Shown here: one piece after another, positions 1-64,000 of the stretch
How positions within the stretch are numbered: position 1 is the first letter of the stretch
How the letters are laid out: each line of letters opens with the position of its first letter
Assembly (NCBI RefSeq): GCF_050920415.1
Contig: NZ_CP169309.1
Source: Escherichia coli
Lineage (GTDB): Bacteria; Pseudomonadota; Gammaproteobacteria; Enterobacterales; Enterobacteriaceae
Reading direction: 5' to 3' (one strand)
Length of the DNA: 64,000 nt
The notes under the pieces: model-generated
Database searches by the model: none
What the model saw: only the letters and a program-made list of their open reading frames with translations
Told to the model about the DNA's origin: nothing
Program-made: the position numbers and the translations under genes

Positions 1-168
<168 letters not shown>

Positions 169-199
169 TTAAATTCGTATGTTCAGTGTCGTGCGCGGA

Positions 200-544
<345 letters not shown>

Positions 545-572
545 TTAAGTGGTTTCCCGGCTGGTGACCAGA

Positions 573-606
573 GAAATGGGGGTGAGGCTTCGCCCCTTCA
601 AGGGGG
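573..606 (-). promoter_or_regulatory. groE heat-shock (sigma32) promoter
   Basis: On the groS strand the sequence reads ccccCTTGAAggggcgaagcctcaCCCCATtTc upstream of groS, matching the sigma32 -35 CTTGAA / -10 CCCCATnT pattern recalled for the groE promoter. Confidence 0.6.
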
Positions 607-768
607 AAAATGAAAAAAAATTCTGATCAGCACAAAATCAGGTGAAAACACTGATTCACCTCACATTTCATCGCAATTTATTCATCGCCGTCATAAGCGA
701 ATCTGATTGTGCTACCATCGAAAATCTACGCAGTTGCCCAAGATTTGGGCGCAATCGGACATCAACCC

Positions 769-2025
769 ATGAGTGGACTCAAACAAGAACTGGGGCTGGC
801 CCAGGGCATCGGCCTGCTATCGACGTCATTATTAGGCACTGGCGTGTTTGCCGTTCCTGCGTTAGCTGCACTGGTAGCAGGCAATACCAGCCTGTGGGCG
901 TGGCCCGTTTTGATTATCTTAGTGTTCCCGATTGCAATTGTGTTTGCGATTCTGGGTCGCCACTATCCCAGTGCAGGCGGCGTCGCACACTTCGTCGGTA
1001 TGGCGTTTGGTTCGCGGCTTGAGCGAGTCACCGGCTGGTTATTTTTATCGGTCATTCCCGTGGGTTTGCCTGCCGCGCTACAAATTGCTGCCGGGTTCGG
1101 CCAGGCGATGTTTGGCTGGCATAGCTGGCAACTGTTGTTAGCAGAACTCGGTACGCTGGCGTTGGTGTGGTATATCGGTACTCGCGGTGCCAATTCCAGT
1201 GCTAATCTACAAACAGTTATTGCCGGACTTATCGTCGCGCTGATTGTCGCTATCTGGTGGGCGGGTGATATCCAACCTGCGAATATCCCCTTCCCTGCAC
1301 CTGGTAATATCGAACTTACCGGGTTATTTGCTGCGTTATCAGTGATGTTCTGGTGCTTTGTCGGTCTGGAAGCATTTGCCCATCTTGCCTCGGAATTTAA
1401 AAATCCAGAGCGTGATTTTCCTCGCGCGTTGATGATTGGTCTGCTGCTGGCAGGATTAGTCTACTGGGGCTGTACGGTAGTCGTCTTACACTTCGACGCC
1501 TACGGTGAAAAAATGGCAGCGGCAGCATCGCTTCCAAAAATTGTGGTGCAGCTGTTCGGTGTAGGGGCGTTATGGATTGCCTGCGTGATTGGCTATCTGG
1601 CCTGCTTTGCCAGTCTCAACATTTATATACAGAGTTTCGCCCGCCTGGTCTGGTCACAAGCGCAACATAATCCTGACCACTACCTGGCACGCCTCTCTTC
1701 TCGTCATATTCCGCGTAATGCCCTCAATGCGGTGCTCGGCTGCTGCGTGGTGAGCACGTTGGTGATTCATGCTTTAGAGATCAATCTGGACGCACTTATC
1801 ATCTATGCCAATGGCATCTTTATTATGATTTATCTGTTATGCATGCTGGCAGGCTGTAAATTATTGCAAGGACGTTATCGACTACTGGCGGTGGTTGGCG
1901 GGCTGTTATGCGTTCTGTTACTGGCAATGGTCGGCTGGAAAAGTCTCTATGCGCTGATCATGCTGGCGGGGTTATGGCTGTTTCTGCCAAAACGAAAAAC
2001 GCCGGAAAATGGCATAACCACATAA
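769..2025 (+). CDS. yjeH: Amino-acid exporter of the APC superfamily (YjeH, 418 aa)
   Basis: Polytopic membrane ORF; start taken at ATG 769 (MSGLKQELGLAQ...) inside the longer ORF 709-2025; conserved position between groS and fxsA. Confidence 0.85.
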   Translation: MSGLKQELGLAQGIGLLSTSLLGTGVFAVPALAALVAGNTSLWAWPVLIILVFPIAIVFAILGRHYPSAGGVAHFVGMAFGSRLERVTGWLFLSVIPVGLPAALQIAAGFGQAMFGWHSWQLLLAELGTLALVWYIGTRGANSSANLQTVIAGLIVALIVAIWWAGDIQPANIPFPAPGNIELTGLFAALSVMFWCFVGLEAFAHLASEFKNPERDFPRALMIGLLLAGLVYWGCTVVVLHFDAYGEKMAAAASLPKIVVQLFGVGALWIACVIGYLACFASLNIYIQSFARLVWSQAQHNPDHYLARLSSRHIPRNALNAVLGCCVVSTLVIHALEINLDALIIYANGIFIMIYLLCMLAGCKLLQGRYRLLAVVGGLLCVLLLAMVGWKSLYALIMLAGLWLFLPKRKTPENGITT

Positions 2026-2040
2026 TCCGGCGTTTCGGCA

Positions 2041-2517
2041 TTAATCCTGGCGATCGTCTTTATGATCAAGGCGGTCGCGCTCATCATCCTTTCGCTGGTA
2101 CTCACCATCAAAAGTATTACCGCCACCGGTCCCGGCGCTAAAACCGCCGCCTGGCATGCGAGAAAAGCGCAAATGCGGCATCAACTTCACCGTCAGATGC
2201 TTTTGCACCGGCGGTAATAAAAGCAGAAGGCCGAGGAAGTCGGTGAAAAAGCCCGGTAATAAAAGCAGCAAACCGGCAATGATCAGCGAAACACTTTTAA
2301 TCATCTCCGCCGCTGGGTTTTCACCTGCCGCCATTTTTTGCTGCATCAGCACGAAATTCTTAAAGCCCTGGTTACGTACCAGTGACATACCGATAACTGA
2401 CGTGAATATAACCAGCACGAGGGTCAGCAATACCCCCAATACATGGGCAACCTGAATAAAGATTGAAATCTCAATATAGACATAAAGGAAAATGGCAATA
2501 AAAGGTAACCAGCGCAA
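2041..2517 (-). CDS. fxsA: FxsA inner-membrane protein (158 aa)
   Basis: ORF MRWLPFIAIFLYVYIEISIFIQVAHVLG... with acidic C-terminal tail; position next to aspA. Confidence 0.85.
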   Translation of the reverse strand: MRWLPFIAIFLYVYIEISIFIQVAHVLGVLLTLVLVIFTSVIGMSLVRNQGFKNFVLMQQKMAAGENPAAEMIKSVSLIIAGLLLLLPGFFTDFLGLLLLLPPVQKHLTVKLMPHLRFSRMPGGGFSAGTGGGNTFDGEYQRKDDERDRLDHKDDRQD

Positions 2518-2853
2518 AGGTTTCTCCTGTAATAGCAGCCGGTTAAACCCGGCTACCTGAATGGGTTGCGAATCGCGTTCAGCTTATATTGTGGTCATTA
2601 GCAAAATTTCAAGATGTTTGCGCAACTATTTTTGGTAGTAATCCCAAAGCGGTGATCTATTTCACAAATTAATAATTAAGGGGTAAAAACCGACACTTAA
2701 AGTGATCCAGATTACGGTAGAAATCCTCAAGCAGCATATGATCTCGGGTATTCGGTCGATGCAGGGGATAATCGTCGGTCGAAAAACATTCGAAACCACA
2801 TATATTCTGTGTGTTTAAAGCAAATCATTGGCAGCTTGAAAAAGAAGGTTCAC

Positions 2854-4290
2854 ATGTCAAACAACATTCGTATCGAAGAAGATCTGTTGGGTACCAGGGA
2901 AGTTCCAGCTGATGCCTACTATGGTGTTCACACTCTGAGAGCGATTGAAAACTTCTATATCAGCAACAACAAAATCAGTGATATTCCTGAATTTGTTCGC
3001 GGTATGGTAATGGTTAAAAAAGCCGCAGCTATGGCAAACAAAGAGCTGCAAACCATTCCTAAAAGTGTAGCGAATGCCATCATTGCCGCATGTGATGAAG
3101 TCCTGAACAACGGAAAATGCATGGATCAGTTCCCGGTAGACGTCTACCAGGGCGGCGCAGGTACTTCCGTAAACATGAACACCAACGAAGTGCTGGCCAA
3201 TATCGGTCTGGAACTGATGGGTCACCAGAAAGGTGAATATCAGTACCTGAACCCGAACGACCATGTTAACAAATGTCAGTCCACTAACGACGCCTACCCG
3301 ACCGGTTTCCGTATCGCAGTTTACTCTTCCCTGATTAAGCTGGTAGATGCGATTAACCAACTGCGTGAAGGCTTTGAACGTAAAGCTGTCGAATTCCAGG
3401 ACATCCTGAAAATGGGTCGTACCCAGCTACAGGACGCAGTACCGATGACCCTCGGTCAGGAATTCCGCGCTTTCAGCATCCTGCTGAAAGAAGAAGTGAA
3501 AAATATTCAACGTACCGCTGAGCTGCTGCTGGAAGTTAACCTTGGCGCAACAGCAATCGGTACTGGTCTGAACACGCCGAAAGAGTACTCTCCGCTGGCA
3601 GTGAAAAAACTGGCTGAAGTCACTGGCTTCCCATGCGTACCGGCTGAAGACCTGATCGAAGCGACCTCTGACTGCGGCGCTTATGTTATGGTTCACGGCG
3701 CGCTGAAACGCCTGGCTGTGAAGATGTCCAAAATCTGTAACGACCTGCGCTTGCTCTCTTCTGGTCCACGTGCCGGCCTGAACGAGATCAACCTGCCGGA
3801 ACTGCAGGCGGGCTCTTCCATCATGCCAGCTAAAGTAAACCCGGTTGTTCCGGAAGTGGTTAACCAGGTATGCTTCAAAGTCATCGGTAACGACACCACT
3901 GTTACCATGGCAGCAGAAGCAGGTCAGCTGCAGTTGAACGTTATGGAGCCGGTCATTGGCCAGGCTATGTTCGAATCCGTTCACATTCTGACCAACGCTT
4001 GCTACAACCTGCTGGAAAAATGCATTAACGGCATCACGGCTAACAAAGAAGTGTGCGAAGGTTACGTTTACAACTCTATCGGTATCGTTACTTACCTGAA
4101 CCCGTTCATCGGTCACCACAACGGTGACATCGTGGGTAAAATCTGTGCCGAAACCGGTAAGAGTGTACGTGAAGTCGTTCTGGAACGCGGTCTGTTGACT
4201 GAAGCGGAACTTGACGATATTTTCTCCGTACAGAATCTGATGCACCCGGCTTACAAAGCAAAACGCTATACTGATGAAAGCGAACAGTAA
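2854..4290 (+). CDS. aspA: Aspartate ammonia-lyase (aspartase, 478 aa)
   Basis: [30 protein letters not shown]... fumarase/aspartase family with [10 protein letters not shown] signature; start at ATG 2854 within ORF 2809-4290. Confidence 0.95.
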
Positions 4291-4313
4291 TCGTACAGGG
4301 TAGTACAAATAGA

Positions 4314-4344
4314 GAAGGCACGTCAGATGACGTGCCTTTTTTCT
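4314..4344 (+). terminator. Rho-independent terminator after aspA
   Basis: Inverted repeat aaggcacgtc / gacgtgcctt followed by a T-run. Confidence 0.6.
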
Positions 4345-4407
4345 TGTGAGCAGTAACTTAAAAATAACAATCTAATATCAACTTGTTAAAAAACAAGGAA
4401 GGCTAAT

Positions 4408-5709
4408 ATGCTAGTTGTAGAACTCATCATAGTTTTGCTGGCGATCTTCTTGGGCGCCAGATTGGGGGGAATAGGTATTGGTTTTGCAGGCGGATTGGGG
4501 GTGCTGGTTCTTGCCGCTATTGGCGTTAAACCCGGTAACATCCCGTTCGATGTCATTTCCATTATCATGGCGGTTATCGCCGCTATTTCTGCCATGCAGG
4601 TTGCTGGCGGTCTGGACTATCTGGTTCATCAGACAGAAAAGCTGCTGCGCCGTAACCCGAAATACATCACGATCCTCGCACCGATCGTGACCTATTTCCT
4701 GACAATCTTTGCTGGTACTGGCAACATCTCTCTGGCAACGCTGCCTGTTATCGCTGAAGTTGCGAAGGAACAAGGCGTTAAACCGTGCCGTCCGCTGTCT
4801 ACTGCAGTGGTATCCGCGCAGATTGCGATCACCGCATCGCCAATCTCAGCGGCCGTGGTTTACATGTCTTCCGTAATGGAAGGTCATGGCATCAGCTACC
4901 TCCATCTGCTCTCCGTGGTCATCCCGTCCACCTTGCTGGCGGTTCTGGTGATGTCCTTCCTGGTCACTATGCTGTTCAACTCCAAACTCTCTGACGATCC
5001 GATTTATCGCAAGCGTCTGGAAGAAGGCCTCGTTGAACTGCGCGGTGAAAAGCAGATTGAAATCAAATCCGGTGCAAAAACGTCCGTCTGGCTGTTCCTG
5101 CTGGGCGTAGTTGGCGTGGTTATCTATGCAATCATCAACAGCCCAAGCATGGGTCTGGTTGAAAAACCGCTGATGAACACCACCAACGCAATCCTGATCA
5201 TCATGCTCAGCGTTGCAACTCTGACCACCGTTATCTGTAAAGTCGATACCGACAACATCCTCAACTCCAGCACCTTCAAAGCAGGTATGAGCGCCTGTAT
5301 TTGTATCCTGGGTGTTGCGTGGCTGGGCGATACTTTCGTTTCCAACAACATCGACTGGATCAAAGATACCGCTGGTGAAGTGATTCAGGGTCATCCGTGG
5401 CTGCTGGCCGTCATCTTCTTCTTTGCTTCTGCTCTGCTGTACTCTCAGGCTGCAACCGCAAAAGCACTGATGCCGATGGCTCTGGCACTGAACGTTTCTC
5501 CGCTGACCGCTGTTGCTTCTTTCGCTGCGGTGTCTGGTCTGTTCATTCTGCCGACCTACCCGACGCTGGTTGCTGCGGTACAGATGGATGACACGGGTAC
5601 TACCCGTATCGGTAAATTCGTCTTCAACCATCCGTTCTTCATCCCGGGTACTCTGGGTGTTGCCCTGGCCGTTTGCTTCGGCTTCTTGCTGGGTAGCTTC
5701 ATGCTGTAA
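4408..5709 (+). CDS. dcuA: Anaerobic C4-dicarboxylate transporter DcuA (433 aa)
   Basis: Membrane ORF with DcuA/DcuB family motifs; downstream of aspA as in the aspA-dcuA operon. Confidence 0.93.
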   Translation: MLVVELIIVLLAIFLGARLGGIGIGFAGGLGVLVLAAIGVKPGNIPFDVISIIMAVIAAISAMQVAGGLDYLVHQTEKLLRRNPKYITILAPIVTYFLTIFAGTGNISLATLPVIAEVAKEQGVKPCRPLSTAVVSAQIAITASPISAAVVYMSSVMEGHGISYLHLLSVVIPSTLLAVLVMSFLVTMLFNSKLSDDPIYRKRLEEGLVELRGEKQIEIKSGAKTSVWLFLLGVVGVVIYAIINSPSMGLVEKPLMNTTNAILIIMLSVATLTTVICKVDTDNILNSSTFKAGMSACICILGVAWLGDTFVSNNIDWIKDTAGEVIQGHPWLLAVIFFFASALLYSQAATAKALMPMALALNVSPLTAVASFAAVSGLFILPTYPTLVAAVQMDDTGTTRIGKFVFNHPFFIPGTLGVALAVCFGFLLGSFML

Positions 5710-5823
5710 TGACCAATCGCGGGGCTTCAGGCCCCGCTTTCTTTCCCGCCGACTAACATCCTTCCCCCGTCCGTTGTATAGTGACCTCTCTCTTGCGGTT
5801 CCATCTGTTCTTGCGAGGTGTTT

Positions 5824-6162
5824 ATGCTTGATGAAAAAAGTTCGAATACCGCGTCTGTCGTGGTGCTATGTACGGCACCGGATGAAGCGACAGCCCAGGA
5901 TTTAGCCGCCAAAGTGCTGGCGGAAAAACTGGCGGCCTGCGCGACCTTGATCCCCGGCGCTACCTCTCTCTATTACTGGGAAGGTAAGCTGGAGCAAGAA
6001 TACGAAGTGCAGATGATTTTAAAAACTACCGTATCTCTCCAGCAGGCACTGCTGGAATGCCTGAAGGCTCATCATCCATATCAAACCCCGGAACTTCTGG
6101 TTTTACCTGTTACACACGGAGACACAGATTACCTCTCATGGCTCAACGCATCTTTACGCTGA
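5824..6162 (+). CDS. cutA: Divalent-cation tolerance protein CutA (112 aa)
   Basis: [54 protein letters not shown]...; ORF track begins two codons earlier at 5818. Confidence 0.9.
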
Positions 6163-7835
6163 TCCTGCTACTTTGCAGCACTTCCGTTTTTGCCGGATTA
6201 TTCGACGCGCCGGGACGTTCACAATTTGTCCCCGCAGATCAAGCCTTTGCTTTTGATTTTCAGCAAAACCAACATGACCTGAATCTGACCTGGCAGATCA
6301 AAGACGGTTACTACCTCTACCGTAAACAGGTCCGCATTACGCCGGAACACGCGAAAATTGCCGACGTGCAGCTGCCGCAAGGCGTCTGGCATGAAGATGA
6401 GTTTTACGGCAAAAGCGAGATTTACCGCGATCGGCTGACGCTTCCCGTAACCATCAACCAGGCGAGTGCGGGAGCGACGTTAACTGTCATCTACCAGGGC
6501 TGTGCTGATGCTGGTTTCTGTTATCCGCCAGAAACCAAAACCGTTCCGTTAAGCGAAGTGGTCGCCAACAACGCAGCGTCACAGCTTGTGTCTGTTCCGC
6601 AGCAAGAGCAGCCCACCGCGCAATTGCCCTTTTCCGCGCTCTGGGCGTTGTTGATCGGTATTGGTATCGCCTTTACGCCATGCGTGCTGCCAATGTACCC
6701 ACTGATTTCTGGCATCGTGCTGGGCGGTAAACAGCGGCTCTCCACTGCCAGAGCATTGTTGCTGACCTTTATTTATGTGCAGGGGATGGCGCTGACTTAC
6801 ACTGCACTGGGTCTGGTGGTTGCCGCCGCAGGGTTACAGTTCCAGGCGGCGCTACAGCACCCATACGTGCTCATTGGCCTCGCTATCGTCTTTACCTTGC
6901 TGGCGATGTCAATGTTTGGCTTGTTTACCCTGCAACTCCCCTCTTCGCTGCAAACGCGCCTCACGCTGATGAGCAATCGCCAACAGGGCGGCTCACCTGG
7001 CGGTGTATTTGTTATGGGGGCGATTGCCGGACTGATCTGTTCACCATGCACCACCGCACCGCTTAGCGCGATTCTGCTGTATATCGCCCAAAGCGGGAAC
7101 ATGTGGCTGGGCGGCGGCACGCTTTATCTCTATGCGTTGGGCATGGGCCTGCCGCTGATGCTAATTACCGTCTTTGGTAACCGCTTGCTGCCGAAAAGCG
7201 GCCCGTGGATGGAACAAGTCAAAACCGCGTTTGGTTTTGTGATCCTCGCACTGCCGGTCTTCCTGCTGGAGCGAGTGATTGGTGATATATGGGGATTACG
7301 CTTGTGGTCGGCGCTTGGTGTCGCATTCTTTGGCTGGGCCTTTATCACCAGCCTACAGGCCAAACGCGGCTGGATGAGCGTAGTGCAAATAATTCTGCTG
7401 GCAGCAGCATTGGTTAGCGTGCGCCCACTTCAGGATTGGGCATTTGGTGCGACGCATACCGCGCAAACTCAGACGCATCTCAACTTTACACAAATCAAAA
7501 CGGTAGATGAGTTAAATCAGGCGCTCGTTGAAGCCAAAGGCAAACCAGTGATGTTAGATCTCTATGCCGACTGGTGCGTCGCCTGTAAAGAGTTTGAGAA
7601 ATACACCTTCAGCGACCCGCAGGTGCAAAAAGCGTTAGCAGACACGGTATTACTTCAGGCCAACGTCACTGCCAACGACGCCCAAGATGTGGCGCTGTTA
7701 AAGCATCTTAATGTCCTTGGCCTACCGACAATTCTCTTTTTTGACGGACAAGGCCAGGAGCATCCACAAGCACGCGTCACGGGCTTTATGGATGCTGAAA
7801 CCTTCAGCGCACATTTGCGCGATCGCCAACCGTGA
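6138..7835 (+). CDS. dsbD: Thiol:disulfide interchange protein DsbD (565 aa)
   Basis: Signal peptide [19 protein letters not shown], central membrane domain and C-terminal thioredoxin-like domain with WCVACK motif; overlaps cutA 3' end by 25 bp. Confidence 0.93.
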
Positions 7836-7871
7836 ACGACACTTGCAGTGGGAAAGACGGAGGAAAATAGC

Positions 7872-8447
7872 GTGCAACGTGAAGATGTACTGGGAGAAGC
7901 CCTGAAATTATTAGAATTACAAGGGATTGCCAACACCACGCTGGAGATGGTTGCTGAACGTGTGGATTATCCACTGGACGAGCTACGCCGCTTCTGGCCA
8001 GACAAAGAGGCAATCCTCTATGATGCGCTGCGCTATCTTAGCCAACAGATAGATGTCTGGCGTCGTCAGCTGATGCTGGACGAAACGCAAACCGCCGAAC
8101 AAAAGCTGCTGGCACGTTATCAGGCGTTATCGGAGTGCGTTAAAAACAACCGCTATCCGGGCTGTCTGTTTATCGCTGCCTGTACGTTTTATCCCGATCC
8201 TGGCCACCCTATTCATCAACTGGCCGATCAGCAAAAAAGCGCGGCCTACGATTTCACCCACGAACTGTTAACCACGCTGGAAGTTGACGATCCGGCGATG
8301 GTAGCAAAGCAGATGGAACTGGTGCTGGAAGGCTGTTTAAGCCGAATGCTGGTGAATCGTAGCCACGCGGATGTCGACACCGCACATCGGCTGGCAGAAG
8401 ATATCCTGCGCTTCGCTCGCTGCCGCCAGGGTGGCGCACTGACCTGA
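7872..8447 (+). CDS. yjdC: TetR-family transcriptional regulator YjdC
   Basis: N-terminal HTH region ([22 protein letters not shown]); start is either GTG 7872 or ATG 7848; conserved position. Confidence 0.75.
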
Positions 8448-8553
8448 CAGAAACACAGAAAAGAAGCGATTTGCCGCAATCTTAAGCAGTTGAATCGCTT
8501 TTACTGAAATTAGGTTGACGAGATGTGCAGATTACGGTTTAATGCGCCCCGTT

Positions 8554-8629
8554 GCCCGGATAGCTCAGTCGGTAGAGCAGGGGATTGAAAATCCCCGTGT
8601 CCTTGGTTCGATTCCGAGTCCGGGCACCA
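8554..8629 (+). tRNA. pheU: tRNA-Phe (anticodon GAA)
   Basis: Exact match to E. coli tRNA-Phe: GCCCGGATAGCTCAGTCGGTAGAGCAGGGGATTGAAAATCCCCGTGTCCTTGGTTCGATTCCGAGTCCGGGCACCA. Confidence 0.97.
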
Positions 8630-8638
8630 AATTCATAT

Positions 8639-8667
8639 AAACGGACCTCCACGGAGGTCCGTTTTTC
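8639..8667 (+). terminator. Rho-independent terminator downstream of pheU
   Basis: Perfect hairpin aaacggacctcc / ggaggtccgttt followed by TTTTT. Confidence 0.7.
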
Positions 8668-8670
8668 GTT

Positions 8671-8946
8671 TCAGGACGCCATGTGATTTAAGCGTTCTGC
8701 CTTCAAATCATTTCTAACAATCTCAACCAAATTTTCCCACATCGCCAGCATGTTGCGGGTATACCCCAGCTCTGGGAAATTTATCCCTAAGCTATGAATG
8801 ACTCTCACGAAATGTCGTGCGGCTGCGTGATGCAGTTGAAAATCAAATGATGTCATCAAGAGCTTAACGGTATCGTTGCCGATGACATATATAAAGCACA
8901 ACCTCGGGCAGAACGCCGACTGATGAGATTTTCTGAATGAGAACAA
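8671..8946 (-). pseudogene. Remnant of a P4-family phage integrase (C-terminal fragment) next to the tRNA-Phe 3' end
   Basis: 91-codon ORF whose C-terminus (...RNMLAMWENLVEIVRNDLKAE) resembles the conserved C-terminal tail of P4-like tyrosine integrases; no full-length integrase frame present; location at a tRNA 3' end. Confidence 0.5.
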
Positions 8947-9260
8947 AGAGAAATGTATCAGTCCGCTTGCTCATGCAAAGACTAACAATCCATAAAAATA
9001 GTAAGCGCGCCGGGCAATTTCCCATGGATTATTTTCTGAACATTTTTCTTTGGCAAAGATGATGAATTTTGATGATAAGGAATATTACTTCTGGTTCTCA
9101 GTAAAATCCTTTCGTAATACTATGTAATCAAGAAGTTTATGGCTGGTAAAAATAACGTCTTGCATTCACCAATTATATGTAAATAAAACCATCTATAGAT
9201 GGTAAAAATAGGTTGTGGCAATTATCATTGAACCATTCCCTTTTCGAATGAGTTTCTATT

Positions 9261-10799
9261 ATGCAACAACCTGTAGTTCGCGTTGGCGAATGGCTTGTTA
9301 CTCCGTCCATAAACCAAATTAGTCGCAATGGGCGTCAACTTACCCTTGAGCCGAGATTAATCGATCTTCTGGTTTTCTTTGCTCAACACAGTGGCGAAGT
9401 ACTTAGCAGGGATGAACTTATCGATAATGTCTGGAAGAGAAGTATTGTCACCAATCACGTTGTGACGCAGAGTATCTCAGAACTACGTAAGTCATTAAAA
9501 GATAATGATGAAGATAGTCCTGTCTATATCGCTACTGTACCAAAGCGCGGCTATAAATTAATGGTGCCGGTTATCTGGTACAGCGAAGAAGAGGGAGAGG
9601 AAATAATGCTATCTTCGCCTCCCCCTATACCAGAGGCGGTTCCTGACACAGATTCTCCCTCCCAAAGTCTTAACATTCAAAGCACCGCAACACCACCTGA
9701 ACAATCCCCAGTTAAAAGCAAACGATTCACTACCTTTTGGGTATGGTTTTTTTTCCTGTTGTCGTTAGGTATCTGTGTAGCACTGGTAGCGTTTTCAAGT
9801 CTTGATACACGTCTTCCTATGAGCAAATCGCGTATTTTGCTCAATCCACGCGATATTGACATTAATATGGTAAATAAAAGTTGTAACAGCTGGAGTTCCC
9901 CGTATCAGCTCTCTTACGCGATAGGCGTGGGTGATTTGGTGGCGACATCACTTAACACCTTCTCCACCTTTATGGTGCATGACAAAATCAACTACAACAT
10001 TGATGAACCGAGCAGTTCCGGTAAAACATTATCTATTGCGTTTGTTAATCAGCGCCAATACCGTGCTCAACAATGCTTTATGTCGGTAAAATTGGTAGAC
10101 AATGCAGATGGTTCAACCATGCTGGATAAACGTTATGTCATCACTAACGGTAATCAGCTGGCGATTCAAAATGATTTACTGGAGAGTTTATCAAAAGCGT
10201 TAAACCAACCGTGGCCACAACGAATGCAGGAGATGCTCCAGCAAATTTTGCCGCATCGTGGTGCGTTATTAACTAATTTTTATCAGGCTCATGATTATTT
10301 ACTGCATGGCGATGATAAATCATTGAACCGTGCCAGTGAATTACTAGGTGAGATTGTTCAATCATCCCCCGAATTTACCTACGCGAGAGCAGAAAAAGCA
10401 TTAGTTGATATCGTGCGCCATTCTCAACATCCTTTAGATGAAAAACAATTAGCAGCACTGAATACAGAAATAGATAACATTGTTACACTGCCGGAATTGA
10501 ACAACCTGTCCATTATATATCAAATAAAAGCGGTCAGTGCTCTGGTAAAAGGTAAAACAGATGAGTCTTACCAGGCGATAAATACTGGCATTGATCTTGA
10601 AATGTCCTGGCTAAATTATGTGTTGCTTGGCAAGGTTTATGAAATGAAGGGGATGAACCGGGAAGCAGCTGATGCATATCTCACCGCCTTTAATTTACGC
10701 CCAGGGGCAAACACCCTTTACTGGATTGAAAATGGTATATTCCAGACTTCTGTTCCTTATGTTGTACCTTATCTCGACAAATTTCTCGCCTCAGAATAA
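9261..10799 (+). CDS. cadC: ToxR-like membrane-integrated pH-responsive activator CadC (512 aa)
   Basis: MQQPVVRVGEWLVTPSINQISRNGRQLTLEPRLIDLLVFF... winged-helix N-terminus, single TM segment, periplasmic sensor domain. Confidence 0.95.
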   Translation: MQQPVVRVGEWLVTPSINQISRNGRQLTLEPRLIDLLVFFAQHSGEVLSRDELIDNVWKRSIVTNHVVTQSISELRKSLKDNDEDSPVYIATVPKRGYKLMVPVIWYSEEEGEEIMLSSPPPIPEAVPDTDSPSQSLNIQSTATPPEQSPVKSKRFTTFWVWFFFLLSLGICVALVAFSSLDTRLPMSKSRILLNPRDIDINMVNKSCNSWSSPYQLSYAIGVGDLVATSLNTFSTFMVHDKINYNIDEPSSSGKTLSIAFVNQRQYRAQQCFMSVKLVDNADGSTMLDKRYVITNGNQLAIQNDLLESLSKALNQPWPQRMQEMLQQILPHRGALLTNFYQAHDYLLHGDDKSLNRASELLGEIVQSSPEFTYARAEKALVDIVRHSQHPLDEKQLAALNTEIDNIVTLPELNNLSIIYQIKAVSALVKGKTDESYQAINTGIDLEMSWLNYVLLGKVYEMKGMNREAADAYLTAFNLRPGANTLYWIENGIFQTSVPYVVPYLDKFLASE

Positions 10800-10867
10800 G
10801 TGACTCCCGGGTTGACTCATGCTCGGGAATATTTGTTGTTGATTTTTTGTATGTTATTGTTGATATA

Positions 10868-10902
10868 ATATGTTGCGGCAATTTATTTGCCGCATATTTT
10901 TT
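10868..10902 (+). terminator. Rho-independent terminator after cadC
   Basis: Hairpin atatgttgcggcaa / ttgccgcatat followed by a T-run. Confidence 0.55.
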
Positions 10903-10919
10903 ATAACAGAAATTTAACC

Positions 10920-11130
10920 GAAAAACATCTCTTAATTCATTGTAAATATTGAATGTTTATCTTTTCATGATATCAACTTGCGATCCTGATGTGTTAATAA
11001 AAAACCTCAAGTTCTCACTTACAGAAACTTTTGTGTTATTTCACCTAATCTTTAGGATTAATCTTTTTTTTTGAGTAATCTTGTCGCCAGTTTGGTCTGG
11101 TCAGTAAATAGTTACGCATCATGACCCGGA
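10920..11130 (+). promoter_or_regulatory. Pcad promoter / CadC-binding region upstream of cadBA
   Basis: AT-rich non-coding region upstream of cadB; established position of CadC sites for the cadBA operon; exact site boundaries not resolved from sequence. Confidence 0.45.
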
Positions 11131-11163
11131 CTCCAAATTCAAAAATGAAATTAGGAGAAGAGC

Positions 11164-12498
11164 ATGAGTTCTGCCAAGAAGATCGGGCTATTTGCCTGTA
11201 CCGGTGTTGTTGCCGGTAATATGATGGGGAGCGGCATTGCATTATTGCCTGCGAACCTTGCAAGTATCGGTGGTATTGCTATCTGGGGTTGGATTATCTC
11301 TATTATTGGTGCAATGTCGTTGGCTTATGTATATGCCCGACTGGCAACAAAAAACCCGCAACAAGGTGGCCCAATTGCTTATGCCGGAGAAATTTCTCCT
11401 GCATTTGGTTTTCAGACAGGTGTTCTTTATTACCATGCTAACTGGATTGGTAACCTGGCGATTGGTATTACCGCTGTATCTTATCTTTCCACCTTCTTCC
11501 CTGTATTAAATGATCCTGTTCCGGCGGGTATCGCTTGTATTGCTATCGTCTGGGTATTTACCTTTGTAAATATGCTCGGCGGTACCTGGGTAAGCCGTTT
11601 AACCACTATTGGTCTGGTGCTGGTTCTTATTCCTGTAGTTATGACTGCTATTGTTGGCTGGCATTGGTTTGATGCTGCAACTTATGCTGCTAACTGGAAT
11701 ACCGCAGGTACTACTGATGGTCATGCGATCATTAAAAGTATTCTGCTCTGCCTGTGGGCCTTCGTGGGTGTTGAATCCGCAGCGGTAAGTACTGGTATGG
11801 TTAAAAACCCGAAACGTACCGTTCCGCTGGCAACCATGCTGGGTACTGGTTTAGCAGGTATTGTTTACATCGCTGCGACTCAGGTGCTTTCCGGTATGTA
11901 TCCGTCTTCTGTAATGGCAGGCTCCGGTGCTCCGTTTGCAATCAGTGCTTCTACTATCCTGGGTAACTGGGCTGCGCCGATGGTTTCTGCATTCACCGCT
12001 TTTGCGTGCCTGACTTCTCTGGGTTCCTGGATGATGCTGGTAGGTCAGGCAGGTGTGCGTGCCGCTAACGACGGTAACTTCCCGAAAGTTTATGGTGAAG
12101 TCGACAGCAACGGTATTCCGAAAAAAGGTCTGCTGCTGGCTGCAGTGAAAATGACTGCCCTGATGATCCTCATCACTCTGATGAACTCTGCCGGTGGTAA
12201 AGCATCTGACCTGTTCGGTGAACTGACCGGTATCGCAGTACTGCTGACTATGCTGCCGTACTTCTACTCTTGCGTTGACCTGATTCGTTTTGAAGGCGTT
12301 AACATCCGCAACTTTGTCAGCCTGATCTGCTCTGTACTGGGTTGCGTGTTCTGCTTCATCGCGCTGATGGGCGCAAGCTCCTTCGAGCTGGCAGGTACCT
12401 TCATCGTCAGCCTGATTATCCTGATGTTCTACGCTCGCAAAATGCACGAGCGCCAGAGCCACTCAATGGATAACCACACAGCGTCTAACGCACATTAA
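11164..12498 (+). CDS. cadB: Lysine:cadaverine antiporter CadB (444 aa)
   Basis: APC-family membrane ORF MSSAKKIGLFACTGVVAGNMMGSGIALLPANLA...; immediately upstream of cadA. Confidence 0.95.
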   Translation: MSSAKKIGLFACTGVVAGNMMGSGIALLPANLASIGGIAIWGWIISIIGAMSLAYVYARLATKNPQQGGPIAYAGEISPAFGFQTGVLYYHANWIGNLAIGITAVSYLSTFFPVLNDPVPAGIACIAIVWVFTFVNMLGGTWVSRLTTIGLVLVLIPVVMTAIVGWHWFDAATYAANWNTAGTTDGHAIIKSILLCLWAFVGVESAAVSTGMVKNPKRTVPLATMLGTGLAGIVYIAATQVLSGMYPSSVMAGSGAPFAISASTILGNWAAPMVSAFTAFACLTSLGSWMMLVGQAGVRAANDGNFPKVYGEVDSNGIPKKGLLLAAVKMTALMILITLMNSAGGKASDLFGELTGIAVLLTMLPYFYSCVDLIRFEGVNIRNFVSLICSVLGCVFCFIALMGASSFELAGTFIVSLIILMFYARKMHERQSHSMDNHTASNAH

Positions 12499-12577
12499 TT
12501 AAAAGTATTTTCCGAGGCTCCTCCTTTCATTTTGTCCCATGTGTTGGGAGGGGCCTTTTTTACCTGGAGATATGACT

Positions 12578-14725
12578 ATGAACGTTATTGCAATATTGAA
12601 TCACATGGGGGTTTATTTTAAAGAAGAACCCATCCGTGAACTTCATCGCGCGCTTGAACGTCTGAACTTCCAGATTGTTTACCCGAATGACCGTGACGAC
12701 TTATTAAAACTGATCGAAAACAATGCGCGTCTGTGCGGTGTTATTTTTGACTGGGATAAATATAATCTCGAGCTGTGCGAAGAAATTAGCAAAATGAACG
12801 AGAACCTGCCGTTGTACGCGTTCGCTAATACGTATTCCACTCTCGATGTCAGCCTGAATGACCTGCGTTTACAGATTAGCTTCTTTGAATATGCGCTGGG
12901 TGCTGCTGATGATATTGCTAACAAGATCAAGCAGACCACTGACGAATATATCAACACTATTCTGCCTCCGCTGACCAAAGCACTGTTTAAATATGTTCGT
13001 GAAGGTAAATATACTTTCTGTACTCCTGGTCACATGGGCGGTACTGCATTCCAGAAAAGCCCGGTAGGTAGCCTGTTCTATGATTTCTTTGGTCCGAACA
13101 CCATGAAATCTGATATTTCCATTTCAGTATCTGAATTGGGTTCTCTGCTGGATCACAGCGGTCCGCACAAAGAAGCAGAACAGTATATCGCTCGCGTATT
13201 TAACGCAGACCGCAGCTACATGGTGACCAACGGTACTTCCACTGCGAACAAAATTGTTGGTATGTACTCTGCTCCGGCAGGCAGCACCATTCTGATTGAC
13301 CGTAACTGCCACAAATCGCTGACCCACCTGATGATGATGAGCGATGTTACGCCAATCTATTTCCGCCCGACCCGTAACGCTTACGGTATTCTTGGTGGTA
13401 TCCCACAGAGTGAATTCCAGCACGCTACCATTGCTAAGCGCGTAAAAGAAACACCAAACGCGACCTGGCCGGTACATGCCGTAATTACTAACTCTACCTA
13501 TGATGGCCTGCTGTACAACACCGACTTCATCAAGAAAACACTGGATGTAAAATCCATCCACTTTGACTCCGCGTGGGTGCCTTACACCAACTTCTCACCG
13601 ATTTACGAAGGTAAATGCGGTATGAGCGGTGGCCGTGTAGAAGGGAAAGTGATTTACGAAACCCAGTCTACTCACAAACTGCTGGCGGCGTTCTCTCAGG
13701 CTTCCATGATCCACGTTAAAGGTGATGTAAACGAAGAAACCTTTAACGAAGCCTACATGATGCACACCACCACTTCTCCGCACTACGGTATCGTGGCGTC
13801 CACTGAAACCGCTGCGGCGATGATGAAAGGTAATGCTGGTAAGCGTCTGATCAACGGTTCCATTGAACGTGCGATCAAGTTCCGTAAAGAGATCAAACGC
13901 CTGAGAACGGAATCTGATGGCTGGTTCTTTGATGTATGGCAGCCGGATCATATCGATACCACTGAATGCTGGCCGCTGCGTTCTGACAGCTCCTGGCACG
14001 GCTTCAAGAACATCGACAATGAGCACATGTATCTTGACCCGATCAAAGTCACCCTGCTGACCCCGGGGATGGAAAAAGACGGCACCATGAGCGACTTTGG
14101 TATTCCGGCCAGCATCGTGGCGAAATACCTCGACGAACATGGCATCGTTGTTGAGAAAACCGGCCCGTATAACCTGCTGTTCCTGTTCAGCATCGGTATT
14201 GATAAGACCAAAGCATTGAGCCTGCTGCGTGCTCTGACTGACTTCAAACGTGCGTTCGACCTGAACCTGCGTGTGAAAAACATGCTGCCGTCTCTGTATC
14301 GTGAAGATCCTGAATTCTATGAAGATATGCGTATTCAGGAACTGGCTCAGAATATCCACAAACTGATTGTTCACCACAATCTGCCGGATCTGATGTATCG
14401 CGCATTTGAAGTGCTGCCGACAATGGTAATGACTCCGTATGCTGCGTTCCAGAAAGAGCTGCACGGTATGACCGAAGAAGTTTACCTCGACGAAATGGTA
14501 GGTCGTATTAACGCCAATATGATCCTTCCGTATCCGCCGGGAGTTCCTCTGGTAATGCCGGGTGAAATGATCACCGAAGAAAGCCGTCCGGTGCTGGAGT
14601 TCCTGCAGATGCTGTGTGAAATCGGCGCTCACTATCCGGGCTTTGAAACCGATATTCACGGTGCATACCGTCAGGCTGATGGTCGCTATACCGTTAAGGT
14701 ATTGAAAGAAGAAAGCAAAAAATAA
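12578..14725 (+). CDS. cadA: Inducible lysine decarboxylase CadA (715 aa)
   Basis: MNVIAILNHMGVYFKEEPIRELHRALERLNFQIVYPNDRDD...; Orn/Lys/Arg decarboxylase fold with STHKLL PLP-lysine motif; start at ATG 12578 within ORF 12539-14725. Confidence 0.96.
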   Translation: MNVIAILNHMGVYFKEEPIRELHRALERLNFQIVYPNDRDDLLKLIENNARLCGVIFDWDKYNLELCEEISKMNENLPLYAFANTYSTLDVSLNDLRLQISFFEYALGAADDIANKIKQTTDEYINTILPPLTKALFKYVREGKYTFCTPGHMGGTAFQKSPVGSLFYDFFGPNTMKSDISISVSELGSLLDHSGPHKEAEQYIARVFNADRSYMVTNGTSTANKIVGMYSAPAGSTILIDRNCHKSLTHLMMMSDVTPIYFRPTRNAYGILGGIPQSEFQHATIAKRVKETPNATWPVHAVITNSTYDGLLYNTDFIKKTLDVKSIHFDSAWVPYTNFSPIYEGKCGMSGGRVEGKVIYETQSTHKLLAAFSQASMIHVKGDVNEETFNEAYMMHTTTSPHYGIVASTETAAAMMKGNAGKRLINGSIERAIKFRKEIKRLRTESDGWFFDVWQPDHIDTTECWPLRSDSSWHGFKNIDNEHMYLDPIKVTLLTPGMEKDGTMSDFGIPASIVAKYLDEHGIVVEKTGPYNLLFLFSIGIDKTKALSLLRALTDFKRAFDLNLRVKNMLPSLYREDPEFYEDMRIQELAQNIHKLIVHHNLPDLMYRAFEVLPTMVMTPYAAFQKELHGMTEEVYLDEMVGRINANMILPYPPGVPLVMPGEMITEESRPVLEFLQMLCEIGAHYPGFETDIHGAYRQADGRYTVKVLKEESKK

Positions 14726-14737
14726 TTAGCTCGTACA

Positions 14738-14767
14738 AGGGAAGTGGCTTGCCACTTCCCTTTTTTG
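14738..14767 (+). terminator. Rho-independent terminator after cadA
   Basis: Hairpin gggaagtggc / gccacttccc followed by TTTTTT. Confidence 0.65.
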
Positions 14768-14783
14768 CTCATAAGGAGAACAC

Positions 14784-16241
14784 ATGAAAACACCCTCACA
14801 GCCGCGCGCGATATACTATATCGTGGCGATCCAAATCTGGGAGTACTTCAGTTTTTACGGCATGCGTGCCTTACTCATTCTCTACCTCACCCATCAGCTT
14901 GGTTTTGATGATAACCATGCCATCAGTCTGTTCAGCGCATATGCTTCTCTGGTTTACGTTACCCCTATTCTCGGCGGCTGGCTTGCCGACCGCCTGCTCG
15001 GCAACCGCACTGCAGTGATTGCCGGCGCGCTGTTAATGACCCTTGGCCATGTGGTGCTGGGCATTGATACAAATTCAACCTTTAGCCTGTATCTGGCGCT
15101 GGCAATCATTATTTGTGGCTACGGTTTATTCAAATCGAACATCAGCTGTTTGCTTGGCGAGCTCTATGCCCCTGACGATCATCGACGTGATGGCGGTTTT
15201 TCGCTGCTGTATGCTGCGGGCAATATCGGTTCTATCGCAGCCCCCATCGCCTGCGGTCTGGCTGCTCAGTGGTATGGATGGCATGTTGGCTTTGCCCTTG
15301 CGGGTGGTGGCATGTTTATCGGTTTGTTGATTTTCTTAAGCGGTCATCGTCATTTCCAGTCAACGCGTAGTATGGATAAAAAAGCGCTCACTCGCGTGAA
15401 ATTTGCCTTACCGGTATGGAGCTGGTTAGTGGTGATGCTCTGTTTAGCCCCAGTATTTTTTACCCTACTGCTGGAGAACGACTGGTCCGGATATTTGCTG
15501 GCGATCGTTTGCCTTATTGCTGCACAAATCATTGCCCGCATGATGATCAAATACCCCGAACACCGTCGTGCTCTTTGGCAAATAGTATTGTTGATGCTTG
15601 TCGGAACGTTGTTCTGGGTACTGGCACAACAGGGCGGCAGCACCATCAGCTTGTTTATCGATCGCTTTGTGAATCGTCAGGCATTCAATATTGAAGTGCC
15701 GACTGCGCTATTCCAGTCAGTGAATGCGATTGCAGTGATGCTCGCTGGGGTTGTTCTGGCCTGGCTGGCGTCGCCAGAAAGCCGCGGCAATTCAGCATTG
15801 CGCGTCTGGCTGAAGTTTGCCTTTGGCTTACTGCTGATGGCTTGTGGCTTTATGTTGCTGGCATTTGATGCCCGACATGCAGCGGCTGGCGGTCAAGCGT
15901 CAATGGGCGTGATGATATCCGGGCTGGCGCTAATGGGCTTTGCCGAACTCTTTATTGACCCGGTGGCGATTGCGCAAATCACGCGTCTGAAAATGTCTGG
16001 CGTATTAACCGGTATTTATATGCTGGCAACAGGCGCGGTCGCCAACTGGCTGGCAGGCGTCGTGGCACAGCAGACGACAGAGTCGCAAATTAGCGGAATG
16101 GCAATTGCAGCTTACCAGCGATTCTTTTCTCAGATGGGAGAGTGGACGTTGGCTTGTGTCGCGATCATCGTGGTATTGGCCTTTGCTACCCGTTTTCTGT
16201 TTAGCACGCCGACGAATATGATACAGGAGAGCAACGATTAA
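14784..16241 (+). CDS. dtpC: Proton-dependent dipeptide/tripeptide permease DtpC (POT family, 485 aa)
   Basis: POT/PTR2 family motifs ([19 protein letters not shown]...); conserved position between cadA and lysU. Confidence 0.9.
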
Positions 16242-16477
16242 CTGTCGTAAAAACAATTGGTTATGAATAAATTAACTTTCAGTTTATCACACTAGCAAAT
16301 CGAGATTAATAAGTCATTTAAACCATTTTTATGGTTATTTATTAGTGATATCAACTTGAGGTAAGCGTTAGTTTCGATAAGATAAACTGAGTTATTAATA
16401 GTCGAGGCAGATAATACAGTGTACCGATCTGTCTCTTTATCTACGCTAAATTGAAAGCTGGATTTAGAGGAACCAAA

Positions 16478-17995
16478 ATGTCTGAACGAGAAACACGGGG
16501 AGCCAATGAGGCTATTGATTTTAACGATGAACTGAGAAATCGCCGCGAAAAACTGGCAGCACTGCGTCAGCAAGGTGTGGCGTTTCCTAATGATTTTCGC
16601 CGCGACCATACCTCTGACCAGTTGCACGAAGAGTTTGATGCGAAGGATAACCAGGAACTGGAATCCTTAAACATTGAAGTCTCGGTTGCTGGCCGAATGA
16701 TGACCCGTCGTATCATGGGGAAAGCCTCCTTTGTAACGTTGCAGGATGTCGGTGGCCGTATTCAACTGTACGTTGCACGAGATAGCCTGCCAGAAGGTGT
16801 TTATAACGATCAGTTTAAAAAATGGGACCTCGGCGACATTATCGGTGCCCGCGGTACGCTGTTTAAGACGCAAACGGGTGAACTTTCCATTCACTGTACT
16901 GAGCTGCGCCTGCTGACTAAAGCACTACGTCCTTTACCAGATAAATTCCATGGTCTGCAGGATCAGGAAGTCCGTTATCGTCAACGTTATCTGGACCTCA
17001 TCGCTAACGATAAATCCCGTCAAACGTTTGTTGTCCGTTCAAAAATTCTGGCCGCTATCCGCCAGTTCATGGTCGCGCGCGGCTTTATGGAAGTAGAAAC
17101 CCCGATGATGCAGGTAATTCCAGGTGGGGCATCTGCTCGCCCGTTTATTACCCATCATAATGCTCTGGATTTGGATATGTACCTGCGTATTGCGCCGGAG
17201 CTATATCTGAAACGTCTGGTTGTAGGTGGTTTTGAACGGGTATTCGAAATCAACCGTAACTTCCGTAATGAAGGTATTTCTGTTCGTCATAATCCTGAGT
17301 TCACGATGATGGAACTCTACATGGCGTATGCGGATTACCACGATTTGATTGAACTGACGGAATCACTGTTCCGCACTCTGGCACAAGAGGTACTGGGTAC
17401 CACTAAAGTCACTTATGGCGAGCATGTGTTTGATTTCGGCAAACCGTTTGAAAAACTCACCATGCGCGAAGCAATCAAAAAATATCGTCCAGAAACCGAT
17501 ATGGCGGACCTGGATAATTTTGATGCTGCTAAAGCATTAGCTGAATCTATCGGAATTACGGTAGAGAAAAGCTGGGGGCTGGGACGCATTGTCACGGAGA
17601 TCTTTGATGAAGTGGCAGAAGCACATCTGATTCAGCCAACCTTTATCACGGAATATCCGGCAGAAGTGTCACCGCTGGCGCGCCGTAATGATGTTAACCC
17701 GGAAATCACCGACCGTTTTGAATTCTTCATCGGTGGTCGTGAAATCGGTAATGGTTTTAGCGAATTAAACGACGCAGAAGATCAGGCGGAACGTTTCCAG
17801 GAACAGGTTAACGCTAAAGCTGCAGGTGACGACGAAGCCATGTTCTATGACGAAGATTACGTGACTGCGCTGGAATATGGTCTGCCGCCAACCGCGGGTC
17901 TGGGTATTGGTATCGACCGAATGATTATGCTGTTTACTAACAGTCATACTATTCGCGACGTTATTCTCTTCCCGGCGATGCGTCCACAGAAATAA
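16478..17995 (+). CDS. lysU: Lysyl-tRNA synthetase, heat-inducible isoform LysU (505 aa)
   Basis: Class II aaRS with N-terminal OB-fold anticodon-binding domain; start at ATG 16478 inside ORF 16451-17995; assigned as lysU (not lysS) by gene neighbourhood. Confidence 0.93.
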
Positions 17996-18005
17996 ATTTC
18001 ATTTT

Positions 18006-18040
18006 AACGAACGAAGCAGTCAGACGACTGCTTCGTTCGT
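18006..18040 (+). terminator. Stem-loop downstream of lysU
   Basis: Inverted repeat aacgaacgaagcagtc / gactgcttcgttcgt; weak T-run. Confidence 0.5.
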
Positions 18041-18113
18041 CGTTCCACAAATCCAGTTTCGAGGAGAGACGCTTCGTTTCAAGATAACCAGCGGGTCCAC
18101 TCAACTACAGCTC

Positions 18114-18287
18114 CTAAAAGAGAGAAAAAAGTAATGCCACAGGCAGGCTCATTGGCCAGGTTATTCCGACCAGAAATGCACTAAGTAAACGAATATGTGT
18201 TTTCTCATGTGAGATAAACCAGATAATGACAAAGGATATGTTCACACCAATCACATAAAAAATTAATATTTTAGAGAATAGTGCCAT
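18114..18287 (-). CDS. ghoT: Type V toxin GhoT, small membrane-lytic peptide (57 aa)
   Basis: Reverse-strand ATG at 18285-18287 opens a 57-codon frame MALFSKILIFYVIGVNISFVIIWFISHEKTHIRLLSAFLVGITWPMSLPVALLFSLF ending at TAG (18114-18116); below the 60-aa cut-off of the ORF track; directly downstream of ghoS. Confidence 0.85.
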   Translation of the reverse strand: MALFSKILIFYVIGVNISFVIIWFISHEKTHIRLLSAFLVGITWPMSLPVALLFSLF

Positions 18288-18314
18288 TTTTTATGTTCTT
18301 CTTATCCTTCCTGA

Positions 18315-18611
18315 CTACTTGTAAAACTGACGGAAATAGTCATCAACGGTCATAATGTTGAGGTCAAAATCAATATCCGGTAAGTCTAAGCATTTGAGCC
18401 TGATTAAATCTTCGATTTCACTTGCGGCTAACGATGTCGTTATTGCGAAGGAATTTTCATTCAATTGTCGTGGTATCCCATATTCATCAGCCACGATAGA
18501 GGAGAAATTCATATCATACATCAATGATCTTAACCTTAAGAACACTGAGGAATAAGATGATGGATAATCAAAAGAAACAACATAAGTATTGAACTTGTTT
18601 TTACCTTCCAT
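18315..18611 (-). CDS. ghoS: Type V antitoxin GhoS, sequence-specific endoribonuclease (98 aa)
   Basis: ORF MEGKNKFNTYVVSFDYPSSYSSVFLRLRSLMYDMNFSSIVADEYGIP... matches GhoS (formerly YjdK); upstream of ghoT on the same strand. Confidence 0.85.
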   Translation of the reverse strand: MEGKNKFNTYVVSFDYPSSYSSVFLRLRSLMYDMNFSSIVADEYGIPRQLNENSFAITTSLAASEIEDLIRLKCLDLPDIDFDLNIMTVDDYFRQFYK

Positions 18612-18840
18612 AATATGACTCCTATCAATATTAAAACGATCTGGGGACGCACAACTTATTAACCCCGATCGATGATTCTCATATAGGAGATATTCTTTTT
18701 TTTTTGCTCAGTAAAGGGGATGACTTGGGACAAGAAAACGCTCTCTCTGACCATTCTTTGTGCATCCCCCTACCCTTCAGATTCTCTCCTGCATCACACC
18801 GCGGAGAGCATGAAAAATATCGTGACTCTGTACTCTCCCA

Positions 18841-19113
18841 TCAACTGCGAATATCATCATACTCCCGCGTTTTATCAAATTCGTGTTTCGCAAATGGACA
18901 TAATGGGATAATTTTTCGTTTTTCCCGACGCATTTTTTCCACGACTTTCGCAACCAGCTGTTTACCAATCCCCTGCCCTTTCAGGCTTTCATCGACATCG
19001 GTATGTTCGATAATCGCTAAATTCTTGCCGGTCGGCACAAAGACAATTTCAGCAATTTGCTTGCCCTGTTCGTCATTAATGTAAAATTTATTGTGGCCTT
19101 CGCGTATTTCCAT
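18841..19113 (-). CDS. yjdJ: Small GNAT-like acetyltransferase-fold protein YjdJ (90 aa)
   Basis: ORF with Q/R-x-x-G-x-G/A acetyl-CoA-binding-like motif ([18 protein letters not shown]); conserved neighbourhood. Confidence 0.75.
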
Positions 19114-19124
19114 TTTACCCTCGC

Positions 19125-19355
19125 TTATTTATGACGGTATTTCAGCGCGCCGCTCGGGCACGTATCAATCACTTTAACCACAGTGGCAACGTCGACTTCA
19201 TCCGGCATGATCCACGGCTTTCGTTTGAGATTAAATAACTTGCCGTTGCCACGTACGCAATTGCCAGAATGCTGACATATCGCAGTGTTGAAATAGACAT
19301 CGATCTTTTCGCCGGTATAACAGCGATAACCCCCGTCCAGTAGCGCCTGATCCAT
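19125..19355 (-). CDS. yjdI: Small cysteine-rich protein YjdI (76 aa)
   Basis: ORF with multiple Cys (CYTG...CQHSGNC...CPSG) suggesting a metal-binding fold; 11 bp upstream of yjdJ on the same strand. Confidence 0.7.
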
Positions 19356-19535
19356 GACCTTCCCTCTCTCATCAGTATGGTTTTCACTATAAGCATAGCC
19401 CTGGAATCTTCATACAGCACTGGCAGTTTCCGTTGCCAGAGTCTCTTCCCCTATATAGCCAATCATTCTTACTCCCTTTGAATTACCCGCCTCATCAGAG
19501 ATAATGCTTAAGAAATTTGTCACACAAGGAAGCTG

Positions 19536-21167
19536 ATGAGACATTCATTGCCCTACCGTATGTTACGCAAACGTCCGATGAAATTGAGTACCACTGTGAT
19601 CTTAATGGTCAGCGCGGTACTGTTCTCGGTGCTATTGGTGGTGCATCTGATTTACTTCTCGCAAATCAGTGATATGACGCGAGACGGGCTAGCCAACAAG
19701 GCACTGGCAGTGGCGCGTACTCTCGCCGACTCGCCGGAAATCCGTCAGGGCTTGCAGAAAAAACCGCAGGAGAGCGGCATCCAGGCCATCGCGGAAGCCG
19801 TGCGCAAACGCAACGATCTGCTGTTTATTGTCGTTACCGATATGCAAAGTCTTCGCTACTCGCATCCTGAAGCCCAGCGTATTGGTCAGCCATTTAAAGG
19901 TGATGACATCCTTAAAGCGCTGAATGGCGAAGAAAATGTCGCTATCAATCGCGGTTTTCTGGCGCAGGCTTTACGCGTATTTACCCCCATCTACGATGAA
20001 AATCATAAACAAATTGGCGTGGTGGCGATCGGCCTTGAGTTAAGTCGCGTGACCCAACAGATCAATGACAGTCGCTGGAGCATCATCTGGTCGGTATTAT
20101 TTGGCATGCTGGTCGGGCTGATTGGCACCTGCATTCTGGTTAAGGTACTGAAAAAAATCCTTTTCGGCCTGGAACCCTACGAAATCTCCACGCTGTTTGA
20201 GCAACGCCAGGCCATGTTGCAGTCTATCAAAGAAGGCGTCGTTGCCGTGGACGATCGCGGCGAGGTCACGCTGATCAACGATGCCGCACAAGAATTGCTG
20301 AATTACCGTAAGTCGCAGGACGATGAGAAACTGTCGACGCTAAGCCACGCGTGGTCACAGGTGGTAGATGTCTCGGAAGTGTTACGCGACGGTACCCCGC
20401 GGCGCGACGAAGAGATTACGATTAAAGACCGGCTATTACTGATCAACACCGTTCCGGTGCGCAGTAATGGCGTTATCATCGGTGCCATTTCAACCTTCAG
20501 GGACAAAACTGAAGTACGTAAACTGATGCAGCGACTCGACGGTCTGGTCAACTATGCTGACGCGCTTCGTGAACGATCCCACGAATTTATGAATAAATTG
20601 CATGTGATTCTCGGATTATTGCATCTGAAGAGTTATAAGCAGTTGGAAGATTACATTCTCAAAACAGCCAATAACTATCAGGAAGAGATTGGCTCTCTGC
20701 TGGGTAAGATCAAATCTCCAGTTATCGCTGGTTTTTTAATCAGCAAGATTAACCGCGCGACCGATTTAGGCCATACGCTGATTTTAAACAGCGAAAGCCA
20801 GTTGCCAGACAGCGGCAGTGAAGACCAGGTCGCGACGCTGATTACCACGCTGGGAAATCTGATAGAAAACGCGCTGGAGGCATTAGGGCCGGAACCCGGT
20901 GGCGAAATTAGCGTAACATTGCACTACCGTCACGGCTGGCTGCACTGTGAAGTTAACGATGATGGACCGGGGATCGCACCCGACAAAATCGATCACATTT
21001 TTGACAAAGGTGTCTCGACAAAAGGAAGCGAGCGAGGCGTCGGTTTAGCACTTGTCAAACAACAGGTAGAAAATCTCGGCGGCAGCATCGCCGTGGAATC
21101 GGAACCCGGGATTTTCACACAATTTTTTGTCCAGATACCCTGGGATGGGGAGAGGTCGAACAGATGA
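19536..21167 (+). CDS. dcuS: C4-dicarboxylate sensor histidine kinase DcuS (543 aa)
   Basis: Two TM segments flanking a periplasmic PAS-like domain, cytoplasmic PAS and HATPase domains; overlaps dcuR start by 4 bp. Confidence 0.93.
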   Translation: MRHSLPYRMLRKRPMKLSTTVILMVSAVLFSVLLVVHLIYFSQISDMTRDGLANKALAVARTLADSPEIRQGLQKKPQESGIQAIAEAVRKRNDLLFIVVTDMQSLRYSHPEAQRIGQPFKGDDILKALNGEENVAINRGFLAQALRVFTPIYDENHKQIGVVAIGLELSRVTQQINDSRWSIIWSVLFGMLVGLIGTCILVKVLKKILFGLEPYEISTLFEQRQAMLQSIKEGVVAVDDRGEVTLINDAAQELLNYRKSQDDEKLSTLSHAWSQVVDVSEVLRDGTPRRDEEITIKDRLLLINTVPVRSNGVIIGAISTFRDKTEVRKLMQRLDGLVNYADALRERSHEFMNKLHVILGLLHLKSYKQLEDYILKTANNYQEEIGSLLGKIKSPVIAGFLISKINRATDLGHTLILNSESQLPDSGSEDQVATLITTLGNLIENALEALGPEPGGEISVTLHYRHGWLHCEVNDDGPGIAPDKIDHIFDKGVSTKGSERGVGLALVKQQVENLGGSIAVESEPGIFTQFFVQIPWDGERSNR

Positions 21168-21883
21168 TCAATGTATTAATTATTGATGACGACGCAATGG
21201 TCGCGGAGCTGAATCGTCGATACGTGGCACAAATCCCAGGCTTTCAATGCTGTGGAACGGCCTCGACGCTGGAGAAAGCCAAAGAGATTATCTTCAATAG
21301 CGATACGCCTATCGACCTGATATTGCTCGATATCTATATGCAAAAAGAGAACGGGCTCGATTTACTGCCTGTTCTGCATAATGCGCGTTGCAAAAGTGAT
21401 GTGATTGTTATCTCTTCCGCTGCCGATGCCGCAACCATTAAAGATTCGCTGCATTACGGAGTCGTGGATTACCTGATCAAACCCTTCCAGGCTACCCGCT
21501 TTGAAGAGGCGCTCACCGGCTGGCGGCAAAAGAAAATGGCGCTGGAAAAACATCAGTATTATGACCAGGCCGAGCTTGATCAGCTAATCCACGGCAGCAG
21601 CTCCAACGAGCAGGATCCTCGTCGCTTGCCAAAAGGCTTAACACCACAGACGTTACGCACGCTGTGCCAGTGGATTGACGCGCATCAGGACTATGAGTTT
21701 TCAACCGACGAGCTGGCTAATGAGGTTAACATCTCGCGTGTTTCCTGCCGTAAATATCTCATCTGGCTGGTCAACTGCCACATCTTGTTCACCAGTATCC
21801 ATTATGGCGTCACAGGTCGTCCGGTTTATCGTTATCGTATTCAGGCAGAACATTACTCACTACTTAAACAATATTGCCAATAA
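21164..21883 (+). CDS. dcuR: Response regulator DcuR (239 aa)
   Basis: Receiver domain (MINVLIIDDDAMV...DLILLDIYM) plus C-terminal HTH; translationally coupled to dcuS. Confidence 0.93.
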   Translation: MINVLIIDDDAMVAELNRRYVAQIPGFQCCGTASTLEKAKEIIFNSDTPIDLILLDIYMQKENGLDLLPVLHNARCKSDVIVISSAADAATIKDSLHYGVVDYLIKPFQATRFEEALTGWRQKKMALEKHQYYDQAELDQLIHGSSSNEQDPRRLPKGLTPQTLRTLCQWIDAHQDYEFSTDELANEVNISRVSCRKYLIWLVNCHILFTSIHYGVTGRPVYRYRIQAEHYSLLKQYCQ

Positions 21884-22451
21884 CGATCACGGTTATCTGT
21901 AAGTAATAATTATTACAGTAATGCAAAATACCCCTGGCACAAGTTACATCGTTCATCAGTAAAACTTGTGCCAGATCAAATATAATTCCCCCTCTCTCAC
22001 CGCTGAAAATTAATATCTCTTCGGATGAACGGTGTTTTTAATTTCAAAACGCTAACAAAAGTTAATTAACTATTATGTCGCCCACATTATGTGTATTTTT
22101 ACCCACAAATGGGTAGTTAAGAATAATCTATAAACCTGATGATACCTACCCTGAGAACAAAAATTATACCAATAAGTATCAATAAGATAGCAGCAAACAA
22201 AACATTAACATCTGCGTAGTACAAACTATAAACCCATCGCCAGAGAGTATTTCTCTCTGAAAAAACCGCTTATCACAGTGCATAAATTTGCCGCTGCTTT
22301 AATCAGCCAATATTCACTGTGAGGTATTTACTCAAGCCGGTAACGACCAAACGGATATTTAGTCAAGCTCTGAAAACAGTTCATACAAAACAGAACGTGA
22401 CTGTGATCTATTCAGCAAAAATTTAAATAGGATTATCGCGAGGGTTTACAC
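21884..22451 (+). promoter_or_regulatory. dcuB promoter and long untranslated leader
   Basis: About 570 bp AT-rich non-coding region between dcuR and dcuB; established site of DcuR/FNR control; individual sites not resolved. Confidence 0.4.
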
Positions 22452-23792
22452 ATGTTATTTACTATCCAACTTATCATAATACTGATATGTCTGTTTTATG
22501 GTGCCAGAAAGGGCGGTATCGCGCTGGGTTTATTAGGCGGTATCGGCCTGGTCATTCTGGTCTTTGTCTTCCACCTTCAGCCAGGTAAACCACCGGTTGA
22601 TGTCATGCTGGTTATCATTGCGGTGGTGGCGGCATCGGCGACCTTGCAAGCTTCGGGCGGTCTTGATGTCATGCTGCAAATTGCCGAGAAGCTGCTGCGC
22701 CGCAATCCGAAATATGTCTCCATTGTCGCACCGTTTGTAACCTGCACGCTGACCATTCTTTGCGGTACGGGCCACGTGGTTTACACCATTCTGCCGATCA
22801 TCTACGACGTTGCTATTAAGAACAACATCCGTCCGGAACGTCCGATGGCGGCAAGTTCTATCGGTGCACAGATGGGGATTATCGCAAGCCCAGTGTCGGT
22901 TGCGGTCGTATCTCTGGTTGCGATGCTGGGTAATGTCACCTTTGATGGTCGCCATCTTGAGTTCCTCGACCTGCTGGCAATCACCATTCCATCGACGTTA
23001 ATCGGTATCCTGGCGATCGGTATCTTCAGTTGGTTCCGCGGTAAAGATCTGGATAAAGATGAAGAGTTCCAGAAATTCATCTCCGTACCGGAAAACCGTG
23101 AGTATGTTTACGGTGATACCGCGACGCTGCTGGATAAAAAACTGCCGAAAAGCAACTGGCTGGCAATGTGGATCTTCCTCGGGGCAATCGCTGTAGTTGC
23201 ACTTCTTGGTGCTGATTCGGACCTGCGTCCATCCTTCGGTGGCAAACCGCTGTCGATGGTACTGGTTATTCAGATGTTTATGCTGCTAACCGGAGCGCTG
23301 ATTATTATCCTGACCAAAACCAATCCCGCGTCTATCTCAAAAAACGAAGTCTTCCGTTCCGGTATGATCGCCATCGTGGCGGTGTACGGTATCGCATGGA
23401 TGGCGGAAACCATGTTCGGTGCGCATATGTCTGAAATTCAGGGCGTACTGGGTGAAATGGTGAAAGAGTATCCGTGGGCCTATGCCATTGTTCTGCTGCT
23501 GGTTTCCAAGTTTGTAAACTCTCAGGCCGCGGCGCTAGCGGCGATTGTTCCGGTCGCGCTGGCGATCGGCGTTGACCCGGCATACATCGTGGCTTCAGCA
23601 CCGGCTTGCTATGGTTATTACATCCTGCCGACTTATCCGAGCGACCTGGCAGCGATTCAGTTTGACCGTTCCGGCACCACCCACATCGGTCGCTTCGTCA
23701 TCAACCACAGCTTTATTCTGCCGGGGTTGATTGGTGTGAGCGTATCGTGCGTCTTCGGCTGGATCTTCGCTGCGATGTACGGGTTCTTATAA
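22452..23792 (+). CDS. dcuB: Anaerobic C4-dicarboxylate (fumarate/succinate) antiporter DcuB (446 aa)
   Basis: Paralogue of dcuA in this window (shared motifs [14 protein letters not shown]); upstream of fumB. Confidence 0.93.
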
Positions 23793-23801
23793 ATGCACTT
23801 T

Positions 23802-23836
23802 GCGTGCCGCCCGTGACTGCGCGGCACGCCATTTTC
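23802..23836 (+). terminator. Stem-loop between dcuB and fumB
   Basis: Inverted repeat gcgtgccgc / gcggcacgc followed by aTTTTcg. Confidence 0.5.
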
Positions 23837-23869
23837 GAATAACAAATACAGAGTTACAGGCTGGAAGCT

Positions 23870-25516
23870 ATGTCAAACAAACCCTTTATCTACCAGGCAC
23901 CTTTCCCGATGGGGAAAGACAATACCGAATACTATCTACTCACGTCCGATTACGTTAGCGTTGCCGACTTCGACGGCGAAACAATCCTGAAAGTGGAACC
24001 AGAAGCCCTGACTCTGCTGGCGCAGCAAGCCTTCCACGACGCTTCTTTCATGCTCCGCCCGGCACACCAGAAACAGGTTGCTGCAATTCTTCACGATCCA
24101 GAAGCCAGCGAAAACGACAAGTACGTGGCGCTGCAATTCTTAAGAAACTCAGAAATCGCCGCCAAAGGCGTGCTGCCAACCTGCCAGGATACCGGCACCG
24201 CGATCATCGTCGGTAAAAAAGGTCAGCGCGTGTGGACCGGCGGCGGTGATGAAGAAGCGCTGTCGAAAGGCGTCTATAACACCTATATCGAAGATAACCT
24301 GCGCTATTCACAGAATGCGGCGCTGGACATGTACAAAGAGGTCAACACCGGCACTAACCTGCCTGCGCAAATCGACCTGTACGCGGTAGATGGCGATGAG
24401 TACAAATTCCTCTGCGTCGCCAAAGGCGGTGGCTCTGCCAATAAAACGTATCTCTACCAGGAAACCAAAGCCCTGCTGACTCCCGGCAAACTGAAAAACT
24501 TCCTCGTTGAGAAAATGCGTACCCTCGGTACTGCAGCCTGCCCGCCGTACCATATCGCGTTTGTGATTGGCGGTACGTCTGCGGAAACCAACCTGAAAAC
24601 CGTCAAGTTAGCAAGCGCTCACTATTACGATGAACTGCCGACCGAAGGGAACGAACATGGTCAGGCGTTCCGAGATGTCCTGCTTGAACAGGAACTGCTG
24701 GAAGAGGCCCAGAAACTCGGCCTTGGCGCGCAGTTTGGCGGTAAATACTTCGCGCACGACATCCGCGTGATCCGTCTGCCACGTCACGGCGCATCCTGCC
24801 CGGTAGGTATGGGCGTCTCCTGCTCCGCTGACCGTAACATTAAAGCGAAAATCAACCGCGAAGGTATCTGGATCGAAAAACTGGAACACAATCCAGGCCA
24901 GTACATTCCACAAGAACTGCGTCAGGCTGGTGAAGGCGAAGCGGTGAAAGTCGACCTTAACCGCCCGATGAAAGAGATCCTCGCCCAGCTTTCGCAATAC
25001 CCGGTATCCACCCGTTTGTCGCTCACCGGCACTATTATCGTGGGTCGCGATATTGCACATGCCAAGCTGAAAGAGCTGATTGACGCCGGTAAAGAACTGC
25101 CGCAGTACATCAAAGATCACCCGATCTACTACGCGGGTCCGGCGAAAACGCCTGCCGGTTATCCATCAGGTTCACTTGGCCCAACCACCGCAGGTCGTAT
25201 GGACTCCTACGTGGATCTGCTGCAATCCCACGGCGGCAGCATGATCATGCTGGCGAAAGGTAACCGCAGTCAGCAGGTCACCGACGCGTGTCATAAACAC
25301 GGCGGCTTCTACCTCGGTAGTATCGGCGGTCCGGCGGCGGTACTGGCGCAGCAGAGCATCAAGCATCTGGAATGCGTCGCTTATCCGGAGCTGGGTATGG
25401 AAGCTATCTGGAAAATCGAAGTAGAAGATTTCCCGGCGTTTATCCTGGTCGATGACAAAGGCAACGACTTCTTCCAGCAAATCGTCAACAAACAGTGCGC
25501 GAACTGCACTAAGTAA
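23870..25516 (+). CDS. fumB: Class I (Fe-S) fumarate hydratase FumB (548 aa)
   Basis: [36 protein letters not shown]...; assigned as fumB rather than fumA by linkage to dcuB. Confidence 0.93.
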
Positions 25517-25638
25517 CCTCTTCGGCCCAGCGCCTGGCAGCATGCTGCCAGGTGATCCCCCTGGGCCACCTCTTTTGCGATTGTAATTTCACGCTTGCTG
25601 GTGAATAGTCAGTATTTTCCCTGACTTGCGAACTCACC

Positions 25639-26289
25639 ATGACCCGCACACTCAAGCCGTTAATTCTTAACACCGGCGCACTGGCGCTAACGTTAATCCT
25701 GATTTATACCGGCATTTCGGCCAATGACAAACTCACCTGGCTGATGGAAGTGACACCGGTGATTATTGTCGTGCCGCTACTGCTTGCCACCGCTAAACGT
25801 TATCCGTTAACGCCGCTGCTCTATACGCTCATTTTCTTTCACGCCATCATCCTGATGGTCGGCGGGCAATACACCTACGCGAAAGTCCCCGTTGGTTTTG
25901 AGGTGCAGGAATGGCTGGGGTTGAGCCGTAATCCGTATGACAAGCTGGGGCATTTTTTCCAGGGGCTGGTGCCTGCACTGGTGGCGCGAGAAATTCTCGT
26001 TCGCGGGATGTACGTGCGCGGACGTAAAATGGTGGCGTTTCTGGTCTGCTGCGTGGCGCTGGCGATAAGCGCGATGTATGAATTAATCGAGTGGTGGGCA
26101 GCGCTGGCAATGGGTCAGGGAGCGGATGATTTTCTCGGTACCCAGGGCGACCAATGGGACACACAATCCGATATGTTCTGCGCGCTGCTTGGTGCATTAA
26201 CTACGGTGATATTCCTTGCTCGCTTTCATTGCCGCCAGCTACGGCGCTATGGCTTAATCACCAGAGCGCCGGAAGCGATTACCTCTTAA
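25639..26289 (+). CDS. yjdF: Inner-membrane protein YjdF (DUF2238-like)
   Basis: Multi-TM ORF in the conserved position next to fumB; stop TAA at 26287-26289 overlaps the melA stop. Confidence 0.7.
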   Translation: MTRTLKPLILNTGALALTLILIYTGISANDKLTWLMEVTPVIIVVPLLLATAKRYPLTPLLYTLIFFHAIILMVGGQYTYAKVPVGFEVQEWLGLSRNPYDKLGHFFQGLVPALVAREILVRGMYVRGRKMVAFLVCCVALAISAMYELIEWWAALAMGQGADDFLGTQGDQWDTQSDMFCALLGALTTVIFLARFHCRQLRRYGLITRAPEAITS

Positions 26290-27641
26290 CGGTGTAACCA
26301 GCCTGGCAGCCAGTCGCCGTGGGCGGCAATCAGGTCGTCAATAAGAGCATAGATTTCATCAATGCCCAGCACGGCAGCGGTATGTGGGTCCATCATCGCG
26401 GCATGGTAAACACGGTCGCGATTTTCTGTGAGAATGGCTTCCGTCAGCAGCGTCTGTACGTTGATATTGGTTTGCATCAGGGCGGCCAGATGCGAAGGTA
26501 GCGTACCGACTTTGGTCGGCTGAATGCCATTAGCATCAACTAAACAGGCCACTTCCACGCAACATCCTTGTGGCAGGTTATCAATCAAACCATCGTTACG
26601 GACGTTGCCATAAATCACACTCGGCTCGCCAGTCCAGATAGCGTTCATGATTGTGCTGGCATATTCCCGTGACGGTTTAATATCAATCCGGGAGGCGTTC
26701 TTATACTCCTCCAGCTCTTTATGCCAGTTTGCCAATTGTTCGACGCAGCGTTTCGGGTACTCATCCAGCGGCACTTTATAACGCTCAATCAAATCCTCAC
26801 GACCAGGCTTAATAAACCACGGTGTGTATTCAGCAAAATGTTCTGACGATTCCGTGACGAAGTAGCCCAGCTTTTTGAACATTTCATAACGCACAATATT
26901 CTGGCAGCGAGTATTGCCATGAATATTCGGCTTCGGTGCCTGCCCTGCGTCATACGCTGCCAGCAGTTCTGGGTAGAGATTCACGTAACTGCCGTCGGCG
27001 GTTTTGCGCTCCAGTTCCAGGTAAAACGCCATATGGTTGATACCCGCGCAACGGTAACGCAACGTAGCTGGGTCGATATTGAGATCACGCGCCAGCTCTT
27101 CCGCCGTTCCCTGCACCGAATGGCACAGCCCTACCTGTTTGATATGCGGATAGCGGGCATACATCGCCCAGGTATTCATCGCCATTGGGTTAACATAGTT
27201 GAGCATAGTGGCATCGGGGCAGACTTCCGTCATGTCCTCGCAAATTTGCCACAGGTGCGGAATGGTACGTAGCGCGCGCATAATACCGCCCGGCCCCAAC
27301 GTATCGGCAATGGTTTGTTCCAGACCGTGGCGCTTACAGACCTCAAAATCAGTCACCGTGCAAGGTTCATAACCGCCAATCTGAAATGCCACTACGACAA
27401 AATCGGCATCCTGTAAGGCTTCTTTCTGTTGGGTGTGGCAGGTGATTTTGCCACTGGCCCCCGCTGAATCCATCAGCTTGCGCACCACAATGTGCGACTC
27501 TTCCAGGCGGATGGGATCAATGTCCATCAGGGCAATATGCGCCGTTTTTAGCGCCTCGCGATGGAACACATCACCAAGAATATTTTTAACGAAAATCGTC
27601 GAACCAGCGCCGATAAATGTAATTTTAGGTGCAGACATCAT
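26286..27641 (-). CDS. melA: Alpha-galactosidase MelA (GH4 family, 451 aa)
   Basis: MMSAPKITFIGAGSTIFVKNILGDV... N-terminal Rossmann GAGS motif typical of NAD/Mn-dependent family 4 glycosidases; divergent from melR. Confidence 0.93.
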   Translation of the reverse strand: MMSAPKITFIGAGSTIFVKNILGDVFHREALKTAHIALMDIDPIRLEESHIVVRKLMDSAGASGKITCHTQQKEALQDADFVVVAFQIGGYEPCTVTDFEVCKRHGLEQTIADTLGPGGIMRALRTIPHLWQICEDMTEVCPDATMLNYVNPMAMNTWAMYARYPHIKQVGLCHSVQGTAEELARDLNIDPATLRYRCAGINHMAFYLELERKTADGSYVNLYPELLAAYDAGQAPKPNIHGNTRCQNIVRYEMFKKLGYFVTESSEHFAEYTPWFIKPGREDLIERYKVPLDEYPKRCVEQLANWHKELEEYKNASRIDIKPSREYASTIMNAIWTGEPSVIYGNVRNDGLIDNLPQGCCVEVACLVDANGIQPTKVGTLPSHLAALMQTNINVQTLLTEAILTENRDRVYHAAMMDPHTAAVLGIDEIYALIDDLIAAHGDWLPGWLHR

Positions 27642-27923
27642 GCAGATCTCCTGGCTTGCTTGAATAACTTCATCATGGCAGGCGAATCTGCAGAAAACCT
27701 CCGGCTTCCAGGCTGAGCATTCCCATTAACTCAGATCCTGTGTGAAGCATCAGAAAATCTGAGTTTATGGGAATAAATTAGCTGAAAAGCAGAGTTTTCG
27801 GCCTCATGGTACTCGGATGATCCCTTCGCCCCTCAGGCAAGAGGGCGAAAACCGTGCTCCCACTCGCAGTCATATTCCTACACTCCTGCCATAATTCTGA
27901 TATTCCAGGAAAGAGAGTCATCC
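27642..27923. promoter_or_regulatory. Divergent melR / melA promoter region
   Basis: Intergenic region between divergent melA and melR; established location of MelR and CRP sites; sites not individually resolved. Confidence 0.5.
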
Positions 27924-28832
27924 ATGAATACAGATACTTTTATGTGTAGCAGCGACGAAAAACAGACCCGCAGTCCGCTGTCGCTGTATTCGGAATACCA
28001 GCGGATGGAGATTGAGTTTCGCGCACCGCATATCATGCCCACCAGCCACTGGCATGGTCAGGTCGAAGTGAATGTGCCTTTCGATGGCGATGTGGAATAC
28101 CTGATCAACAATGAAAAAGTGAGTATCAATCAGGGACATATCACGCTGTTCTGGGCCTGTACACCGCACCAACTAACAGATACCGGAACCTGTCAGAGCA
28201 TGGCGATTTTTAATCTGCCGATGCATCTGTTTCTCTCCTGGCCGCTGGATAAAGACCTGATTAACCACGTCACTCACGGCATGGTGATTAAATCACTGGC
28301 GACACAGCAACTTAGCCCGTTTGAAGTGCGCCGCTGGCAGCAGGAATTGAACAGTCCGAACGAGCAAATTCGCCAGCTCGCCATTGATGAAATTGGCCTG
28401 ATGCTCAAGCGATTTAGCCTCTCTGGCTGGGAACCGATTCTGGTCAATAAAACCTCGCGCACACACAAAAACAGCGTCTCGCGCCATGCGCAATTTTATG
28501 TCAGCCAGATGCTGGGCTTTATTGCCGAAAACTATGATCAGGCGCTGACCATCAACGATGTGGCTGAGCACGTCAAACTTAACGCCAACTATGCAATGGG
28601 GATATTCCAGCGGGTCATGCAATTGACGATGAAACAGTACATTACCGCGATGCGCATCAACCACGTTCGCGCGTTACTGAGCGATACCGATAAAAGTATT
28701 CTCGATATTGCCCTGACGGCAGGCTTTCGTTCGAGTAGCCGTTTTTACAGCACGTTCGGCAAATATGTCGGCATGTCACCGCAACAATACCGCAAACTTA
28801 GCCAACAGCGCCGCCAGACGTTTCCCGGCTAA
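27924..28832 (+). CDS. melR: AraC-family melibiose operon activator MelR (302 aa)
   Basis: C-terminal AraC-type double HTH (…DIALTAGFRSSSRFYSTFGKYVGMSPQQYR); divergent from melA. Confidence 0.9.
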   Translation: MNTDTFMCSSDEKQTRSPLSLYSEYQRMEIEFRAPHIMPTSHWHGQVEVNVPFDGDVEYLINNEKVSINQGHITLFWACTPHQLTDTGTCQSMAIFNLPMHLFLSWPLDKDLINHVTHGMVIKSLATQQLSPFEVRRWQQELNSPNEQIRQLAIDEIGLMLKRFSLSGWEPILVNKTSRTHKNSVSRHAQFYVSQMLGFIAENYDQALTINDVAEHVKLNANYAMGIFQRVMQLTMKQYITAMRINHVRALLSDTDKSILDIALTAGFRSSSRFYSTFGKYVGMSPQQYRKLSQQRRQTFPG

Positions 28833-29027
28833 AGACGATATCAGTATCAGCCAAAAAAATAGTTTAGCCGTCGATAATAAGCAGTGAAAATAAATCAAAA
28901 TAATCACATAACATATTGTTTATAAAAATGAATATTTAAAAAATGTTTGTTTTTCATGCGCTTTACAGCCCGAAAAGGCCGGAAGATACTTGCCCGCAAC
29001 GAAGATTCCTTCATAACCGGGTAAGCA

Positions 29028-31298
29028 ATGATGAAAGTATTAATTGTTGAAAGCGAGTTTCTCCATCAGGACACCTGGGTCGGTAACGCCGTTGAGCGTC
29101 TGGCAGGGGCTTTAAGCCAGCAAAATGTTACCGTGATTAAATCCACCTCCTTTGATGATGGCTTTGCCATTCTCTCTTCAAACGAAGCCATTGACTGCCT
29201 GATGTTCAGCTATCAAATGGAACATCCGGACGAACATCAAAACGTCAGACAATTGATCGGTAAGCTTCATGAGCGCCAACAAAACGTGCCGGTCTTCCTG
29301 TTGGGCGATCGGGAAAAAGCCCTCGCCGCAATGGACCGAGATCTGCTGGAGCTTGTCGATGAATTCGCCTGGATTCTGGAAGATACCGCCGACTTTATCG
29401 CCGGACGCGCCGTTGCCGCAATGACCCGCTACCGCCAGCAGCTGTTGCCGCCACTGTTCAGCGCGCTGATGAAATATAGCGACATCCATGAATATTCCTG
29501 GGCAGCGCCAGGCCACCAGGGCGGCGTTGGCTTTACCAAAACACCCGCCGGACGTTTCTACCATGACTACTATGGTGAAAATCTGTTCCGCACCGACATG
29601 GGCATCGAACGGACTTCCCTCGGTTCTTTGCTTGACCATACTGGCGCATTTGGCGAAAGCGAAAAATATGCCGCACGCGTATTTGGTGCCGATCGCTCCT
29701 GGTCGGTAGTCGTCGGTACTTCCGGCTCTAACCGTACCATCATGCAGGCTTGCATGACCGATAACGATGTAGTGGTCGTTGACCGTAACTGCCATAAATC
29801 CATCGAACAAGGCTTGATGCTGACAGGCGCGAAACCGGTCTACATGGTGCCAAGCCGCAACCGCTACGGCATTATCGGGCCAATTTATCCGCAGGAAATG
29901 CAACCTGAAACCTTGCAGAAGAAAATCAGTGAAAGCCCGCTGACCAAAGACAAAGTCGGGCAAAAACCGTCTTACTGCGTGGTGACCAACTGCACCTATG
30001 ACGGCGTGTGTTATAACGCTAAAGAAGCGCAGGATCTGCTGGAAAAAACTTCCGATCGTCTGCACTTTGACGAAGCCTGGTACGGCTATGCACGTTTCAA
30101 CCCGATCTATGCCGATCACTATGCCATGCACGGTGAACCTGGCGATCACAACGGTCCTACCGTTTTCGCCACCCACTCAACCCACAAACTGCTGAATGCG
30201 CTGTCACAGGCCTCTTACATTCATGTGCGTGAAGGTCGTGGGGCGATTAACTTCTCCCGCTTTAATCAGGCATACATGATGCATGCCACCACCTCCCCGC
30301 TGTATGCCATCTGTGCATCTAACGACGTGGCGGTGTCGATGATGGACGGCAACAGTGGCCTGTCACTGACCCAGGAAGTGATCGACGAAGCGGTTGATTT
30401 CCGTCAAGCGATGGCACGGCTGTATAAAGAGTTCACCCATGACGGTAGCTGGTTCTTCAAACCGTGGAACAAAGAAGTGGTCACCGATCCACAAACCGGC
30501 AAAACCTACGACTTTGCTGACGCGCCAACCAAACTGCTGACCACCGTTCAGGATTGCTGGGTAATGCATCCGGGCGAAAGCTGGCACGGCTTCAAAGATA
30601 TTCCGGATAACTGGAGTATGCTCGACCCAATTAAAGTCAGCATTCTCGCACCGGGAATGGGTGAAGATGGTGAACTGGAAGAAACCGGTGTTCCGGCGGC
30701 GCTGGTCACAGCCTGGCTTGGTCGCCACGGCATTGTGCCTACCCGTACCACTGACTTCCAAATTATGTTCCTGTTCTCTATGGGCGTGACCCGTGGGAAA
30801 TGGGGAACTCTGGTTAACACCCTTTGCTCCTTCAAACGCCACTATGATGCCAACACACCGCTGGCGCAGGTGATGCCGGAACTTGTTGAACAATATCCTG
30901 ACACTTACGCGAACATGGGGATTCACGATCTGGGTGACACCATGTTTGCCTGGCTGAAAGAAAACAACCCTGGCGCACGGTTGAACGAAGCCTATTCCGG
31001 CCTGCCGGTGGCGGAAATCACCCCGCGTGAAGCGTACAACGCAATTGTCGATAACAATGTCGAACTGGTATCCATTGAAAATCTGCCTGGACGCATCGCG
31101 GCAAACTCAGTTATCCCGTATCCGCCAGGAATCCCGATGCTACTGTCTGGTGAAAACTTCGGCGATAAAAACAGTCCACAGGTAAGTTATTTACGCTCCC
31201 TGCAATCCTGGGACCATCATTTCCCTGGATTTGAACACGAAACTGAAGGGACTGAAATTATTGACGGTATTTACCACGTCATGTGTGTGAAAGCGTAA
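29028..31298 (+). CDS. adiA: Biodegradative (acid-inducible) arginine decarboxylase AdiA (~756 aa)
   Basis: Paralogue of cadA in this window (shared fold, STHKLL PLP motif); MMKVLIVESEFLHQDTWVGNAVERLA...; linked to adiY-adiC. Confidence 0.95.
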   Translation: MMKVLIVESEFLHQDTWVGNAVERLAGALSQQNVTVIKSTSFDDGFAILSSNEAIDCLMFSYQMEHPDEHQNVRQLIGKLHERQQNVPVFLLGDREKALAAMDRDLLELVDEFAWILEDTADFIAGRAVAAMTRYRQQLLPPLFSALMKYSDIHEYSWAAPGHQGGVGFTKTPAGRFYHDYYGENLFRTDMGIERTSLGSLLDHTGAFGESEKYAARVFGADRSWSVVVGTSGSNRTIMQACMTDNDVVVVDRNCHKSIEQGLMLTGAKPVYMVPSRNRYGIIGPIYPQEMQPETLQKKISESPLTKDKVGQKPSYCVVTNCTYDGVCYNAKEAQDLLEKTSDRLHFDEAWYGYARFNPIYADHYAMHGEPGDHNGPTVFATHSTHKLLNALSQASYIHVREGRGAINFSRFNQAYMMHATTSPLYAICASNDVAVSMMDGNSGLSLTQEVIDEAVDFRQAMARLYKEFTHDGSWFFKPWNKEVVTDPQTGKTYDFADAPTKLLTTVQDCWVMHPGESWHGFKDIPDNWSMLDPIKVSILAPGMGEDGELEETGVPAALVTAWLGRHGIVPTRTTDFQIMFLFSMGVTRGKWGTLVNTLCSFKRHYDANTPLAQVMPELVEQYPDTYANMGIHDLGDTMFAWLKENNPGARLNEAYSGLPVAEITPREAYNAIVDNNVELVSIENLPGRIAANSVIPYPPGIPMLLSGENFGDKNSPQVSYLRSLQSWDHHFPGFEHETEGTEIIDGIYHVMCVKA

Positions 31299-31413
31299 CC
31301 ACTATTCCGCTGAAGGCGTAATTGTTAAATAACATTACGCCGCCTGGCTTGAGGCCCTTTTAGTATGGCAACGTTTTCATAAAAATTGCTGCAAACAAAA
31401 ATGTCATACTTTT

Positions 31414-31441
31414 TGCGCGGTCCCACCCCGCGCTTTTTTTC
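31414..31441 (+). terminator. Terminator-like hairpin downstream of adiA
   Basis: gcgcgg / ccccgcgc stem followed by TTTTTTT. Confidence 0.5.
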
Positions 31442-31621
31442 GCCTGTTATTTATCCTGTAAAAAAATATGTACATGAGAAATTACTATAAAAATTTGTAA
31501 TATTAGTAAAACTCGTTATTTTTATGCATGTTTATATTCATCATACAATTATATAACCATTTCCCGGTATCGCTTTGCTTTAGCGAGAACTGGTCTTTTA
31601 TTCGCACTCAGGAGTACATGT

Positions 31622-32383
31622 ATGAGGATTTGCAGCGACCAACCTTGTATTGTTTTATTGACTGAAAAAGATGTCTGGATAAGGGTGAATGGGAAAGAAC
31701 CTATTAGCCTTAAAGCTAACCATATGGCGTTATTAAATTGTGAAAATAATATTATCGACGTCTCCTCTCTTAATAACACTTTGGTTGCTCATATTAGTCA
31801 CGACATCATCAAAGATTACCTCCGGTTTCTGAATAAAGATCTCTCGCAAATACCAGTATGGCAACGTAGTGCTACGCCCATCCTCACCCTGCCATGCCTG
31901 ACGCCAGACGTCTTTCGCGTTGCCGCGCAACATAGCATGATGCCCGCTGAAACTGAGTCAGAAAAGGAACGAACACGTGCATTATTATTCACTGTGCTAT
32001 CCCGTTTTCTCGACAGTAAAAAATTCCTTTCATTAATGATGTATATGTTACGTAATTGTGTAAGTGACAGCGTTTATCAAATTATTGAAAGCGATATCCA
32101 CAAAGACTGGAATCTTAGTATGGTAGCCAGTTGTTTATGTCTTAGCCCAAGTCTGTTAAAGAAAAAGCTGAAAAGCGAAAACACCAGTTATAGCCAAATA
32201 ATCACCACCTGCCGCATGCGTTATGCCGTCAATGAATTAATGATGGACGGTAAAAATATCTCTCAGGTCTCACAATCGTGTGGCTACAACAGTACGTCGT
32301 ACTTTATTTCTGTCTTTAAAGACTTCTACGGTATGACGCCTCTGCATTATGTTAGTCAGCACAGAGAACGCACTGTCGCCTGA
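31622..32383 (+). CDS. adiY: AraC-family regulator AdiY (253 aa)
   Basis: AraC-type HTH in C-terminal half; located between adiA and adiC. Confidence 0.85.
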   Translation: MRICSDQPCIVLLTEKDVWIRVNGKEPISLKANHMALLNCENNIIDVSSLNNTLVAHISHDIIKDYLRFLNKDLSQIPVWQRSATPILTLPCLTPDVFRVAAQHSMMPAETESEKERTRALLFTVLSRFLDSKKFLSLMMYMLRNCVSDSVYQIIESDIHKDWNLSMVASCLCLSPSLLKKKLKSENTSYSQIITTCRMRYAVNELMMDGKNISQVSQSCGYNSTSYFISVFKDFYGMTPLHYVSQHRERTVA

Positions 32384-32519
32384 TTTTTAACCTTAACGAA
32401 GAGCTATATTAATAACGGCATCAGCGATAACCCGGTCGATAATAATTCAACTATCGAATGCAGGCGTATGATATGACGTAATTTATTGTCACGAAGCTCG
32501 CCTTCGCAGGAGTTTAATT

Positions 32520-33857
32520 ATGTCTTCGGATGCTGATGCTCACAAAGTGGGCTTAATCCCCGTCACCCTGATGGTGTCGGGGAATATTATGGGGTCAGGT
32601 GTTTTTCTGTTACCTGCAAACCTGGCCTCCACTGGCGGGATTGCCATTTATGGATGGTTGGTGACGATTATCGGTGCGCTGGGGCTCTCGATGGTATACG
32701 CCAAAATGTCGTTCCTCGACCCAAGTCCTGGTGGTTCTTACGCTTACGCCCGCCGCTGCTTTGGCCCGTTTCTCGGTTATCAAACCAACGTCCTCTACTG
32801 GCTGGCCTGCTGGATCGGCAATATCGCCATGGTGGTCATTGGCGTTGGATATTTAAGTTACTTCTTCCCGATTCTGAAAGATCCACTGGTATTAACCATC
32901 ACCTGCGTCGTGGTGCTGTGGATCTTCGTCCTGCTGAACATTGTCGGTCCGAAAATGATCACCCGCGTGCAGGCCGTTGCCACCGTGCTGGCGCTGATCC
33001 CCATCGTCGGGATTGCCGTATTTGGCTGGTTCTGGTTCCGTGGTGAAACCTATATGGCGGCATGGAACGTCAGCGGCCTGGGCACCTTCGGCGCGATTCA
33101 AAGTACCCTTAACGTTACGCTGTGGTCGTTCATCGGTGTGGAAAGTGCCTCCGTTGCCGCAGGTGTGGTGAAAAACCCGAAACGCAACGTCCCTATCGCC
33201 ACCATTGGTGGGGTATTGATTGCCGCCGTTTGCTATGTGCTCTCCACCACCGCGATTATGGGGATGATCCCTAATGCCGCACTGCGCGTTTCTGCCTCGC
33301 CATTCGGTGATGCCGCACGGATGGCGTTGGGTGACACCGCCGGGGCCATTGTTTCCTTCTGCGCAGCTGCGGGTTGCTTAGGTTCACTGGGCGGCTGGAC
33401 GTTGCTGGCGGGTCAAACGGCGAAAGCCGCTGCCGATGACGGACTGTTCCCACCGATTTTTGCCCGTGTAAATAAAGCGGGTACGCCAGTGGCAGGGCTG
33501 ATTATCGTCGGTATTTTGATGACCATCTTCCAGCTCAGTAGCATTTCGCCAAACGCGACTAAAGAGTTCGGTCTGGTTTCTTCCGTGTCGGTCATCTTTA
33601 CACTGGTGCCATATCTTTACACCTGTGCGGCGTTACTGCTGCTCGGCCACGGCCACTTTGGTAAAGCACGCCCTGCATATCTGGCTGTTACTACCATTGC
33701 CTTCCTCTACTGCATCTGGGCCGTAGTAGGGTCCGGCGCGAAAGAGGTTATGTGGTCATTTGTCACCCTGATGGTCATCACCGCCATGTATGCGCTGAAT
33801 TACAACCGGCTGCATAAAAACCCGTATCCCTTAGATGCACCAATAAGCAAAGATTAA
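32520..33857 (+). CDS. adiC: Arginine:agmatine antiporter AdiC (445 aa)
   Basis: APC-family transporter, paralogue of cadB in this window (shared motif [13 protein letters not shown]). Confidence 0.93.
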
Positions 33858-33881
33858 TTCCCCTTAGTCAAGCAAACATAA

Positions 33882-33920
33882 AAGCCAACCTTAAGAACTT
33901 AAGGTTGGCTTAATTTTGCT
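33882..33920 (+). terminator. Rho-independent terminator after adiC
   Basis: Hairpin aagccaacctt / aaggttggctt followed by aaTTTTg. Confidence 0.5.
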
Positions 33921-33960
33921 TTGCGAGCATATGCGCACTTTGTTCGATGGAAACACCGTG

Positions 33961-35604
33961 ATGTTGAAGCGCCTACTAAAAAGACCCTCTTTGAATTTAC
34001 TCGCCTGGCTATTGCTGGCCGCTTTTTATATCGCTATCTGCCTGAATATTGCCTTTTTTAAACAGGTATTGCAGGCGTTGCCGCTGGACTCGCTGCATAA
34101 CGTACTTGTTTTCTTGTCGATGCCGGTCGTCGCTTTCAGCGTGATTAATATTGTCCTGACACTAAGCTCTTTCTTATGGCTTAATCGACCGCTGGCCTGC
34201 CTGTTTATTCTGGTTGGCGCGGCTGCACAATATTTCATAATGACTTACGGCATCGTCATCGACCGCTCGATGATTGCCAATATTATTGATACCACCCCAG
34301 CAGAAAGTTATGCGCTGATGACACCGCAAATGTTATTAACGCTGGGACTCAGCGGCGTACTTGCTGCGCTAATTGCCTGCTGGATTAAAATCAAACCTGC
34401 CACCTCGCATCTGCGCAGTGTTCTTTTCCGTGGTGCCAATATTCTGGTTTCTGTACTGCTGATTTTGCTGGTCGCCGCACTGTTTTATAAAGACTACGCC
34501 TCGTTGTTCCGCAACAACAAAGAGCTGGTGAAGTCCTTAAGCCCCTCTAACAGCATTGTTGCCAGCTGGTCATGGTACTCCCATCAGCGACTAGCAAATC
34601 TGCCACTGGTGCGAATTGGTGAAGACGCGCACCGCAACCCGTTAATGCAGAACGAGAAACGTAAAAATTTGACCATCCTGATTGTCGGCGAAACCTCGCG
34701 GGCGGAGAACTTCTCCCTCAACGGCTACCCGCGTGAAACGAACCCGCGGCTGGCGAAAGATAACGTGGTCTATTTCCCCAATACTGCGTCTTGCGGCACG
34801 GCAACGGCAGTTTCAGTACCGTGCATGTTCTCGGATATGCCGCGTGAGCATTACAAAGAAGAACTGGCACAGCACCAGGAAGGCGTGCTGGATATCATTC
34901 AGCGAGCGGGCATCAACGTGCTGTGGAATGACAACGATGGTGGCTGCAAAGGTGCCTGCGATCGCGTGCCTCACCAGAACGTCACTGCGCTGAACCTGCC
35001 TGGTCAGTGTATCAACGGCGAATGTTATGACGAAGTGCTTTTCCACGGGCTGGAAGAGTACATCACTAACCTGCAAGGTGATGGCGTAATTGTCTTACAC
35101 ACCATCGGCAGTCACGGCCCGACCTATTACAATCGCTATCCGCCACAGTTCAGGAAATTTACCCCTACCTGCGACACCAACGAGATCCAGACCTGTACCC
35201 AAGAGCAACTGGTAAACACTTACGACAATACGCTGGTCTACGTCGACTATATTGTTGATAAAGCAATTAATCTACTGAAAGAACATCAGGATAAATTTAC
35301 CACCAGCCTGGTTTATCTTTCTGACCACGGTGAATCGTTAGGTGAAAATGGCATCTATCTGCACGGTTTGCCTTATGCCATCGCCCCGGATAGCCAAAAA
35401 CAGGTGCCGATGCTGCTGTGGCTGTCTGAGGATTATCAAAAACGGTATCAGGTTGACCAAAGTTGCCTACAGAAACAGGCGCAAACGCAACACTATTCAC
35501 AAGACAATTTATTCTCCACGCTATTGGGATTAACTGGCGTTGAGACGAAGTATTACCAGGCTGCGGATGATATTCTGCAAACTTGCAGGAGAGTGAGTGA
35601 ATGA
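33961..35604 (+). CDS. eptA: Lipid A phosphoethanolamine transferase EptA (547 aa)
   Basis: N-terminal multi-TM domain plus periplasmic sulfatase-like domain; start at ATG 33961 within ORF 33916-35604; overlaps basR start by 4 bp. Confidence 0.9.
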
Positions 35605-36269
35605 AAATTCTGATTGTTGAAGACGATACGCTGTTATTGCAGGGATTGATTCTGGCGGCGCAAACCGAAGGCTACGCGTGCGATGGCGTGACAACCGCGC
35701 GGATGGCGGAACAAAGCCTTGAGGCAGGTCATTACAGCCTGGTGGTACTGGATTTAGGGTTACCCGACGAAGATGGGCTGCATTTTCTCGCCCGAATCCG
35801 GCAGAAAAAATACACCCTGCCGGTACTGATCCTCACCGCTCGCGATACGCTGACTGACAAAATCGCCGGACTGGATGTCGGGGCTGACGATTATCTGGTG
35901 AAGCCTTTTGCGCTGGAAGAGTTACACGCCCGTATCCGCGCCCTGCTACGACGCCATAATAATCAGGGCGAAAGTGAGTTGATTGTTGGCAATCTGACGC
36001 TGAATATGGGTCGCCGTCAGGTATGGATGGACGGTGAAGAGTTGATTCTGACGCCCAAAGAATATGCTCTGCTATCACGGTTAATGCTTAAAGCAGGTAG
36101 TCCGGTGCATCGGGAAATTCTCTACAACGACATCTATAACTGGGACAATGAACCCTCGACCAACACCCTGGAAGTGCATATCCACAATCTGCGCGACAAA
36201 GTGGGCAAAGCCCGTATCCGCACCGTGCGCGGCTTTGGCTATATGCTGGTCGCGAATGAGGAAAACTAA
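35601..36269 (+). CDS. basR: Response regulator BasR/PmrA (222 aa)
   Basis: OmpR-family receiver plus winged-helix ([19 protein letters not shown]...); between eptA and basS. Confidence 0.93.
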
Positions 36270-36278
36270 TTGAATCTG

Positions 36279-37370
36279 ATGCGTTTTCTGCGCCGACCAA
36301 TATCGCTGCGCCAACGGCTGATATTGACCATTGGGGCCATTTTGTTGGTGTTTGAGTTGATCAGCGTCTTCTGGCTATGGCATGAAAGTACCGAGCAGAT
36401 TCAGCTGTTTGAGCAGGCGCTACGCGACAATCGTAACAACGATCGCCACATCATGCGTGAGATCCGCGAGGCGGTCGCCAGCCTGATTGTCCCTGGCGTC
36501 TTTATGGTCAGCCTGACGCTATTTATCTGCTATCAGGCGGTACGCCGCATCACCCGCCCGCTGGCGGAGCTGCAAAAAGAGCTGGAAGCGCGCACCGCCG
36601 ACAACTTAACGCCCATTGCCATTCACAGCGCCACCCTCGAAATCGAAGCGGTGGTTTCAGCGTTAAACGATCTGGTCAGTCGCCTGACCAACACGCTGGA
36701 TAACGAAAGGTTGTTTACCGCTGACGTCGCGCACGAACTGCGAACGCCACTGGCGGGGGTGCGTTTGCATCTGGAACTGCTGGCGAAAACGCATCACATT
36801 GATGTAGCACCGTTAGTGGCACGACTTGATCAGATGATGGAGAGTGTCTCCCAGCTACTGCAACTGGCGCGTGCCGGACAGTCATTTTCTTCCGGTAATT
36901 ATCAACATGTAAAACTGCTGGAAGATGTCATTCTCCCCTCGTATGACGAACTCAGTACCATGCTCGACCAGCGCCAGCAAACCCTGCTATTGCCAGAGAG
37001 CGCCGCCGACATCATCGTTCAGGGTGATGCAACCCTGCTGCGGATGTTATTGCGAAACCTGGTAGAAAATGCCCATCGTTACAGCCCGCAAGGCAGCAAC
37101 ATTATGATTAAGCTGCAAGACGATGGCGGAGCGGTCATGGCCGTTGAAGATGAAGGACCGGGTATTGATGAGAGTAAATGCGGGGAGTTGAGTAAAGCGT
37201 TTGTACGAATGGACAGCCGTTATGGCGGGATTGGTCTGGGGTTAAGTATTGTCAGCCGCATTACACAGTTGCATCACGGGCAGTTTTTCCTGCAAAACCG
37301 GCAAGAGACTTCCGGCACGCGGGCCTGGGTACGGCTGAAGAAAGATCAGTACGTGGCAAACCAGATATAA
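36279..37370 (+). CDS. basS: Sensor histidine kinase BasS/PmrB (363 aa)
   Basis: HisKA (DVAHELRTPLAG) and HATPase domains; ATG at 36279; ORF track begins three codons earlier (36270). Confidence 0.9.
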   Translation: MRFLRRPISLRQRLILTIGAILLVFELISVFWLWHESTEQIQLFEQALRDNRNNDRHIMREIREAVASLIVPGVFMVSLTLFICYQAVRRITRPLAELQKELEARTADNLTPIAIHSATLEIEAVVSALNDLVSRLTNTLDNERLFTADVAHELRTPLAGVRLHLELLAKTHHIDVAPLVARLDQMMESVSQLLQLARAGQSFSSGNYQHVKLLEDVILPSYDELSTMLDQRQQTLLLPESAADIIVQGDATLLRMLLRNLVENAHRYSPQGSNIMIKLQDDGGAVMAVEDEGPGIDESKCGELSKAFVRMDSRYGGIGLGLSIVSRITQLHHGQFFLQNRQETSGTRAWVRLKKDQYVANQI

Positions 37371-37439
37371 AGAAAGCTGCTGACCACCAGCACGCTGAAC
37401 ACGGTAGTTAAACTTTCATAAACACGGTTTTTCATTGCA

Positions 37440-37465
37440 CTCTCCTCCGTTAACCTGGAGGAGAG
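37440..37465. terminator. Stem-loop between convergent basS and proP
   Basis: Inverted repeat ctcctcc / ggaggag between convergent 3' ends. Confidence 0.45.
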
Positions 37466-37548
37466 TATGCGTGTCAGAGATTAAGTGAACCTTAAGAGTC
37501 AATTGTTGGCCTGATGAGACAGCATCCCATCAGGCAATTCGTTTCAGC

Positions 37549-39051
37549 TTACTCATCAATTCGCGGATGCTGCTGCACCAGGCGGGTACGTTTCTCCTGC
37601 AAATCGGCAATCTCGTGGTCAATATCATCGATTTTTTGCTCGATATTATCGTAATGCTCGACGAGAATTTCCTTCGCTTCCTGTATATCTGACGCCGCCG
37701 GTGTCGCACCTTTCAACGGACGATTCGCCGTCTCTTTCATGGTTACGCCGGTGATTAAACCAACCACCGCCACTACCATCAGGTAATAGGCAGGCATCAT
37801 CAGATTCTGCGAGCTTTCGACCAGCCAGGCCGCCAACGTTGGCGTCAGACCGGCAACCAGCACCGAAATATTAAATGCCGCCGCCAGCGCGCTGTAACGG
37901 ATATGCGTCGGGAACATCGCTGGCAAGGTAGAAGCCATAACGCCCGTAAAGCAGTTAAGGATCACCGCCAGCATCAGTAACCCGGCAAAAATCAGGCCGA
38001 TGACGTTACTGTTAATCAGAATAAACGCCGGGATCGCCAACACAAACAGTGCAACACTACCAAGTAGCACAAACGGACGACGGCCAAAACGGTCACTCAG
38101 CAAGCCCATCACCGGCTGGACAAACAGCATACCGATCATAATGGCGATAATAATCAGCACCCCGTGGTCTTCGGAGTAATGCAGGTTATGCGACAAATAA
38201 CTCGGCATATAGGTCAGCAACATGTAGTAAGTCACGTTGGTGGCAATTACCAGACCAATACATGTCAACAGGCTGCGCCAGTATTTAGTGGCAATCTCTT
38301 TAAACGAGACTTTCGGGCCATCCTGCAAACCTTCGCGGTCGCCCTGTTCCAGTTTATCAACATGCTGCTGGAACGCCGGAGTTTCTTCCAGCGCATGGCG
38401 CAGGTAAAGCCCGATAATCCCTAACGGCAGAGCAATAAAGAACGGAATACGCCAGCCCCAGTCGAGGAAGTTCGCTTCGCCGACAATGGTCGAAATTAAC
38501 ACCACCACGCCCGCACCCAGCACAAACCCGGCAATAGAACCGAAGTCCAGCCAGCTGCCCATAAAGCCACGTTTACGGTCAGGGGAGTATTCCGCAACAA
38601 ATATCGACGCCCCGGTATATTCACCGCCGACCGAGAAACCTTGTGCCATCTTACAGATCAACAGCAGAATCGGTGCCCAAATACCAATCGTGTCGTAGGA
38701 CGGTATTAAGCCAATACAGAACGTACTGATCGACATAATCACAATAGTGATAGCGAGGATCTTCTGGCGACCATATTTATCGCCCAACATACCAAAGAAG
38801 AGTCCGCCAAGCGGTCGAATCAGAAAGGGAACGGAGAAAGTGGCAAGTGCAGCAACCATCTGCACGCTGGGGTCAGCCCCCGGGAAAAAAACTTTACCTA
38901 ATGCGTAAGCAACAAAACCATAAACACCAAAATCGAACCATTCCATTGCATTACCCAGTGATGCTGCGGTAATGGCTTTACGCAGTTTACCGTCATCAAT
39001 AATAGTGACATCACGAAGGGTAATCGGTTTTACTTTTTTCCTTTTCAGCAT
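37549..39051 (-). CDS. proP: Proline/glycine-betaine osmosensory MFS transporter ProP (500 aa)
   Basis: MLKRKKVKPITLRDVTIIDDGKLRKAITAASLGNAMEWFDFGVYG... with C-terminal coiled-coil tail (IDDIDHEIADLQ); start at 39051 within ORF 37549-39084. Confidence 0.95.
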   Translation of the reverse strand: MLKRKKVKPITLRDVTIIDDGKLRKAITAASLGNAMEWFDFGVYGFVAYALGKVFFPGADPSVQMVAALATFSVPFLIRPLGGLFFGMLGDKYGRQKILAITIVIMSISTFCIGLIPSYDTIGIWAPILLLICKMAQGFSVGGEYTGASIFVAEYSPDRKRGFMGSWLDFGSIAGFVLGAGVVVLISTIVGEANFLDWGWRIPFFIALPLGIIGLYLRHALEETPAFQQHVDKLEQGDREGLQDGPKVSFKEIATKYWRSLLTCIGLVIATNVTYYMLLTYMPSYLSHNLHYSEDHGVLIIIAIMIGMLFVQPVMGLLSDRFGRRPFVLLGSVALFVLAIPAFILINSNVIGLIFAGLLMLAVILNCFTGVMASTLPAMFPTHIRYSALAAAFNISVLVAGLTPTLAAWLVESSQNLMMPAYYLMVVAVVGLITGVTMKETANRPLKGATPAASDIQEAKEILVEHYDNIEQKIDDIDHEIADLQEKRTRLVQQHPRIDE

Positions 39052-39314
39052 AGCTTTCCTCGCAGAGTTGGCCCATTTCCGCAAACGCCAGAAAAATCAG
39101 CGCGACGGCCGCAAAAGGGGAGCGGGAATTGCAGGATGCAATCTCTGTAACAAGCGTAGCGGGTTTGCTTACACCCTCCGGTTAAGGAATGTACAATCAA
39201 ACCAGTTGACGCCTGAATTGGGCAGTTAATGACCTTTTTACCCTACCAGTGTTTAAATTTGTGATCAACTTCACACATGGATTTCGTTTAGGACTCATTG
39301 ATGTAACTGATTAT

Positions 39315-40193
39315 TTACGCCAAATTTACAGAGAAGATTTCCTCGACCATTGCCCCCACCAAACGCTGCGCTGAACAGAGTCGTGGCATCCCCAGCGCGA
39401 CAGTTTGCCAGCGTTGGGTCACTGACCAGCAAACGGGTTGTTTATCTGCCGTGGACCACTTTCCCAGCCAACTTAAAAAATCAGCATGATCCCCACCCGT
39501 CGGGGCGGTTGAAGAGGTAAACCACTGATGGTAATAGTGACGCGTGGTCGTTGCCGCATTAATACTCTCTGCCAGATGTTGTGTCGCTTTCTCGCGCAAA
39601 TCACCCAGCAACAACGCCACCGCTTGCGGGCTTCCTAGACGGCAGGCATCGCCAAATGCCCCCCAGCGCAGTTCCTCCAGAACGATAAAACAGCGCCCAG
39701 GCAACGACCAGGCGTTATACGCACCAGCACGCCAGCGGGTAAAAATTTGCTCACTCTGATCACCGGCCTGTACCAGTAATCCTCGTTGCGTTAACGCCTT
39801 TTCCTTCCAGCGACAACGGGCTGAAAACAACTCATACAAGGCGGCAATTTGCTGGGGGAGCTCCGGGAAAGCAGAGTGCTGGCGGTGATCCATTTTTTGC
39901 AGCAGCGCCAGATGCTGCGCGATCTGCGTCAGCGCCAGATGACCGGGATCCAGCATCGACGCCAGTTTTTCCACCAATGTCAGACGCAGGCTAAGCGGCG
40001 CATTTAACATGCCGCCGTTCGTCCATGCCTGAAGCTGCACGCGCGCAAGAAGTTCCTGCATCAGTCGTTCACGAAACTGCTGCTGATGGGCTTGTGGATG
40101 GCGGGCATCATCGCCCTGCGCCAGATCCACTAAAAAGCGGGAATGAATCGACTCCAGCACGCGACCGGGGCCGTCCAGTAACGTCTTGGTCAA
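39315..40193 (-). CDS. yjcZ: YjcZ, protein of unknown function co-transcribed with crfC (292 aa)
   Basis: ORF directly downstream of and overlapping crfC by 4 bp; conserved neighbourhood. Confidence 0.75.
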   Translation of the reverse strand: MTKTLLDGPGRVLESIHSRFLVDLAQGDDARHPQAHQQQFRERLMQELLARVQLQAWTNGGMLNAPLSLRLTLVEKLASMLDPGHLALTQIAQHLALLQKMDHRQHSAFPELPQQIAALYELFSARCRWKEKALTQRGLLVQAGDQSEQIFTRWRAGAYNAWSLPGRCFIVLEELRWGAFGDACRLGSPQAVALLLGDLREKATQHLAESINAATTTRHYYHQWFTSSTAPTGGDHADFLSWLGKWSTADKQPVCWSVTQRWQTVALGMPRLCSAQRLVGAMVEEIFSVNLA

Positions 40194-42418
40194 TATCGTT
40201 CTGCCGTGAAAAGTGTTTGAATATCATCGCGTAACAGCTGAGCGTCGGTGTAAATCCAGCCATGAGTCATCACAGTCTGCTGCAATTGCTGCTGCATCAG
40301 CCTGACCACCGATTCATTTTGTTGACGCAGAGCCAGACTTTCGCATAAACGCGTCTGTAATTCCGTCAAACATGAAGCGAACTCAGCGAAAAAAGTATTC
40401 ATGCCTGCCGTAACAGATTCATCGACCTGCTCTGCCAGAACTTTAGCCATTTGTTGGCAATAAAGATCGACTTCTGCGCTTAATGCTCGTTGCAACGCAC
40501 TGTAATCAACCGTCTCTATCGGGGATTTCTCATTTCCCCGTCCCCAGTCGGGCTGATTCAACCAGCGCGAAAAAGTCTCACGCACAACGCCTAAACGCGT
40601 GCTCTGCTCGTCCATTGCGTCCTGGCGCGAAATGACTTCACTGAACAGCTGGCGAGTGTTGAAGTGGGGAACTGCGCCGTGAAAAACAGGAAAATGAAAC
40701 CCAGGACGAAACCCTGACTCGCTCAATTCCATTTTGACTTGTTGCTCAATGGGCCGAATAACATCGGTTAACACCCGGCAAAGAGTGGATTCAAGCTCGG
40801 CAAAACGCAGCGTAAAGTCGCGACTGATGGTGTTCTGCGCCGTCTGTAACAGTGTCTCACAGCAGGTACGAATCTCGCTTAATGACCCCGAATCATCCTG
40901 AAACAACGCGGCTAACTGGGCATTCACCGCATCTTGCTGTTGACGCAGAAAGAGGTTGGCGGAGGTCAGGGCCAGCTCGATTTCATGTTTAATCTCGCCG
41001 CTCACCTGAGCCTGATTGAGTTGAAATAGCTGCAAACTTTCTTCGATCTGGTGGATATTTTGCCGCAATTGTTCACAAGCGACGTTTAACCCGTGCGCAC
41101 GAAAATCCAGGTATTCCCGCGCCTGCTGCGCGTAATTCAACAGTTTATGCGCGGCAGATCGCAGAGCATACAACGAGGCGTTAGCGTAAGCGGCATGAAG
41201 CAACGCCTGAATTGGCTGGGCGAACAGCGAATCTTCCCACAACTGATCGGCAGCATGACGAATATGTTCGAGGTCCGCCAGGTCGGCATGACGCCAGCGC
41301 CTGCCGAGCGCGGCATGGGCAAAATCTTCCACCCAGCGTTGTTGCTCTGGCGCGGGTAACTTACCGTTGTTGGCTAACTCATTACGCGCCCGATTCGCCA
41401 GGTAGCCCCACATCGACGACACTGGAAATATCTGCTGTGGCGTAATACAGCCTTTCATCAGCGTCCCGGAAATCAGTGCCCGCACCTGGTCGGCGTCGTC
41501 ACTGTTACGATCCTGTTGATCGAACTTATTGACCAGCACATACAGCGGCACCGATTGCCCCACCGCCAAAATCGCCTCACGGACCTCTTCATCGGAGATC
41601 GATTTCAGTTGCGTATAATCCAGCACCGCCAGTACCGCCGAGGCGCGAGCCAGCTGCTGGTTAAGCATTTTTTGCAGATGCGGTTGCCCGGCTTCATTTG
41701 GCCCAGGGGTATCCAGTAACGTCAACTGACCGGGATAACTCTCCAGCCCCGCCAGATGGACAAACTCCACTTCAATCACGGGAATATGCTCAATGGCGGC
41801 GTAAGCAGAAAAAGGAAAATCGACGTCCAGCGCCTTCGCCAGTCGCACCAAATCATTCAAACTTTTCAGACAATGAAAAATAGGCTGGGCACCCAGATAA
41901 TATTTTTCGAAAGCGACGCCATTTTCGATCCGCTGCATAAGCGCACGCATATCTTTATCTATTTCCAGCACATCGGTCAGATGCTTAATATCGCAGTCAC
42001 GCAGGCGCTGTTGTAATTGTTGAATTAAACAGTCGATTGGCGCGACATGTGAAAAATGCAGTACCGGTTCTTTTTGCCCGGGCGTATGGCGAATAAGCGT
42101 CGGCAGCGCAGTCATTGGGCGATTGCGATTAGGCAGAACCTCCGTACCAACAATGGCATTAATGGTGGTTGATTTCCCTGCTTTCATAGTACCGACAATT
42201 GCCAGCACCATTTCCAGTCGGGAAATTTTACGCAACTCATTATTCAGCATCGCGTGACGTTCGGCGATATTAGGCTGACTCCAGGGTAAAGCCAGTTGTG
42301 GCGCATCGTCTCCGGGTACAGAGAGAGGCATTTTTTCTAGTAACTGCAACTGTTGGCGAGAAAGCTGTAACAGGCGTTCAGCCTCCTGACTTAACTCATA
42401 CAGGGTCTGTGTGTACAT
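40190..42418 (-). CDS. crfC: Bacterial dynamin-like GTPase CrfC/YjdA (742 aa)
   Basis: N-terminal P-loop (GTMKAGKSTTINAIVG) and dynamin-type GTPase motifs followed by long helical region. Confidence 0.8.
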   Translation of the reverse strand: MYTQTLYELSQEAERLLQLSRQQLQLLEKMPLSVPGDDAPQLALPWSQPNIAERHAMLNNELRKISRLEMVLAIVGTMKAGKSTTINAIVGTEVLPNRNRPMTALPTLIRHTPGQKEPVLHFSHVAPIDCLIQQLQQRLRDCDIKHLTDVLEIDKDMRALMQRIENGVAFEKYYLGAQPIFHCLKSLNDLVRLAKALDVDFPFSAYAAIEHIPVIEVEFVHLAGLESYPGQLTLLDTPGPNEAGQPHLQKMLNQQLARASAVLAVLDYTQLKSISDEEVREAILAVGQSVPLYVLVNKFDQQDRNSDDADQVRALISGTLMKGCITPQQIFPVSSMWGYLANRARNELANNGKLPAPEQQRWVEDFAHAALGRRWRHADLADLEHIRHAADQLWEDSLFAQPIQALLHAAYANASLYALRSAAHKLLNYAQQAREYLDFRAHGLNVACEQLRQNIHQIEESLQLFQLNQAQVSGEIKHEIELALTSANLFLRQQQDAVNAQLAALFQDDSGSLSEIRTCCETLLQTAQNTISRDFTLRFAELESTLCRVLTDVIRPIEQQVKMELSESGFRPGFHFPVFHGAVPHFNTRQLFSEVISRQDAMDEQSTRLGVVRETFSRWLNQPDWGRGNEKSPIETVDYSALQRALSAEVDLYCQQMAKVLAEQVDESVTAGMNTFFAEFASCLTELQTRLCESLALRQQNESVVRLMQQQLQQTVMTHGWIYTDAQLLRDDIQTLFTAERY

Positions 42419-42819
42419 AGAAAATTTTTCCTTAAAGCAAATTTTATTACTTTTATTTAGCCAGATTGTTTTTGAGTTCTGTTTTCGGCTTTTATAATTA
42501 CTGCAAGAAATAATTTTATATTTAGAGTGTTGTTTTTTATTAGAATAAATAACGTCTTCCGATACGTTTAAAACGTCAGAAAGATAAAAATATCATTTGA
42601 ATTAAAAAAAGAACAAGTAGAGCATTAACCTTATCTTAAATAATAAATGGAGGCAAAAAGATTATTTTCTTTTTGCGTTTCCTTTCAAATGAAAACGATC
42701 GTCGTCTAAAATCAGCAGTACCCCCGACAAACTCAGGGATTTTGTGTATAATTGCGGCCTTTTTCGGCAATCTGCCGTTTTTTGGCGCTTTTGCCCTGCT
42801 GACTTTTGAGGAAATCCAC

Positions 42820-43155
42820 ATGTCATTACCACACTGCCCAAAATGCAACTCCGAATACACCTACGAAGATAACGGCATGTACATCTGCCCGGAATGTGCC
42901 TACGAATGGAACGACGCAGAACCTGCACAGGAAAGCGACGAGCTGATCGTTAAAGATGCTAACGGCAATCTGCTGGCTGACGGCGACAGCGTTACCATCA
43001 TTAAAGATCTGAAGGTGAAAGGTAGCTCTTCGATGCTGAAGATCGGTACCAAAGTGAAAAACATTCGCCTGGTTGAAGGCGACCACAACATCGATTGCAA
43101 AATCGACGGTTTTGGTCCGATGAAACTGAAATCTGAGTTTGTGAAAAAGAACTGA
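42820..43155 (+). CDS. phnA: PhnA-family zinc-ribbon protein (YjdM, 111 aa)
   Basis: [32 protein letters not shown]... CxxC-x-CxxC zinc ribbon; start at ATG 42820 within ORF 42673-43155. Confidence 0.85.
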
Positions 43156-43187
43156 TTGTATTGCTCAATGTAATATTGGCACATGAT

Positions 43188-43335
43188 CGGTAGGCCGGAT
43201 AAGGCGCTCGCGCCGCATCCGGCTACGGTGCCGACTGCCTGATGCGACGCTCGCGCGTCTTATCAGGCCTACAAATTCTCGCACCATCCGGCAACGGTGC
43301 CTAATGCGACGCTTACCGAGTCTTATCAGCCCCCG
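43188..43335. repeat. REP / BIME cluster (about three REP units in alternating orientation)
   Basis: Units gtaggccggataaggcgctcgcgccgcatccggc, gcctgatgcgacgctcgcgcgtcttatcaggcctac and a third partial unit match the E. coli REP consensus. Confidence 0.75.
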
Positions 43336-43394
43336 CTCATCTGTATAATTTTCGAACTACACTTAACTGGCTTCTCTTAACTGAGGTCACCATC

Positions 43395-43838
43395 ATGCCG
43401 TTAAGTCCCTACCTCTCTTTTGCTGGTAACTGTTCCGATGCGATTGCCTATTATCAACGCACGTTGGGCGCGGAACTGCTTTATAAAATCAGCTTCGGCG
43501 AAATGCCGAAATCAGCGCAGGACAGCGCCGAGAACTGCCCTTCCGGTATGCAATTTCCCGATACCGCTATCGCCCATGCTAACGTGCGTATTGCCGGAAG
43601 CGATATCATGATGAGCGATGCCATACCGTCAGGAAAAGCCAGCTACTCCGGTTTTACACTGGTACTCGATTCGCAACAGGTCGAAGAAGGAAAACGCTGG
43701 TTTGATAACCTTGCTGCTAACGGAAAAATCGAAATGGCCTGGCAGGAAACTTTCTGGGCGCATGGCTTCGGCAAAGTCACCGATAAATTTGGCGTGCCGT
43801 GGATGATTAATGTCGTCAAACAACAACCAACGCACTAA
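43395..43838 (+). CDS. yjdN: Glyoxalase/VOC-fold protein YjdN (PhnB, 147 aa)
   Basis: Small soluble ORF in the conserved position between phnA and phnC. Confidence 0.75.
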   Translation: MPLSPYLSFAGNCSDAIAYYQRTLGAELLYKISFGEMPKSAQDSAENCPSGMQFPDTAIAHANVRIAGSDIMMSDAIPSGKASYSGFTLVLDSQQVEEGKRWFDNLAANGKIEMAWQETFWAHGFGKVTDKFGVPWMINVVKQQPTH

Positions 43839-43970
43839 CCCGCCGGGAGGCCCGCCCTCCCGCACTGTCATCGAATTCCCGTTAACTCTTCATCTGTTAG
43901 TCACTTTTAGTTAACAAAATCGTCACGATAATCCGCCACGATGGAGCCACTTTTTTAGGGAGGCTGCATC

Positions 43971-44759
43971 ATGCAAACGATTATCCGTGTCGAGAAGCTC
44001 GCCAAAACCTTCAATCAGCATCAGGCGCTGCATGCGGTTGATCTGAACATTCATCACGGTGAAATGGTGGCTCTGCTTGGGCCGTCCGGTTCCGGCAAAT
44101 CCACCCTTTTACGTCATTTAAGCGGTTTGATTACCGGCGATAAATCTGCCGGTAGCCATATCGAGCTGCTGGGCCGCACAGTCCAACGCGAAGGCCGCCT
44201 GGCCCGCGATATCCGCAAAAGCCGCGCCAACACCGGCTACATCTTCCAACAATTCAACCTGGTGAATCGCCTGAGCGTACTGGAGAACGTGCTGATTGGC
44301 GCGCTCGGCAGCACGCCATTCTGGCGCACCTGTTTTAGCTACTTCACCCGCGAGCAGAAACAGCGCGCGTTACAGGCGCTGACCCGCGTTGGCATGGTGC
44401 ACTTTGCCCATCAGCGCGTTTCCACCCTCTCCGGCGGACAGCAGCAGCGTGTGGCGATTGCCCGTGCGCTGATGCAGCAGGCGAAGGTGATTCTGGCCGA
44501 TGAACCCATCGCCTCGCTGGACCCGGAATCGGCGCGCATCGTGATGGACACCCTGCGCGACATTAACCAGAACGACGGCATTACCGTGGTCGTCACGCTG
44601 CATCAGGTGGATTACGCCCTGCGCTACTGCGAACGCATCGTCGCCCTGCGCCAGGGGCACGTCTTCTACGACGGCAGCAGCCAACAGTTTGATAACGAAC
44701 GTTTTGACCATCTCTACCGCAGCATTAACCGCGTCGAAGAGAACGCGAAAGCTGCCTGA
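43971..44759 (+). CDS. phnC: Phosphonate ABC transporter ATP-binding protein PhnC
   Basis: Walker [13 protein letters not shown] signature LSGGQQQR, Walker B ILADEP. Confidence 0.93.
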
Positions 44760-44783
44760 CATCCCCATCATTGAGGAAAACGA

Positions 44784-45800
44784 ATGAACGCTAAGATAAT
44801 TGCCTCGCTGGCCTTCACCAGCATGTTCAGCCTCAGCACCCTGTTCAGCCCGGCGCACGCCGAAGAGCAGGAAAAGGCGCTGAATTTCGGCATTATTTCA
44901 ACGGAATCACAGCAAAACCTGAAACCGCAATGGACGCCTTTCCTGCAAGATATGGAGAAGAAACTGGGCGTAAAGGTCAACGCCTTCTTTGCTCCGGACT
45001 ACGCGGGCATTATCCAGGGGATGCGCTTCAACAAAGTGGATATCGCCTGGTACGGCAACCTGTCGGCGATGGAAGCGGTGGATCGCGCCAACGGTCAGGT
45101 CTTCGCCCAGACGGTCGCGGCGGATGGATCGCCGGGTTACTGGAGCGTGTTGATCGTCAACAAAGATAGCCCGATCAACAACCTGAACGATCTGCTGGCC
45201 AAGCGTAAAGATCTCACCTTCGGCAATGGCGATCCTAACTCCACCTCTGGCTTCCTCGTCCCCGGCTACTACGTCTTCGCCAAAAACAATATCTCCGCCA
45301 GCGACTTCAAGCGCACCGTCAACGCCGGGCATGAAACCAACGCCCTCGCCGTCGCCAACAAGCAGGTGGATGTCGCCACCAACAACACTGAAAACCTCGA
45401 CAAGCTGAAAACCTCCGCGCCGGAGAAGCTGAAAGAACTGAAGGTGATCTGGAAATCGCCGCTGATCCCAGGCGATCCGATCGTCTGGCGCAAAAATCTG
45501 TCCGAAACCACCAAAGACAAGATCTACGACTTCTTTATGAACTACGGCAAAACGCCGGAAGAGAAAGCGGTGCTGGAACGCCTGGGCTGGGCGCCGTTCC
45601 GCGCCTCCAGCGACCTGCAACTGGTGCCAATTCGCCAGCTCGCACTGTTTAAAGAGATGCAAAGCGTGAAGGACAACAAAGGGCTGAACGAACAGGACAA
45701 GCTCGCGAAAACCACCGAGATACAGGCGCAACTGGATGACCTGGATCGCCTGAACAACGCGTTAAGCGCGATGAGTTCGGTGAGTAAAGCGGTGCAGTAA
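44784..45800 (+). CDS. phnD: Phosphonate ABC transporter periplasmic binding protein PhnD
   Basis: Signal peptide plus substrate-binding-protein fold; between phnC and phnE. Confidence 0.93.
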   Translation: MNAKIIASLAFTSMFSLSTLFSPAHAEEQEKALNFGIISTESQQNLKPQWTPFLQDMEKKLGVKVNAFFAPDYAGIIQGMRFNKVDIAWYGNLSAMEAVDRANGQVFAQTVAADGSPGYWSVLIVNKDSPINNLNDLLAKRKDLTFGNGDPNSTSGFLVPGYYVFAKNNISASDFKRTVNAGHETNALAVANKQVDVATNNTENLDKLKTSAPEKLKELKVIWKSPLIPGDPIVWRKNLSETTKDKIYDFFMNYGKTPEEKAVLERLGWAPFRASSDLQLVPIRQLALFKEMQSVKDNKGLNEQDKLAKTTEIQAQLDDLDRLNNALSAMSSVSKAVQ

Positions 45801-45813
45801 TGTGCTCGATCGG

Positions 45814-45905
45814 TCCCCTCTCCCTTGAGGGAGAGGGTTAGGGTGAGGGGGGAAATACGCACGCTGATGCCCTCACCCCGGCCCTCTCCCACAGGGAGAG
45901 GGAGA
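45814..45905. repeat. Pair of inverted GC-rich palindromic intergenic elements (boxC-like) between phnD and phnE
   Basis: gtcccctctcccttgagggagagggttagggtgagggg and, in opposite orientation, gccctcaccccggccctctcccacagggagagggag. Confidence 0.7.
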
Positions 45906-45926
45906 AAACATTAAACGGAGCCAAAC

Positions 45927-46706
45927 ATGCAAACCATCACCATCGCCCCACCCAAGCGCAGCTGGTTCTCGCTTCTGAGCTGGGCCATTGTTCTCGCCGT
46001 GCTGGTCGTCTCGTGGCAGGGCGCGGAAATGGCCCCGCTCACGCTGATTAAAGACGGCGGCAACATGGCGACGTTCGCCGCCGACTTCTTCCCGCCCGAT
46101 TTCAGCCAGTGGCAGGATTACCTCACCGAAATGGCCGTCACGCTGCAAATCGCCGTCTGGGGCACTGCGCTGGCAGTCGTTCTCTCCATCCCCTTCGGCC
46201 TGATGAGCGCCGAAAACCTGGTGCCGTGGTGGGTTTACCAGCCCGTTCGCCGCCTGATGGACGCCTGCCGCGCCATTAACGAGATGGTCTTCGCCATGCT
46301 GTTCGTGGTCGCCGTCGGTCTCGGTCCGTTCGCTGGCGTACTGGCGCTGTTTATCCACACCACCGGCGTGCTCTCCAAACTGCTTTCCGAAGCGGTGGAA
46401 GCGATTGAACCCGGCCCGGTGGAAGGCATTCGCGCCACCGGTGCCAATAAGCTCGAAGAGATCCTCTACGGCGTGCTGCCGCAGGTCATGCCGCTACTGA
46501 TTTCCTACTCACTCTATCGTTTCGAATCCAACGTGCGTTCCGCCACCGTTGTTGGCATGGTCGGCGCTGGCGGAATTGGCGTCACGCTGTGGGAAGCGAT
46601 TCGCGGTTTCCAGTTCCAGCAAACCTGCGCCCTGATGGTGCTGATTATCGTCACGGTCAGCCTGCTGGATTTCCTCTCTCAACGGTTGCGTAAGCACTTT
46701 ATCTGA
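45927..46706 (+). CDS. phnE: Phosphonate ABC transporter permease PhnE, uninterrupted frame (259 aa)
   Basis: Single continuous ORF with ABC permease EAA-like loop; no frameshift within the window. Confidence 0.9.
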
Positions 46707-46726
46707 TAAGCGAGGCATTGATATCT

Positions 46727-47452
46727 ATGCACTTGTCTACACCTCCGACCAGCTACCCAACACGCTATCAGGAGATAGCCGCAAAACTTGAGCAGGAGCT
46801 TCGTCAACACTACCGCTGCGGCGACTATCTTCCCGCCGAGCAGCAACTGGCAGCGCGCTTTGAGGTGAATCGCCACACCCTGCGCCGTGCCATCGACCAA
46901 CTGGTGGAAAAAGGCTGGGTACAGCGCCGTCAGGGCATCGGCGTACTGGTGCTGATGCGCCCGTTCGATTACCCGCTCAACGCCCAGGCGCGTTTTAGCC
47001 AGAACCTGCTGGATCAGGGTAGCCATCCCACCAGCGAAAAACTGCTGTCCGTGCTGCGCCCGGCCTCCGGTCACGTCGCTGACGCGCTGGGGATAACCGA
47101 GGGCGAGAACGTTATCCACCTGCGCACCCTGCGCCGGGTCAACGGCGTCGCGCTCTGTTTAATCGACCACTACTTTGCGGACCTCACTCTCTGGCCGACG
47201 CTGCAACGCTTCGACAGCGGCTCGCTGCACGATTTTTTGCACGAGCAAACGGGAATTGCGCTGCGCCGCAGCCAGACGCGGATCAGCGCCCGCCGCGCCC
47301 AGGCCAAAGAGTGCCAGCGTCTTGAAATTCCGAATATGTCGCCGCTGCTGTGCGTGCGCACCCTTAACCACCGTGACGGTGAAAGCAGCCCGGCGGAGTA
47401 CTCCGTCAGCCTGACGCGCGCCGACATGATTGAATTCACCATGGAGCACTGA
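46727..47452 (+). CDS. phnF: GntR-family repressor PhnF
   Basis: N-terminal GntR HTH (YLPAEQQLAARFEVNRHTLRRAIDQL) plus UTRA-like domain; start at ATG 46727. Confidence 0.92.
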   Translation: MHLSTPPTSYPTRYQEIAAKLEQELRQHYRCGDYLPAEQQLAARFEVNRHTLRRAIDQLVEKGWVQRRQGIGVLVLMRPFDYPLNAQARFSQNLLDQGSHPTSEKLLSVLRPASGHVADALGITEGENVIHLRTLRRVNGVALCLIDHYFADLTLWPTLQRFDSGSLHDFLHEQTGIALRRSQTRISARRAQAKECQRLEIPNMSPLLCVRTLNHRDGESSPAEYSVSLTRADMIEFTMEH

Positions 47453-47905
47453 ATGCACGCAGATACCGCGACCCGCCAGCACTGGATGTCCGTGCTGGCG
47501 CACAGCCAACCGGCTGAACTGGCTAACCGCCTTAAAGCGCTAAACATCACCACCGACTATGACATTATCCGCGCCGCCGAAACCGGCCTGGTACAGATTC
47601 AGGCGCGAATGGGTGGCACCGGCGAACGCTTTTTTGCTGGCGACGCTACGCTCACCCGCGCCGCTGTACGCCTTACTGACGGCACGCTCGGCTACAGCTG
47701 GGTGCTGGGGCGCGACAAACAGCACGCCGAACGCTGCGCGCTGATTGACGCGCTGATGCAGCAATCTCGCCACTTTCAAAACTTATCAGAAACCCTTATT
47801 GCCCCGCTGGACGCTGACCGTATGGCACGCATTGCCGCACGCCAGGCCGAAGTGAACGCCAGTCGGGTCGACTTCTTTACGATGGTTCGCGGAGACAACG
47901 CATGA
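47453..47905 (+). CDS. phnG: C-P lyase core complex subunit PhnG
   Basis: Order and size in the phn operon; overlaps phnH start. Confidence 0.9.
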
Positions 47906-48486
47906 CCCTGGAAACCGCTTTTATGCTTCCCGTGCAGGATGCCCAGCACAGTTTTCGTCGCCTGTTAAAGGCAATGAGCGAGCCGGGCGTGATTGTCGCC
48001 CTGCATCAGCTCAAACGCGGCTGGCAGCCGCTGAATATCGCCACCACCAGCGTGCTGCTGACGCTGGCCGATAACGACACGCCGGTGTGGCTTTCCGCGC
48101 CATTAAGTAACGATATCGTCAGCCAGAGCCTGCGTTTTCATACCAACGCCCCGCTGGTCAATCAGCCGGAACAGGCGACCTTCGCAGTGACGGATGAGGC
48201 GATTGCCAGCGAGCAGCTCAACGCCCTTTCCACCGGCACCGCCGTTGCGCCGGAAGCCGGTGCGACGTTGATTTTACAGGTCACCAGCCTGAGCGGCGGA
48301 CGCATGCTGCGCCTCACCGGCGCGGGTATTGCCGAAGAACGGATGATCGCCCCGCAACTGCCGGAGTGCATTCTGCACGAACTCACCGAGCGCCCGCACC
48401 CGTTCCCGCTCGGCATCGACCTGATCCTGACCTGCGGCGAGCGCCTGCTGGCTATTCCGCGAACCACTCATGTGGAGGTGTGCTGA
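47902..48486 (+). CDS. phnH: C-P lyase core complex subunit PhnH
   Basis: Order and size in the phn operon; stop overlaps phnI ATG. Confidence 0.9.
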
Positions 48487-49550
48487 TGTACGTTGCCGTG
48501 AAAGGGGGCGAGAAGGCGATCGACGCCGCCCACGCCCTGCAAGAGAGCCGACGCCGGGTCGATACCGATTTGCCTGAACTGAGCGTCGCCCAGATTGAAC
48601 AGCAGCTTAATCTCGCGGTGGATCGCGTGATGACCGAAGGCGGCATTGCCGACCGCGAACTGGCCGCACTGGCGCTGAAACAGGCCAGTGGCGATAACGT
48701 TGAAGCAATTTTCCTGCTGCGCGCCTACCGCACGACGCTGGCAAAACTGGCGGTAAGCGAGCCGCTCGACACCACCGAGATGCGTCTCGAACGCCGTATC
48801 TCCGCCGTTTATAAAGACATTCCTGGCGGCCAGCTGCTTGGCCCGACCTACGACTACACCCATCGCCTGCTCGATTTCACCCTGCTGGCGAATGGCGAAG
48901 CGCCGACGCTGACCACCACCGACAGCGAGCAAGCCCCATCGCCGCACGTTTTCAGCCTGCTGGCGCGTCAGGGGCTGGCGAAGTTTGAAGAGGATAGCGG
49001 CGCACAGCCGGATGACATCACCCGTACACCGCCGGTTTACCCTTGCTCTCGCGCCTCCCGCCTGCAACAGCTCATGCGCGGCGACGAAGGCTACTTGCTG
49101 GCGCTGGCCTACTCCACCCAGCGTGGTTACGGACGCAATCACCCGTTCGCAGGCGAAATCCGCAGTGGCTATATCGACGTGTCTATTGTGCCGGAAGAGC
49201 TGGGATTTGCGGTGAACGTCGGTGAACTGCTGATGACCGAGTGTGAAATGGTTAACGGTTTTATCGACCAGCCGGATGAGCCGCCGCACTTCACGCGCGG
49301 CTACGGGCTGGTGTTTGGCATGAGCGAGCGCAAAGCGATGGCAATGGCGCTGGTTGACCGCGCTCTACAAGCCCCGGAGTACGGCGAGCACGCGACAGGC
49401 CCGGCGCAGGATGAAGAGTTCGTGCTGGCGCATGCCGACAACGTCGAAGCCGCAGGCTTTGTCTCGCACCTCAAACTCCCGCACTACGTCGATTTCCAGG
49501 CCGAGCTGGAGCTACTCAAACGTCTGCAACAGGAGCAGAACCATGGCTAA
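48486..49550 (+). CDS. phnI: C-P lyase subunit PhnI (ribosyl-triphosphate-forming nucleosidase, 354 aa)
   Basis: Start at ATG 48486 ([13 protein letters not shown]...) inside the longer ORF 48366-49550. Confidence 0.92.
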   Translation: MYVAVKGGEKAIDAAHALQESRRRVDTDLPELSVAQIEQQLNLAVDRVMTEGGIADRELAALALKQASGDNVEAIFLLRAYRTTLAKLAVSEPLDTTEMRLERRISAVYKDIPGGQLLGPTYDYTHRLLDFTLLANGEAPTLTTTDSEQAPSPHVFSLLARQGLAKFEEDSGAQPDDITRTPPVYPCSRASRLQQLMRGDEGYLLALAYSTQRGYGRNHPFAGEIRSGYIDVSIVPEELGFAVNVGELLMTECEMVNGFIDQPDEPPHFTRGYGLVFGMSERKAMAMALVDRALQAPEYGEHATGPAQDEEFVLAHADNVEAAGFVSHLKLPHYVDFQAELELLKRLQQEQNHG

Positions 49551-50388
49551 TCTGAGCGGCTACAACTTTGCGTACCTCGACGAGCAGACCAAACGTATGA
49601 TCCGCCGCGCCATCTTAAAAGCGGTGGCGATCCCCGGTTATCAGGTGCCGTTTGGCGGGCGCGAGATGCCGATGCCATACGGCTGGGGAACCGGCGGCAT
49701 ACAGCTTACCGCCAGTGTGATTGGCGAAAGCGACGTGTTGAAGGTGATTGACCAGGGCGCGGATGACACCACCAACGCCGTATCAATTCGCAACTTTTTC
49801 AAGCGCGTGACCGGGGTAAACACCACTGAACGTACGGATGATGCGACGCTTATCCAGACGCGCCACCGCATCCCCGAAACGCCGCTGACCGAAGATCAGA
49901 TCATTATCTTCCAGGTGCCGATCCCGGAACCGCTGCGCTTTATCGAGCCGCGCGAAACGGAGACCCGCACCATGCACGCGCTGGAGGAGTACGGCGTGAT
50001 GCAGGTGAAACTGTATGAAGATATCGCCCGCTTCGGTCATATCGCCACCACCTACGCCTATCCGGTGAAGGTGAACGGACGCTACGTCATGGACCCATCG
50101 CCGATCCCGAAATTTGATAACCCGAAAATGGACATGATGCCCGCCCTGCAACTGTTCGGCGCGGGGCGTGAGAAGCGTATTTATGCGGTGCCGCCGTTTA
50201 CCCGCGTGGAAAGCCTCGATTTCGACGATCATCCGTTCACCGTTCAGCAGTGGGATGAACCCTGCGCCATCTGCGGATCGACCCACAGCTATCTCGATGA
50301 AGTGGTGCTGGATGACGCCGGAAACCGCATGTTTGTCTGCTCCGATACCGATTATTGCCGCCAACAGAGCGAGGCGAGAAGCCAATGA
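49543..50388 (+). CDS. phnJ: C-P lyase catalytic subunit PhnJ (radical SAM-dependent, 281 aa)
   Basis: MANLSGYNFAYLDEQTKRMIRRAILKAVAIPGYQVPFGG... with C-terminal Cys cluster CAICGSTHSYLDEVVLDDAGNRMFVCSDTDYC. Confidence 0.93.
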   Translation: MANLSGYNFAYLDEQTKRMIRRAILKAVAIPGYQVPFGGREMPMPYGWGTGGIQLTASVIGESDVLKVIDQGADDTTNAVSIRNFFKRVTGVNTTERTDDATLIQTRHRIPETPLTEDQIIIFQVPIPEPLRFIEPRETETRTMHALEEYGVMQVKLYEDIARFGHIATTYAYPVKVNGRYVMDPSPIPKFDNPKMDMMPALQLFGAGREKRIYAVPPFTRVESLDFDDHPFTVQQWDEPCAICGSTHSYLDEVVLDDAGNRMFVCSDTDYCRQQSEARSQ

Positions 50389-51143
50389 ATCAACCGTTAC
50401 TTTCGGTCAATAACCTGACCCACCTTTACGCGCCGGGCAAAGGCTTCAGCGATGTCTCTTTTGATTTATGGCCGGGGGAAGTGCTGGGCATTGTCGGGGA
50501 ATCCGGTTCCGGGAAGACCACGCTGCTGAAATCAATCTCCGCCCGTCTGACACCGCAACAGGGGGAGATTCACTATGAAAACCGTTCCCTCTATGGCATG
50601 AGCGAGGCCGACCGCCGTCGCCTGCTGCGCACCGAATGGGGCGTGGTGCATCAGCATCCGCTCGACGGCCTGCGCCGTCAGGTGTCAGCAGGCGGCAATA
50701 TCGGCGAACGGCTGATGGCGACCGGGGCGCGTCATTACGGCGATATTCGCGCCACCGCGCAGAAGTGGCTGGAGGAGGTGGAGATTCCCTCCAACCGTAT
50801 CGACGACCTGCCGACCACTTTTTCCGGCGGTATGCAGCAGCGTTTGCAGATTGCCCGCAACCTGGTGACGCATCCGAAGCTGGTGTTTATGGATGAACCG
50901 ACCGGCGGGCTGGATGTATCGGTACAGGCGCGCCTGCTCGATCTGCTGCGCGGTCTGGTGGTGGAGCTGAATCTGGCGGTGGTGATTGTCACCCATGATT
51001 TAGGCGTCGCCCGCCTGCTGGCGGACCGTTTGCTGGTGATGAAGCAGGGGCAGGTGGTGGAGAGTGGGTTAACCGACCGCGTACTCGACGACCCGCATCA
51101 TCCGTATACCCAGTTGCTGGTGTCATCGGTTTTGCAGAATTGA
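50385..51143 (+). CDS. phnK: ABC-type ATPase-like C-P lyase accessory protein PhnK
   Basis: Walker A GESGSGKTT; start at ATG 50385. Confidence 0.92.
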   Translation: MNQPLLSVNNLTHLYAPGKGFSDVSFDLWPGEVLGIVGESGSGKTTLLKSISARLTPQQGEIHYENRSLYGMSEADRRRLLRTEWGVVHQHPLDGLRRQVSAGGNIGERLMATGARHYGDIRATAQKWLEEVEIPSNRIDDLPTTFSGGMQQRLQIARNLVTHPKLVFMDEPTGGLDVSVQARLLDLLRGLVVELNLAVVIVTHDLGVARLLADRLLVMKQGQVVESGLTDRVLDDPHHPYTQLLVSSVLQN

Positions 51144-51165
51144 GTTGCAACACTTTGCGCACTGA

Positions 51166-51275
51166 TCCCCTCACCCCGGCCCTCTCCCGGAGGGAGAGGG
51201 AGAAAACCGGCGCAATATTCAACACCGTGCACAAGCGGTCCCCTCGCCCCTTTGGGGAGAGGGTTAGGGTGAGGG
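51166..51275. repeat. Second pair of the same inverted GC-rich palindromic elements, between phnK and phnL
   Basis: tcccctcaccccggccctctcccggagggagagggag and gtcccctcgcccctttggggagagggttagggtgagggg; same family as 45814-45905. Confidence 0.7.
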
Positions 51276-51320
51276 GCAATGTGCGCACCGCTCCCAAACA
51301 TGCGAACCACGAGGCGAAAA

Positions 51321-52001
51321 ATGATTAACGTACAAAACGTCAGTAAAACCTTCATCCTGCACCAGCAAAACGGCGTGCGCCTGCCCGTCTTACAACGCGC
51401 CTCGCTCACCGTCAACGCGGGCGAATGCGTGGTGCTCCACGGTCACTCCGGCAGCGGCAAATCAACTCTGCTACGCTCGCTGTACGCCAACTATCTGCCC
51501 GACGAAGGGCAAATCCAGATCAAACACGGTGACGAATGGGTAGACCTGGTCACCGCGCCAACGCGCAAAGTGGTGGAAATCCGCAAAACCACTGTCGGCT
51601 GGGTAAGCCAGTTTCTGCGCGTCATCCCGCGTATTTCGGCACTGGAAGTGGTGATGCAGCCGCTGCTCGATACCGGCGTTTCGCGTGATGCCTGCGCCGC
51701 TAAAGCCGCGCGTCTGCTCACCCGCCTGAACGTGCCGGAACGTCTGTGGCACCTGGCGCCATCGACCTTCTCCGGCGGCGAACAGCAGCGCGTCAACATC
51801 GCGCGCGGCTTTATCATCGATTACCCCATTCTGCTGCTCGACGAACCTACTGCCTCGCTGGACGCCAAAAACAGCGCCGCGGTGGTGGAACTGATCCGCG
51901 AAGCTAAAACCCGCGGCGCAGCCATCGTCGGCATCTTCCACGACGAAGCCGTACGCAATGACGTCGCCGACCGCCTGCACCCAATGGGAGCCTCTGCATG
52001 A
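51321..52001 (+). CDS. phnL: ABC-type ATPase-like C-P lyase protein PhnL
   Basis: Walker [10 protein letters not shown]; start at ATG 51321 ([11 protein letters not shown]...). Confidence 0.92.
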
Positions 52002-53134
52002 TTATCAATAACGTCAAACTGGTGCTGGAAAACGAAGTGGTACACGGTTCGCTGGAGGTGCAGGACGGCGAAATTCGCGCCTTTGCCGAAAGCCAGAGCC
52101 GCCTGCCAGAAGCGATGGACGGCGAAGGTGGCTGGCTGCTGCCGGGACTGATTGAGCTGCATACCGATAATCTGGATAAATTCTTCACCCCGCGCCCGAA
52201 AGTGGACTGGCCCGCCCACTCGGCGATGAGCAGCCACGATGCGCTGATGGTGGCGAGCGGCATCACCACCGTGCTGGACGCCGTGGCGATTGGCGACGTG
52301 CGCGACGGCGGCGATCGGCTGGAGAATCTGGAAAAGATGATCAACGCCATCGAAGAGACGCAGAAACGCGGCGTCAACCGCGCCGAGCACCGCCTGCACC
52401 TGCGCTGCGAACTGCCGCATCACACTACGCTGCCGCTGTTTGAAAAACTGGTGCAGCGCGAGCCGGTCACGCTGGTGTCGCTAATGGACCACTCACCGGG
52501 CCAGCGCCAGTTCGCCAATCGCGAGAAGTATCGCGAATATTACCAGGGCAAATACTCGCTCACCGATGCGCAGATGCAGCAGTACGAAGAGGAACAACTG
52601 GCGCTTGCCGCACGCTGGTCGCAGCCGAATCGCGAAACCATCGCCGCAATGTGCCGCGCGCGACAAATTGCCCTCGCCAGCCACGATGACGCCACGCACG
52701 CGCACGTTGCCGAATCCCACCAGCTTGGCAGCGTAATCGCCGAATTTCCCACCACGTTCGAAGCGGCGGAAGCTTCGCGCAAGCATGGCATGAATGTATT
52801 GATGGGCGCGCCGAATATTGTGCGCGGCGGTTCGCACTCCGGCAACGTGGCGGCCAGTGAACTGGCACAGCTTGGTCTGCTGGATATCCTCTCTTCCGAC
52901 TACTACCCCGCCAGCCTGCTCGATGCGGCATTCCGCGTCGCCGATGACGAGAGCAACCGCTTTACGCTGCCGCAGGCGGTGAAGCTGGTGACTAAAAATC
53001 CGGCGCAGGCGCTTAATCTTCAGGATCGCGGGGTGATTGGCGAGGGCAAACGCGCCGACCTGGTGCTGGCGCATCGCAAGGGCAACCACATTCATATCGA
53101 TCACGTCTGGCGTCAGGGTAAAAGGGTGTTCTGA
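51998..53134 (+). CDS. phnM: Amidohydrolase-family ribosyl-triphosphate diphosphatase PhnM
   Basis: Metal-dependent amidohydrolase motifs; operon position. Confidence 0.92.
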
Positions 53135-53691
53135 TGACGGGAAAACTGATTTGGTTAATGGGGGCCTCTGGCTCCGGAAAAGACAGTCTGTTGACGGAAC
53201 TCCGCCAGCGGGAACAAACTCAGCTACTGGTAGCGCATCGCTACATCACGCGCGCCGCCAGCGCCGGAAGTGAAAACCATATCGCCCTGAGCGAGCAGGA
53301 GTTTTTTACCCGCGCGGGGCAGAACCTTCTGGCCTTAAGCTGGCACGCCAACGGCCTGTATTATGGCATCGGCGTCGAGATTGACCTCTGGCTGCACGCT
53401 GGATTTGACGTGGTGGTCAACGGCTCACGCGCCCATCTACCGCAGGCGCGGGCGCGCTATCAATCGGCGCTGCTGCCCGTTTGTTTACAGGTTTCGCCAG
53501 AGATCCTGCGCCAGCGCCTGGAAAACCGTGGTCGTGAAAATGCCAGTGAAATTAACGCCCGGCTGGCGCGCGCTGCCCGCTATACTCCTCAGGATTGTCT
53601 TACGCTCAATAATGACGGCAGCCTGCGCCAGTCGGTCGACAAGCTGCTGACGCTGATTGATCTGAAGGAGAAACACCATGCCTGCTTGTGA
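53134..53691 (+). CDS. phnN: Ribose 1,5-bisphosphate phosphokinase PhnN
   Basis: P-loop [10 protein letters not shown]; operon position. Confidence 0.92.
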
Positions 53692-54112
53692 GCTTCGCCC
53701 GGCTACGCAGTACGACACCGACGCAGTTTACGCGCTGATTTGTGAGCTAAAACAGGCGGAGTTTGACCACCACGCGTTTCGCGTGGGCTTTAACGCCAAT
53801 CTGCGCGACCCGAACATGCGCTACCATCTGGCGCTGCTGGATGGCGAAGTTGTCGGCATGATCGGCCTGCATTTGCAGTTTCATCTGCATCATGTCAACT
53901 GGATCGGCGAAATTCAGGAACTGGTGGTGATGCCGCAGGCGCGCGGTCTGAACGTCGGCAGTAAATTACTGGCATGGGCCGAAGAAGAAGCCCGCCAGGC
54001 CGGGGCCGAAATGACCGAGCTTTCCACCAACGTCAAGCGCCACGACGCGCACCGTTTCTATCTGCGCGAAGGCTACGAGCAGAGCCACTTCCGCTTCACC
54101 AAGGCGCTGTAA
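53678..54112 (+). CDS. phnO: GNAT aminoalkylphosphonate N-acetyltransferase PhnO
   Basis: GNAT motif ([26 protein letters not shown]); operon position. Confidence 0.92.
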
Positions 54113-54113
54113 C

Positions 54114-54872
54114 ATGAGCCTGACCCTCACACTTACTGGCACTGGCGGCGCACAGGGTGTTCCCGCATGGGGCTGTGAGTGCGCGGCCTGCGCCAGAGCG
54201 CGGCGCTCACCGCAGTATCGCCGCCAGCCATGCAGCGGCGTCGTGAAGTTTAACGACGCGATCACCCTGATCGACGCCGGGCTGCACGATCTCGCCGATC
54301 GCTGGTCGCCCGGATCGTTCCAGCAGTTTTTGCTGACGCACTACCATATGGATCACGTGCAGGGGCTGTTTCCGCTGCGCTGGGGCGTGGGCGATTCGAT
54401 CCCGGTCTACGGCCCGCCGGATGAACAGGGCTGCGACGATCTGTTTAAACATCCGGGCCTGCTTGATTTCAGCCACACGGTGGAGCCATTTGTGGTGTTT
54501 GATTTGCAGGGATTGCAGGTGACGCCGCTACCGCTTAACCATTCGAAACTCACTTTCGGCTATTTACTGGAAACGGCGCACAATCGGGTGGCGTGGCTGT
54601 CTGACACCGCGGGCCTGCCAGAAAACACGCTGAAATTTTTACTCAATAATCATCCGCAGGTGATGGTGATTGATTGCAGCCATCCGCCGCGCGAGGATGT
54701 GCCGCGTAATCACTGCGATTTAAACACCGTGCTGGCGCTGAATGAGATTATCCGTTCACCGCGCGTGATTCTGACGCACATCAGCCACCAGTTTGATGCG
54801 TGGCTGATGGAAAATACGCTGCCATCGGGGGTTGAGGCGGGGTTTGATGGGATGGAGATTGGGGTGGAGTGA
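54114..54872 (+). CDS. phnP: Metallo-beta-lactamase-fold phosphodiesterase PhnP
   Basis: HxHxDH motif ([10 protein letters not shown]); last gene of the operon. Confidence 0.92.
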
Positions 54873-54906
54873 TGGGTGAGGGGCGATGCCTGCTCTAGAC
54901 TCAACA

Positions 54907-55236
54907 TCACCGCCCATACTCATCTTCCATTCTCCGCTCTTCATCTTCTAGCTGCCGACGCTCCTGATCCAGCTGGCGCTGGCGATCGTCCAGCTGCTTG
55001 CGGCGATCTTCAAACTGGCGGCGGCGATCGTCATATTGTCTGCGCCGATCGTCGTTCACTTCACGCTGCCAGCCGTCGTCGCGCGAATCTTCATAGTCTC
55101 GCCCACGGTCAGGGTTATAAGCATCGTTAATCGCCTGCTGAATATTGCCAATGGTGTCGTCGATAATATCGGCCTGGGCCGGAACGGTGGACAGCGTGAG
55201 CAGGGTGAATAAAATAAATAGCGGAAAACGTTTCAT
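54907..55236 (-). CDS. yjdP: Secreted protein with highly charged D/R/Q/E-rich repetitive C-terminus (YjdP-like, 109 aa)
   Basis: Signal peptide MKRFPLFILFTLLTLSTVPAQA followed by repeats DDRRRQYDDRRRQFEDRRKQLDDRQRQLDQERRQLEDEERR. Confidence 0.7.
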   Translation of the reverse strand: MKRFPLFILFTLLTLSTVPAQADIIDDTIGNIQQAINDAYNPDRGRDYEDSRDDGWQREVNDDRRRQYDDRRRQFEDRRKQLDDRQRQLDQERRQLEDEERRMEDEYGR

Positions 55237-55304
55237 TAGCCAACCTCAAAAAGAAACTCTATCCACATTAGTCATTACTCATCCATGCAAGTAGTGGATG
55301 AATC

Positions 55305-55517
55305 TCAATTTTTCCGCTGCTCTATTGCCGTAATCGCCTCCACGCGTTGTTGATGACGACCGCCTTCGTACTGCGCGCCCAGCCACGCATCCACAATCAT
55401 TTTTGCCAGTTCGAGGCCAACCACTCGTGAACCAAAAGCCAGTGCAACTTCACTGGCGTAATGCGGATAATCAGTGCGCTCTGACGACCTGGTTTCTTTA
55501 TCAATCCCCTCACTCAT
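55305..55517 (-). pseudogene. rpiB: Decayed remnant of ribose-5-phosphate isomerase B / allose-6-phosphate isomerase (rpiB)
   Basis: 70-codon frame MSEGIDKETRSSERTDYPHYASEVALAFGSRVVGLELAKMIVDAWLGAQYEGGRHQQRVEAITAIEQRKN retains the RpiB/LacAB SxxRTDYP and C-terminal GGRHQQR segments but lacks the N-terminal MKIAxGxDHxG segment and the central GILICGTGxGxSIAANK active-site segment. Confidence 0.55.
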
Positions 55518-55874
55518 TGACTATGAATAAAAGGCTGGCACAGCAACGCAGAATCCTGCGGTGCCAGCGACATGACCGCCCATTGCTCCGGTACGTTTTT
55601 TAATAAGAAACACCGGTTGCATTGATTAATTGTGCTCAGTATTTGCCGAAGTACAATATATATAATAAATATATAAAACACCTCATATTATTTACAGAGA
55701 TAATGAATTCGCGTACTTTTCCCTCTTCAGCACAAATGCCTAATAAAATGGCTCGTTCCGCTCACACTTCCACTTATTAAAGTCGCAAATTCCCAATTAT
55801 GATAACGCCAGCTTTAAATGACGTATTTTGCATGGATTACATATTTACGACATAAATGATAAATGGAGATTTAT

Positions 55875-57860
55875 ATGAATAACTCTCGGTTATTCCGTTT
55901 GAGCAGGATTGTTATTGCGTTAACTGCCGCCAGCGGCATGATGGTAAATACCGCTCACGCAACAGATGAAGCGAAAGCCGCGACTCAATATACCCAGCAG
56001 GTTAATCAGCATTACGCAAAATCATTACCGTTTAGCGATCGTCAGGACTTTGACGATGCCCAGCGCGGATTTATCGCCCCGCTGCTGGATGAAGGTATTC
56101 TGCGCGATGCGAATGGCAAAGTTTACTACCGCGCGGATGATTACAAATTTGATATTAATGCCGCTGCGCCGGAAACCGTAAACCCCAGCCTGTGGCGTCA
56201 GTCGCAGATCAACGGCATTTCTGGCCTGTTCAAAGTCACCGATAAAATGTATCAGGTACGCGGCCAGGATATCTCTAACATTACATTCGTTGAGGGCGAG
56301 AAAGGCATTATTGTTATCGACCCACTGGTAACGCCGCCTGCCGCAAAAGCCGCACTTGACCTTTACTTCCAGCATCGTCCGCAAAAACCGATTGTTGCTG
56401 TGATTTACACCCACAGCCACGCCGACCATTATGGCGGTGTGAAAGGCATTATCTCTGAAGCGGATGTTAAATCTGGCAAAGTGCAAGTGATCGCTCCGGC
56501 AGGCTTTATGGACGAAGCCATCAGCGAAAACGTGCTGGCGGGTAACATCATGAGCCGCCGTGCGCTCTACTCTTACGGTCTGTTACTGCCGCATAACGCG
56601 CAAGGCAACGTGGGCAACGGCCTGGGCGTGACGCTGGCAACGGGCGACCCGAGCATTATTGCGCCAACCAAAACGATTGTCAGAACTGGCGAGAAGATGA
56701 TTATCGACGGCCTGGAATTTGACTTCCTGATGACTCCGGGTAGCGAAGCGCCAGCCGAAATGCACTTCTATATTCCGGCCCTGAAAGCCCTGTGTACCGC
56801 CGAAAACGCCACGCATACCCTGCACAACTTCTACACCCTGCGCGGCGCGAAAACCCGCGATACCAGCAAGTGGACAGAGTATCTGAACGAAACGCTGGAT
56901 ATGTGGGGTAACGACGCGGAAGTACTGTTTATGCCACACACCTGGCCGGTCTGGGGCAATAAGCATATCAATGATTATATTGGTAAATATCGCGATACTA
57001 TCAAATACATTCACGACCAGACCCTGCACCTGGCGAACCAGGGTTACACCATGAATGAAATTGGCGACATGATTAAGCTGCCACCTGCGCTTGCCAATAA
57101 CTGGGCCAGCCGCGGCTATTACGGTTCTGTCAGCCACAACGCCCGCGCGGTGTATAACTTCTATCTTGGCTATTACGACGGTAACCCGGCTAACCTGCAT
57201 CCGTATGGTCAGGTGGAGATGGGTAAACGTTACGTGCAAGCTCTGGGCGGTTCTGCCCGCGTTATTAACCTGGCGAAAGAAGCGAACAAGCAAGGTGATT
57301 ATCGCTGGTCGGCAGAACTGCTGAAACAGGTGATTGCCGCCAACCCGGGTGACCAGGTCGCGAAGAATCTGCAAGCGAATAACTTTGAACAGCTGGGCTA
57401 TCAGGCCGAGTCCGCCACCTGGCGCGGTTTCTACCTGACCGGCGCAAAAGAGCTGCGCGAAGGGGTGCATAAGTTCAGCCACGGCACCACCGGTTCTCCG
57501 GACACCATTCGCGGGATGTCGGTCGAAATGCTGTTCGACTTTATGGCCGTTCGCCTCGATAGCGCGAAAGCCGCAGGTAAGAATATCAGCCTGAACTTCA
57601 ATATGAGCAACGGCGATAACCTCAACCTGACGCTGAACGATAGCGTGCTTAACTACCGTAAAACGCTGCAACCTGAAGCCAACGCCTCTTTCTACATCAG
57701 CCGTGAAGATCTTCACGCCGTGCTGACCGGACAAGCCAAAATGGCGGATCTGGTAAAAGCGAAGAAAGCCAAAATTATTGGCAATGGCGCGAAACTGGAA
57801 GAAATTATTGCCTGTCTGGATAATTTCGATTTGTGGGTGAATATCGTAACCCCAAATTAA
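55875..57860 (+). CDS. yjcS: Alkyl/aryl-sulfatase of the metallo-beta-lactamase fold (YjcS, ~661 aa)
   Basis: Signal peptide, HxHxDH motif ([10 protein letters not shown]) and C-terminal SCP2-like domain; start at ATG 55875 within ORF 55863-57860. Confidence 0.85.
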
Positions 57861-57868
57861 TGCCACTC

Positions 57869-57910
57869 ACTTTTGGGGGCGCTTAAGCCCCCAAAAGTAT
57901 TTATTTTAAA
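57869..57910 (+). terminator. Rho-independent terminator after yjcS
   Basis: Palindrome ttttgggggcgcttaagcccccaaaa followed by T-rich tract. Confidence 0.6.
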
Positions 57911-58068
57911 AATACATACAACCAATTAATACATAAAATATATAAGTTATGAATGCGGTGGCTGAATAAAGCTATTTTTATTCATCGAGAAAATAGCCAT
58001 ACTGACGCCTTCAATGGATATTGATATTCACTACAGATATTGTTCGCAGCAGACAGGATGTATTTAAT

Positions 58069-58344
58069 ATGCCAACAGTTCTCTCTCGCATGGCGATGCA
58101 ACTCAAAAACACAGCCTGGATAATTCCCGTCTCCATGGTTTCGGGATGCTCATTATCTCCGGCAATCCCGGTGATCGGCGCTTATTATCCCAGCTGGTTT
58201 TTCTGCGCCATTGCCAGCCTTATTTTGACGCTCATCACGAGGCGAATTATTCAGCGGGCAAATATCAATCTGGCATTTGTCGGAATTATTTATACCGCCC
58301 TTTTTGCTCTCTACGCCATGCTGTTCTGGCTGGCATTTTTCTAA
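58069..58344 (+). CDS. ytcA: Small lipoprotein/membrane protein YtcA (91 aa)
   Basis: MPTVLSRMAMQLKNTAWIIPVSMVSGCSL... lipobox-like SGC; immediately upstream of mdtN; start at ATG 58069 within ORF 58021-58344. Confidence 0.7.
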   Translation: MPTVLSRMAMQLKNTAWIIPVSMVSGCSLSPAIPVIGAYYPSWFFCAIASLILTLITRRIIQRANINLAFVGIIYTALFALYAMLFWLAFF

Positions 58345-58362
58345 TCTATTTGAGACGCGCTC

Positions 58363-59394
58363 ATGGAAAGTACGCCGAAAAAAGCTCCTCGCAGTAAATT
58401 CCCTGCTCTGTTAGTGGTTGCGTTGGCGCTGGTTGCCCTTGTTTTCGTTATCTGGCGCGTAGACAGTGCGCCATCAACTAATGACGCCTACGCGTCAGCA
58501 GATACCATTGATGTGGTGCCGGAAGTCAGCGGTCGCATTGTAGAACTGGCGGTCACCGACAACCAGGCGGTGAAACAGGGCGATTTGCTGTTCCGCATCG
58601 ACCCGCGCCCGTACGAAGCCAATCTGGCGAAAGCCGAAGCCTCCCTCGCGGCGCTGGATAAGCAAATTATGCTCACCCAGCGTAGCGTTGACGCACAACA
58701 GTTTGGTGCCGACTCGGTTAATGCCACGGTAGAAAAAGCCCGTGCCGCCGCGAAACAGGCCAGTGATACATTACGCCGCACCGAGCCATTACTGAAAGAA
58801 GGTTTCGTCTCAGCGGAAGACGTTGACCGTGCAAGAACGGCGCAGCGCGCCGCAGAAGCCGATCTTAACGCCGTATTGTTGCAGGCGCAGTCAGCCGCCA
58901 GCGCCGTCAGCGGCGTGGATGCGCTGGTGGCGCAACGTGCGGCAGTGGAAGCGGATATTGCGTTGACGAAACTGCATCTGGAAATGGCGACCGTTCGCGC
59001 GCCGTTTGATGGCCGGGTCATTTCCCTCAAAACCTCCGTCGGGCAATTTGCTTCTGCCATGCGCCCTATTTTCACCCTAATCGACACCCGTCACTGGTAC
59101 GTGATCGCCAACTTCCGCGAAACCGATCTGAAAAATATTCGCTCGGGTACACCCGCAACGATTCGCCTGATGAGCGACAGCGGCAAAACCTTCGCAGGTA
59201 AAGTGGATTCGATTGGCTACGGCGTGCTACCGGATGACGGCGGCCTGGTGCTGGGCGGCCTGCCGAAAGTGTCTCGTTCTATTAACTGGGTCCGCGTTGC
59301 CCAGCGTTTTCCGGTCAAAATCATGGTTGAAAAACCTGACCCGGAAATGTTCCGCATCGGCGCTTCGGCAGTCGCTAATCTTGAGCCGCAATAA
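58363..59394 (+). CDS. mdtN: Membrane-fusion (periplasmic adaptor) protein MdtN (343 aa)
   Basis: N-terminal TM anchor, coiled-coil and beta-barrel adaptor domains; first gene of mdtNOP. Confidence 0.88.
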   Translation: MESTPKKAPRSKFPALLVVALALVALVFVIWRVDSAPSTNDAYASADTIDVVPEVSGRIVELAVTDNQAVKQGDLLFRIDPRPYEANLAKAEASLAALDKQIMLTQRSVDAQQFGADSVNATVEKARAAAKQASDTLRRTEPLLKEGFVSAEDVDRARTAQRAAEADLNAVLLQAQSAASAVSGVDALVAQRAAVEADIALTKLHLEMATVRAPFDGRVISLKTSVGQFASAMRPIFTLIDTRHWYVIANFRETDLKNIRSGTPATIRLMSDSGKTFAGKVDSIGYGVLPDDGGLVLGGLPKVSRSINWVRVAQRFPVKIMVEKPDPEMFRIGASAVANLEPQ

Positions 59395-61445
59395 TGAGCG
59401 CGCTCAACTCCCTGCCATTACCGGTGGTCAGGCTGCTGGCGTTCTTTCATGAAGAGTTAAGCGAGCGGCGACCAGGCCGCGTGCCGCAGACTATGCAACT
59501 CTGGGTAGGCTGCTTGCTGGTGATTCTGATCTCGATGACTTTTGAGATCCCTTTTGTGGCGTTATCACTGGCAGTGCTGTTTTACGGTATTCAGTCGAAC
59601 GCGTTTTACACCAAATTTGTCGCGATCTTGTTTGTGGTCGCCACGATGCTGGAAATCGCCAGCCTGTTTTTGATCTACAAATGGTCATATGGCGAACCGT
59701 TGATCCGATTGATCATTGCCGGACCGATCCTGATGGGCTGTATGTTTTTGATGCGCACCCATCGGTTGGGGCTGGTTTTTTTCGCCGTCGCCATTGTCGC
59801 CATTTACGGGCAAACATTCCCCGCCATGCTCGACTATCCGGAAGTGGTCGTGCGCTTAACGCTGTGGTGTATCGTTGTCGGCCTCTACCCGACGTTATTG
59901 ATGACGTTAATCGGCGTGCTGTGGTTTCCCAGCCGCGCTATCACGCAGATGCATCAGGTGCTTAATGATCGGCTTGATGATGCCATTAGCCACCTGACGG
60001 ACAGCCTCGCACCGCTACCCGAAACGCGGATTGAAAGAGAGGCGCTGGCGCTGCAAAAACTCAATGTCTTTTGCCTCGCGGACGATGCCAACTGGCGAAC
60101 TCAGAGCGCATGGTGGCAAAGCTGCGTGGCAACGGTAACCTACATTTACTCGACGCTGAATCGCTACGATCCCACCTCTTTTGCTGATTCTCAGGCAATT
60201 ATTGAATTTCGGCAAAAATTAGCCTCAGAAATCAACAAACTGCAGCATGCCATTGCCGAAGGTCAGTGCTGGCAAAGCGACTGGCGGATCACTGAAAGTG
60301 AAGCGATGGCGGCACGGGAATGTAACCTGGAGAATATCTGCCAGACATTGTTGCAACTGGGTCAGATGGACCCGAATACACCGCCAACGCCCGCCGCCAA
60401 ACCGCCATCAATGGTCGCCGATGCTTTTACCAATCCAGACTATATGCGCTACGCGGTAAAAACGCTGCTCGCCTGTTTGATCTGTTACACCTTCTACAGC
60501 GGCGTGGACTGGGAAGGCATTCACACCTGTATGCTGACCTGCGTGATCGTCGCTAACCCCAATGTCGGTTCGTCGTACCAGAAGATGGTGTTGCGTTTTG
60601 GCGGGGCTTTTTGCGGCGCAATTCTGGCGCTGTTATTCACGCTACTGGTCATGCCCTGGCTGGACAATATTGTCGAATTGCTATTTGTGCTGGCACCGAT
60701 TTTCCTGTTGGGCGCATGGATTGCCACCAGCTCTGAACGCTCTTCTTATATCGGCACACAGATGGTGGTCACCTTCGCGCTCGCCACGCTCGAAAACGTT
60801 TTTGGCCCGGTGTACGACCTGGTGGAAATTCGCGATCGCGCCCTGGGTATCATCATTGGTACCGTGGTGTCCGCGGTGATTTACACCTTTGTCTGGCCTG
60901 AAAGTGAAGCGCGCACACTGCCGCAAAAACTGGCTGGCGCGCTGGGTATGTTGAGTAAAGTAATGCGGATCCCACGCCAGCAGGAAGTCACGGCTCTGCG
61001 CACTTATCTGCAAATTCGTATAGGTCTGCATGCGGCGTTTAATGCCTGTGAACAGATGTGCCAACGCGTGGCGCTGGAGCGTCAACTGGACAGCGAAGAA
61101 CGCGCTTTACTGATTGAACGTTCGCAAACGGTTATTCGTCAGGGCCGCGATATTCTTCACGCCTGGGATGCAACCTGGAACTCGGCGCAGGCGCTGGATA
61201 ACGCACTACAGCCGGACAGAGCAGGCCTGTTTGCCGACGCACTGGAGAAATACGCCGCCGGCCTGGCAAGCGCACTCAGCCGTTCTCCTCAAATTACACT
61301 TGAAGAGACACCCGCCTCGCAGGCCATCCTGCCGACCTTATTAAAACAGGAGCAATACGTCTGCCAGCTTTTTGCCCGCTTGCCAGACTGGACTGCCCCG
61401 GCATTAACGCCCGCCACGGAACAGGCACAAGGAGCCACGCAATGA
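59394..61445 (+). CDS. mdtO: Aromatic-acid-exporter-family inner-membrane efflux protein MdtO (683 aa)
   Basis: Two membrane domains separated by soluble regions (FUSC/AaeB-like); start overlaps mdtN stop (TAATG). Confidence 0.88.
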   Translation: MSALNSLPLPVVRLLAFFHEELSERRPGRVPQTMQLWVGCLLVILISMTFEIPFVALSLAVLFYGIQSNAFYTKFVAILFVVATMLEIASLFLIYKWSYGEPLIRLIIAGPILMGCMFLMRTHRLGLVFFAVAIVAIYGQTFPAMLDYPEVVVRLTLWCIVVGLYPTLLMTLIGVLWFPSRAITQMHQVLNDRLDDAISHLTDSLAPLPETRIEREALALQKLNVFCLADDANWRTQSAWWQSCVATVTYIYSTLNRYDPTSFADSQAIIEFRQKLASEINKLQHAIAEGQCWQSDWRITESEAMAARECNLENICQTLLQLGQMDPNTPPTPAAKPPSMVADAFTNPDYMRYAVKTLLACLICYTFYSGVDWEGIHTCMLTCVIVANPNVGSSYQKMVLRFGGAFCGAILALLFTLLVMPWLDNIVELLFVLAPIFLLGAWIATSSERSSYIGTQMVVTFALATLENVFGPVYDLVEIRDRALGIIIGTVVSAVIYTFVWPESEARTLPQKLAGALGMLSKVMRIPRQQEVTALRTYLQIRIGLHAAFNACEQMCQRVALERQLDSEERALLIERSQTVIRQGRDILHAWDATWNSAQALDNALQPDRAGLFADALEKYAAGLASALSRSPQITLEETPASQAILPTLLKQEQYVCQLFARLPDWTAPALTPATEQAQGATQ

Positions 61446-62908
61446 TCAATCGTCAACTTTCACGCCTGCTGTTATGCAGCATTCTCGGCAGCACGACGCT
61501 GATTTCGGGCTGTGCCCTGGTACGTAAGGATTCTGCCCCGCATCAACAGCTCAAACCGGAACAAATCAAACTGGCCGATGATTTTCATCTCGCCAGCTCC
61601 GGCTGGCCACAGGCGCAGTGGTGGAAACAACTCAATGATCCGCAGTTGGATGCGCTGATCCAACGGACGCTAAGTGGTTCACATACCCTCGCCGAAGCGA
61701 AACTGCGGGAAGAAAAAGCGCAGTCGCAGGCGGATTTGTTAGATGCCGGTTCACAATTACAGGTGGCAGCGTTAGGGATGCTAAACCGCCAACGTGTCTC
61801 GACGAACGGCTTTTTAAGCCCTTATGCTATGGATGCGCCAGCACTGGGTATGGACGGGCCGTACTATACGGAAGCCACAGTCGGTTTGTTTGCCGGACTG
61901 GATCTTGATTTGTGGGGTGTGCATCGCTCAGCGGTTGCCGCCGCCATTGGCGCGCATAATGCAGCGCTGGCAGAAACCGCAGCAGTAGAGCTATCGCTGA
62001 CCACGGGCGTAGCGCAGCTTTATTACAGTATGCAGGCCAGCTATCAGATGCTCGATCTGTTAGAACAAACACGCGATGTGATTGATTACGCGGTGAAAGC
62101 GCACCAGAGTAAAGTGGCGCACGGTCTGGAAGCGCAAGTGCCTTTCCACGGCGCGCGGGCACAGATTCTGGCGGTCGATAAACAAATTGCTGCCGTTAAA
62201 GGGCAAATCACCGAAACGCGAGAATCTCTGCGTGCATTGATTGGCGCAGGAGCCAGCGATATGCCGGAGATCAAACCGGTGGCATTACCGCAAGTCCAGA
62301 CCGGCATTCCAGCGACACTCTCTTATGAGTTGCTCGCCAGACGCCCGGATCTGCAAGCCATGCGCTGGTATGTTCAGGCGTCATTAGATCAGGTGGATTC
62401 CGCGCGGGCGCTGTTCTATCCGAGCTTTGATATCAAAGCGTTTTTCGGCCTGGATTCTATCCACCTGGATACCTTATTCAAAAAAACCAGTCGCCAGTTC
62501 AACTTTATCCCAGGTCTGAAATTGCCGCTGTTTGACGGTGGACGGTTGAATGCCAATCTCGAAGGCACTCGCGCCGCCAGCAACATGATGATTGAACGTT
62601 ACAACCAGTCAGTGCTAAATGCGGTGCGCGACGTTGCAGTCAACGGCACGCGTCTGCAAACGCTCAACGACGAGCGGGAGATGCAGGCAGAACGCGTAGA
62701 AGCAACGCGCTTCACCCAGCGCGCTGCCGACGCCGCCTACCAACGCGGCTTAACCAGTCGCTTACAGGCCACCGAAGCCCAGTTGCCGGTGCTTGCCGAA
62801 GAGATGTCATTACTGATGCTGGACAGCCGCCGGGTGATCCAAAGCATTCAGTTGATGAAATCGCTGGGTGGCGGGTATCAGGCGGCTCCCGTCGTCGAGA
62901 AAAAATAA
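61442..62908 (+). CDS. mdtP: Outer-membrane efflux factor MdtP (TolC-like, 488 aa)
   Basis: Lipoprotein signal (LISGCAL) plus OEP repeats; overlaps mdtO stop by 4 bp. Confidence 0.88.
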   Translation: MINRQLSRLLLCSILGSTTLISGCALVRKDSAPHQQLKPEQIKLADDFHLASSGWPQAQWWKQLNDPQLDALIQRTLSGSHTLAEAKLREEKAQSQADLLDAGSQLQVAALGMLNRQRVSTNGFLSPYAMDAPALGMDGPYYTEATVGLFAGLDLDLWGVHRSAVAAAIGAHNAALAETAAVELSLTTGVAQLYYSMQASYQMLDLLEQTRDVIDYAVKAHQSKVAHGLEAQVPFHGARAQILAVDKQIAAVKGQITETRESLRALIGAGASDMPEIKPVALPQVQTGIPATLSYELLARRPDLQAMRWYVQASLDQVDSARALFYPSFDIKAFFGLDSIHLDTLFKKTSRQFNFIPGLKLPLFDGGRLNANLEGTRAASNMMIERYNQSVLNAVRDVAVNGTRLQTLNDEREMQAERVEATRFTQRAADAAYQRGLTSRLQATEAQLPVLAEEMSLLMLDSRRVIQSIQLMKSLGGGYQAAPVVEKK

Positions 62909-63037
62909 AATGTCAGCCGCGTGATGGCTGTCACGCGGTATTTCGTTTCGTCACGTCAAAACTGACGACAGCCTGTTTTTCGTCAGAGTTTTGAATAAAT
63001 AGTGCCCGTAATATCAGGGAATGCCCCCAAATAAAAT

Positions 63038-63054
63038 GTGGCATAAAAGATGCA
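63038..63054 (+). promoter_or_regulatory. Sigma54-type promoter upstream of fdhF
   Basis: TGGCAT-N5-ATGCA with GG and GC spaced as in the -24/-12 sigma54 consensus, about 55 bp upstream of the fdhF ATG. Confidence 0.55.
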
Positions 63055-63105
63055 TACTGTAGTCGAGAGCGCGTATGCGTGATTTGATTAACTGGAGCGA
63101 GACCG

Positions 63106-64000
63106 ATGAAAAAAGTCGTCACGGTTTGCCCCTATTGCGCATCAGGTTGCAAAATCAACCTGGTCGTCGATAACGGCAAAATCGTCCGGGCGGAGGCAGC
63201 GCAGGGGAAAACCAACCAGGGTACCCTGTGTCTGAAGGGTTATTATGGCTGGGACTTCATTAACGATACCCAGATCCTGACCCCGCGCCTGAAAACCCCC
63301 ATGATCCGTCGCCAGCGTGGCGGCAAACTCGAACCTGTTTCCTGGGATGAGGCACTGAATTACGTTGCCGAGCGCCTGAGCGCCATCAAAGAGAAGTACG
63401 GTCCGGATGCCATCCAGACGACCGGCTCCTCGCGTGGTACGGGTAACGAAACCAACTATGTAATGCAAAAATTTGCGCGCGCCGTTATTGGTACCAATAA
63501 CGTTGACTGCTGCGCTCGTGTCTGACACGGCCCATCGGTTGCAGGTCTGCACCAATCGGTCGGTAATGGCGCAATGAGCAATGCTATTAACGAAATTGAT
63601 AATACCGATTTAGTGTTCGTTTTCGGGTACAACCCGGCGGATTCCCACCCTATCGTGGCGAATCACGTAATTAACGCTAAACGTAACGGGGCGAAAATTA
63701 TCGTCTGCGATCCGCGCAAAATTGAAACCGCGCGCATTGCTGACATGCACATTGCACTGAAAAACGGCTCGAATATCGCGCTGTTGAATGCGATGGGCCA
63801 TGTCATTATTGAAGAAAATCTGTACGACAAAGCGTTCGTCGCTTCCCGTACAGAAGGCTTTGAAGAGTATCGTAAAATCGTTGAAGGCTACACGCCGGAG
63901 TCGGTTGAAGATATCACCGGCGTTAGCGCCAGTGAGATTCGTCAGGCAGCGCGGATGTATGCCCAGGCGGAAAGCGCAGCCATTCTGTGGGGCATGGGTG
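63106..64000 (+). CDS. fdhF: Formate dehydrogenase H selenoprotein FdhF, 5' portion (truncated by window end); codon 140 is an in-frame TGA read as selenocysteine
   Basis: MKKVVTVCPYCASGCKINLVVDNGKIVRAEAAQGKTNQGTLCLKGYYGWDF... molybdopterin oxidoreductase N-terminus; frame continues unbroken after TGA at 63523-63525 to the window end (HGPSVAGLHQSVGNGAMSNAINEIDNTDLVFVFGYNPADSHPIV...). Confidence 0.93.
63526..63570 (+). other. SECIS stem-loop directing selenocysteine insertion at the fdhF UGA
   Basis: Immediately 3' of the TGA: cacggcccatcggttgcaggtctgcaccaatcggtcggtaatggc, matching the recalled fdhF SECIS hairpin. Confidence 0.8.

Follow-up and report, generated by a model that had tools for sequence, protein, structure and literature searches.

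The yjdP gene of Escherichia coli: a predicted exported heptad-repeat helix with a putative RcsB-box-like promoter element

Charged single alpha-helix (CSAH or ER-K) domains are present in proteins such as myosin VI, myosin X, and caldesmon. Braun's lipoprotein, Lpp, is a lipid-anchored trimer that has a full hydrophobic core at the a and d positions and is linked to peptidoglycan. CpxP and Spy (LTXXQ) are periplasmic, stress-induced helical proteins with a helical hairpin cradle, and the central domain of TolA is a long, charged helix that spans the periplasm. In our study, the gene yjdP, found in a 64-kb stretch of E. coli DNA (64,000 nucleotides, hereafter the window), was compared with these systems. 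YjdP resembled the CSAH domains in its long unbroken predicted helix, its content of about 70% charged residues, its opposite charges at i+3 and i+4, and its charge period of approximately 7 residues. It differed from them in the use of Asp/Arg over Glu/Lys, in the presence of a conserved Leu/Gln stripe, in its predicted periplasmic location, and in its length of only about 55 residues. Like Lpp, YjdP is predicted to be a small exported envelope protein that is mostly heptad-repeat helix (about 55 residues, roughly 8 nm); unlike Lpp, it lacks Cys and a lipobox and has a single hydrophobic position in each heptad. It shares with CpxP and Spy a small size, predicted export, a predicted helical structure, and induction by envelope stress in the same data set; however, its single helix contrasts with their hairpin cradle, there is no sequence relationship, and no Pfam match to the LTXXQ domain was found in YjdP at E <= 1. 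The central domain of TolA is likewise a highly charged, repetitive, long periplasmic helix, as is predicted for YjdP, but YjdP is devoid of a membrane anchor and of TolA domains and is about five times shorter.

The minus-strand open reading frame of the window (Table 1) was translated into the YjdP precursor, MKRFPLFILFTLLTLSTVPAQADIIDDTIGNIQQAINDAYNPDRGRDYEDSRDDGWQREVNDDRRRQYDDRRRQFEDRRKQLDDRQRQLDQERRQLEDEERRMEDEYGR. The protein was found to match the NCBIfam equivalog NF041443, "DDRRRQL repeat protein YjdP", with 145.5 bits against a cutoff of 90 (E = 5e-43), and the match spanned profile positions 1–101 of 101. The local DNA was 100% identical to that of E. coli strain MFDS1022581, where the ORF is annotated as yjdP (RefSeq WP_000819725.1) and is flanked by phnP and an rpiB pseudogene. 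An earlier note on this DNA had called the frame yjdP-like, and both results bear out that assignment. Compared with YjdP of K-12 (b4487), three amino-acid differences were found (L8I, S61N, and R79K). The K-12 gene has the same signal peptide, the same six heptads, and the same place between phnP and rpiB, and no essential difference was found in yjdP itself; around it, the window differs in having a decayed rpiB and no REP-like element in the phnP–yjdP spacer. Pfam PF28054 (YjdP) is a precomputed family on the database homologs of the window protein, and a Pfam search with a release older than PF28054 gave only sub-threshold compositional matches. The feature is a small stand-alone gene, restricted to Enterobacteriaceae and already catalogued in NCBIfam and Pfam. 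A literature search on yjdP, b4487, and DDRRRQL found no functional study, in agreement with the earlier description of the function as unknown.

Table 1. Coordinates of yjdP, its parts, its upstream elements, and its neighbors in the window
Feature	Position	Strand	Description or basis
yjdP coding sequence	54907..55236	-	330-nt ORF, ATG start, 109 aa + stop
Signal peptide, residues 1-22: MKR / FPLFILFTLLTLSTV / PAQA	55171..55236	-	Heuristic n/h/c analysis; predicted cleavage after AQA, before D
Three imperfect 9-nt units TTCACCCTG CTCACGCTG TCCACCGTT (FTL LTL STV)	55183..55209	-	h-region; sequence
Conserved amphipathic N-terminal segment, residues 23-40: DIIDDTIGNIQQAINDAY	55117..55170	-	Alignment
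Acidic linker, residues 41-61: NPDRGRDYEDSRDDGWQREVN	55054..55116	-	pLDDT <50 at residues 46-49
Six heptad units, residues 62-103, 21 nt each	54928..55053	-	Heptad layout; lag-7/lag-21 autocorrelation
Predicted continuous alpha-helix, residues 54-108 (~55 residues, roughly 8 nm)	54913..55077	-	AlphaFold2
Shine-Dalgarno GAGG	55244..55247	-	7 nt 5' of ATG; GAGG/GAGA/AGG in other loci
Predicted -10 hexamer TAATGT	55265..55270	-	TAnnnT in all loci, 25 nt after box
RcsB-box-like element TGAGATTCATCCAC	55294..55307	-	Cross-genus conservation; overlaps stop codon of rpiB remnant
phnP	54114..54872	+	Convergent with yjdP; 34-nt spacer in this strain
rpiB pseudogene remnant	55305..55622	-	RefSeq: pseudogene with internal stop

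The family was found to be small. An exhaustive HMMER search against 1.84 billion representative proteins gave only 55 proteins at E <= 0.001, among them many fragments and a few long, unrelated charged proteins. The named members came from Escherichia, Shigella, Citrobacter, a Klebsiella MAG, Buttiauxella, Cronobacter dublinensis, and Entomohabitans. One source automatically labels a YjdP homolog as a "membrane protein involved in colicin uptake"; this label reflects composition only. The window protein was aligned with 17 homologs, down to 37% identity, and a common plan was present in all of them: a signal peptide ending in A-x-A before D, a conserved segment, an acidic linker, and six heptad positions. 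The segment following the signal peptide was of the type DIIDDxIGNIQQAINDAY (ADIIDDxIGNIQQAINDAY with the preceding Ala), and the linker was variable in length. The residues at the heptad ends were, in order, Y, F or L, L, L, L, and L or M.

The signal peptide contained the n-region MKR, an h-region of 15 residues with a mean Kyte-Doolittle value of 2.1, and the c-region PAQA with Ala at -3 and -1. The A-x-A cleavage site followed by D was conserved in all the aligned homologs. As the protein contains no Cys, it has no lipobox. The signal peptide reported in the earlier note is therefore of the canonical Sec/SPase-I type by its sequence features, and export is predicted. The predicted mature protein is 87 aa long and starts with the acidic DIIDD. 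Residues 23–40 showed the highest conservation outside the heptads and a hydrophobic moment of 1.9, and the C-terminal third of the acidic linker falls within the predicted long helix. The tail was composed of the units DDRRRQY, DDRRRQF, EDRRKQL, DDRQRQL, DQERRQL, and EDEERRM, followed by EDEYGR, with a hydrophobic residue at every seventh position (Y68, F75, L82, L89, L96, and M103). A repeating tail dominated by D/E/R/Q had been described in the note, and we found that D, E, R, K, and Q made up 77% of residues 44–109 and 83% of residues 62–109, in units of seven residues; the net charge of residues 62–109 was -1.

The 130 nt located 5' of yjdP were compared in nine non-redundant loci of at least five named genera: the window, O157:H7, E. 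fergusonii, two Citrobacter, Buttiauxella, Cronobacter, Entomohabitans, and one further contig. The gene upstream of yjdP differed among these loci (rpiB, a hybrid histidine kinase, and others). Only two blocks were conserved, TTGAGA.T.CTCC.CT and, exactly 25 nt later, TA...T. The first block resembles the published RcsB box, TN(G/A)GAN4TC(T/C)NA (PMC7913699): seven of the eight specified positions matched, and in every yjdP locus the final A was replaced by C. The yjdP box TGAGATTCATCC resembles osmC TGAGATTTATCC and rprA TGAGACGAATCT, and the element is close to the osmC box TGAGATTTATCCTA and the rprA box TTGAGACGAATCTGA (PMC7913699). With a transcription start inferred near 55258, the box would lie at about -49 to -36, which agrees with the rprA box, located within a fragment at -53 to -33 (PMC7913699). 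The 12-mer pattern TGAGANNNNTCC occurred once in the window against 1.44 occurrences expected by chance; the support for the box therefore comes from conservation and position, not from rarity. The conserved RcsB-box-like promoter element upstream of yjdP, as recognized from these alignments, is new in this analysis.

In a published RNA-seq study, a LolCDE inhibitor raised the RNA of K-12 yjdP 9.5- and 10.6-fold, and osmB, bdm, the wca genes, ivy, and rcsA were induced along with it (PMC5105897). The response to this inhibitor also takes in Cpx and RpoS, so the induction alone does not establish RcsB dependence. From the box, its position, and the co-induction, yjdP is likely to be a direct RcsB target. 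A promoter scan found no sigma-70 consensus promoter for yjdP and gave a single plus-strand match at 55188–55215, within chance expectation; the absence of such a promoter is consistent with an activator-dependent promoter. The search of literature and supplements found no rcsB-mutant or RcsB-binding data for yjdP and no protein-level detection. The supplement of Sastry et al. (2019) groups K-12 yjdP with rpiB in a Crp-associated expression module, and read-through from rpiB into yjdP probably also occurs in K-12. In the present strain, such read-through would no longer be possible. At the 3' side of yjdP, a search for terminators found none that was convincing, only a hairpin overlapping the stop codon (z = -1.26) with no U-tract, and an Rfam scan of 54000–56200 found no RNA family.

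The structure of YjdP was predicted by an AlphaFold2 run on the monomer with the alignment of 18 sequences. The pLDDT was 89–98 over residues 61–100; residues 23–40 formed a helix of low confidence and the linker was poorly defined. In residues 62–109, 18 pairs of opposite charge were found at i+3 and 18 at i+4, against 10.7 +/- 2.4 in shuffled sequences (about 3 SD above), whereas like-charge pairs numbered only one at each spacing. On this model, a single unbroken helix, about 55 residues and roughly 8 nm long, is the most likely structure of the repeats. Many opposite and few like i+3/i+4 charge pairs over more than 40 residues are a mark of a charged single alpha-helix, and YjdP has them. 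Such a helix should also be devoid of a hydrophobic seam, whereas YjdP has the Y/F/L/L/L/M stripe, in which L89 and L96 are invariant; for this reason, the helix may form only on pairing. A lone AlphaFold2 helix is not proof of a stable helix in solution. We read the modeled tail as a rigid, salt-bridge-stabilized helix with one sticky face and not as a disordered polyampholyte, and the helix itself as either a monomeric rod or a weak, possibly antiparallel, module for association with itself or with a partner.

Taken together, yjdP is best explained as a gene for an exported heptad-repeat helix with an RcsB-switched promoter and rare in-frame changes of heptad number, and we hold this explanation to be reasonably probable. 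The acidic pairs DD/ED and the basic triplets RRR/RQR, 3–4 residues apart, would form salt bridges along the helix, and a conserved Gln-Leu stripe would run down one helix face at every seventh residue. The helix would serve as a stiff rod or as a weak self- or partner-association module, presenting the conserved N-terminal segment in the periplasm. RcsB, the Rcs envelope-stress regulator, would switch yjdP on from its own activator-dependent promoter; in the published RNA-seq, the gene was induced about 10-fold by a block in lipoprotein sorting. Whole heptads may be gained or lost by slippage or recombination between 8–10-nt microhomologies such as GATCGCCGC; such events are rare, and they would leave the reading frame intact and the hydrophobic stripe in phase.

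A narrower proposal is that YjdP is an Rcs-induced periplasmic charged rod, whose six-heptad helix of about 8 nm acts as a spacer, a ruler, or a docking arm in the stressed envelope; we offer it as a speculation with a rather small chance of being right. An alternative form of the same proposal is that YjdP acts as an acidic/basic decoy for cationic antimicrobials or for anionic envelope polymers. In either form, YjdP would be the first module of the single-alpha-helix type described in the bacterial periplasm, and the (FTL)n expansion of the signal peptide in ST131-type strains, described below, would modulate export or membrane retention. The modest value of the analysis lies in a sharper, testable picture of a nearly universal orphan gene of E. 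coli: the tail is read from the model as a conserved helix of fixed length and not as disordered filler, and the RcsB-type box would place yjdP in the Rcs envelope-stress response, which suggests conditions under which to look for a phenotype. As a discovery it carries little weight, because the gene, the family, and the repeat motif are catalogued and an annotated RefSeq protein matches the window copy exactly.

The strongest competitor is a true coiled coil, in which the heptads would assemble into a homodimer or homotrimer in the manner of a leucine zipper, possibly antiparallel, with oligomerization as the working principle of the protein; we regard this as doubtful, although with a real share of the probability. 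The strict hydrophobic residue at every seventh position, with a conserved Gln just before it, is as this explanation expects. If Leu is placed at d, the g-e' pairs in heptads 1–3 become favorable Arg-Asp/Glu pairs, and the net charge of the helix is positive in its N-terminal half and negative in its C-terminal half, a distribution that would favor antiparallel pairing. A canonical coiled coil, however, has hydrophobic residues at both a and d, whereas YjdP has a single hydrophobic position per heptad and the very unfavorable residues R, R, Q, R, and E in the other core position. A crude self-association model, in which two mature copies were joined by a 50-residue Gly/Ser linker and predicted with a paired alignment, gave a pTM of 0.45 with both helices at pLDDT 76–91, which is suggestive of pairing; the confidence of the helices was lower than in the monomer. 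A sequence search of the PDB gave only a non-significant heptad match to M protein (E = 0.58). Foldseek against the PDB found no match for the monomer model, nothing usable for the fused dimer, and no coiled-coil match, a lone helix being unsuited to such a search.

It is less probable still that the tail is an intrinsically disordered periplasmic polyampholyte, which would act by bulk charge and hydration in the manner of a hydrophilin-like protectant or an ion buffer, and which would have no fixed structure and little constraint on its exact sequence or repeat number. The extreme composition of residues 62–109, the lack of a fold match or a solved homolog in the two structural searches, and the co-induction of yjdP with the osmotic and desiccation genes osmB, osmY, and otsAB speak for it. 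The pattern of selection speaks against it. The window allele was compared with those of E. fergusonii, Citrobacter europaeus, and C. farmeri, and dN/dS over the whole gene was 0.07–0.10 between these alleles (0.05–0.10 overall), with synonymous sites near saturation. By part, the signal peptide had a dN/dS of 0.32–0.42, the N-terminal part 0.07–0.08, and the charged tail, which is the most constrained part of YjdP, about 0.04. The residues Q81, Q88, L89, L96, and R102 were invariant across genera, and the six heptads are kept across genera. The tail charges are ordered for intrahelical i+3/i+4 salt bridges and not scattered, and the high pLDDT of the tail also argues for a helix. The earlier term, a low-complexity polyampholyte, had implied a disordered and loosely constrained tail, and these results do not favor it.

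The note had further described the tail as encoded by degenerate tandem DNA repeats. Tandem Repeats Finder reported 54973–55053 with period 21, 3.9 copies, 73% matches, and a score of 76, and the base identity was 0.63 at lag 21 and 0.62 at lag 42, against about 0.25–0.4 at other lags. In 20,000 codon shuffles, which had a mean of 0.35, the lag-21 value was never reached, and 5,000 shuffles gave no such value at any lag. The periodicity is thus real, as had been reported. When the same protein was re-encoded at random with synonymous codons, the identity at lag 21 was 0.624 +/- 0.029 as compared with 0.629 observed; because the resampling reproduces the observed value, the 21-nt periodicity of the DNA is an imprint of the protein heptads. 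Homogenization of repeats at the DNA level, or a recent DNA array, was ruled out by this test. Identical residues seven apart used the same codon 13 times against 10.6 expected, and the exact DNA repeats at lag 21 were only 8–10 nt long.

Repeat number was then compared among strains, and YjdP was found in forms of 95, 102, 109, and 123 aa, which differ in steps of seven residues. Among 104 cluster representatives with native ends, 58 were of the reference length, 32 were seven residues shorter, one was 14 shorter, and one, from E. albertii, was 14 longer; the other 12 had other small length differences and were mostly singletons. At least five different junctions were found among the forms that lack seven residues, which therefore arose independently. 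A deletion between two 9-nt copies of GATCGCCGC, which flank it in the P0040 allele, accounts for the commonest 102-aa allele, and this allele was present in 16–18 of 5,405 records, or roughly 0.3% of the complete genomes. When 60 of the 5,405 genome matches were sampled evenly, 49 were exactly 330 nt, these being all of the full-length yjdP matches in the sample, and none contained a 21-nt gap. The proteins of E. fergusonii and Citrobacter were also 109 aa long. The suggestion that the tail may be prone to repeat-number variation was, on these counts, overstated.

These data leave very little probability for a contingency-type locus, in which the repeat would be hypervariable and its frequently changing copy number would tune or switch the protein. 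The four allele lengths and the several independent junctions are what it would predict. A hypervariable tandem repeat, however, has near-perfect units and frequent changes of copy number, whereas the units of the charged tail are only about 73% alike, share exact repeats of no more than 8–10 nt, and rarely change in number within E. coli, and Citrobacter and E. fergusonii keep the 109-aa length. The changes in heptad steps are in frame and therefore would not switch YjdP on or off. Six heptads are the conserved state, and the charged tail is no contingency locus.

The polymorphic repeat proper of yjdP was found elsewhere in the gene. In the h-region of the signal peptide, where the window has three imperfect 9-nt units, the same site in other strains is a perfect (TTCACGCTG)n repeat, and expanded (FTL)n signal-peptide alleles of 5–11 units were present in other E. 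coli. This 9-nt (FTL)n repeat of other lineages is far more variable than the heptads of the tail.

yjdP and its upstream control region are intact beside the decayed rpiB. A blastn comparison with K-12 showed that the rpiB remnant lacks about 150 nt internally as well as its 5' end; no als operon is present, and yjcS comes next, at 55863. In K-12, the spacer between phnP and yjdP contains an extra 112-nt REP-like element that is absent in the window. The two genes are convergent in the window, K-12, Buttiauxella, and Citrobacter, and the window yjdP occupies the typical place of the family, at the distal end of the phn region in the phnP/yjdM-crfC neighborhood. Where the phn operon has been lost, yjdP still adjoins yjdM/crfC/yjcZ, which points to positional synteny rather than a phosphonate-related role; a functional link of yjdP to phosphonate metabolism was rejected because the gene stays in place after the loss.

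The possibility that the minus-strand frame is not a gene, but debris of the decayed rpiB/phn boundary with non-functional repeats (the case that the earlier note had named against its own reading), draws on the adjoining rpiB pseudogene, the missing als operon, and an 84-aa ORF on the opposite strand, and has next to no probability, since the frame shows purifying selection, most of its variable sites being third codon positions (31, 22, and 84 at positions 1, 2, and 3), is matched in 5,404 of 5,426 complete E. coli genomes and, by the source names of cluster members, in at least five genera besides Escherichia, has a curated family model, and is inducible at the RNA level. The yjdP frame is a real gene under strong purifying selection, which is strongest in the repeats. 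One strain was found to carry a yjdP disrupted by IS1; the gene is therefore dispensable in at least some backgrounds.

A second repeat in yjdP was found in the signal-peptide h-region (the hydrophobic core), and it was unrelated to the repeat of the charged tail. Instead of the imperfect 9-nt units of the window sequence, many E. coli strains, O25b:H4-ST131 among them, had a perfect (TTCACGCTG)n array encoding (FTL)n (yjdP loci L003, L014, L015 and L020-L023). The arrays of these other E. coli contained 5, 6, 7, 9, 10 or 11 units, giving YjdP proteins of 118-136 aa with hydrophobic cores of up to ~42 residues, and the expanded 5' end of the gene matched 1,169 genome records. Compared with the charged tail of YjdP, the (FTL)n repeat of the signal peptide is much more polymorphic. 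A literature search for the (FTL)n repeat sequence found no paper that contains it. The positions of this repeat and of the other features are listed below.

Features in and around yjdP (window coordinates)
Feature	Position	Strand	Location or remark
Imperfect 9-nt repeat, 3 units (FTL LTL STV)	55183-55209	-	signal-peptide h-region of yjdP, window sequence
84-aa ORF	54876-55130	+	antisense to the yjdP heptad array
phnP-yjdP spacer	54873-54906		between convergent genes
TAnnnT, predicted -10	55265-55270	-	conserved block upstream of yjdP
RcsB-box-like element	55294-55307	-	conserved block upstream of yjdP
rpiB pseudogene remnant	55305-55622	-	region up to yjcS at 55863

The N-terminus of the signal peptide was MKRHSTLFLF or MKPYSTLFLF in strains with other upstream content such as OI-167 (locus L005 of O157:H7; proteins P0016, P0021 and P0039), which is markedly different from the MKRFPLFILF of the window (55171-55236). 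The dS between the yjdP alleles of the window and K-12 was 0.14, a high value for E. coli. Together, the divergent N-termini and this dS suggest that the recombination break-points of the adjoining variable region extend into the 5' part of yjdP. The complete genome of E. coli FLI21 (L004) carries a yjdP split by an IS1X2 insertion, so that at least one natural isolate can do without the gene.

Upstream of yjdP, no blocks other than the RcsB-box-like element and the TAnnnT were conserved across the genera compared (at least five named), and the spacing between these two was fixed at 25 nt. The TGA within the box-like element doubles as the stop codon of the upstream gene, which varies: in the window and K-12 it is rpiB, and in O157:H7 and C. 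europaeus it encodes a hybrid histidine kinase. An internal deletion has removed ~150 nt from the rpiB remnant relative to K-12, and the remnant also lacks the 5' end of the gene. The entire alsR-alsBACEK region of K-12 is also missing from the window, so that yjcS follows directly after the remnant; in EHEC, the same junction is occupied by the OI-167 island (PMC10128022).

Between the convergent phnP and yjdP of K-12 lies a REP-like, G-quadruplex-hairpin element of 112 nt (PMC5100583), of which ~45 nt are present in O157:H7 and which is absent from the window and strain AVS0713. No convincing terminator was found between the two genes in the spacer devoid of this element. The antisense ORF is best read as a by-product of the repetitive codons, because the variation by codon position favours the yjdP frame.

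Follow-up and report, generated by a model that had tools for sequence, protein, structure and literature searches.

The 638-bp interval between yjdP and yjcS is very probably the scar of an old loss of rpiB-alsRBACEK. It would have arisen from an als+ ancestor via two deletions, leaving a non-functional remnant that drifts neutrally. Descent from an als+ ancestor follows from the retention of fragments of both rpiB and alsK. The scar allele is common, old and population-wide (approximately 29% of sequenced E. coli), and is not specific to this strain. It should be noted that the als presence/absence polymorphism has already been published and that RefSeq annotates the remnant; the finding, though real, is ordinary and known. 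The useful corrections given here are the exact junctions, the full linkage of the deletions, the 105-codon parent frame with its private nonsense mutation, and the identity of the AT-rich tract.

Gene order and the two deletions

The analysed stretch of E. coli DNA, hereafter the window, is 64 kb long. It carries phnM-phnN-phnO-phnP on the plus strand, yjdP on the minus strand, the 638-bp interval and yjcS on the plus strand, followed by ytcA and mdtNOP. In K-12-type genomes rpiB, alsR, alsB, alsA, alsC, alsE and alsK sit between yjdP and yjcS. A tblastn search using all the Als proteins of K-12 found none of them in the 64 kb, only generic ABC-ATPase paralogues (phn operon). The transporter, epimerase, kinase and regulator genes of the D-allose locus are all missing from the window by this search, as the preliminary description had stated for the yjdP-yjcS interval. 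For the genome outside the window, absence of als is taken from the population counts below and from the near-identical record NZ_CP169399.1.

This record is the nearest public genome. It is 100% identical to the window over 54873-55900 and has the same scar arrangement in place of an intact rpiB and als genes; PGAP labels the remnant a pseudogene with an 'internal stop'. An IS2 element lies between dcuR and dcuB in NZ_CP169399.1 (L077 20664-21892) and is lacking from the dcuR-dcuB spacer of the window at approximately 21.9 kb. Upstream of this point, the window coordinates are offset by 1336 bp from those of NZ_CP169399.1. Because of the IS2 difference, we consider the window a close relative of NZ_CP169399.1 and not that record itself. 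Only 15 records were at least 99% identical to the window in the junction region, and only 2 in the mel region.

The features of the interval and its flanks are as follows.

54907-55236, minus strand: yjdP, which forms the left flank of the variable slot and encodes a DDRRRQL repeat protein (open reading frame, and PGAP annotation of the identical record)
55305-55442, minus strand: 3' piece of the rpiB remnant; codons for RpiB residues 107-149 and the stop (blastn and protein alignment)
55305-55517, minus strand: 70-codon frame, reading MSEGIDKETRSSERTDYPHYASEVALAFGSRVVGLELAKMIVDAWLGAQYEGGRHQQRVEAITAIEQRKN
55305-55622, minus strand: chimeric frame of 105 codons, named 'RpiB/LacA/LacB family sugar-phosphate isomerase' in RefSeq
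55437-55442: junction 1, a single AGCCAG copy left (base-level comparison with 10547-10587 and 10706-10746 of the K-12-type locus L002)
55443-55512, minus strand: 5' piece of the rpiB remnant; codons for RpiB residues ~29-53
55512/55513: junction 2, rpiB at about codon 28 fused to the last 4-5 or so codons of alsK
55513-55572, plus strand: alsK end; last ~4 codons, stop codon TGA at 55524-55526, hairpin at 55535-55567
55573-55650: 78-nt segment specific to the remnant haplotype; the chimeric frame takes its ATG (55620-55622) and its first ~17 codons from here
55651-55874, plus strand: upstream (regulatory) region of yjcS, conserved in all slot alleles and making up most of the AT-rich tract
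55875-57860, plus strand: yjcS, encoding an alkyl sulfatase; right flank of the slot

The start of yjcS at 55875 follows PGAP and gives the distance of 638 bp to yjdP; the longest open reading frame begins at 55863. The YjcS of the window is 98.8% identical to that of K-12 (tblastn).

The blocks were mapped by blastn and alignments against L002, and the loci of E. whittamii (L017) and a divergent Escherichia (L018) were used in addition. The counterparts in L002 are listed below.

54874-55442: L002 10001-10569, 96.7% identity; yjdP, spacer and rpiB 3' piece
55433-55512: L002 10719-10798, 88.75% identity; rpiB 5' piece
55523-55572: L002 17358-17407, 78% identity; begins at the alsK stop codon and includes the downstream hairpin
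55573-55650: no counterpart in L002; the 78-nt segment
55651 onward: L002 17409 onward, 93% identity; yjcS upstream region and yjcS

This alignment set the endpoints of both deletions. Intact K-12 rpiB contains AGCCAG twice, 159 bp apart, and the window keeps one copy. The deletion inside rpiB is 159 bp long and in frame, and takes out RpiB residues 54-106. The large deletion is ~6.55 kb (about 6549 bp) compared to K-12; it starts at about codon 28 of rpiB and spares only the last ~5 codons of alsK. Microhomology at its ends is at most 3 bp, CCT. With the closer alsK ends of L017 and L018, homology begins at 55507-55513, which places junction 2 at 55512/55513 with no filler. The ~9 nt at 55513-55522 were considered as filler DNA and rejected, since the alsK ends of L017 and L018 align there; these are the diverged last codons of alsK. 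No IS sequence was found at the junctions in the window. The junctions look like products of short-homology illegitimate recombination.

Homology to the intact locus is collinear on both sides of each junction, as in a pseudogene. Missing compared to K-12 are alsR, alsB, alsA, alsC, alsE, nearly all of alsK, the rpiB-alsR control region, and codons 1 to ~28 and 54-106 of rpiB. Junction 1 also makes a 7-bp hairpin (GCCAGTG...CACTGGC) beside TTTTGG at 55438-55457 on the minus strand, which is terminator-like and lies within the remnant frame. The count of terminator-like hairpins across junction 1 is not significant (1 site versus 0.6 expected from shuffles).

Based on these observations, we suggest that the scar allele arose once from an als+ ancestor. 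Illegitimate recombination between the two AGCCAG copies would have produced the 159-bp in-frame deletion in rpiB. Another such event, with microhomology of 3 bp at most, would account for the ~6.55-kb loss and the joining of rpiB at about codon 28 to the alsK end. The leftover, lacking promoter and catalytic residues, would then drift neutrally, and acquired a further nonsense mutation in the lineage of this strain. One point stands against this scheme: none of the als+ alleles seen could give rise to the 78-nt segment (55573-55650) by simple deletion.

Some other observations were made in the window. Over 10 kb, the phn operon (44874-55000) differs by 4-6% from that of K-12, seemingly a high value for E. 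coli, and the strain may come from a lineage with few sequenced genomes. The phnE gene is intact in the window and frameshifted in K-12. The phnP-yjdP spacer (54873-54906) is 34 nt long in the window versus 146 nt in K-12. Between phnK and phnL (~51143-51279), the spacer of the window is the longer one; these length differences are probably due to gain or loss of REP-type intergenic repeats. The melibiose permease gene melB is absent (25639-27641): yjdF (25639-26289, plus strand) abuts melA (26286-27641, minus strand). Of 5426 complete E. coli genomes, 1264 share this yjdF-melA junction, which thus represents another common presence/absence polymorphism in sugar utilisation.

The rpiB remnant and the neighbouring segments

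The 70-codon frame had been described as an RpiB remnant without catalytic region and N-terminus, and this is borne out. Its sequence agrees exactly with the one quoted there. BLASTP against K-12 RpiB (E=6e-36) aligns it in two parts, residues 29-53 and residues 107-149, separated by one gap of 53 residues. In Pfam, it matches positions 102-138 of the LacAB_rpiB model (PF02502; E=6e-9) and, weakly, positions 25-50 (E=0.13). The full domain has about 138 positions and is incomplete in the remnant, as RpiB residues 1-28 and 54-106 are gone.

Both catalytic Cys66, in the GILICGTG motif, and His99 lie within the 53 deleted codons, and neither is kept in the remnant. In RpiB, Cys66 is the catalytic base, and the H99N substitution cuts kcat 26-fold (PMC4783025). 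Deletion of Cys66 and His99 together with loss of the N-terminal strand excludes isomerase activity. Lacking the RpiB N-terminus, Cys66 and His99, the remnant is, judged from its sequence, a non-functional gene fragment. The rpiB promoter region is also deleted in the scar allele.

The 70-codon frame was taken in the preliminary description as the form of the remnant itself, which does not hold. Most carriers have an open frame of 105 codons. It was open and annotated by PGAP in 11 of 12 sampled carriers (WP_001183282/83/84/87). Its start and first ~35 codons come from formerly non-coding DNA, namely the antisense of the alsK-downstream hairpin and the 78-nt segment, and the remainder is the double-deleted rpiB. 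In the window and NZ_CP169399.1, codon 34 of this frame (55521-55523) is TAG instead of TGG, through a substitution at 55522, and both carry R104K. The nonsense codon accounts for the 70-codon frame at 55305-55517 and for the PGAP pseudogene call. The N-terminal 35 residues were also considered as a diverged RpiB N-terminus. This was rejected, as the DNA is collinear with that downstream of alsK and Pfam finds nothing before residue 37.

Identity to K-12 varies along the remnant. The spacer and rpiB 3' piece (55237-55442) are 98.5% identical to K-12 (L002 10364-10569, blastn), and the 5' piece is 93% identical to the L018 allele. By stretch, divergence from K-12 is 2% (55000-55442), 11% (55443-55512) and, for the phn operon, 4-6%. 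The inner pieces are 11% and 22% diverged, versus 1.5% for the adjoining 55237-55442, though on small counts, with 8-9 mismatches in 70-80 nt for the rpiB 5' piece. Intact rpiB differs between K-12 and E. whittamii by 22 nucleotides and no amino acids. A source of the inner piece in another species was considered on account of the 11-22% divergence and found no support, as the phn flank has already diverged by 4-6% and there are few mismatches in the inner piece. Neutral decay, together with no overwriting by recombination from als+ donors, would be sufficient to explain the divergence of the inner pieces.

The alsK end at 55513-55572 is 74-78% identical to als+ alleles (blastn to L002 17358-17407, L017 9714-9779 and L018 9214-9283). 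The alsK-downstream hairpin at 55535-55567 is kept in the scar allele. Its closing pair is T...A in K-12 and C...G here, and this change on both sides of the hairpin looks compensatory. The minus strand has a T-rich run after the hairpin, giving the layout of a putative terminator.

The 78-nt segment is found in every sampled remnant allele with 97.7-100% identity. It is absent from the approximately 3400 als+ E. coli genomes, the O157-type alleles, the outgroups and all else that was fetched, and has no Rfam match. A source was sought in the O157-type island, empty-site species, cryptic-clade loci and other E. coli genomes, with no match. The segment either stems from a lost parental als+ allele or is DNA inserted during the rearrangement.

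The AT-rich tract at 55621-55862 had been proposed to be the deletion scar or the yjcS promoter. It is not the scar: the junction is at 55512/55513, and from 55651-55657 on the DNA is 86-93% identical to the regions upstream of yjcS in K-12, O157:H7, E. whittamii and cryptic-clade loci. As the tract is common to als+, O157-type and other Escherichia alleles, it is yjcS upstream DNA. The promoter proposal stands in so far as 55651-55874 is the upstream region of yjcS. A simple scan of 55200-55900 gave no sigma-70-like site, and a yjcS promoter within the tract is therefore only presumed. An Rfam and promoter/terminator scan of 55100-56000 likewise gave no RNA family and no sigma-70-like site.

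Distribution in E. coli and alternative explanations

We searched 5426 complete E. coli genomes. The 1-kb junction region was found in one piece in 1569 of these, with 96.5-100% identity, and a 218-bp stretch across junction 2 and the 78-nt segment in 1570 (96.8-100% identity), essentially at one place per genome. The als genes were present in 3404 genomes, and so was the 159-bp segment of rpiB. Alleles with only one of the deletions were not found among the 5426 genomes. The equal counts of the 159-bp segment and als show that the deletions are fully linked, without intermediates, and the order of the two deletions is therefore not inferable. The proposal of decay after loss of the operon thus stands as regards loss by deletion and falls as regards the order of events. 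From the counts and the single place per genome it follows that the scar and the intact allele exclude one another, and that als has not been relocated in carriers. The other approximately 450 genomes have an unrelated sugar island (O157:H7 and others) or larger deletions. The scar haplotype itself comprises two sub-haplotypes, ~2-3% of sites apart, in strains of differing serotypes and sources.

A collapse of the locus through faulty assembly or sequencing is practically out of the question. The identical junctions recur in about 1570 independent complete genomes, which refutes it and agrees with the earlier view that sequencing error is not involved. We also considered that the short arrangement is an ancestral empty site, with rpiB-als inserted in K-12-type lineages and nothing deleted here. 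Emptiness is possible at the family level: in Salmonella enterica arizonae phnP adjoins yjcS with nothing from rpiB/als between, and phnP-yjdP of Kluyvera georgiana and yjdP of Kluyvera genomosp. 3 adjoin yjcS, again with rpiB/als absent between. In the window, however, two fragments of rpiB and, with its hairpin, the 3' end of alsK are kept in parental order and orientation, which only an rpiB-als+ ancestor can explain. Moreover, E. whittamii and another divergent Escherichia have the order yjdP-rpiB-alsRBACEK-yjcS, and from these gene orders the als+ state is judged ancestral within Escherichia. An ancestral empty site is hence highly improbable; the rpiB and alsK fragments refute it for the window allele, and it could apply only to earlier stages in the history of the slot. 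The scar haplotype could also have been acquired as a whole, through homologous recombination with another E. coli lineage; this would refine the deletion explanation and not replace it. The two sub-haplotypes, spread across serotypes and sources, and the sharp steps in divergence from K-12 (2%, 11%, 4-6%) favor such a gain, but the short inner piece has few mismatches, and we regard it as possible though somewhat doubtful.

The 105-codon chimeric frame could alternatively encode a functional small protein under selection, the copy in the window being a recent loss of function. Such a protein would agree with the open frame in 11 of the 12 sampled carriers, the RefSeq annotation and a pN/pS of 0.5. 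The 12 alleles (318 nt) have 13 polymorphic sites, of which 8 are nonsynonymous, including one nonsense, and 5 synonymous. With this low power, the pN/pS is indistinguishable from 1 (P=0.17 versus neutrality). The density of polymorphic sites in the frame is similar to that of adjoining non-coding DNA (4.1% versus 6.7%, P=0.19, 12 alleles). As 70 of the 105 codons are an inherited open frame and the additional 35 would stay open by chance with a probability of 0.19, the open frame needs no selective explanation. The loss of Cys66, His99, the N-terminal strand and the rpiB promoter region, the lack of a sigma-70-like site in 55200-55900, the terminator-like hairpins within the frame and the nonsense allele in the window and its twin also speak against function. 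We consider selection for such a protein very unlikely. The polymorphism is compatible with neutral drift, and weak selection is possible in a sample of 12 alleles. The best reading of the 105-codon frame appears to be that of a drifting dead remnant. That the frame gives rise to an expressed new small protein, kept open in most of the ~1570 carriers, or that the three slot contents are an old balanced polymorphism across Escherichia, is likewise very unlikely.

Implications and comparison with known systems

The scar predicts a strain without D-allose use and without the backup isomerase RpiB, and hence dependent on RpiA. In brief, the cell would be unable to take up and catabolise D-allose, and its ribose-5-phosphate isomerase activity would come from RpiA alone. 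AlsE is missing as well, a loss of relevance to how gut E. coli metabolise D-allulose. Junctions 55437-55442 and 55512/55513 are a handy typing marker for the als-negative haplotype, and the 105-aa 'RpiB/LacA/LacB family isomerase' entries in RefSeq are annotations of a dead remnant. Beyond the description of the strain, the finding has little importance.

The yjdP-yjcS interval is a multi-allelic accessory slot in Enterobacteriaceae, which contains rpiB-als, a D-lyxose-type island or a scar, or is empty. Escherichia sp. E1V33 and a Citrobacter have a lyxose-type island in the slot. In a Pluralibacter MAG (L036 900-1400), rpiB beside yjdP is cut at codon 64 by an IS1-like element, followed by a lyxose-type island; this truncation is an independent decay at the same slot in another genus. 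In Escherichia sp. MOD1-EC7003 (L016 6317-10000), proP lies ~2 kb from yjcS, and phnP, yjdP and als were not detected upstream of yjcS. E. coli MSB1_9D (L005 8000-9034) has lost phn through als in another independent event, associated with the IS903B that lies between yjdN and yjcS, whereas the junctions in the window are without IS. The larger deletions in L016 and L005 have the same right-hand boundary upstream of yjcS.

The island of O157:H7 type occupies the same interval, and its right boundary is likewise at about 55655 of the window. It encodes a hybrid histidine kinase, a sugar ABC transporter, a D-lyxose/D-mannose isomerase, an aldolase, a kinase and a response regulator. Its gene content is unrelated, and there is no trace of the island in the window.

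The D-allose regulon of K-12 was described by Kim et al. 1997 and Poulsen et al. 1999, here as cited in PMC3032704 and PMC12216980. The rpiB-alsRBACEK locus of K-12 occupies the same slot. Of this locus, the window still has the region of the alsK stop with the hairpin downstream and, from rpiB, codons ~29-53 and 107-149. The alsE gene is present in 45% of 1324 genomes (PMC12216980). E. coli W, in which alsBACEK is missing, fails to grow on allose (PMC3032704). Our comparison of the scar uses the sequences of als-negative carriers other than strain W. These carriers, with the proteins WP_001183282/83/84/87, have the same two junctions and the same 78-nt segment as the window. The window and its twin NZ_CP169399.1 differ from them by the nonsense codon 34 and R104K.

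Follow-up and report, generated by a model that had tools for sequence, protein, structure and literature searches.

The fdhF control region of an Escherichia coli chromosome: a sigma-54 promoter and its formate-responsive upstream enhancer

The 197-bp gap between mdtP and fdhF, close to the end of the 64-kb stretch of Escherichia coli DNA analysed here (the window), almost certainly carries the native chromosomal control region of fdhF, that is, the known sigma-54 promoter together with its formate-responsive enhancer. A region of this kind accounts for the expression of fdhF only when formate builds up in fermentation, which has been known since the late 1980s; as it is the same as the long-studied K-12 version, it is real but ordinary. 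Neither the promoter nor the upstream activating sequence (UAS) is new, and beyond correct annotation the significance of the region is small; a distal half-site, a conserved element in the spacer, and a quantised distance between enhancer and promoter may, at most, be mildly new points. The features are collected in Table 1.

Table 1. Features of the mdtP-fdhF intergenic region and its borders (window coordinates; a point in the strand column marks elements without orientation)
Feature	Coordinates	Strand	Basis or remark
mdtP intrinsic terminator	62916-62949	+	Terminator scan; stem-loop 62916-62939, then tail ATTTCGTTTC
Distal GTCACG half-site (probable outer part of enhancer)	62930-62935	.	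About -135 from predicted start; direct repeat with GTCACG at 62950
Enhancer (UAS) core	62946-62969	.	Conservation; TTTCGTCA, then palindrome CGTCAAAACTGACG (62954-62967), then AC
Promoter-proximal half-site TTTTTCGTCAG	62976-62986	.	Conserved as ttTTCGTCAg
Conserved spacer element CCGTAATATCAG	63006-63017	.	Promoter-anchored conservation profile
Sigma-54 (-24/-12) promoter TGGCATAAAAGATGCA (TGGCAT-AAAAG-ATGCA)	63039-63054	+	Motif, K-12 identity, conservation
Predicted transcription start (63065) and 41-nt leader	63065-63105	+	Shine-Dalgarno GGAG at 63094-63097
Reverse open reading frame, 63 codons, GTG start; not a gene	62931-63122	-	Unannotated, frame broken in relatives
fdhF coding sequence, 5' part, runs off the window	63106-64000	+	RefSeq annotation of identical DNA

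The fdhF Locus and Its Identity to K-12

On the plus strand the window closes with the gene order mdtN-mdtO-mdtP followed by fdhF; the stop codon of mdtP ends at 62908, and in the RefSeq records with identical DNA no gene is annotated in the gap between mdtP and fdhF. The latter encodes the selenoprotein formate dehydrogenase H, which belongs to the formate hydrogenlyase complex, and the fdhF open reading frame halts at an in-frame TGA (63523-63525), the codon of selenocysteine 140, at which a SECIS element (Rfam SECIS_2, 87.1 bits) is found at 63518-63572. A TGA at codon 140 is present in all 80 species loci that were fetched. The gene for FhlA lies outside the window; in K-12 it is located about 1.4 Mb away, beside hyp. 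Matches to Rfam at gathering level elsewhere in the window are the sRNA STnc630 (37339-37504, minus strand), naRNA4 (CssrE; 43193-43269, plus strand), and a tRNA (8554-8626, plus strand).

Of 5426 complete E. coli genomes, 5419 contain a match to a 251-bp query that covers the mdtP-fdhF intergenic region, in every case flanked by mdtP and fdhF, and one of the matching strains was 100% identical across it. Five of the 251 positions differ from K-12, in which the flanking genes are the same; three are located in the 3' end of mdtP or the flank of its terminator and two in the spacer that separates the enhancer from the promoter (63024, C for A; 63030, A for C). Repeat block, promoter, and leader are base-for-base those of K-12, and no difference falls into any conserved motif. 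Almost all of the differences in the intergenic allele of another E. coli strain, 14EC007, recur in E. albertii, a pattern suggestive either of recombination or of a divergent lineage that carries the label E. coli.

The Sigma-54 Promoter

A -24/-12 element of the form TGGCAT-N5-ATGCA, which the first-pass annotation had put some 55 bp upstream of fdhF, is indeed present in the intergenic DNA on the same strand as the gene, the exact distance between the end of the motif and the fdhF ATG being 51 nt. The invariant dinucleotides of TGGCAC-N5-TTGCW are found as GG at 63040-63041 and GC at 63052-63053, 10 nt apart. By motif alone the site is not significant; TGGCACNNNNNTTGCA, when up to two mismatches are allowed, matches 19 times in the window where 27 matches would be expected. 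A scan with a sigma-54 position weight matrix (PWM), which had been proposed as a check, was carried out with 28 Salmonella ChIP-chip sites as the training set, from which fdhF had been left out (training range 15.4-23.5 bits); the fdhF promoter is the best match in the window, at 16.85 bits and thus inside the training range, but this score was also reached in 7 of 30 random 64-kb sequences. With a matrix derived from 186 promoters, the fdhF promoter is third in the window. As the sigma-54 and the FhlA motif (see below) both lack significance in 64 kb, consensus and matrix scans were dropped as stand-alone evidence, and the call rests on context, conservation, and published experiments.

Other sigma-54-like matches in the window score 13-15 bits and are located at 30271-30288, 44214-44229, and 61351-61366 on the minus strand and at 61948-61963 on the plus strand. 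They are intragenic or antisense (the first lies within an open reading frame of 756 amino acids, the third is antisense to mdtO, and the fourth is inside mdtP) and were rejected as promoter candidates; since the ChIP-seq tables in the main text of Bonocora et al. list none of them, they are probably chance matches.

The experimental evidence concerns the very same sequence. The 17-mer GTGGCATAAAAGATGCA of the window is identical to OS41, a K-12 site in the sigma-54 ChIP-seq map of Bonocora et al. 2015, listed with a fold-above-threshold (FAT) value of 41 and marked as an experimentally confirmed promoter in EcoCyc (PMC4591121), and a peak of in vitro binding by RpoN holoenzyme (gSELEX) has been reported in the fdhF/mdtP spacer. 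Further, a promoter of the form TGG[CT]A[TCA]-N5-[ACT]TGCA, mostly TGGCAT-N5-[AC]TGCAT, is kept in 77 of the 80 species at 35-68 nt from the ATG. With the occupied K-12 sequence, the gSELEX peak, and conservation across species in agreement, the earlier assignment of the -24/-12 element as the promoter of fdhF is upheld.

The transcription start was predicted by the rule of Bonocora et al. (PMC4591121), which places it 19 bp downstream of the motif centre; the base obtained in this way, 63065, lies at the same distance from fdhF (41 bp) as the start predicted for OS41 in that study. The leader is without significant RNA fold (z = 0.05). RNA elements were considered for both the intergenic region and the leader and were rejected, as there was also no Rfam match, even at E = 1.

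The Enhancer Block

The repeated TCGTCA/TGACGA half-sites noticed upstream of the promoter, quoted at first as tttcgtcacgtcaaaactgacgacagcctgtttttcgtcag, are found at 62946-62986, 53-93 bp upstream of the promoter motif, with TCGTCA at 62948 and 62980 and TGACGA at 62963. The core of this block, approximately -119 to -96 from the predicted start, is the most conserved sequence outside the promoter, with the consensus tTCGaCACGTCAaat.TGaCGA. The heptamer TTTCGTC occurs at 62946 and again at 62978, 32 bp or three helical turns apart, and nowhere else in the window do two TTTCGWC heptamers lie within 40 bp of each other; similarly, CGTCAAAACTGACG is the only occurrence of CGWCA-N4-TGWCG in the 64 kb. 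The fdhF enhancer is also the only site in the window with at least four CGWCA/TGWCG half-sites per 40 bp; such clusters were seen in 5% of random 64-kb sequences, a figure that is generous because the cluster motif was picked after inspection of the sequence. If the distal half-site is included, the array (62930-62986) reaches from 53 to 109 bp upstream of the -24 element, or roughly from -79 to -135 relative to the predicted start. The reading of 62982-62995 as another full palindrome was rejected; the spacing there is wrong (GTCA-N6-TGAA/TGAC) and the right arm is poorly conserved, and the sequence was counted as a half-site only.

Conservation was assessed with fdhF loci from 80 species of the Enterobacteriaceae and their relatives, 77 sequences of which were anchored on the repeat. 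The enhancer block is conserved in about 76 of the 80 species, and the repeat-anchored consensus reads tTCGaCACGTCAaat.TGaCGA..gcCtg.ttTTCGTCAg, with largely unconserved DNA upstream of it. Within Escherichia the block is invariant and nearby positions vary. Counted from the palindrome, the -24 element is 85 or 86 bp away in 65 species and 76 or 77 bp away in eight, without any values in between; the two classes differ by about one helical turn, and a spacing quantised in this way is the signature of a site that has to keep its rotational position on the DNA with respect to the polymerase. In S. enterica subsp. arizonae the block is likewise conserved, with CGACA in place of CGTCA as the first half-site.

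In four species (Phytobacter massiliensis, Entomohabitans teleogrylli, Leclercia sp. 29361, and Enterobacter sp. BIGb0383) the enhancer and/or the -24/-12 element has decayed upstream of an fdhF in which the TGA-Sec codon is kept; this may reflect regulatory decay or rewiring.

Probable Recognition by FhlA

According to the secondary literature, FhlA binds upstream of fdhF, which is a member of the FhlA/formate regulon. In Proteus mirabilis, FhlA and RpoN sites are predicted in the fdhF promoter, the activity of which falls in fhlA and in rpoN mutants. Against this background the upstream repeats, identical to those of K-12, conserved with phased spacing, and containing a 14-bp palindrome shared with other upstream regions of the FhlA regulon, are very probably the UAS for FhlA, as had been proposed at the outset. 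The cis element required for the induction of fdhF by formate was reportedly characterised by Birkmann and Bock in 1989; their UAS, which we take to be at approximately -119 to -98, would with 63065 as +1 correspond to 62946-62967, that is, to the first half-site and the palindrome.

A comparison with known FhlA sites, which had also been called for, gave a divided answer. The best local match of a published 13-site FhlA matrix (PMC7658346) falls exactly on the conserved palindrome (62954-62967), with a score of 8.1 bits that ranks only 97th in the window. The FhlA consensus CATTTCGTACGAAATG, taken from Leonhartsberger et al. 2000 as quoted in PMC4987338, agrees with the fdhF sequence in no more than 9 of 16 positions and with the K-12 hyc, hydN, and hyf regions in no more than 9-10 of 16, and the published consensus forms thus fit the fdhF repeats only in part. 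As a contiguous motif CATTTCGTACGAAATG proved unusable, matching no more than 10 of 16 positions in any FhlA-regulon region of K-12; since the fit is this low across the natural K-12 regions, the published consensus forms describe natural sites poorly. The K-12 regions of the FhlA regulon (hyc-hyp, hydN, and hyfA) are better described by CGWCA-N4-TGWCG and TTTCGWC. Over the window as a whole, the FhlA matrix scores highest at 20993-21015, on the overlapping sequences TGTCAAAAATGTGA and TGACAAAGGTGTCT, which resemble a CRP-type site (TGTGA..TCACA) more than an FhlA site.

The weak match of the published FhlA motifs could be taken to mean that the repeats are bound mainly by another regulator, either the paralogue HyfR or an unrelated protein, with the FhlA dependence of fdhF being indirect or mediated by other bases. 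HyfR activates hyf, and a palindrome of the same type is located upstream of hyfA, whose operon encodes HyfR (CGACACGGGTGTCG). However, CGWCA-N4-TGWCG is also present upstream of hydN (CGTCACTAGTGTCG), a promoter of the FhlA regulon which, like that of hyfA, is of the sigma-54 type and FhlA-dependent in K-12; binding of FhlA upstream of fdhF and control of the gene by it are on record, and it is the palindrome, rather than other bases, on which the FhlA matrix finds its best local match. A mainly foreign regulator is, in consequence, very improbable, and FhlA is kept here as the protein that would bind the repeats.

The Distal Half-Site and the mdtP Terminator

Downstream of mdtP the intrinsic terminator forms a stem of 10 pairs, six of them GC, with a predicted folding energy of -18.8 kcal/mol (z = -4.06). 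It belongs to the neighbouring gene and is not part of the fdhF control region, even though the 3' arm of its stem holds the distal half-site. The GTCACG at 62930 precedes its second copy at 62950 by 20 bp and lies two helical turns upstream of the core. In 68 of 77 species the first GWCAC has a GTCA 17-21 bp upstream of it, in the midst of otherwise unconserved sequence; the count for the distal GTCA is 83, as compared to 1-11 for control 4-mers. As this GTCA is so widely conserved and mdtP is located upstream of fdhF in only 13 of 80 species, the half-site is better seen as a control element of fdhF than as a relic of a terminator, and judged from its sequence and conservation it is probably the outer part of the enhancer. 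The control region had been let begin at 62940; the core does lie within that range, but the conserved enhancer would then extend to 62930. In E. coli, one and the same stretch of DNA thus makes up the 3' arm of the terminator stem and the probable enhancer half-site.

The terminator also bears on the question of whether the promoter and enhancer motifs might be chance occurrences and fdhF owe its transcription to read-through from mdtP or to a sigma-70 promoter that has gone unrecognised. Consensus-level matches as good as these do arise by chance in 64 kb; but the strong terminator separates mdtP from fdhF, a search of 62700-63300 found no sigma-70-like promoter, both motifs are kept in about 76 species although most of them have no mdtP upstream (present in 13 of 80), and this exact sequence is occupied by sigma-54 in vivo, as seen in K-12 by ChIP-seq (PMC4591121). 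The probability of such a coincidence is minute, and transcription from the sigma-54 promoter remains the preferred explanation.

The Reverse-Strand Reading Frame

The 63-codon open reading frame on the reverse strand, which overlaps the control region and had been suspected to be spurious, is just that. One could attribute the nucleotide conservation to a 63-amino-acid protein encoded there (62931-63122), the frame with its GTG start being uninterrupted in this strain and in K-12, were it not that it is absent from the RefSeq annotation, carries stops in E. albertii, E. whittamii, Escherichia sp. ESNIH1, Citrobacter, Salmonella, and Kluyvera, is shifted or lost in Klebsiella, Superficieibacter, and Enterobacter, and that the conservation comes in blocks that fit binding motifs and not codon periodicity, with spacer and leader lengths that vary among species by non-multiples of three; a coding function can be dismissed with near certainty.

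The Spacer and a Possibly Larger Enhancer

When the sequences are anchored on the promoter, the spacer shows the consensus ccgtaa..tc.g..aatacCc.caataaaaa. The spacer element at 63006-63017, CCGTAAnnTCnG, is followed by aatacCCacaataaaaa (the two within 63006-63038); the A-rich stretch at 63020-63038 is moderately conserved. Inspected by eye on both strands, the spacer showed no acceptable agreement with the IHF consensus (WATCAANNNNTTR).

The presence of the distal GTCAC in 68 of 77 species, the conserved CCGTAAnnTCnG, and the distance quantised at 85 or 76 bp lead to the idea that the enhancer is longer, and under tighter constraint, than the roughly 22 bp of the textbook element. An FhlA oligomer might then occupy about 55 bp on one face of the DNA, and an accessory or bending factor may bind the spacer. 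This extended arrangement is put forward as a tentative one, which we consider possible but on balance doubtful. In practical terms, the comparison shows more clearly what is constrained, namely the core palindrome, the two flanking copies of TTTCGTCA, the distal GTCAC, the spacer element, and the 85/76-bp phasing; this could guide promoter engineering, for formate-responsive expression or for biohydrogen strains.

A Model for the Activation of fdhF

Occupancy by sigma-54, dependence on FhlA and sigma-54, and induction by formate are documented in the literature for identical or orthologous sequences; what is observed here are the motifs themselves, their occurrence in identical form in K-12, the extent to which they are conserved, and a spacing that is fixed and helically phased. 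Taken together, they are consistent with the following scheme. Sigma-54 RNA polymerase would bind TGGCAT-N5-ATGCA (63039-63054) and form a closed complex unable to start transcription by itself. FhlA, the formate-sensing AAA+ protein, would bind the array of CGWCA/TTTCGWC half-sites some 80-135 bp upstream of the start, presumably contacting the palindrome CGTCAAAACTGACG at 62954-62967 and the TTTCGTCA copies at 62946 and 62978, and probably the distal GTCAC at 62930 as well; the part assigned to this last half-site, like any part of the spacer element, is suggested by conservation. Upon binding of formate, FhlA would oligomerise, hydrolyse ATP, and, by looping of the spacer DNA, reach the polymerase to convert the closed into the open complex. 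Transcription would then begin near 63065, the exact base being a prediction, and yield an fdhF mRNA with a leader of 41 nt.

Comparison with Related Systems

In Salmonella Typhimurium, fdhF (STM4285) has the site TGGCATAAAACATGCATA at the orthologous position, enriched 10-fold by ChIP-chip; the promoter differs in one base of its spacer (C for G). Upon expression of a promiscuous constitutive bEBP, the gene is 29-fold up in the wild type as compared to an rpoN mutant, and FhlA is listed as the bEBP of fdhF.

The hydN-hypF, hyfA, and hycA/hypA regions resemble fdhF in that sigma-54 promoters are preceded by arrays of GWCA/TGWC half-sites; there are, however, differences in the number, orientation, and distance of the half-sites among the enhancers of the FhlA regulon. 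The hyc-hyp intergenic region has a TTTCGWC pair like that of fdhF but is without an exact CGWCA-N4-TGWCG, and the distance between the start of the palindrome and the -24 element, 85 bp in fdhF, is about 75 bp in hydN and about 120 bp in hyfA, as estimated from the sequence in the latter two.

The same general scheme is found with NtrC at glnAp2, NorR at norV, and PspF at pspA, where a closed complex of sigma-54 RNA polymerase is activated by an AAA+ ATPase from multiple sites upstream through looping of the DNA. In contrast to these systems, no recognisable IHF site was seen in the fdhF spacer, and the activator is FhlA, with N-terminal domains of the GAF type and formate as the signal.

Follow-up and report, generated by a model that had tools for sequence, protein, structure and literature searches.

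In-frame UGA codon 140 and the SECIS hairpin of Escherichia coli fdhF as a native selenocysteine recoding site

The TGA at 63523-63525 and the hairpin that follows it are almost certainly the native selenocysteine (Sec) recoding site of Escherichia coli fdhF. The DNA analyzed in this study is a stretch of 64,000 nucleotides of E. coli chromosome, referred to here as the window, and fdhF begins close to its end. The fdhF UGA140 and its SECIS are the founding example of selenocysteine recoding in bacteria and are in routine use as a reporter and as an engineering scaffold. The fdhF product is formate dehydrogenase H, a molybdopterin/[4Fe-4S] selenoenzyme, and the hairpin is the fdhF mRNA hairpin of Zinoni, Heider and Boeck, which is Rfam family RF01988 and, in its minimal form, the SECIS of Liu et al. 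1998. The UGA140 and SECIS of fdhF are already known, and nothing about them is new. The features on which the analysis rests are as follows.

63106..64000, + strand: 5' part of fdhF, codons 1-298 of 715; the gene runs past the window end
63523..63525, + strand: UGA codon 140, an in-frame TGA aligned with Sec140 of PDB 1aa6 and read as selenocysteine, the Mo ligand of formate dehydrogenase H
63518..63572, + strand: full SECIS element, Rfam SECIS_2 (RF01988), model positions 1-55 of 55
63525..63564, + strand: minimum free energy (MFE) hairpin of 15 pairs, starting from the A of the UGA, with a lower stem of 63525-63535 paired with 63555-63564
63537..63553, + strand: apical 17-nt stem-loop GGUUGCAGGUCUGCACC, nt 15-31, the minimal SelB-binding SECIS

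The fdhF reading frame across codon 140

The ATG at 63106 opens a reading frame that a mechanical ORF list ends after 139 aa (63106..63525), and an earlier note made from the window had placed the TGA that cuts it at the same coordinates, 63523-63525. That note also held that the same frame continues uninterrupted to the end of the window. This was borne out, as the TGA is the single stop in the 298 codons translated from 63106-63999 and the frame stays open to base 63999. It had further been considered that the frame downstream of the TGA might be unlike formate dehydrogenase H. However, when the 298 codons of the window were compared with E. coli formate dehydrogenase H (PDB 1aa6, 1fdo, 2iv2), 297 of 298 residues were identical (E = 1e-200), and the TGA codon 140 was aligned to the 'X' of PDB 1aa6 that corresponds to Sec140.

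The segment CCARV*HGPSVAGL, with residue 140 at the asterisk, matches 1aa6 residue for residue and holds the Mo-ligand motif CARV-U-HGPS. The N-terminal Cys cluster for the [4Fe-4S] center (CPYCASGC...C, residues 8-15 and 42) is also present and is likewise identical to 1aa6 at each residue. The fragment in the window matched NCBIfam TIGR01591 with a score of 476 bits (profile positions 1-287), and the full-length fdhF allele of NZ_CP169399.1 scored 1088.7 bits against an equivalog cut-off of 666.25. When homologues of solved structure were aligned, as the earlier note had proposed, the position of codon 140 was found to be Sec in some and Cys in others (Sec in 9t1s_L; Cys in 7qv7_S, 7bkb_D and 9wxb_B).

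The sole mismatch over the 298 residues is at codon 289 (63970-63972), which encodes Glu in the window and is Lys in PDB 1aa6.

Conservation of the UGA and annotation of fdhF

A different explanation for the TGA is that it is a true nonsense mutation, so that fdhF is a pseudogene or a truncated gene and the frame downstream is a recent relic. This would agree with the mechanical ORF list, which ends at 139 aa, but it is at odds with the conservation of the site. Of the 5420 matching E. coli records, 5419 differ by at most 1 base over the 101 nt around the UGA (identity of at least 99%), and the flanking 1.1 kb are only 95-99% identical in 4056 of those 5420. In the closest public genome, NZ_CP169399.1, which aligns colinearly with the window, with 3 mismatches over about 48.7 kb, and is identical to it over window positions 58900-64000, fdhF has 715 codons with one internal TGA, and the remaining 575 codons are intact. 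Additionally, TGA recurs at the codon-140 position in 109 distinct homologous sequences from many phyla, and in the crystallized enzyme the aligned residue is Sec140. Taken with the homologues, a nonsense mutation is so improbable that it can be set aside, and the pseudogene reading was rejected; most E. coli carry TGA, not a sense codon, at codon 140.

The RefSeq/PGAP annotation of NZ_CP169399.1 has fdhF as one 2148-nt CDS across the TGA, between mdtP and yjcO. The earlier concern that a naive gene caller would mis-annotate fdhF is thus justified for the mechanical ORF list but not for RefSeq, which already handles the recoding. Stop-to-stop ORF tracks split selenoprotein genes, and recognition of the UGA together with its SECIS avoids a false pseudogene call for fdhF.

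Anatomy of the SECIS element

A gathering-level Rfam scan of the whole window recovered SECIS_2 (RF01988) with 87.1 bits, above the gathering score of 70 for this family (E = 4e-19), although this score is not independent evidence because the seed of the family probably holds the fdhF SECIS sequence itself or near-identical ones. The sister family SECIS_3 reached 35.8 bits in the window, below its gathering score of 63. In the SECIS_2 model, an outer helix of 63518-63522 with 63568-63572 spans the UGA.

The MFE fold of the RNA from 63523-63565 is one hairpin of -14.9 kcal/mol with the base pair A3-U42 (numbered from the UGA) and an apical GGUC loop. The hairpin therefore pairs the A of the UGA itself, in keeping with the earlier statement that a hairpin directly follows the TGA, and the 45-nt string quoted with that statement is exactly 63526-63570. 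Within the apical stem-loop, the GGUC loop (which includes G23 and U24) lies at 63544-63547 and the bulged U at 63539/63540; it is U18 that is unpaired in the MFE fold, which is equivalent to U17. The spacer between the UGA and the apical stem-loop is 11 nt (nt 4-14).

Window positions 63523-63564 are identical to the 42-nt enteric fdhF UGA and SECIS printed in PMC4489274. This identity and the full-length SECIS_2 match confirm that the hairpin is the bacterial fdhF SECIS, as the earlier note had suggested. PMC4489274 names the bulged U and GGUC loop as the known determinants of function, with citation of Liu 1998 and Sandman 2003, and PMC4513850 describes UGA140 as followed by a SECIS over aa 141-153. 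Compared with the E. coli fdhF SECIS, the window has the same codon 140, GGUC loop, bulged U and 11-nt spacing, and the element itself is without differences. The homologous molybdopterin FDH alpha subunits of the same organism, fdnG and fdoG (FDH-N, 1kqf, and FDH-O), share the recoding mechanism but are separate genes elsewhere in the genome with SECIS sequences of their own.

Folding stability and synonymous recoding

The free energy of the hairpin is not above chance, and stability is not the trait that distinguishes it. When compared with dinucleotide shuffles, the MFE of the 43-mer 63523-63565 had a z-score of -1.28, with 18 of 200 shuffles equally low, and the 61-mer 63520-63580, the fold check put forward in the earlier note, had a z-score of 0.0. 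Because the free energy lies within the shuffle range, a test for a stable hairpin alone would be inconclusive. As the shuffle z-scores were non-significant, synonymous recoding and Sec/Cys controls were used as the nulls for structure in a coding region.

The lack of a significantly low MFE is what would be seen if the hairpin were an accident of coding the active-site peptide HGPSVAGLHQSVG, with the UGA read independently of any SECIS, for example by near-cognate tRNA-Trp. The conservation of the VAGL peptide in Cys-containing enzymes as well points the same way. However, this does not agree with the outcome of synonymously recoding the peptide HGPSVAGLHQSVGN, for which 3000 samples each were drawn with uniform and with usage-weighted codon choice. 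All 15 of the 15 native pairs were regained in just 1 of 3000 recodings with uniform choice and in 5 of 3000 with usage-weighted choice, and the six apical pairs together with the GGUC loop were regained in 9/3000 and 80/3000, respectively. An MFE as low as the native one was more frequent (145/3000 uniform and 376/3000 usage-weighted, approximately 5-12%), and the native hairpin is only marginally better in energy than its synonymous recodings. It is the specific structure that, given the encoded peptide, exceeds chance.

Comparison of Sec and Cys homologues

For the Sec set, GTDB genomes were scanned for NNVD-x-CAR-x followed by TGA, which gave 109 distinct downstream sequences, and for the Cys set, metagenomes were scanned for the same motif followed by TGY, which gave 115 distinct sequences. 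The comparison was restricted to genes that encode H..[ST]V[AVT]GL, a peptide motif common to both sets, leaving 106 TGA genes and 83 TGY genes. At least 5 consecutive loop-flanking pairs at the fixed position were found in 82% of the TGA genes but only 8% of the TGY genes, and the GGTCT loop in 89% and 18%, respectively, in sets that were drawn from different collections and whose members are phylogenetically non-independent. The mean local MFE was -10.2 kcal/mol for TGA genes compared to -5.8 kcal/mol for TGY genes (Mann-Whitney p = 2e-13), with the Cys set (all 115 sequences) being slightly higher in G+C than the TGA set.

A closer group is formed by the HGP-class, or enteric-type, Sec orthologues. 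In 14 of 16 distinct orthologues of this class, among them those of Citrobacter, Enterobacter, Kluyvera, Leclercia, Superficieibacter, Budvicia, Arsenophonus and E. albertii, all 6 of 6 apical pairs are present and the wobble bases 15, 18, 21, 24, 27 and 30 are invariant, whereas 16 Cys homologues, 13 of which encode HGPSVAGL, have 1-4 of the 6 apical pairs and vary freely at the wobble sites. Equal hairpin frequencies in TGA and TGY homologues were tested for and were not observed, and the explanation of the hairpin as a by-product of coding was rejected. It also conflicts with the loss of read-through in the absence of the SECIS (PMC4513850), and altogether it is very improbable. These data show that the hairpin is kept by selection beyond the needs of the peptide and is linked to the UGA across homologues. 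The control with TGA and Cys codons also means that structure-specific tests detect a SECIS where free-energy z-scores fail.

Cys-type FdhF proteins (for example the HDCR FdhF of Thermoanaerobacter kivui, 7qv7_S, and enteric-type HGPSVAGL proteins of loci L146-L229) belong to the same enzyme family and share the active-site peptide, but they have TGY in place of TGA and no conserved hairpin. A Raoultella Cys-type fdhF without the hairpin is described in PMC4489274.

The non-enteric FDH SECIS (similar to SECIS_3, RF01989; Deltaproteobacteria, Chloroflexi and Firmicutes; loci L002-L121) occupies the same V-A-G-L codons, equally far from the UGA, and the GGUCU loop bases are shared in 96 of 109 sequences. 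It differs from the E. coli element in its pairing register, having a 5-nt loop on a continuous helix of 7-8 bp (nt 14-34 after the TGA) and no bulged U. Its wobble positions show compensatory changes: the wobble-wobble pair 21:27 is C-G in 63 sequences, A-U in 20 and U-A in 2, with 8 non-pairs, and the pair 18:30 is G-C in 61, C-G in 12, U-A in 9 and A-U in 4.

The lower stem is also conserved among Sec genes, with 7-9 of 9 pairs in 15 of the 16 HGP-class orthologues and 5/9 in the remaining one (Budvicia, L060), compared to 4-6/9 in the Cys homologues. One reading of this is that the lower stem (63525-63535/63555-63564) and the outer helix are conserved, even though the 17-nt apical element reportedly suffices, because they have a further role beyond SelB recruitment, such as RF2 occlusion or ribosome pacing or spacing. 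The outer helix is part of the Rfam SECIS_2 consensus, and PMC4513850 discusses refolding of the SECIS between ribosomes and a pile-up upstream of the UGA, both of which would be consistent with such a role. However, several orthologues carry changes at positions 12 and 33 that disrupt or weaken pairs, and Liu 1998, as cited in PMC4489274, found the lower stem to be dispensable when the spacing is kept. The conservation of the lower stem may also be partly phylogenetic, given how closely related the enteric sequences are. A further role is unlikely, though less so than the other alternatives considered here. If it were true, selection in vivo would act on more than the 'minimal' 17-nt SECIS conveys.

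Some members of both sets depart from the general pattern. Among the 115 distinct TGY homologues (loci L122-L241), 8 still form 6 or more consecutive pairs where the SECIS would lie, e.g. TGTCACGCTTCGACAGTGGCCGGTCTGGCCACAAC, and 15 have the GGTCT loop. The hairpins of these 8 sequences may be relics of a SECIS that persisted after Sec was replaced by Cys. Two Sec-type sequences, L065 (Cricetibacter, Pasteurellaceae) and L101, have 2 of 6 apical pairs broken in the E. coli register (A19.C28 and U17.U29) and a local MFE of only -0.4 kcal/mol; by inspection of nt 15-31 after the TGA, an alternative A18-U29 pair would retain the bulged U17 and the GGUC loop. One contig (L003) bears two TGA-containing FDH genes of the non-enteric SECIS type.

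Recoding mechanism and Sec machinery

For SelB binding and actual Sec insertion at UGA140, we draw on literature for the identical sequence or infer them, and the steps below are proposed on that footing. During translation of fdhF, the 40-nt hairpin 3' of UGA140 would expose the GGUC loop at its apex together with the bulged U, and the C-terminal domain of the specialized elongation factor SelB would bind this surface. SelB-GTP carrying Sec-tRNA(Sec), the selC product with anticodon UCA, would then be held near the A site as the UGA arrives, and Sec would be inserted in place of chain termination by RF2. The Sec-tRNA itself is made by SerRS and then by SelA with selenophosphate supplied by SelD. 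Ribosomes that do not recode would be expected to release a fragment of 139 aa. In the finished enzyme, Sec140 ligates the bis-MGD molybdenum of formate dehydrogenase H, the formate-oxidizing part of the formate-hydrogen lyase complex.

This scheme follows PMC4513850, in which SelB binds the SECIS 3' of UGA140 and competes with RF2 by bringing Sec-tRNA(Sec) to the A site. The same study reports that recoding of fdhF UGA140 in vivo is 30-40%, needs the SECIS and depends on the selenium supply.

A search for sel genes and tRNA-Sec found none within the 64-kb window, where the sole tRNA is tRNA-Phe. Across 5426 complete E. coli genomes, selC was found in 5424, and selAB and selD in 5425 each. Given this presence across the species, the genome from which the window comes presumably has the Sec machinery as well.

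Upstream region of fdhF and other features of the window

Two signals were read from the sequence upstream of fdhF.

63039..63054, + strand: sigma-54-type -24/-12 element TGGCAT-N5-ATGCA (GG-N10-GC)
63094..63097, + strand: Shine-Dalgarno-like GGAG, 8 nt before the ATG at 63106

Control of fdhF depends on sigma-54, FhlA and formate. The putative sigma-54-type element, of a kind for which looser patterns would turn up by chance roughly once in each window, together with the finding of no sigma-70-like site in 62850-63150, would fit this control. A terminator-like hairpin with a T-run is located after mdtP, at 62916-62939.

Other observations concern regions of the window further from fdhF. In the dcuR-dcuB interval, NZ_CP169399.1 carries an IS2 that is absent from the window (21984-21988), and the 5-bp alignment overlap at this site resembles a target-site duplication. 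The gene melB is absent from window positions 25639-27641, where yjdF (25639-26289, + strand) and melA (26286-27641, - strand) are convergent and overlap by 4 nt. This junction of yjdF and melA is contiguous in 1264 of 5413 E. coli genomes and at least 99% identical in only 2 genomes; in the others its two halves lie apart, as expected when melB is present. Two matches at the Rfam gathering level were found to small RNA families. The enterobacterial sRNA STnc630 matched at 37339-37504 (- strand, 181.6 bits) and overlaps pmrR and the 3' part of pmrB, and naRNA4/CssrE matched at 43193-43269 (+ strand, 99.2 bits) between yjdM and yjdN.
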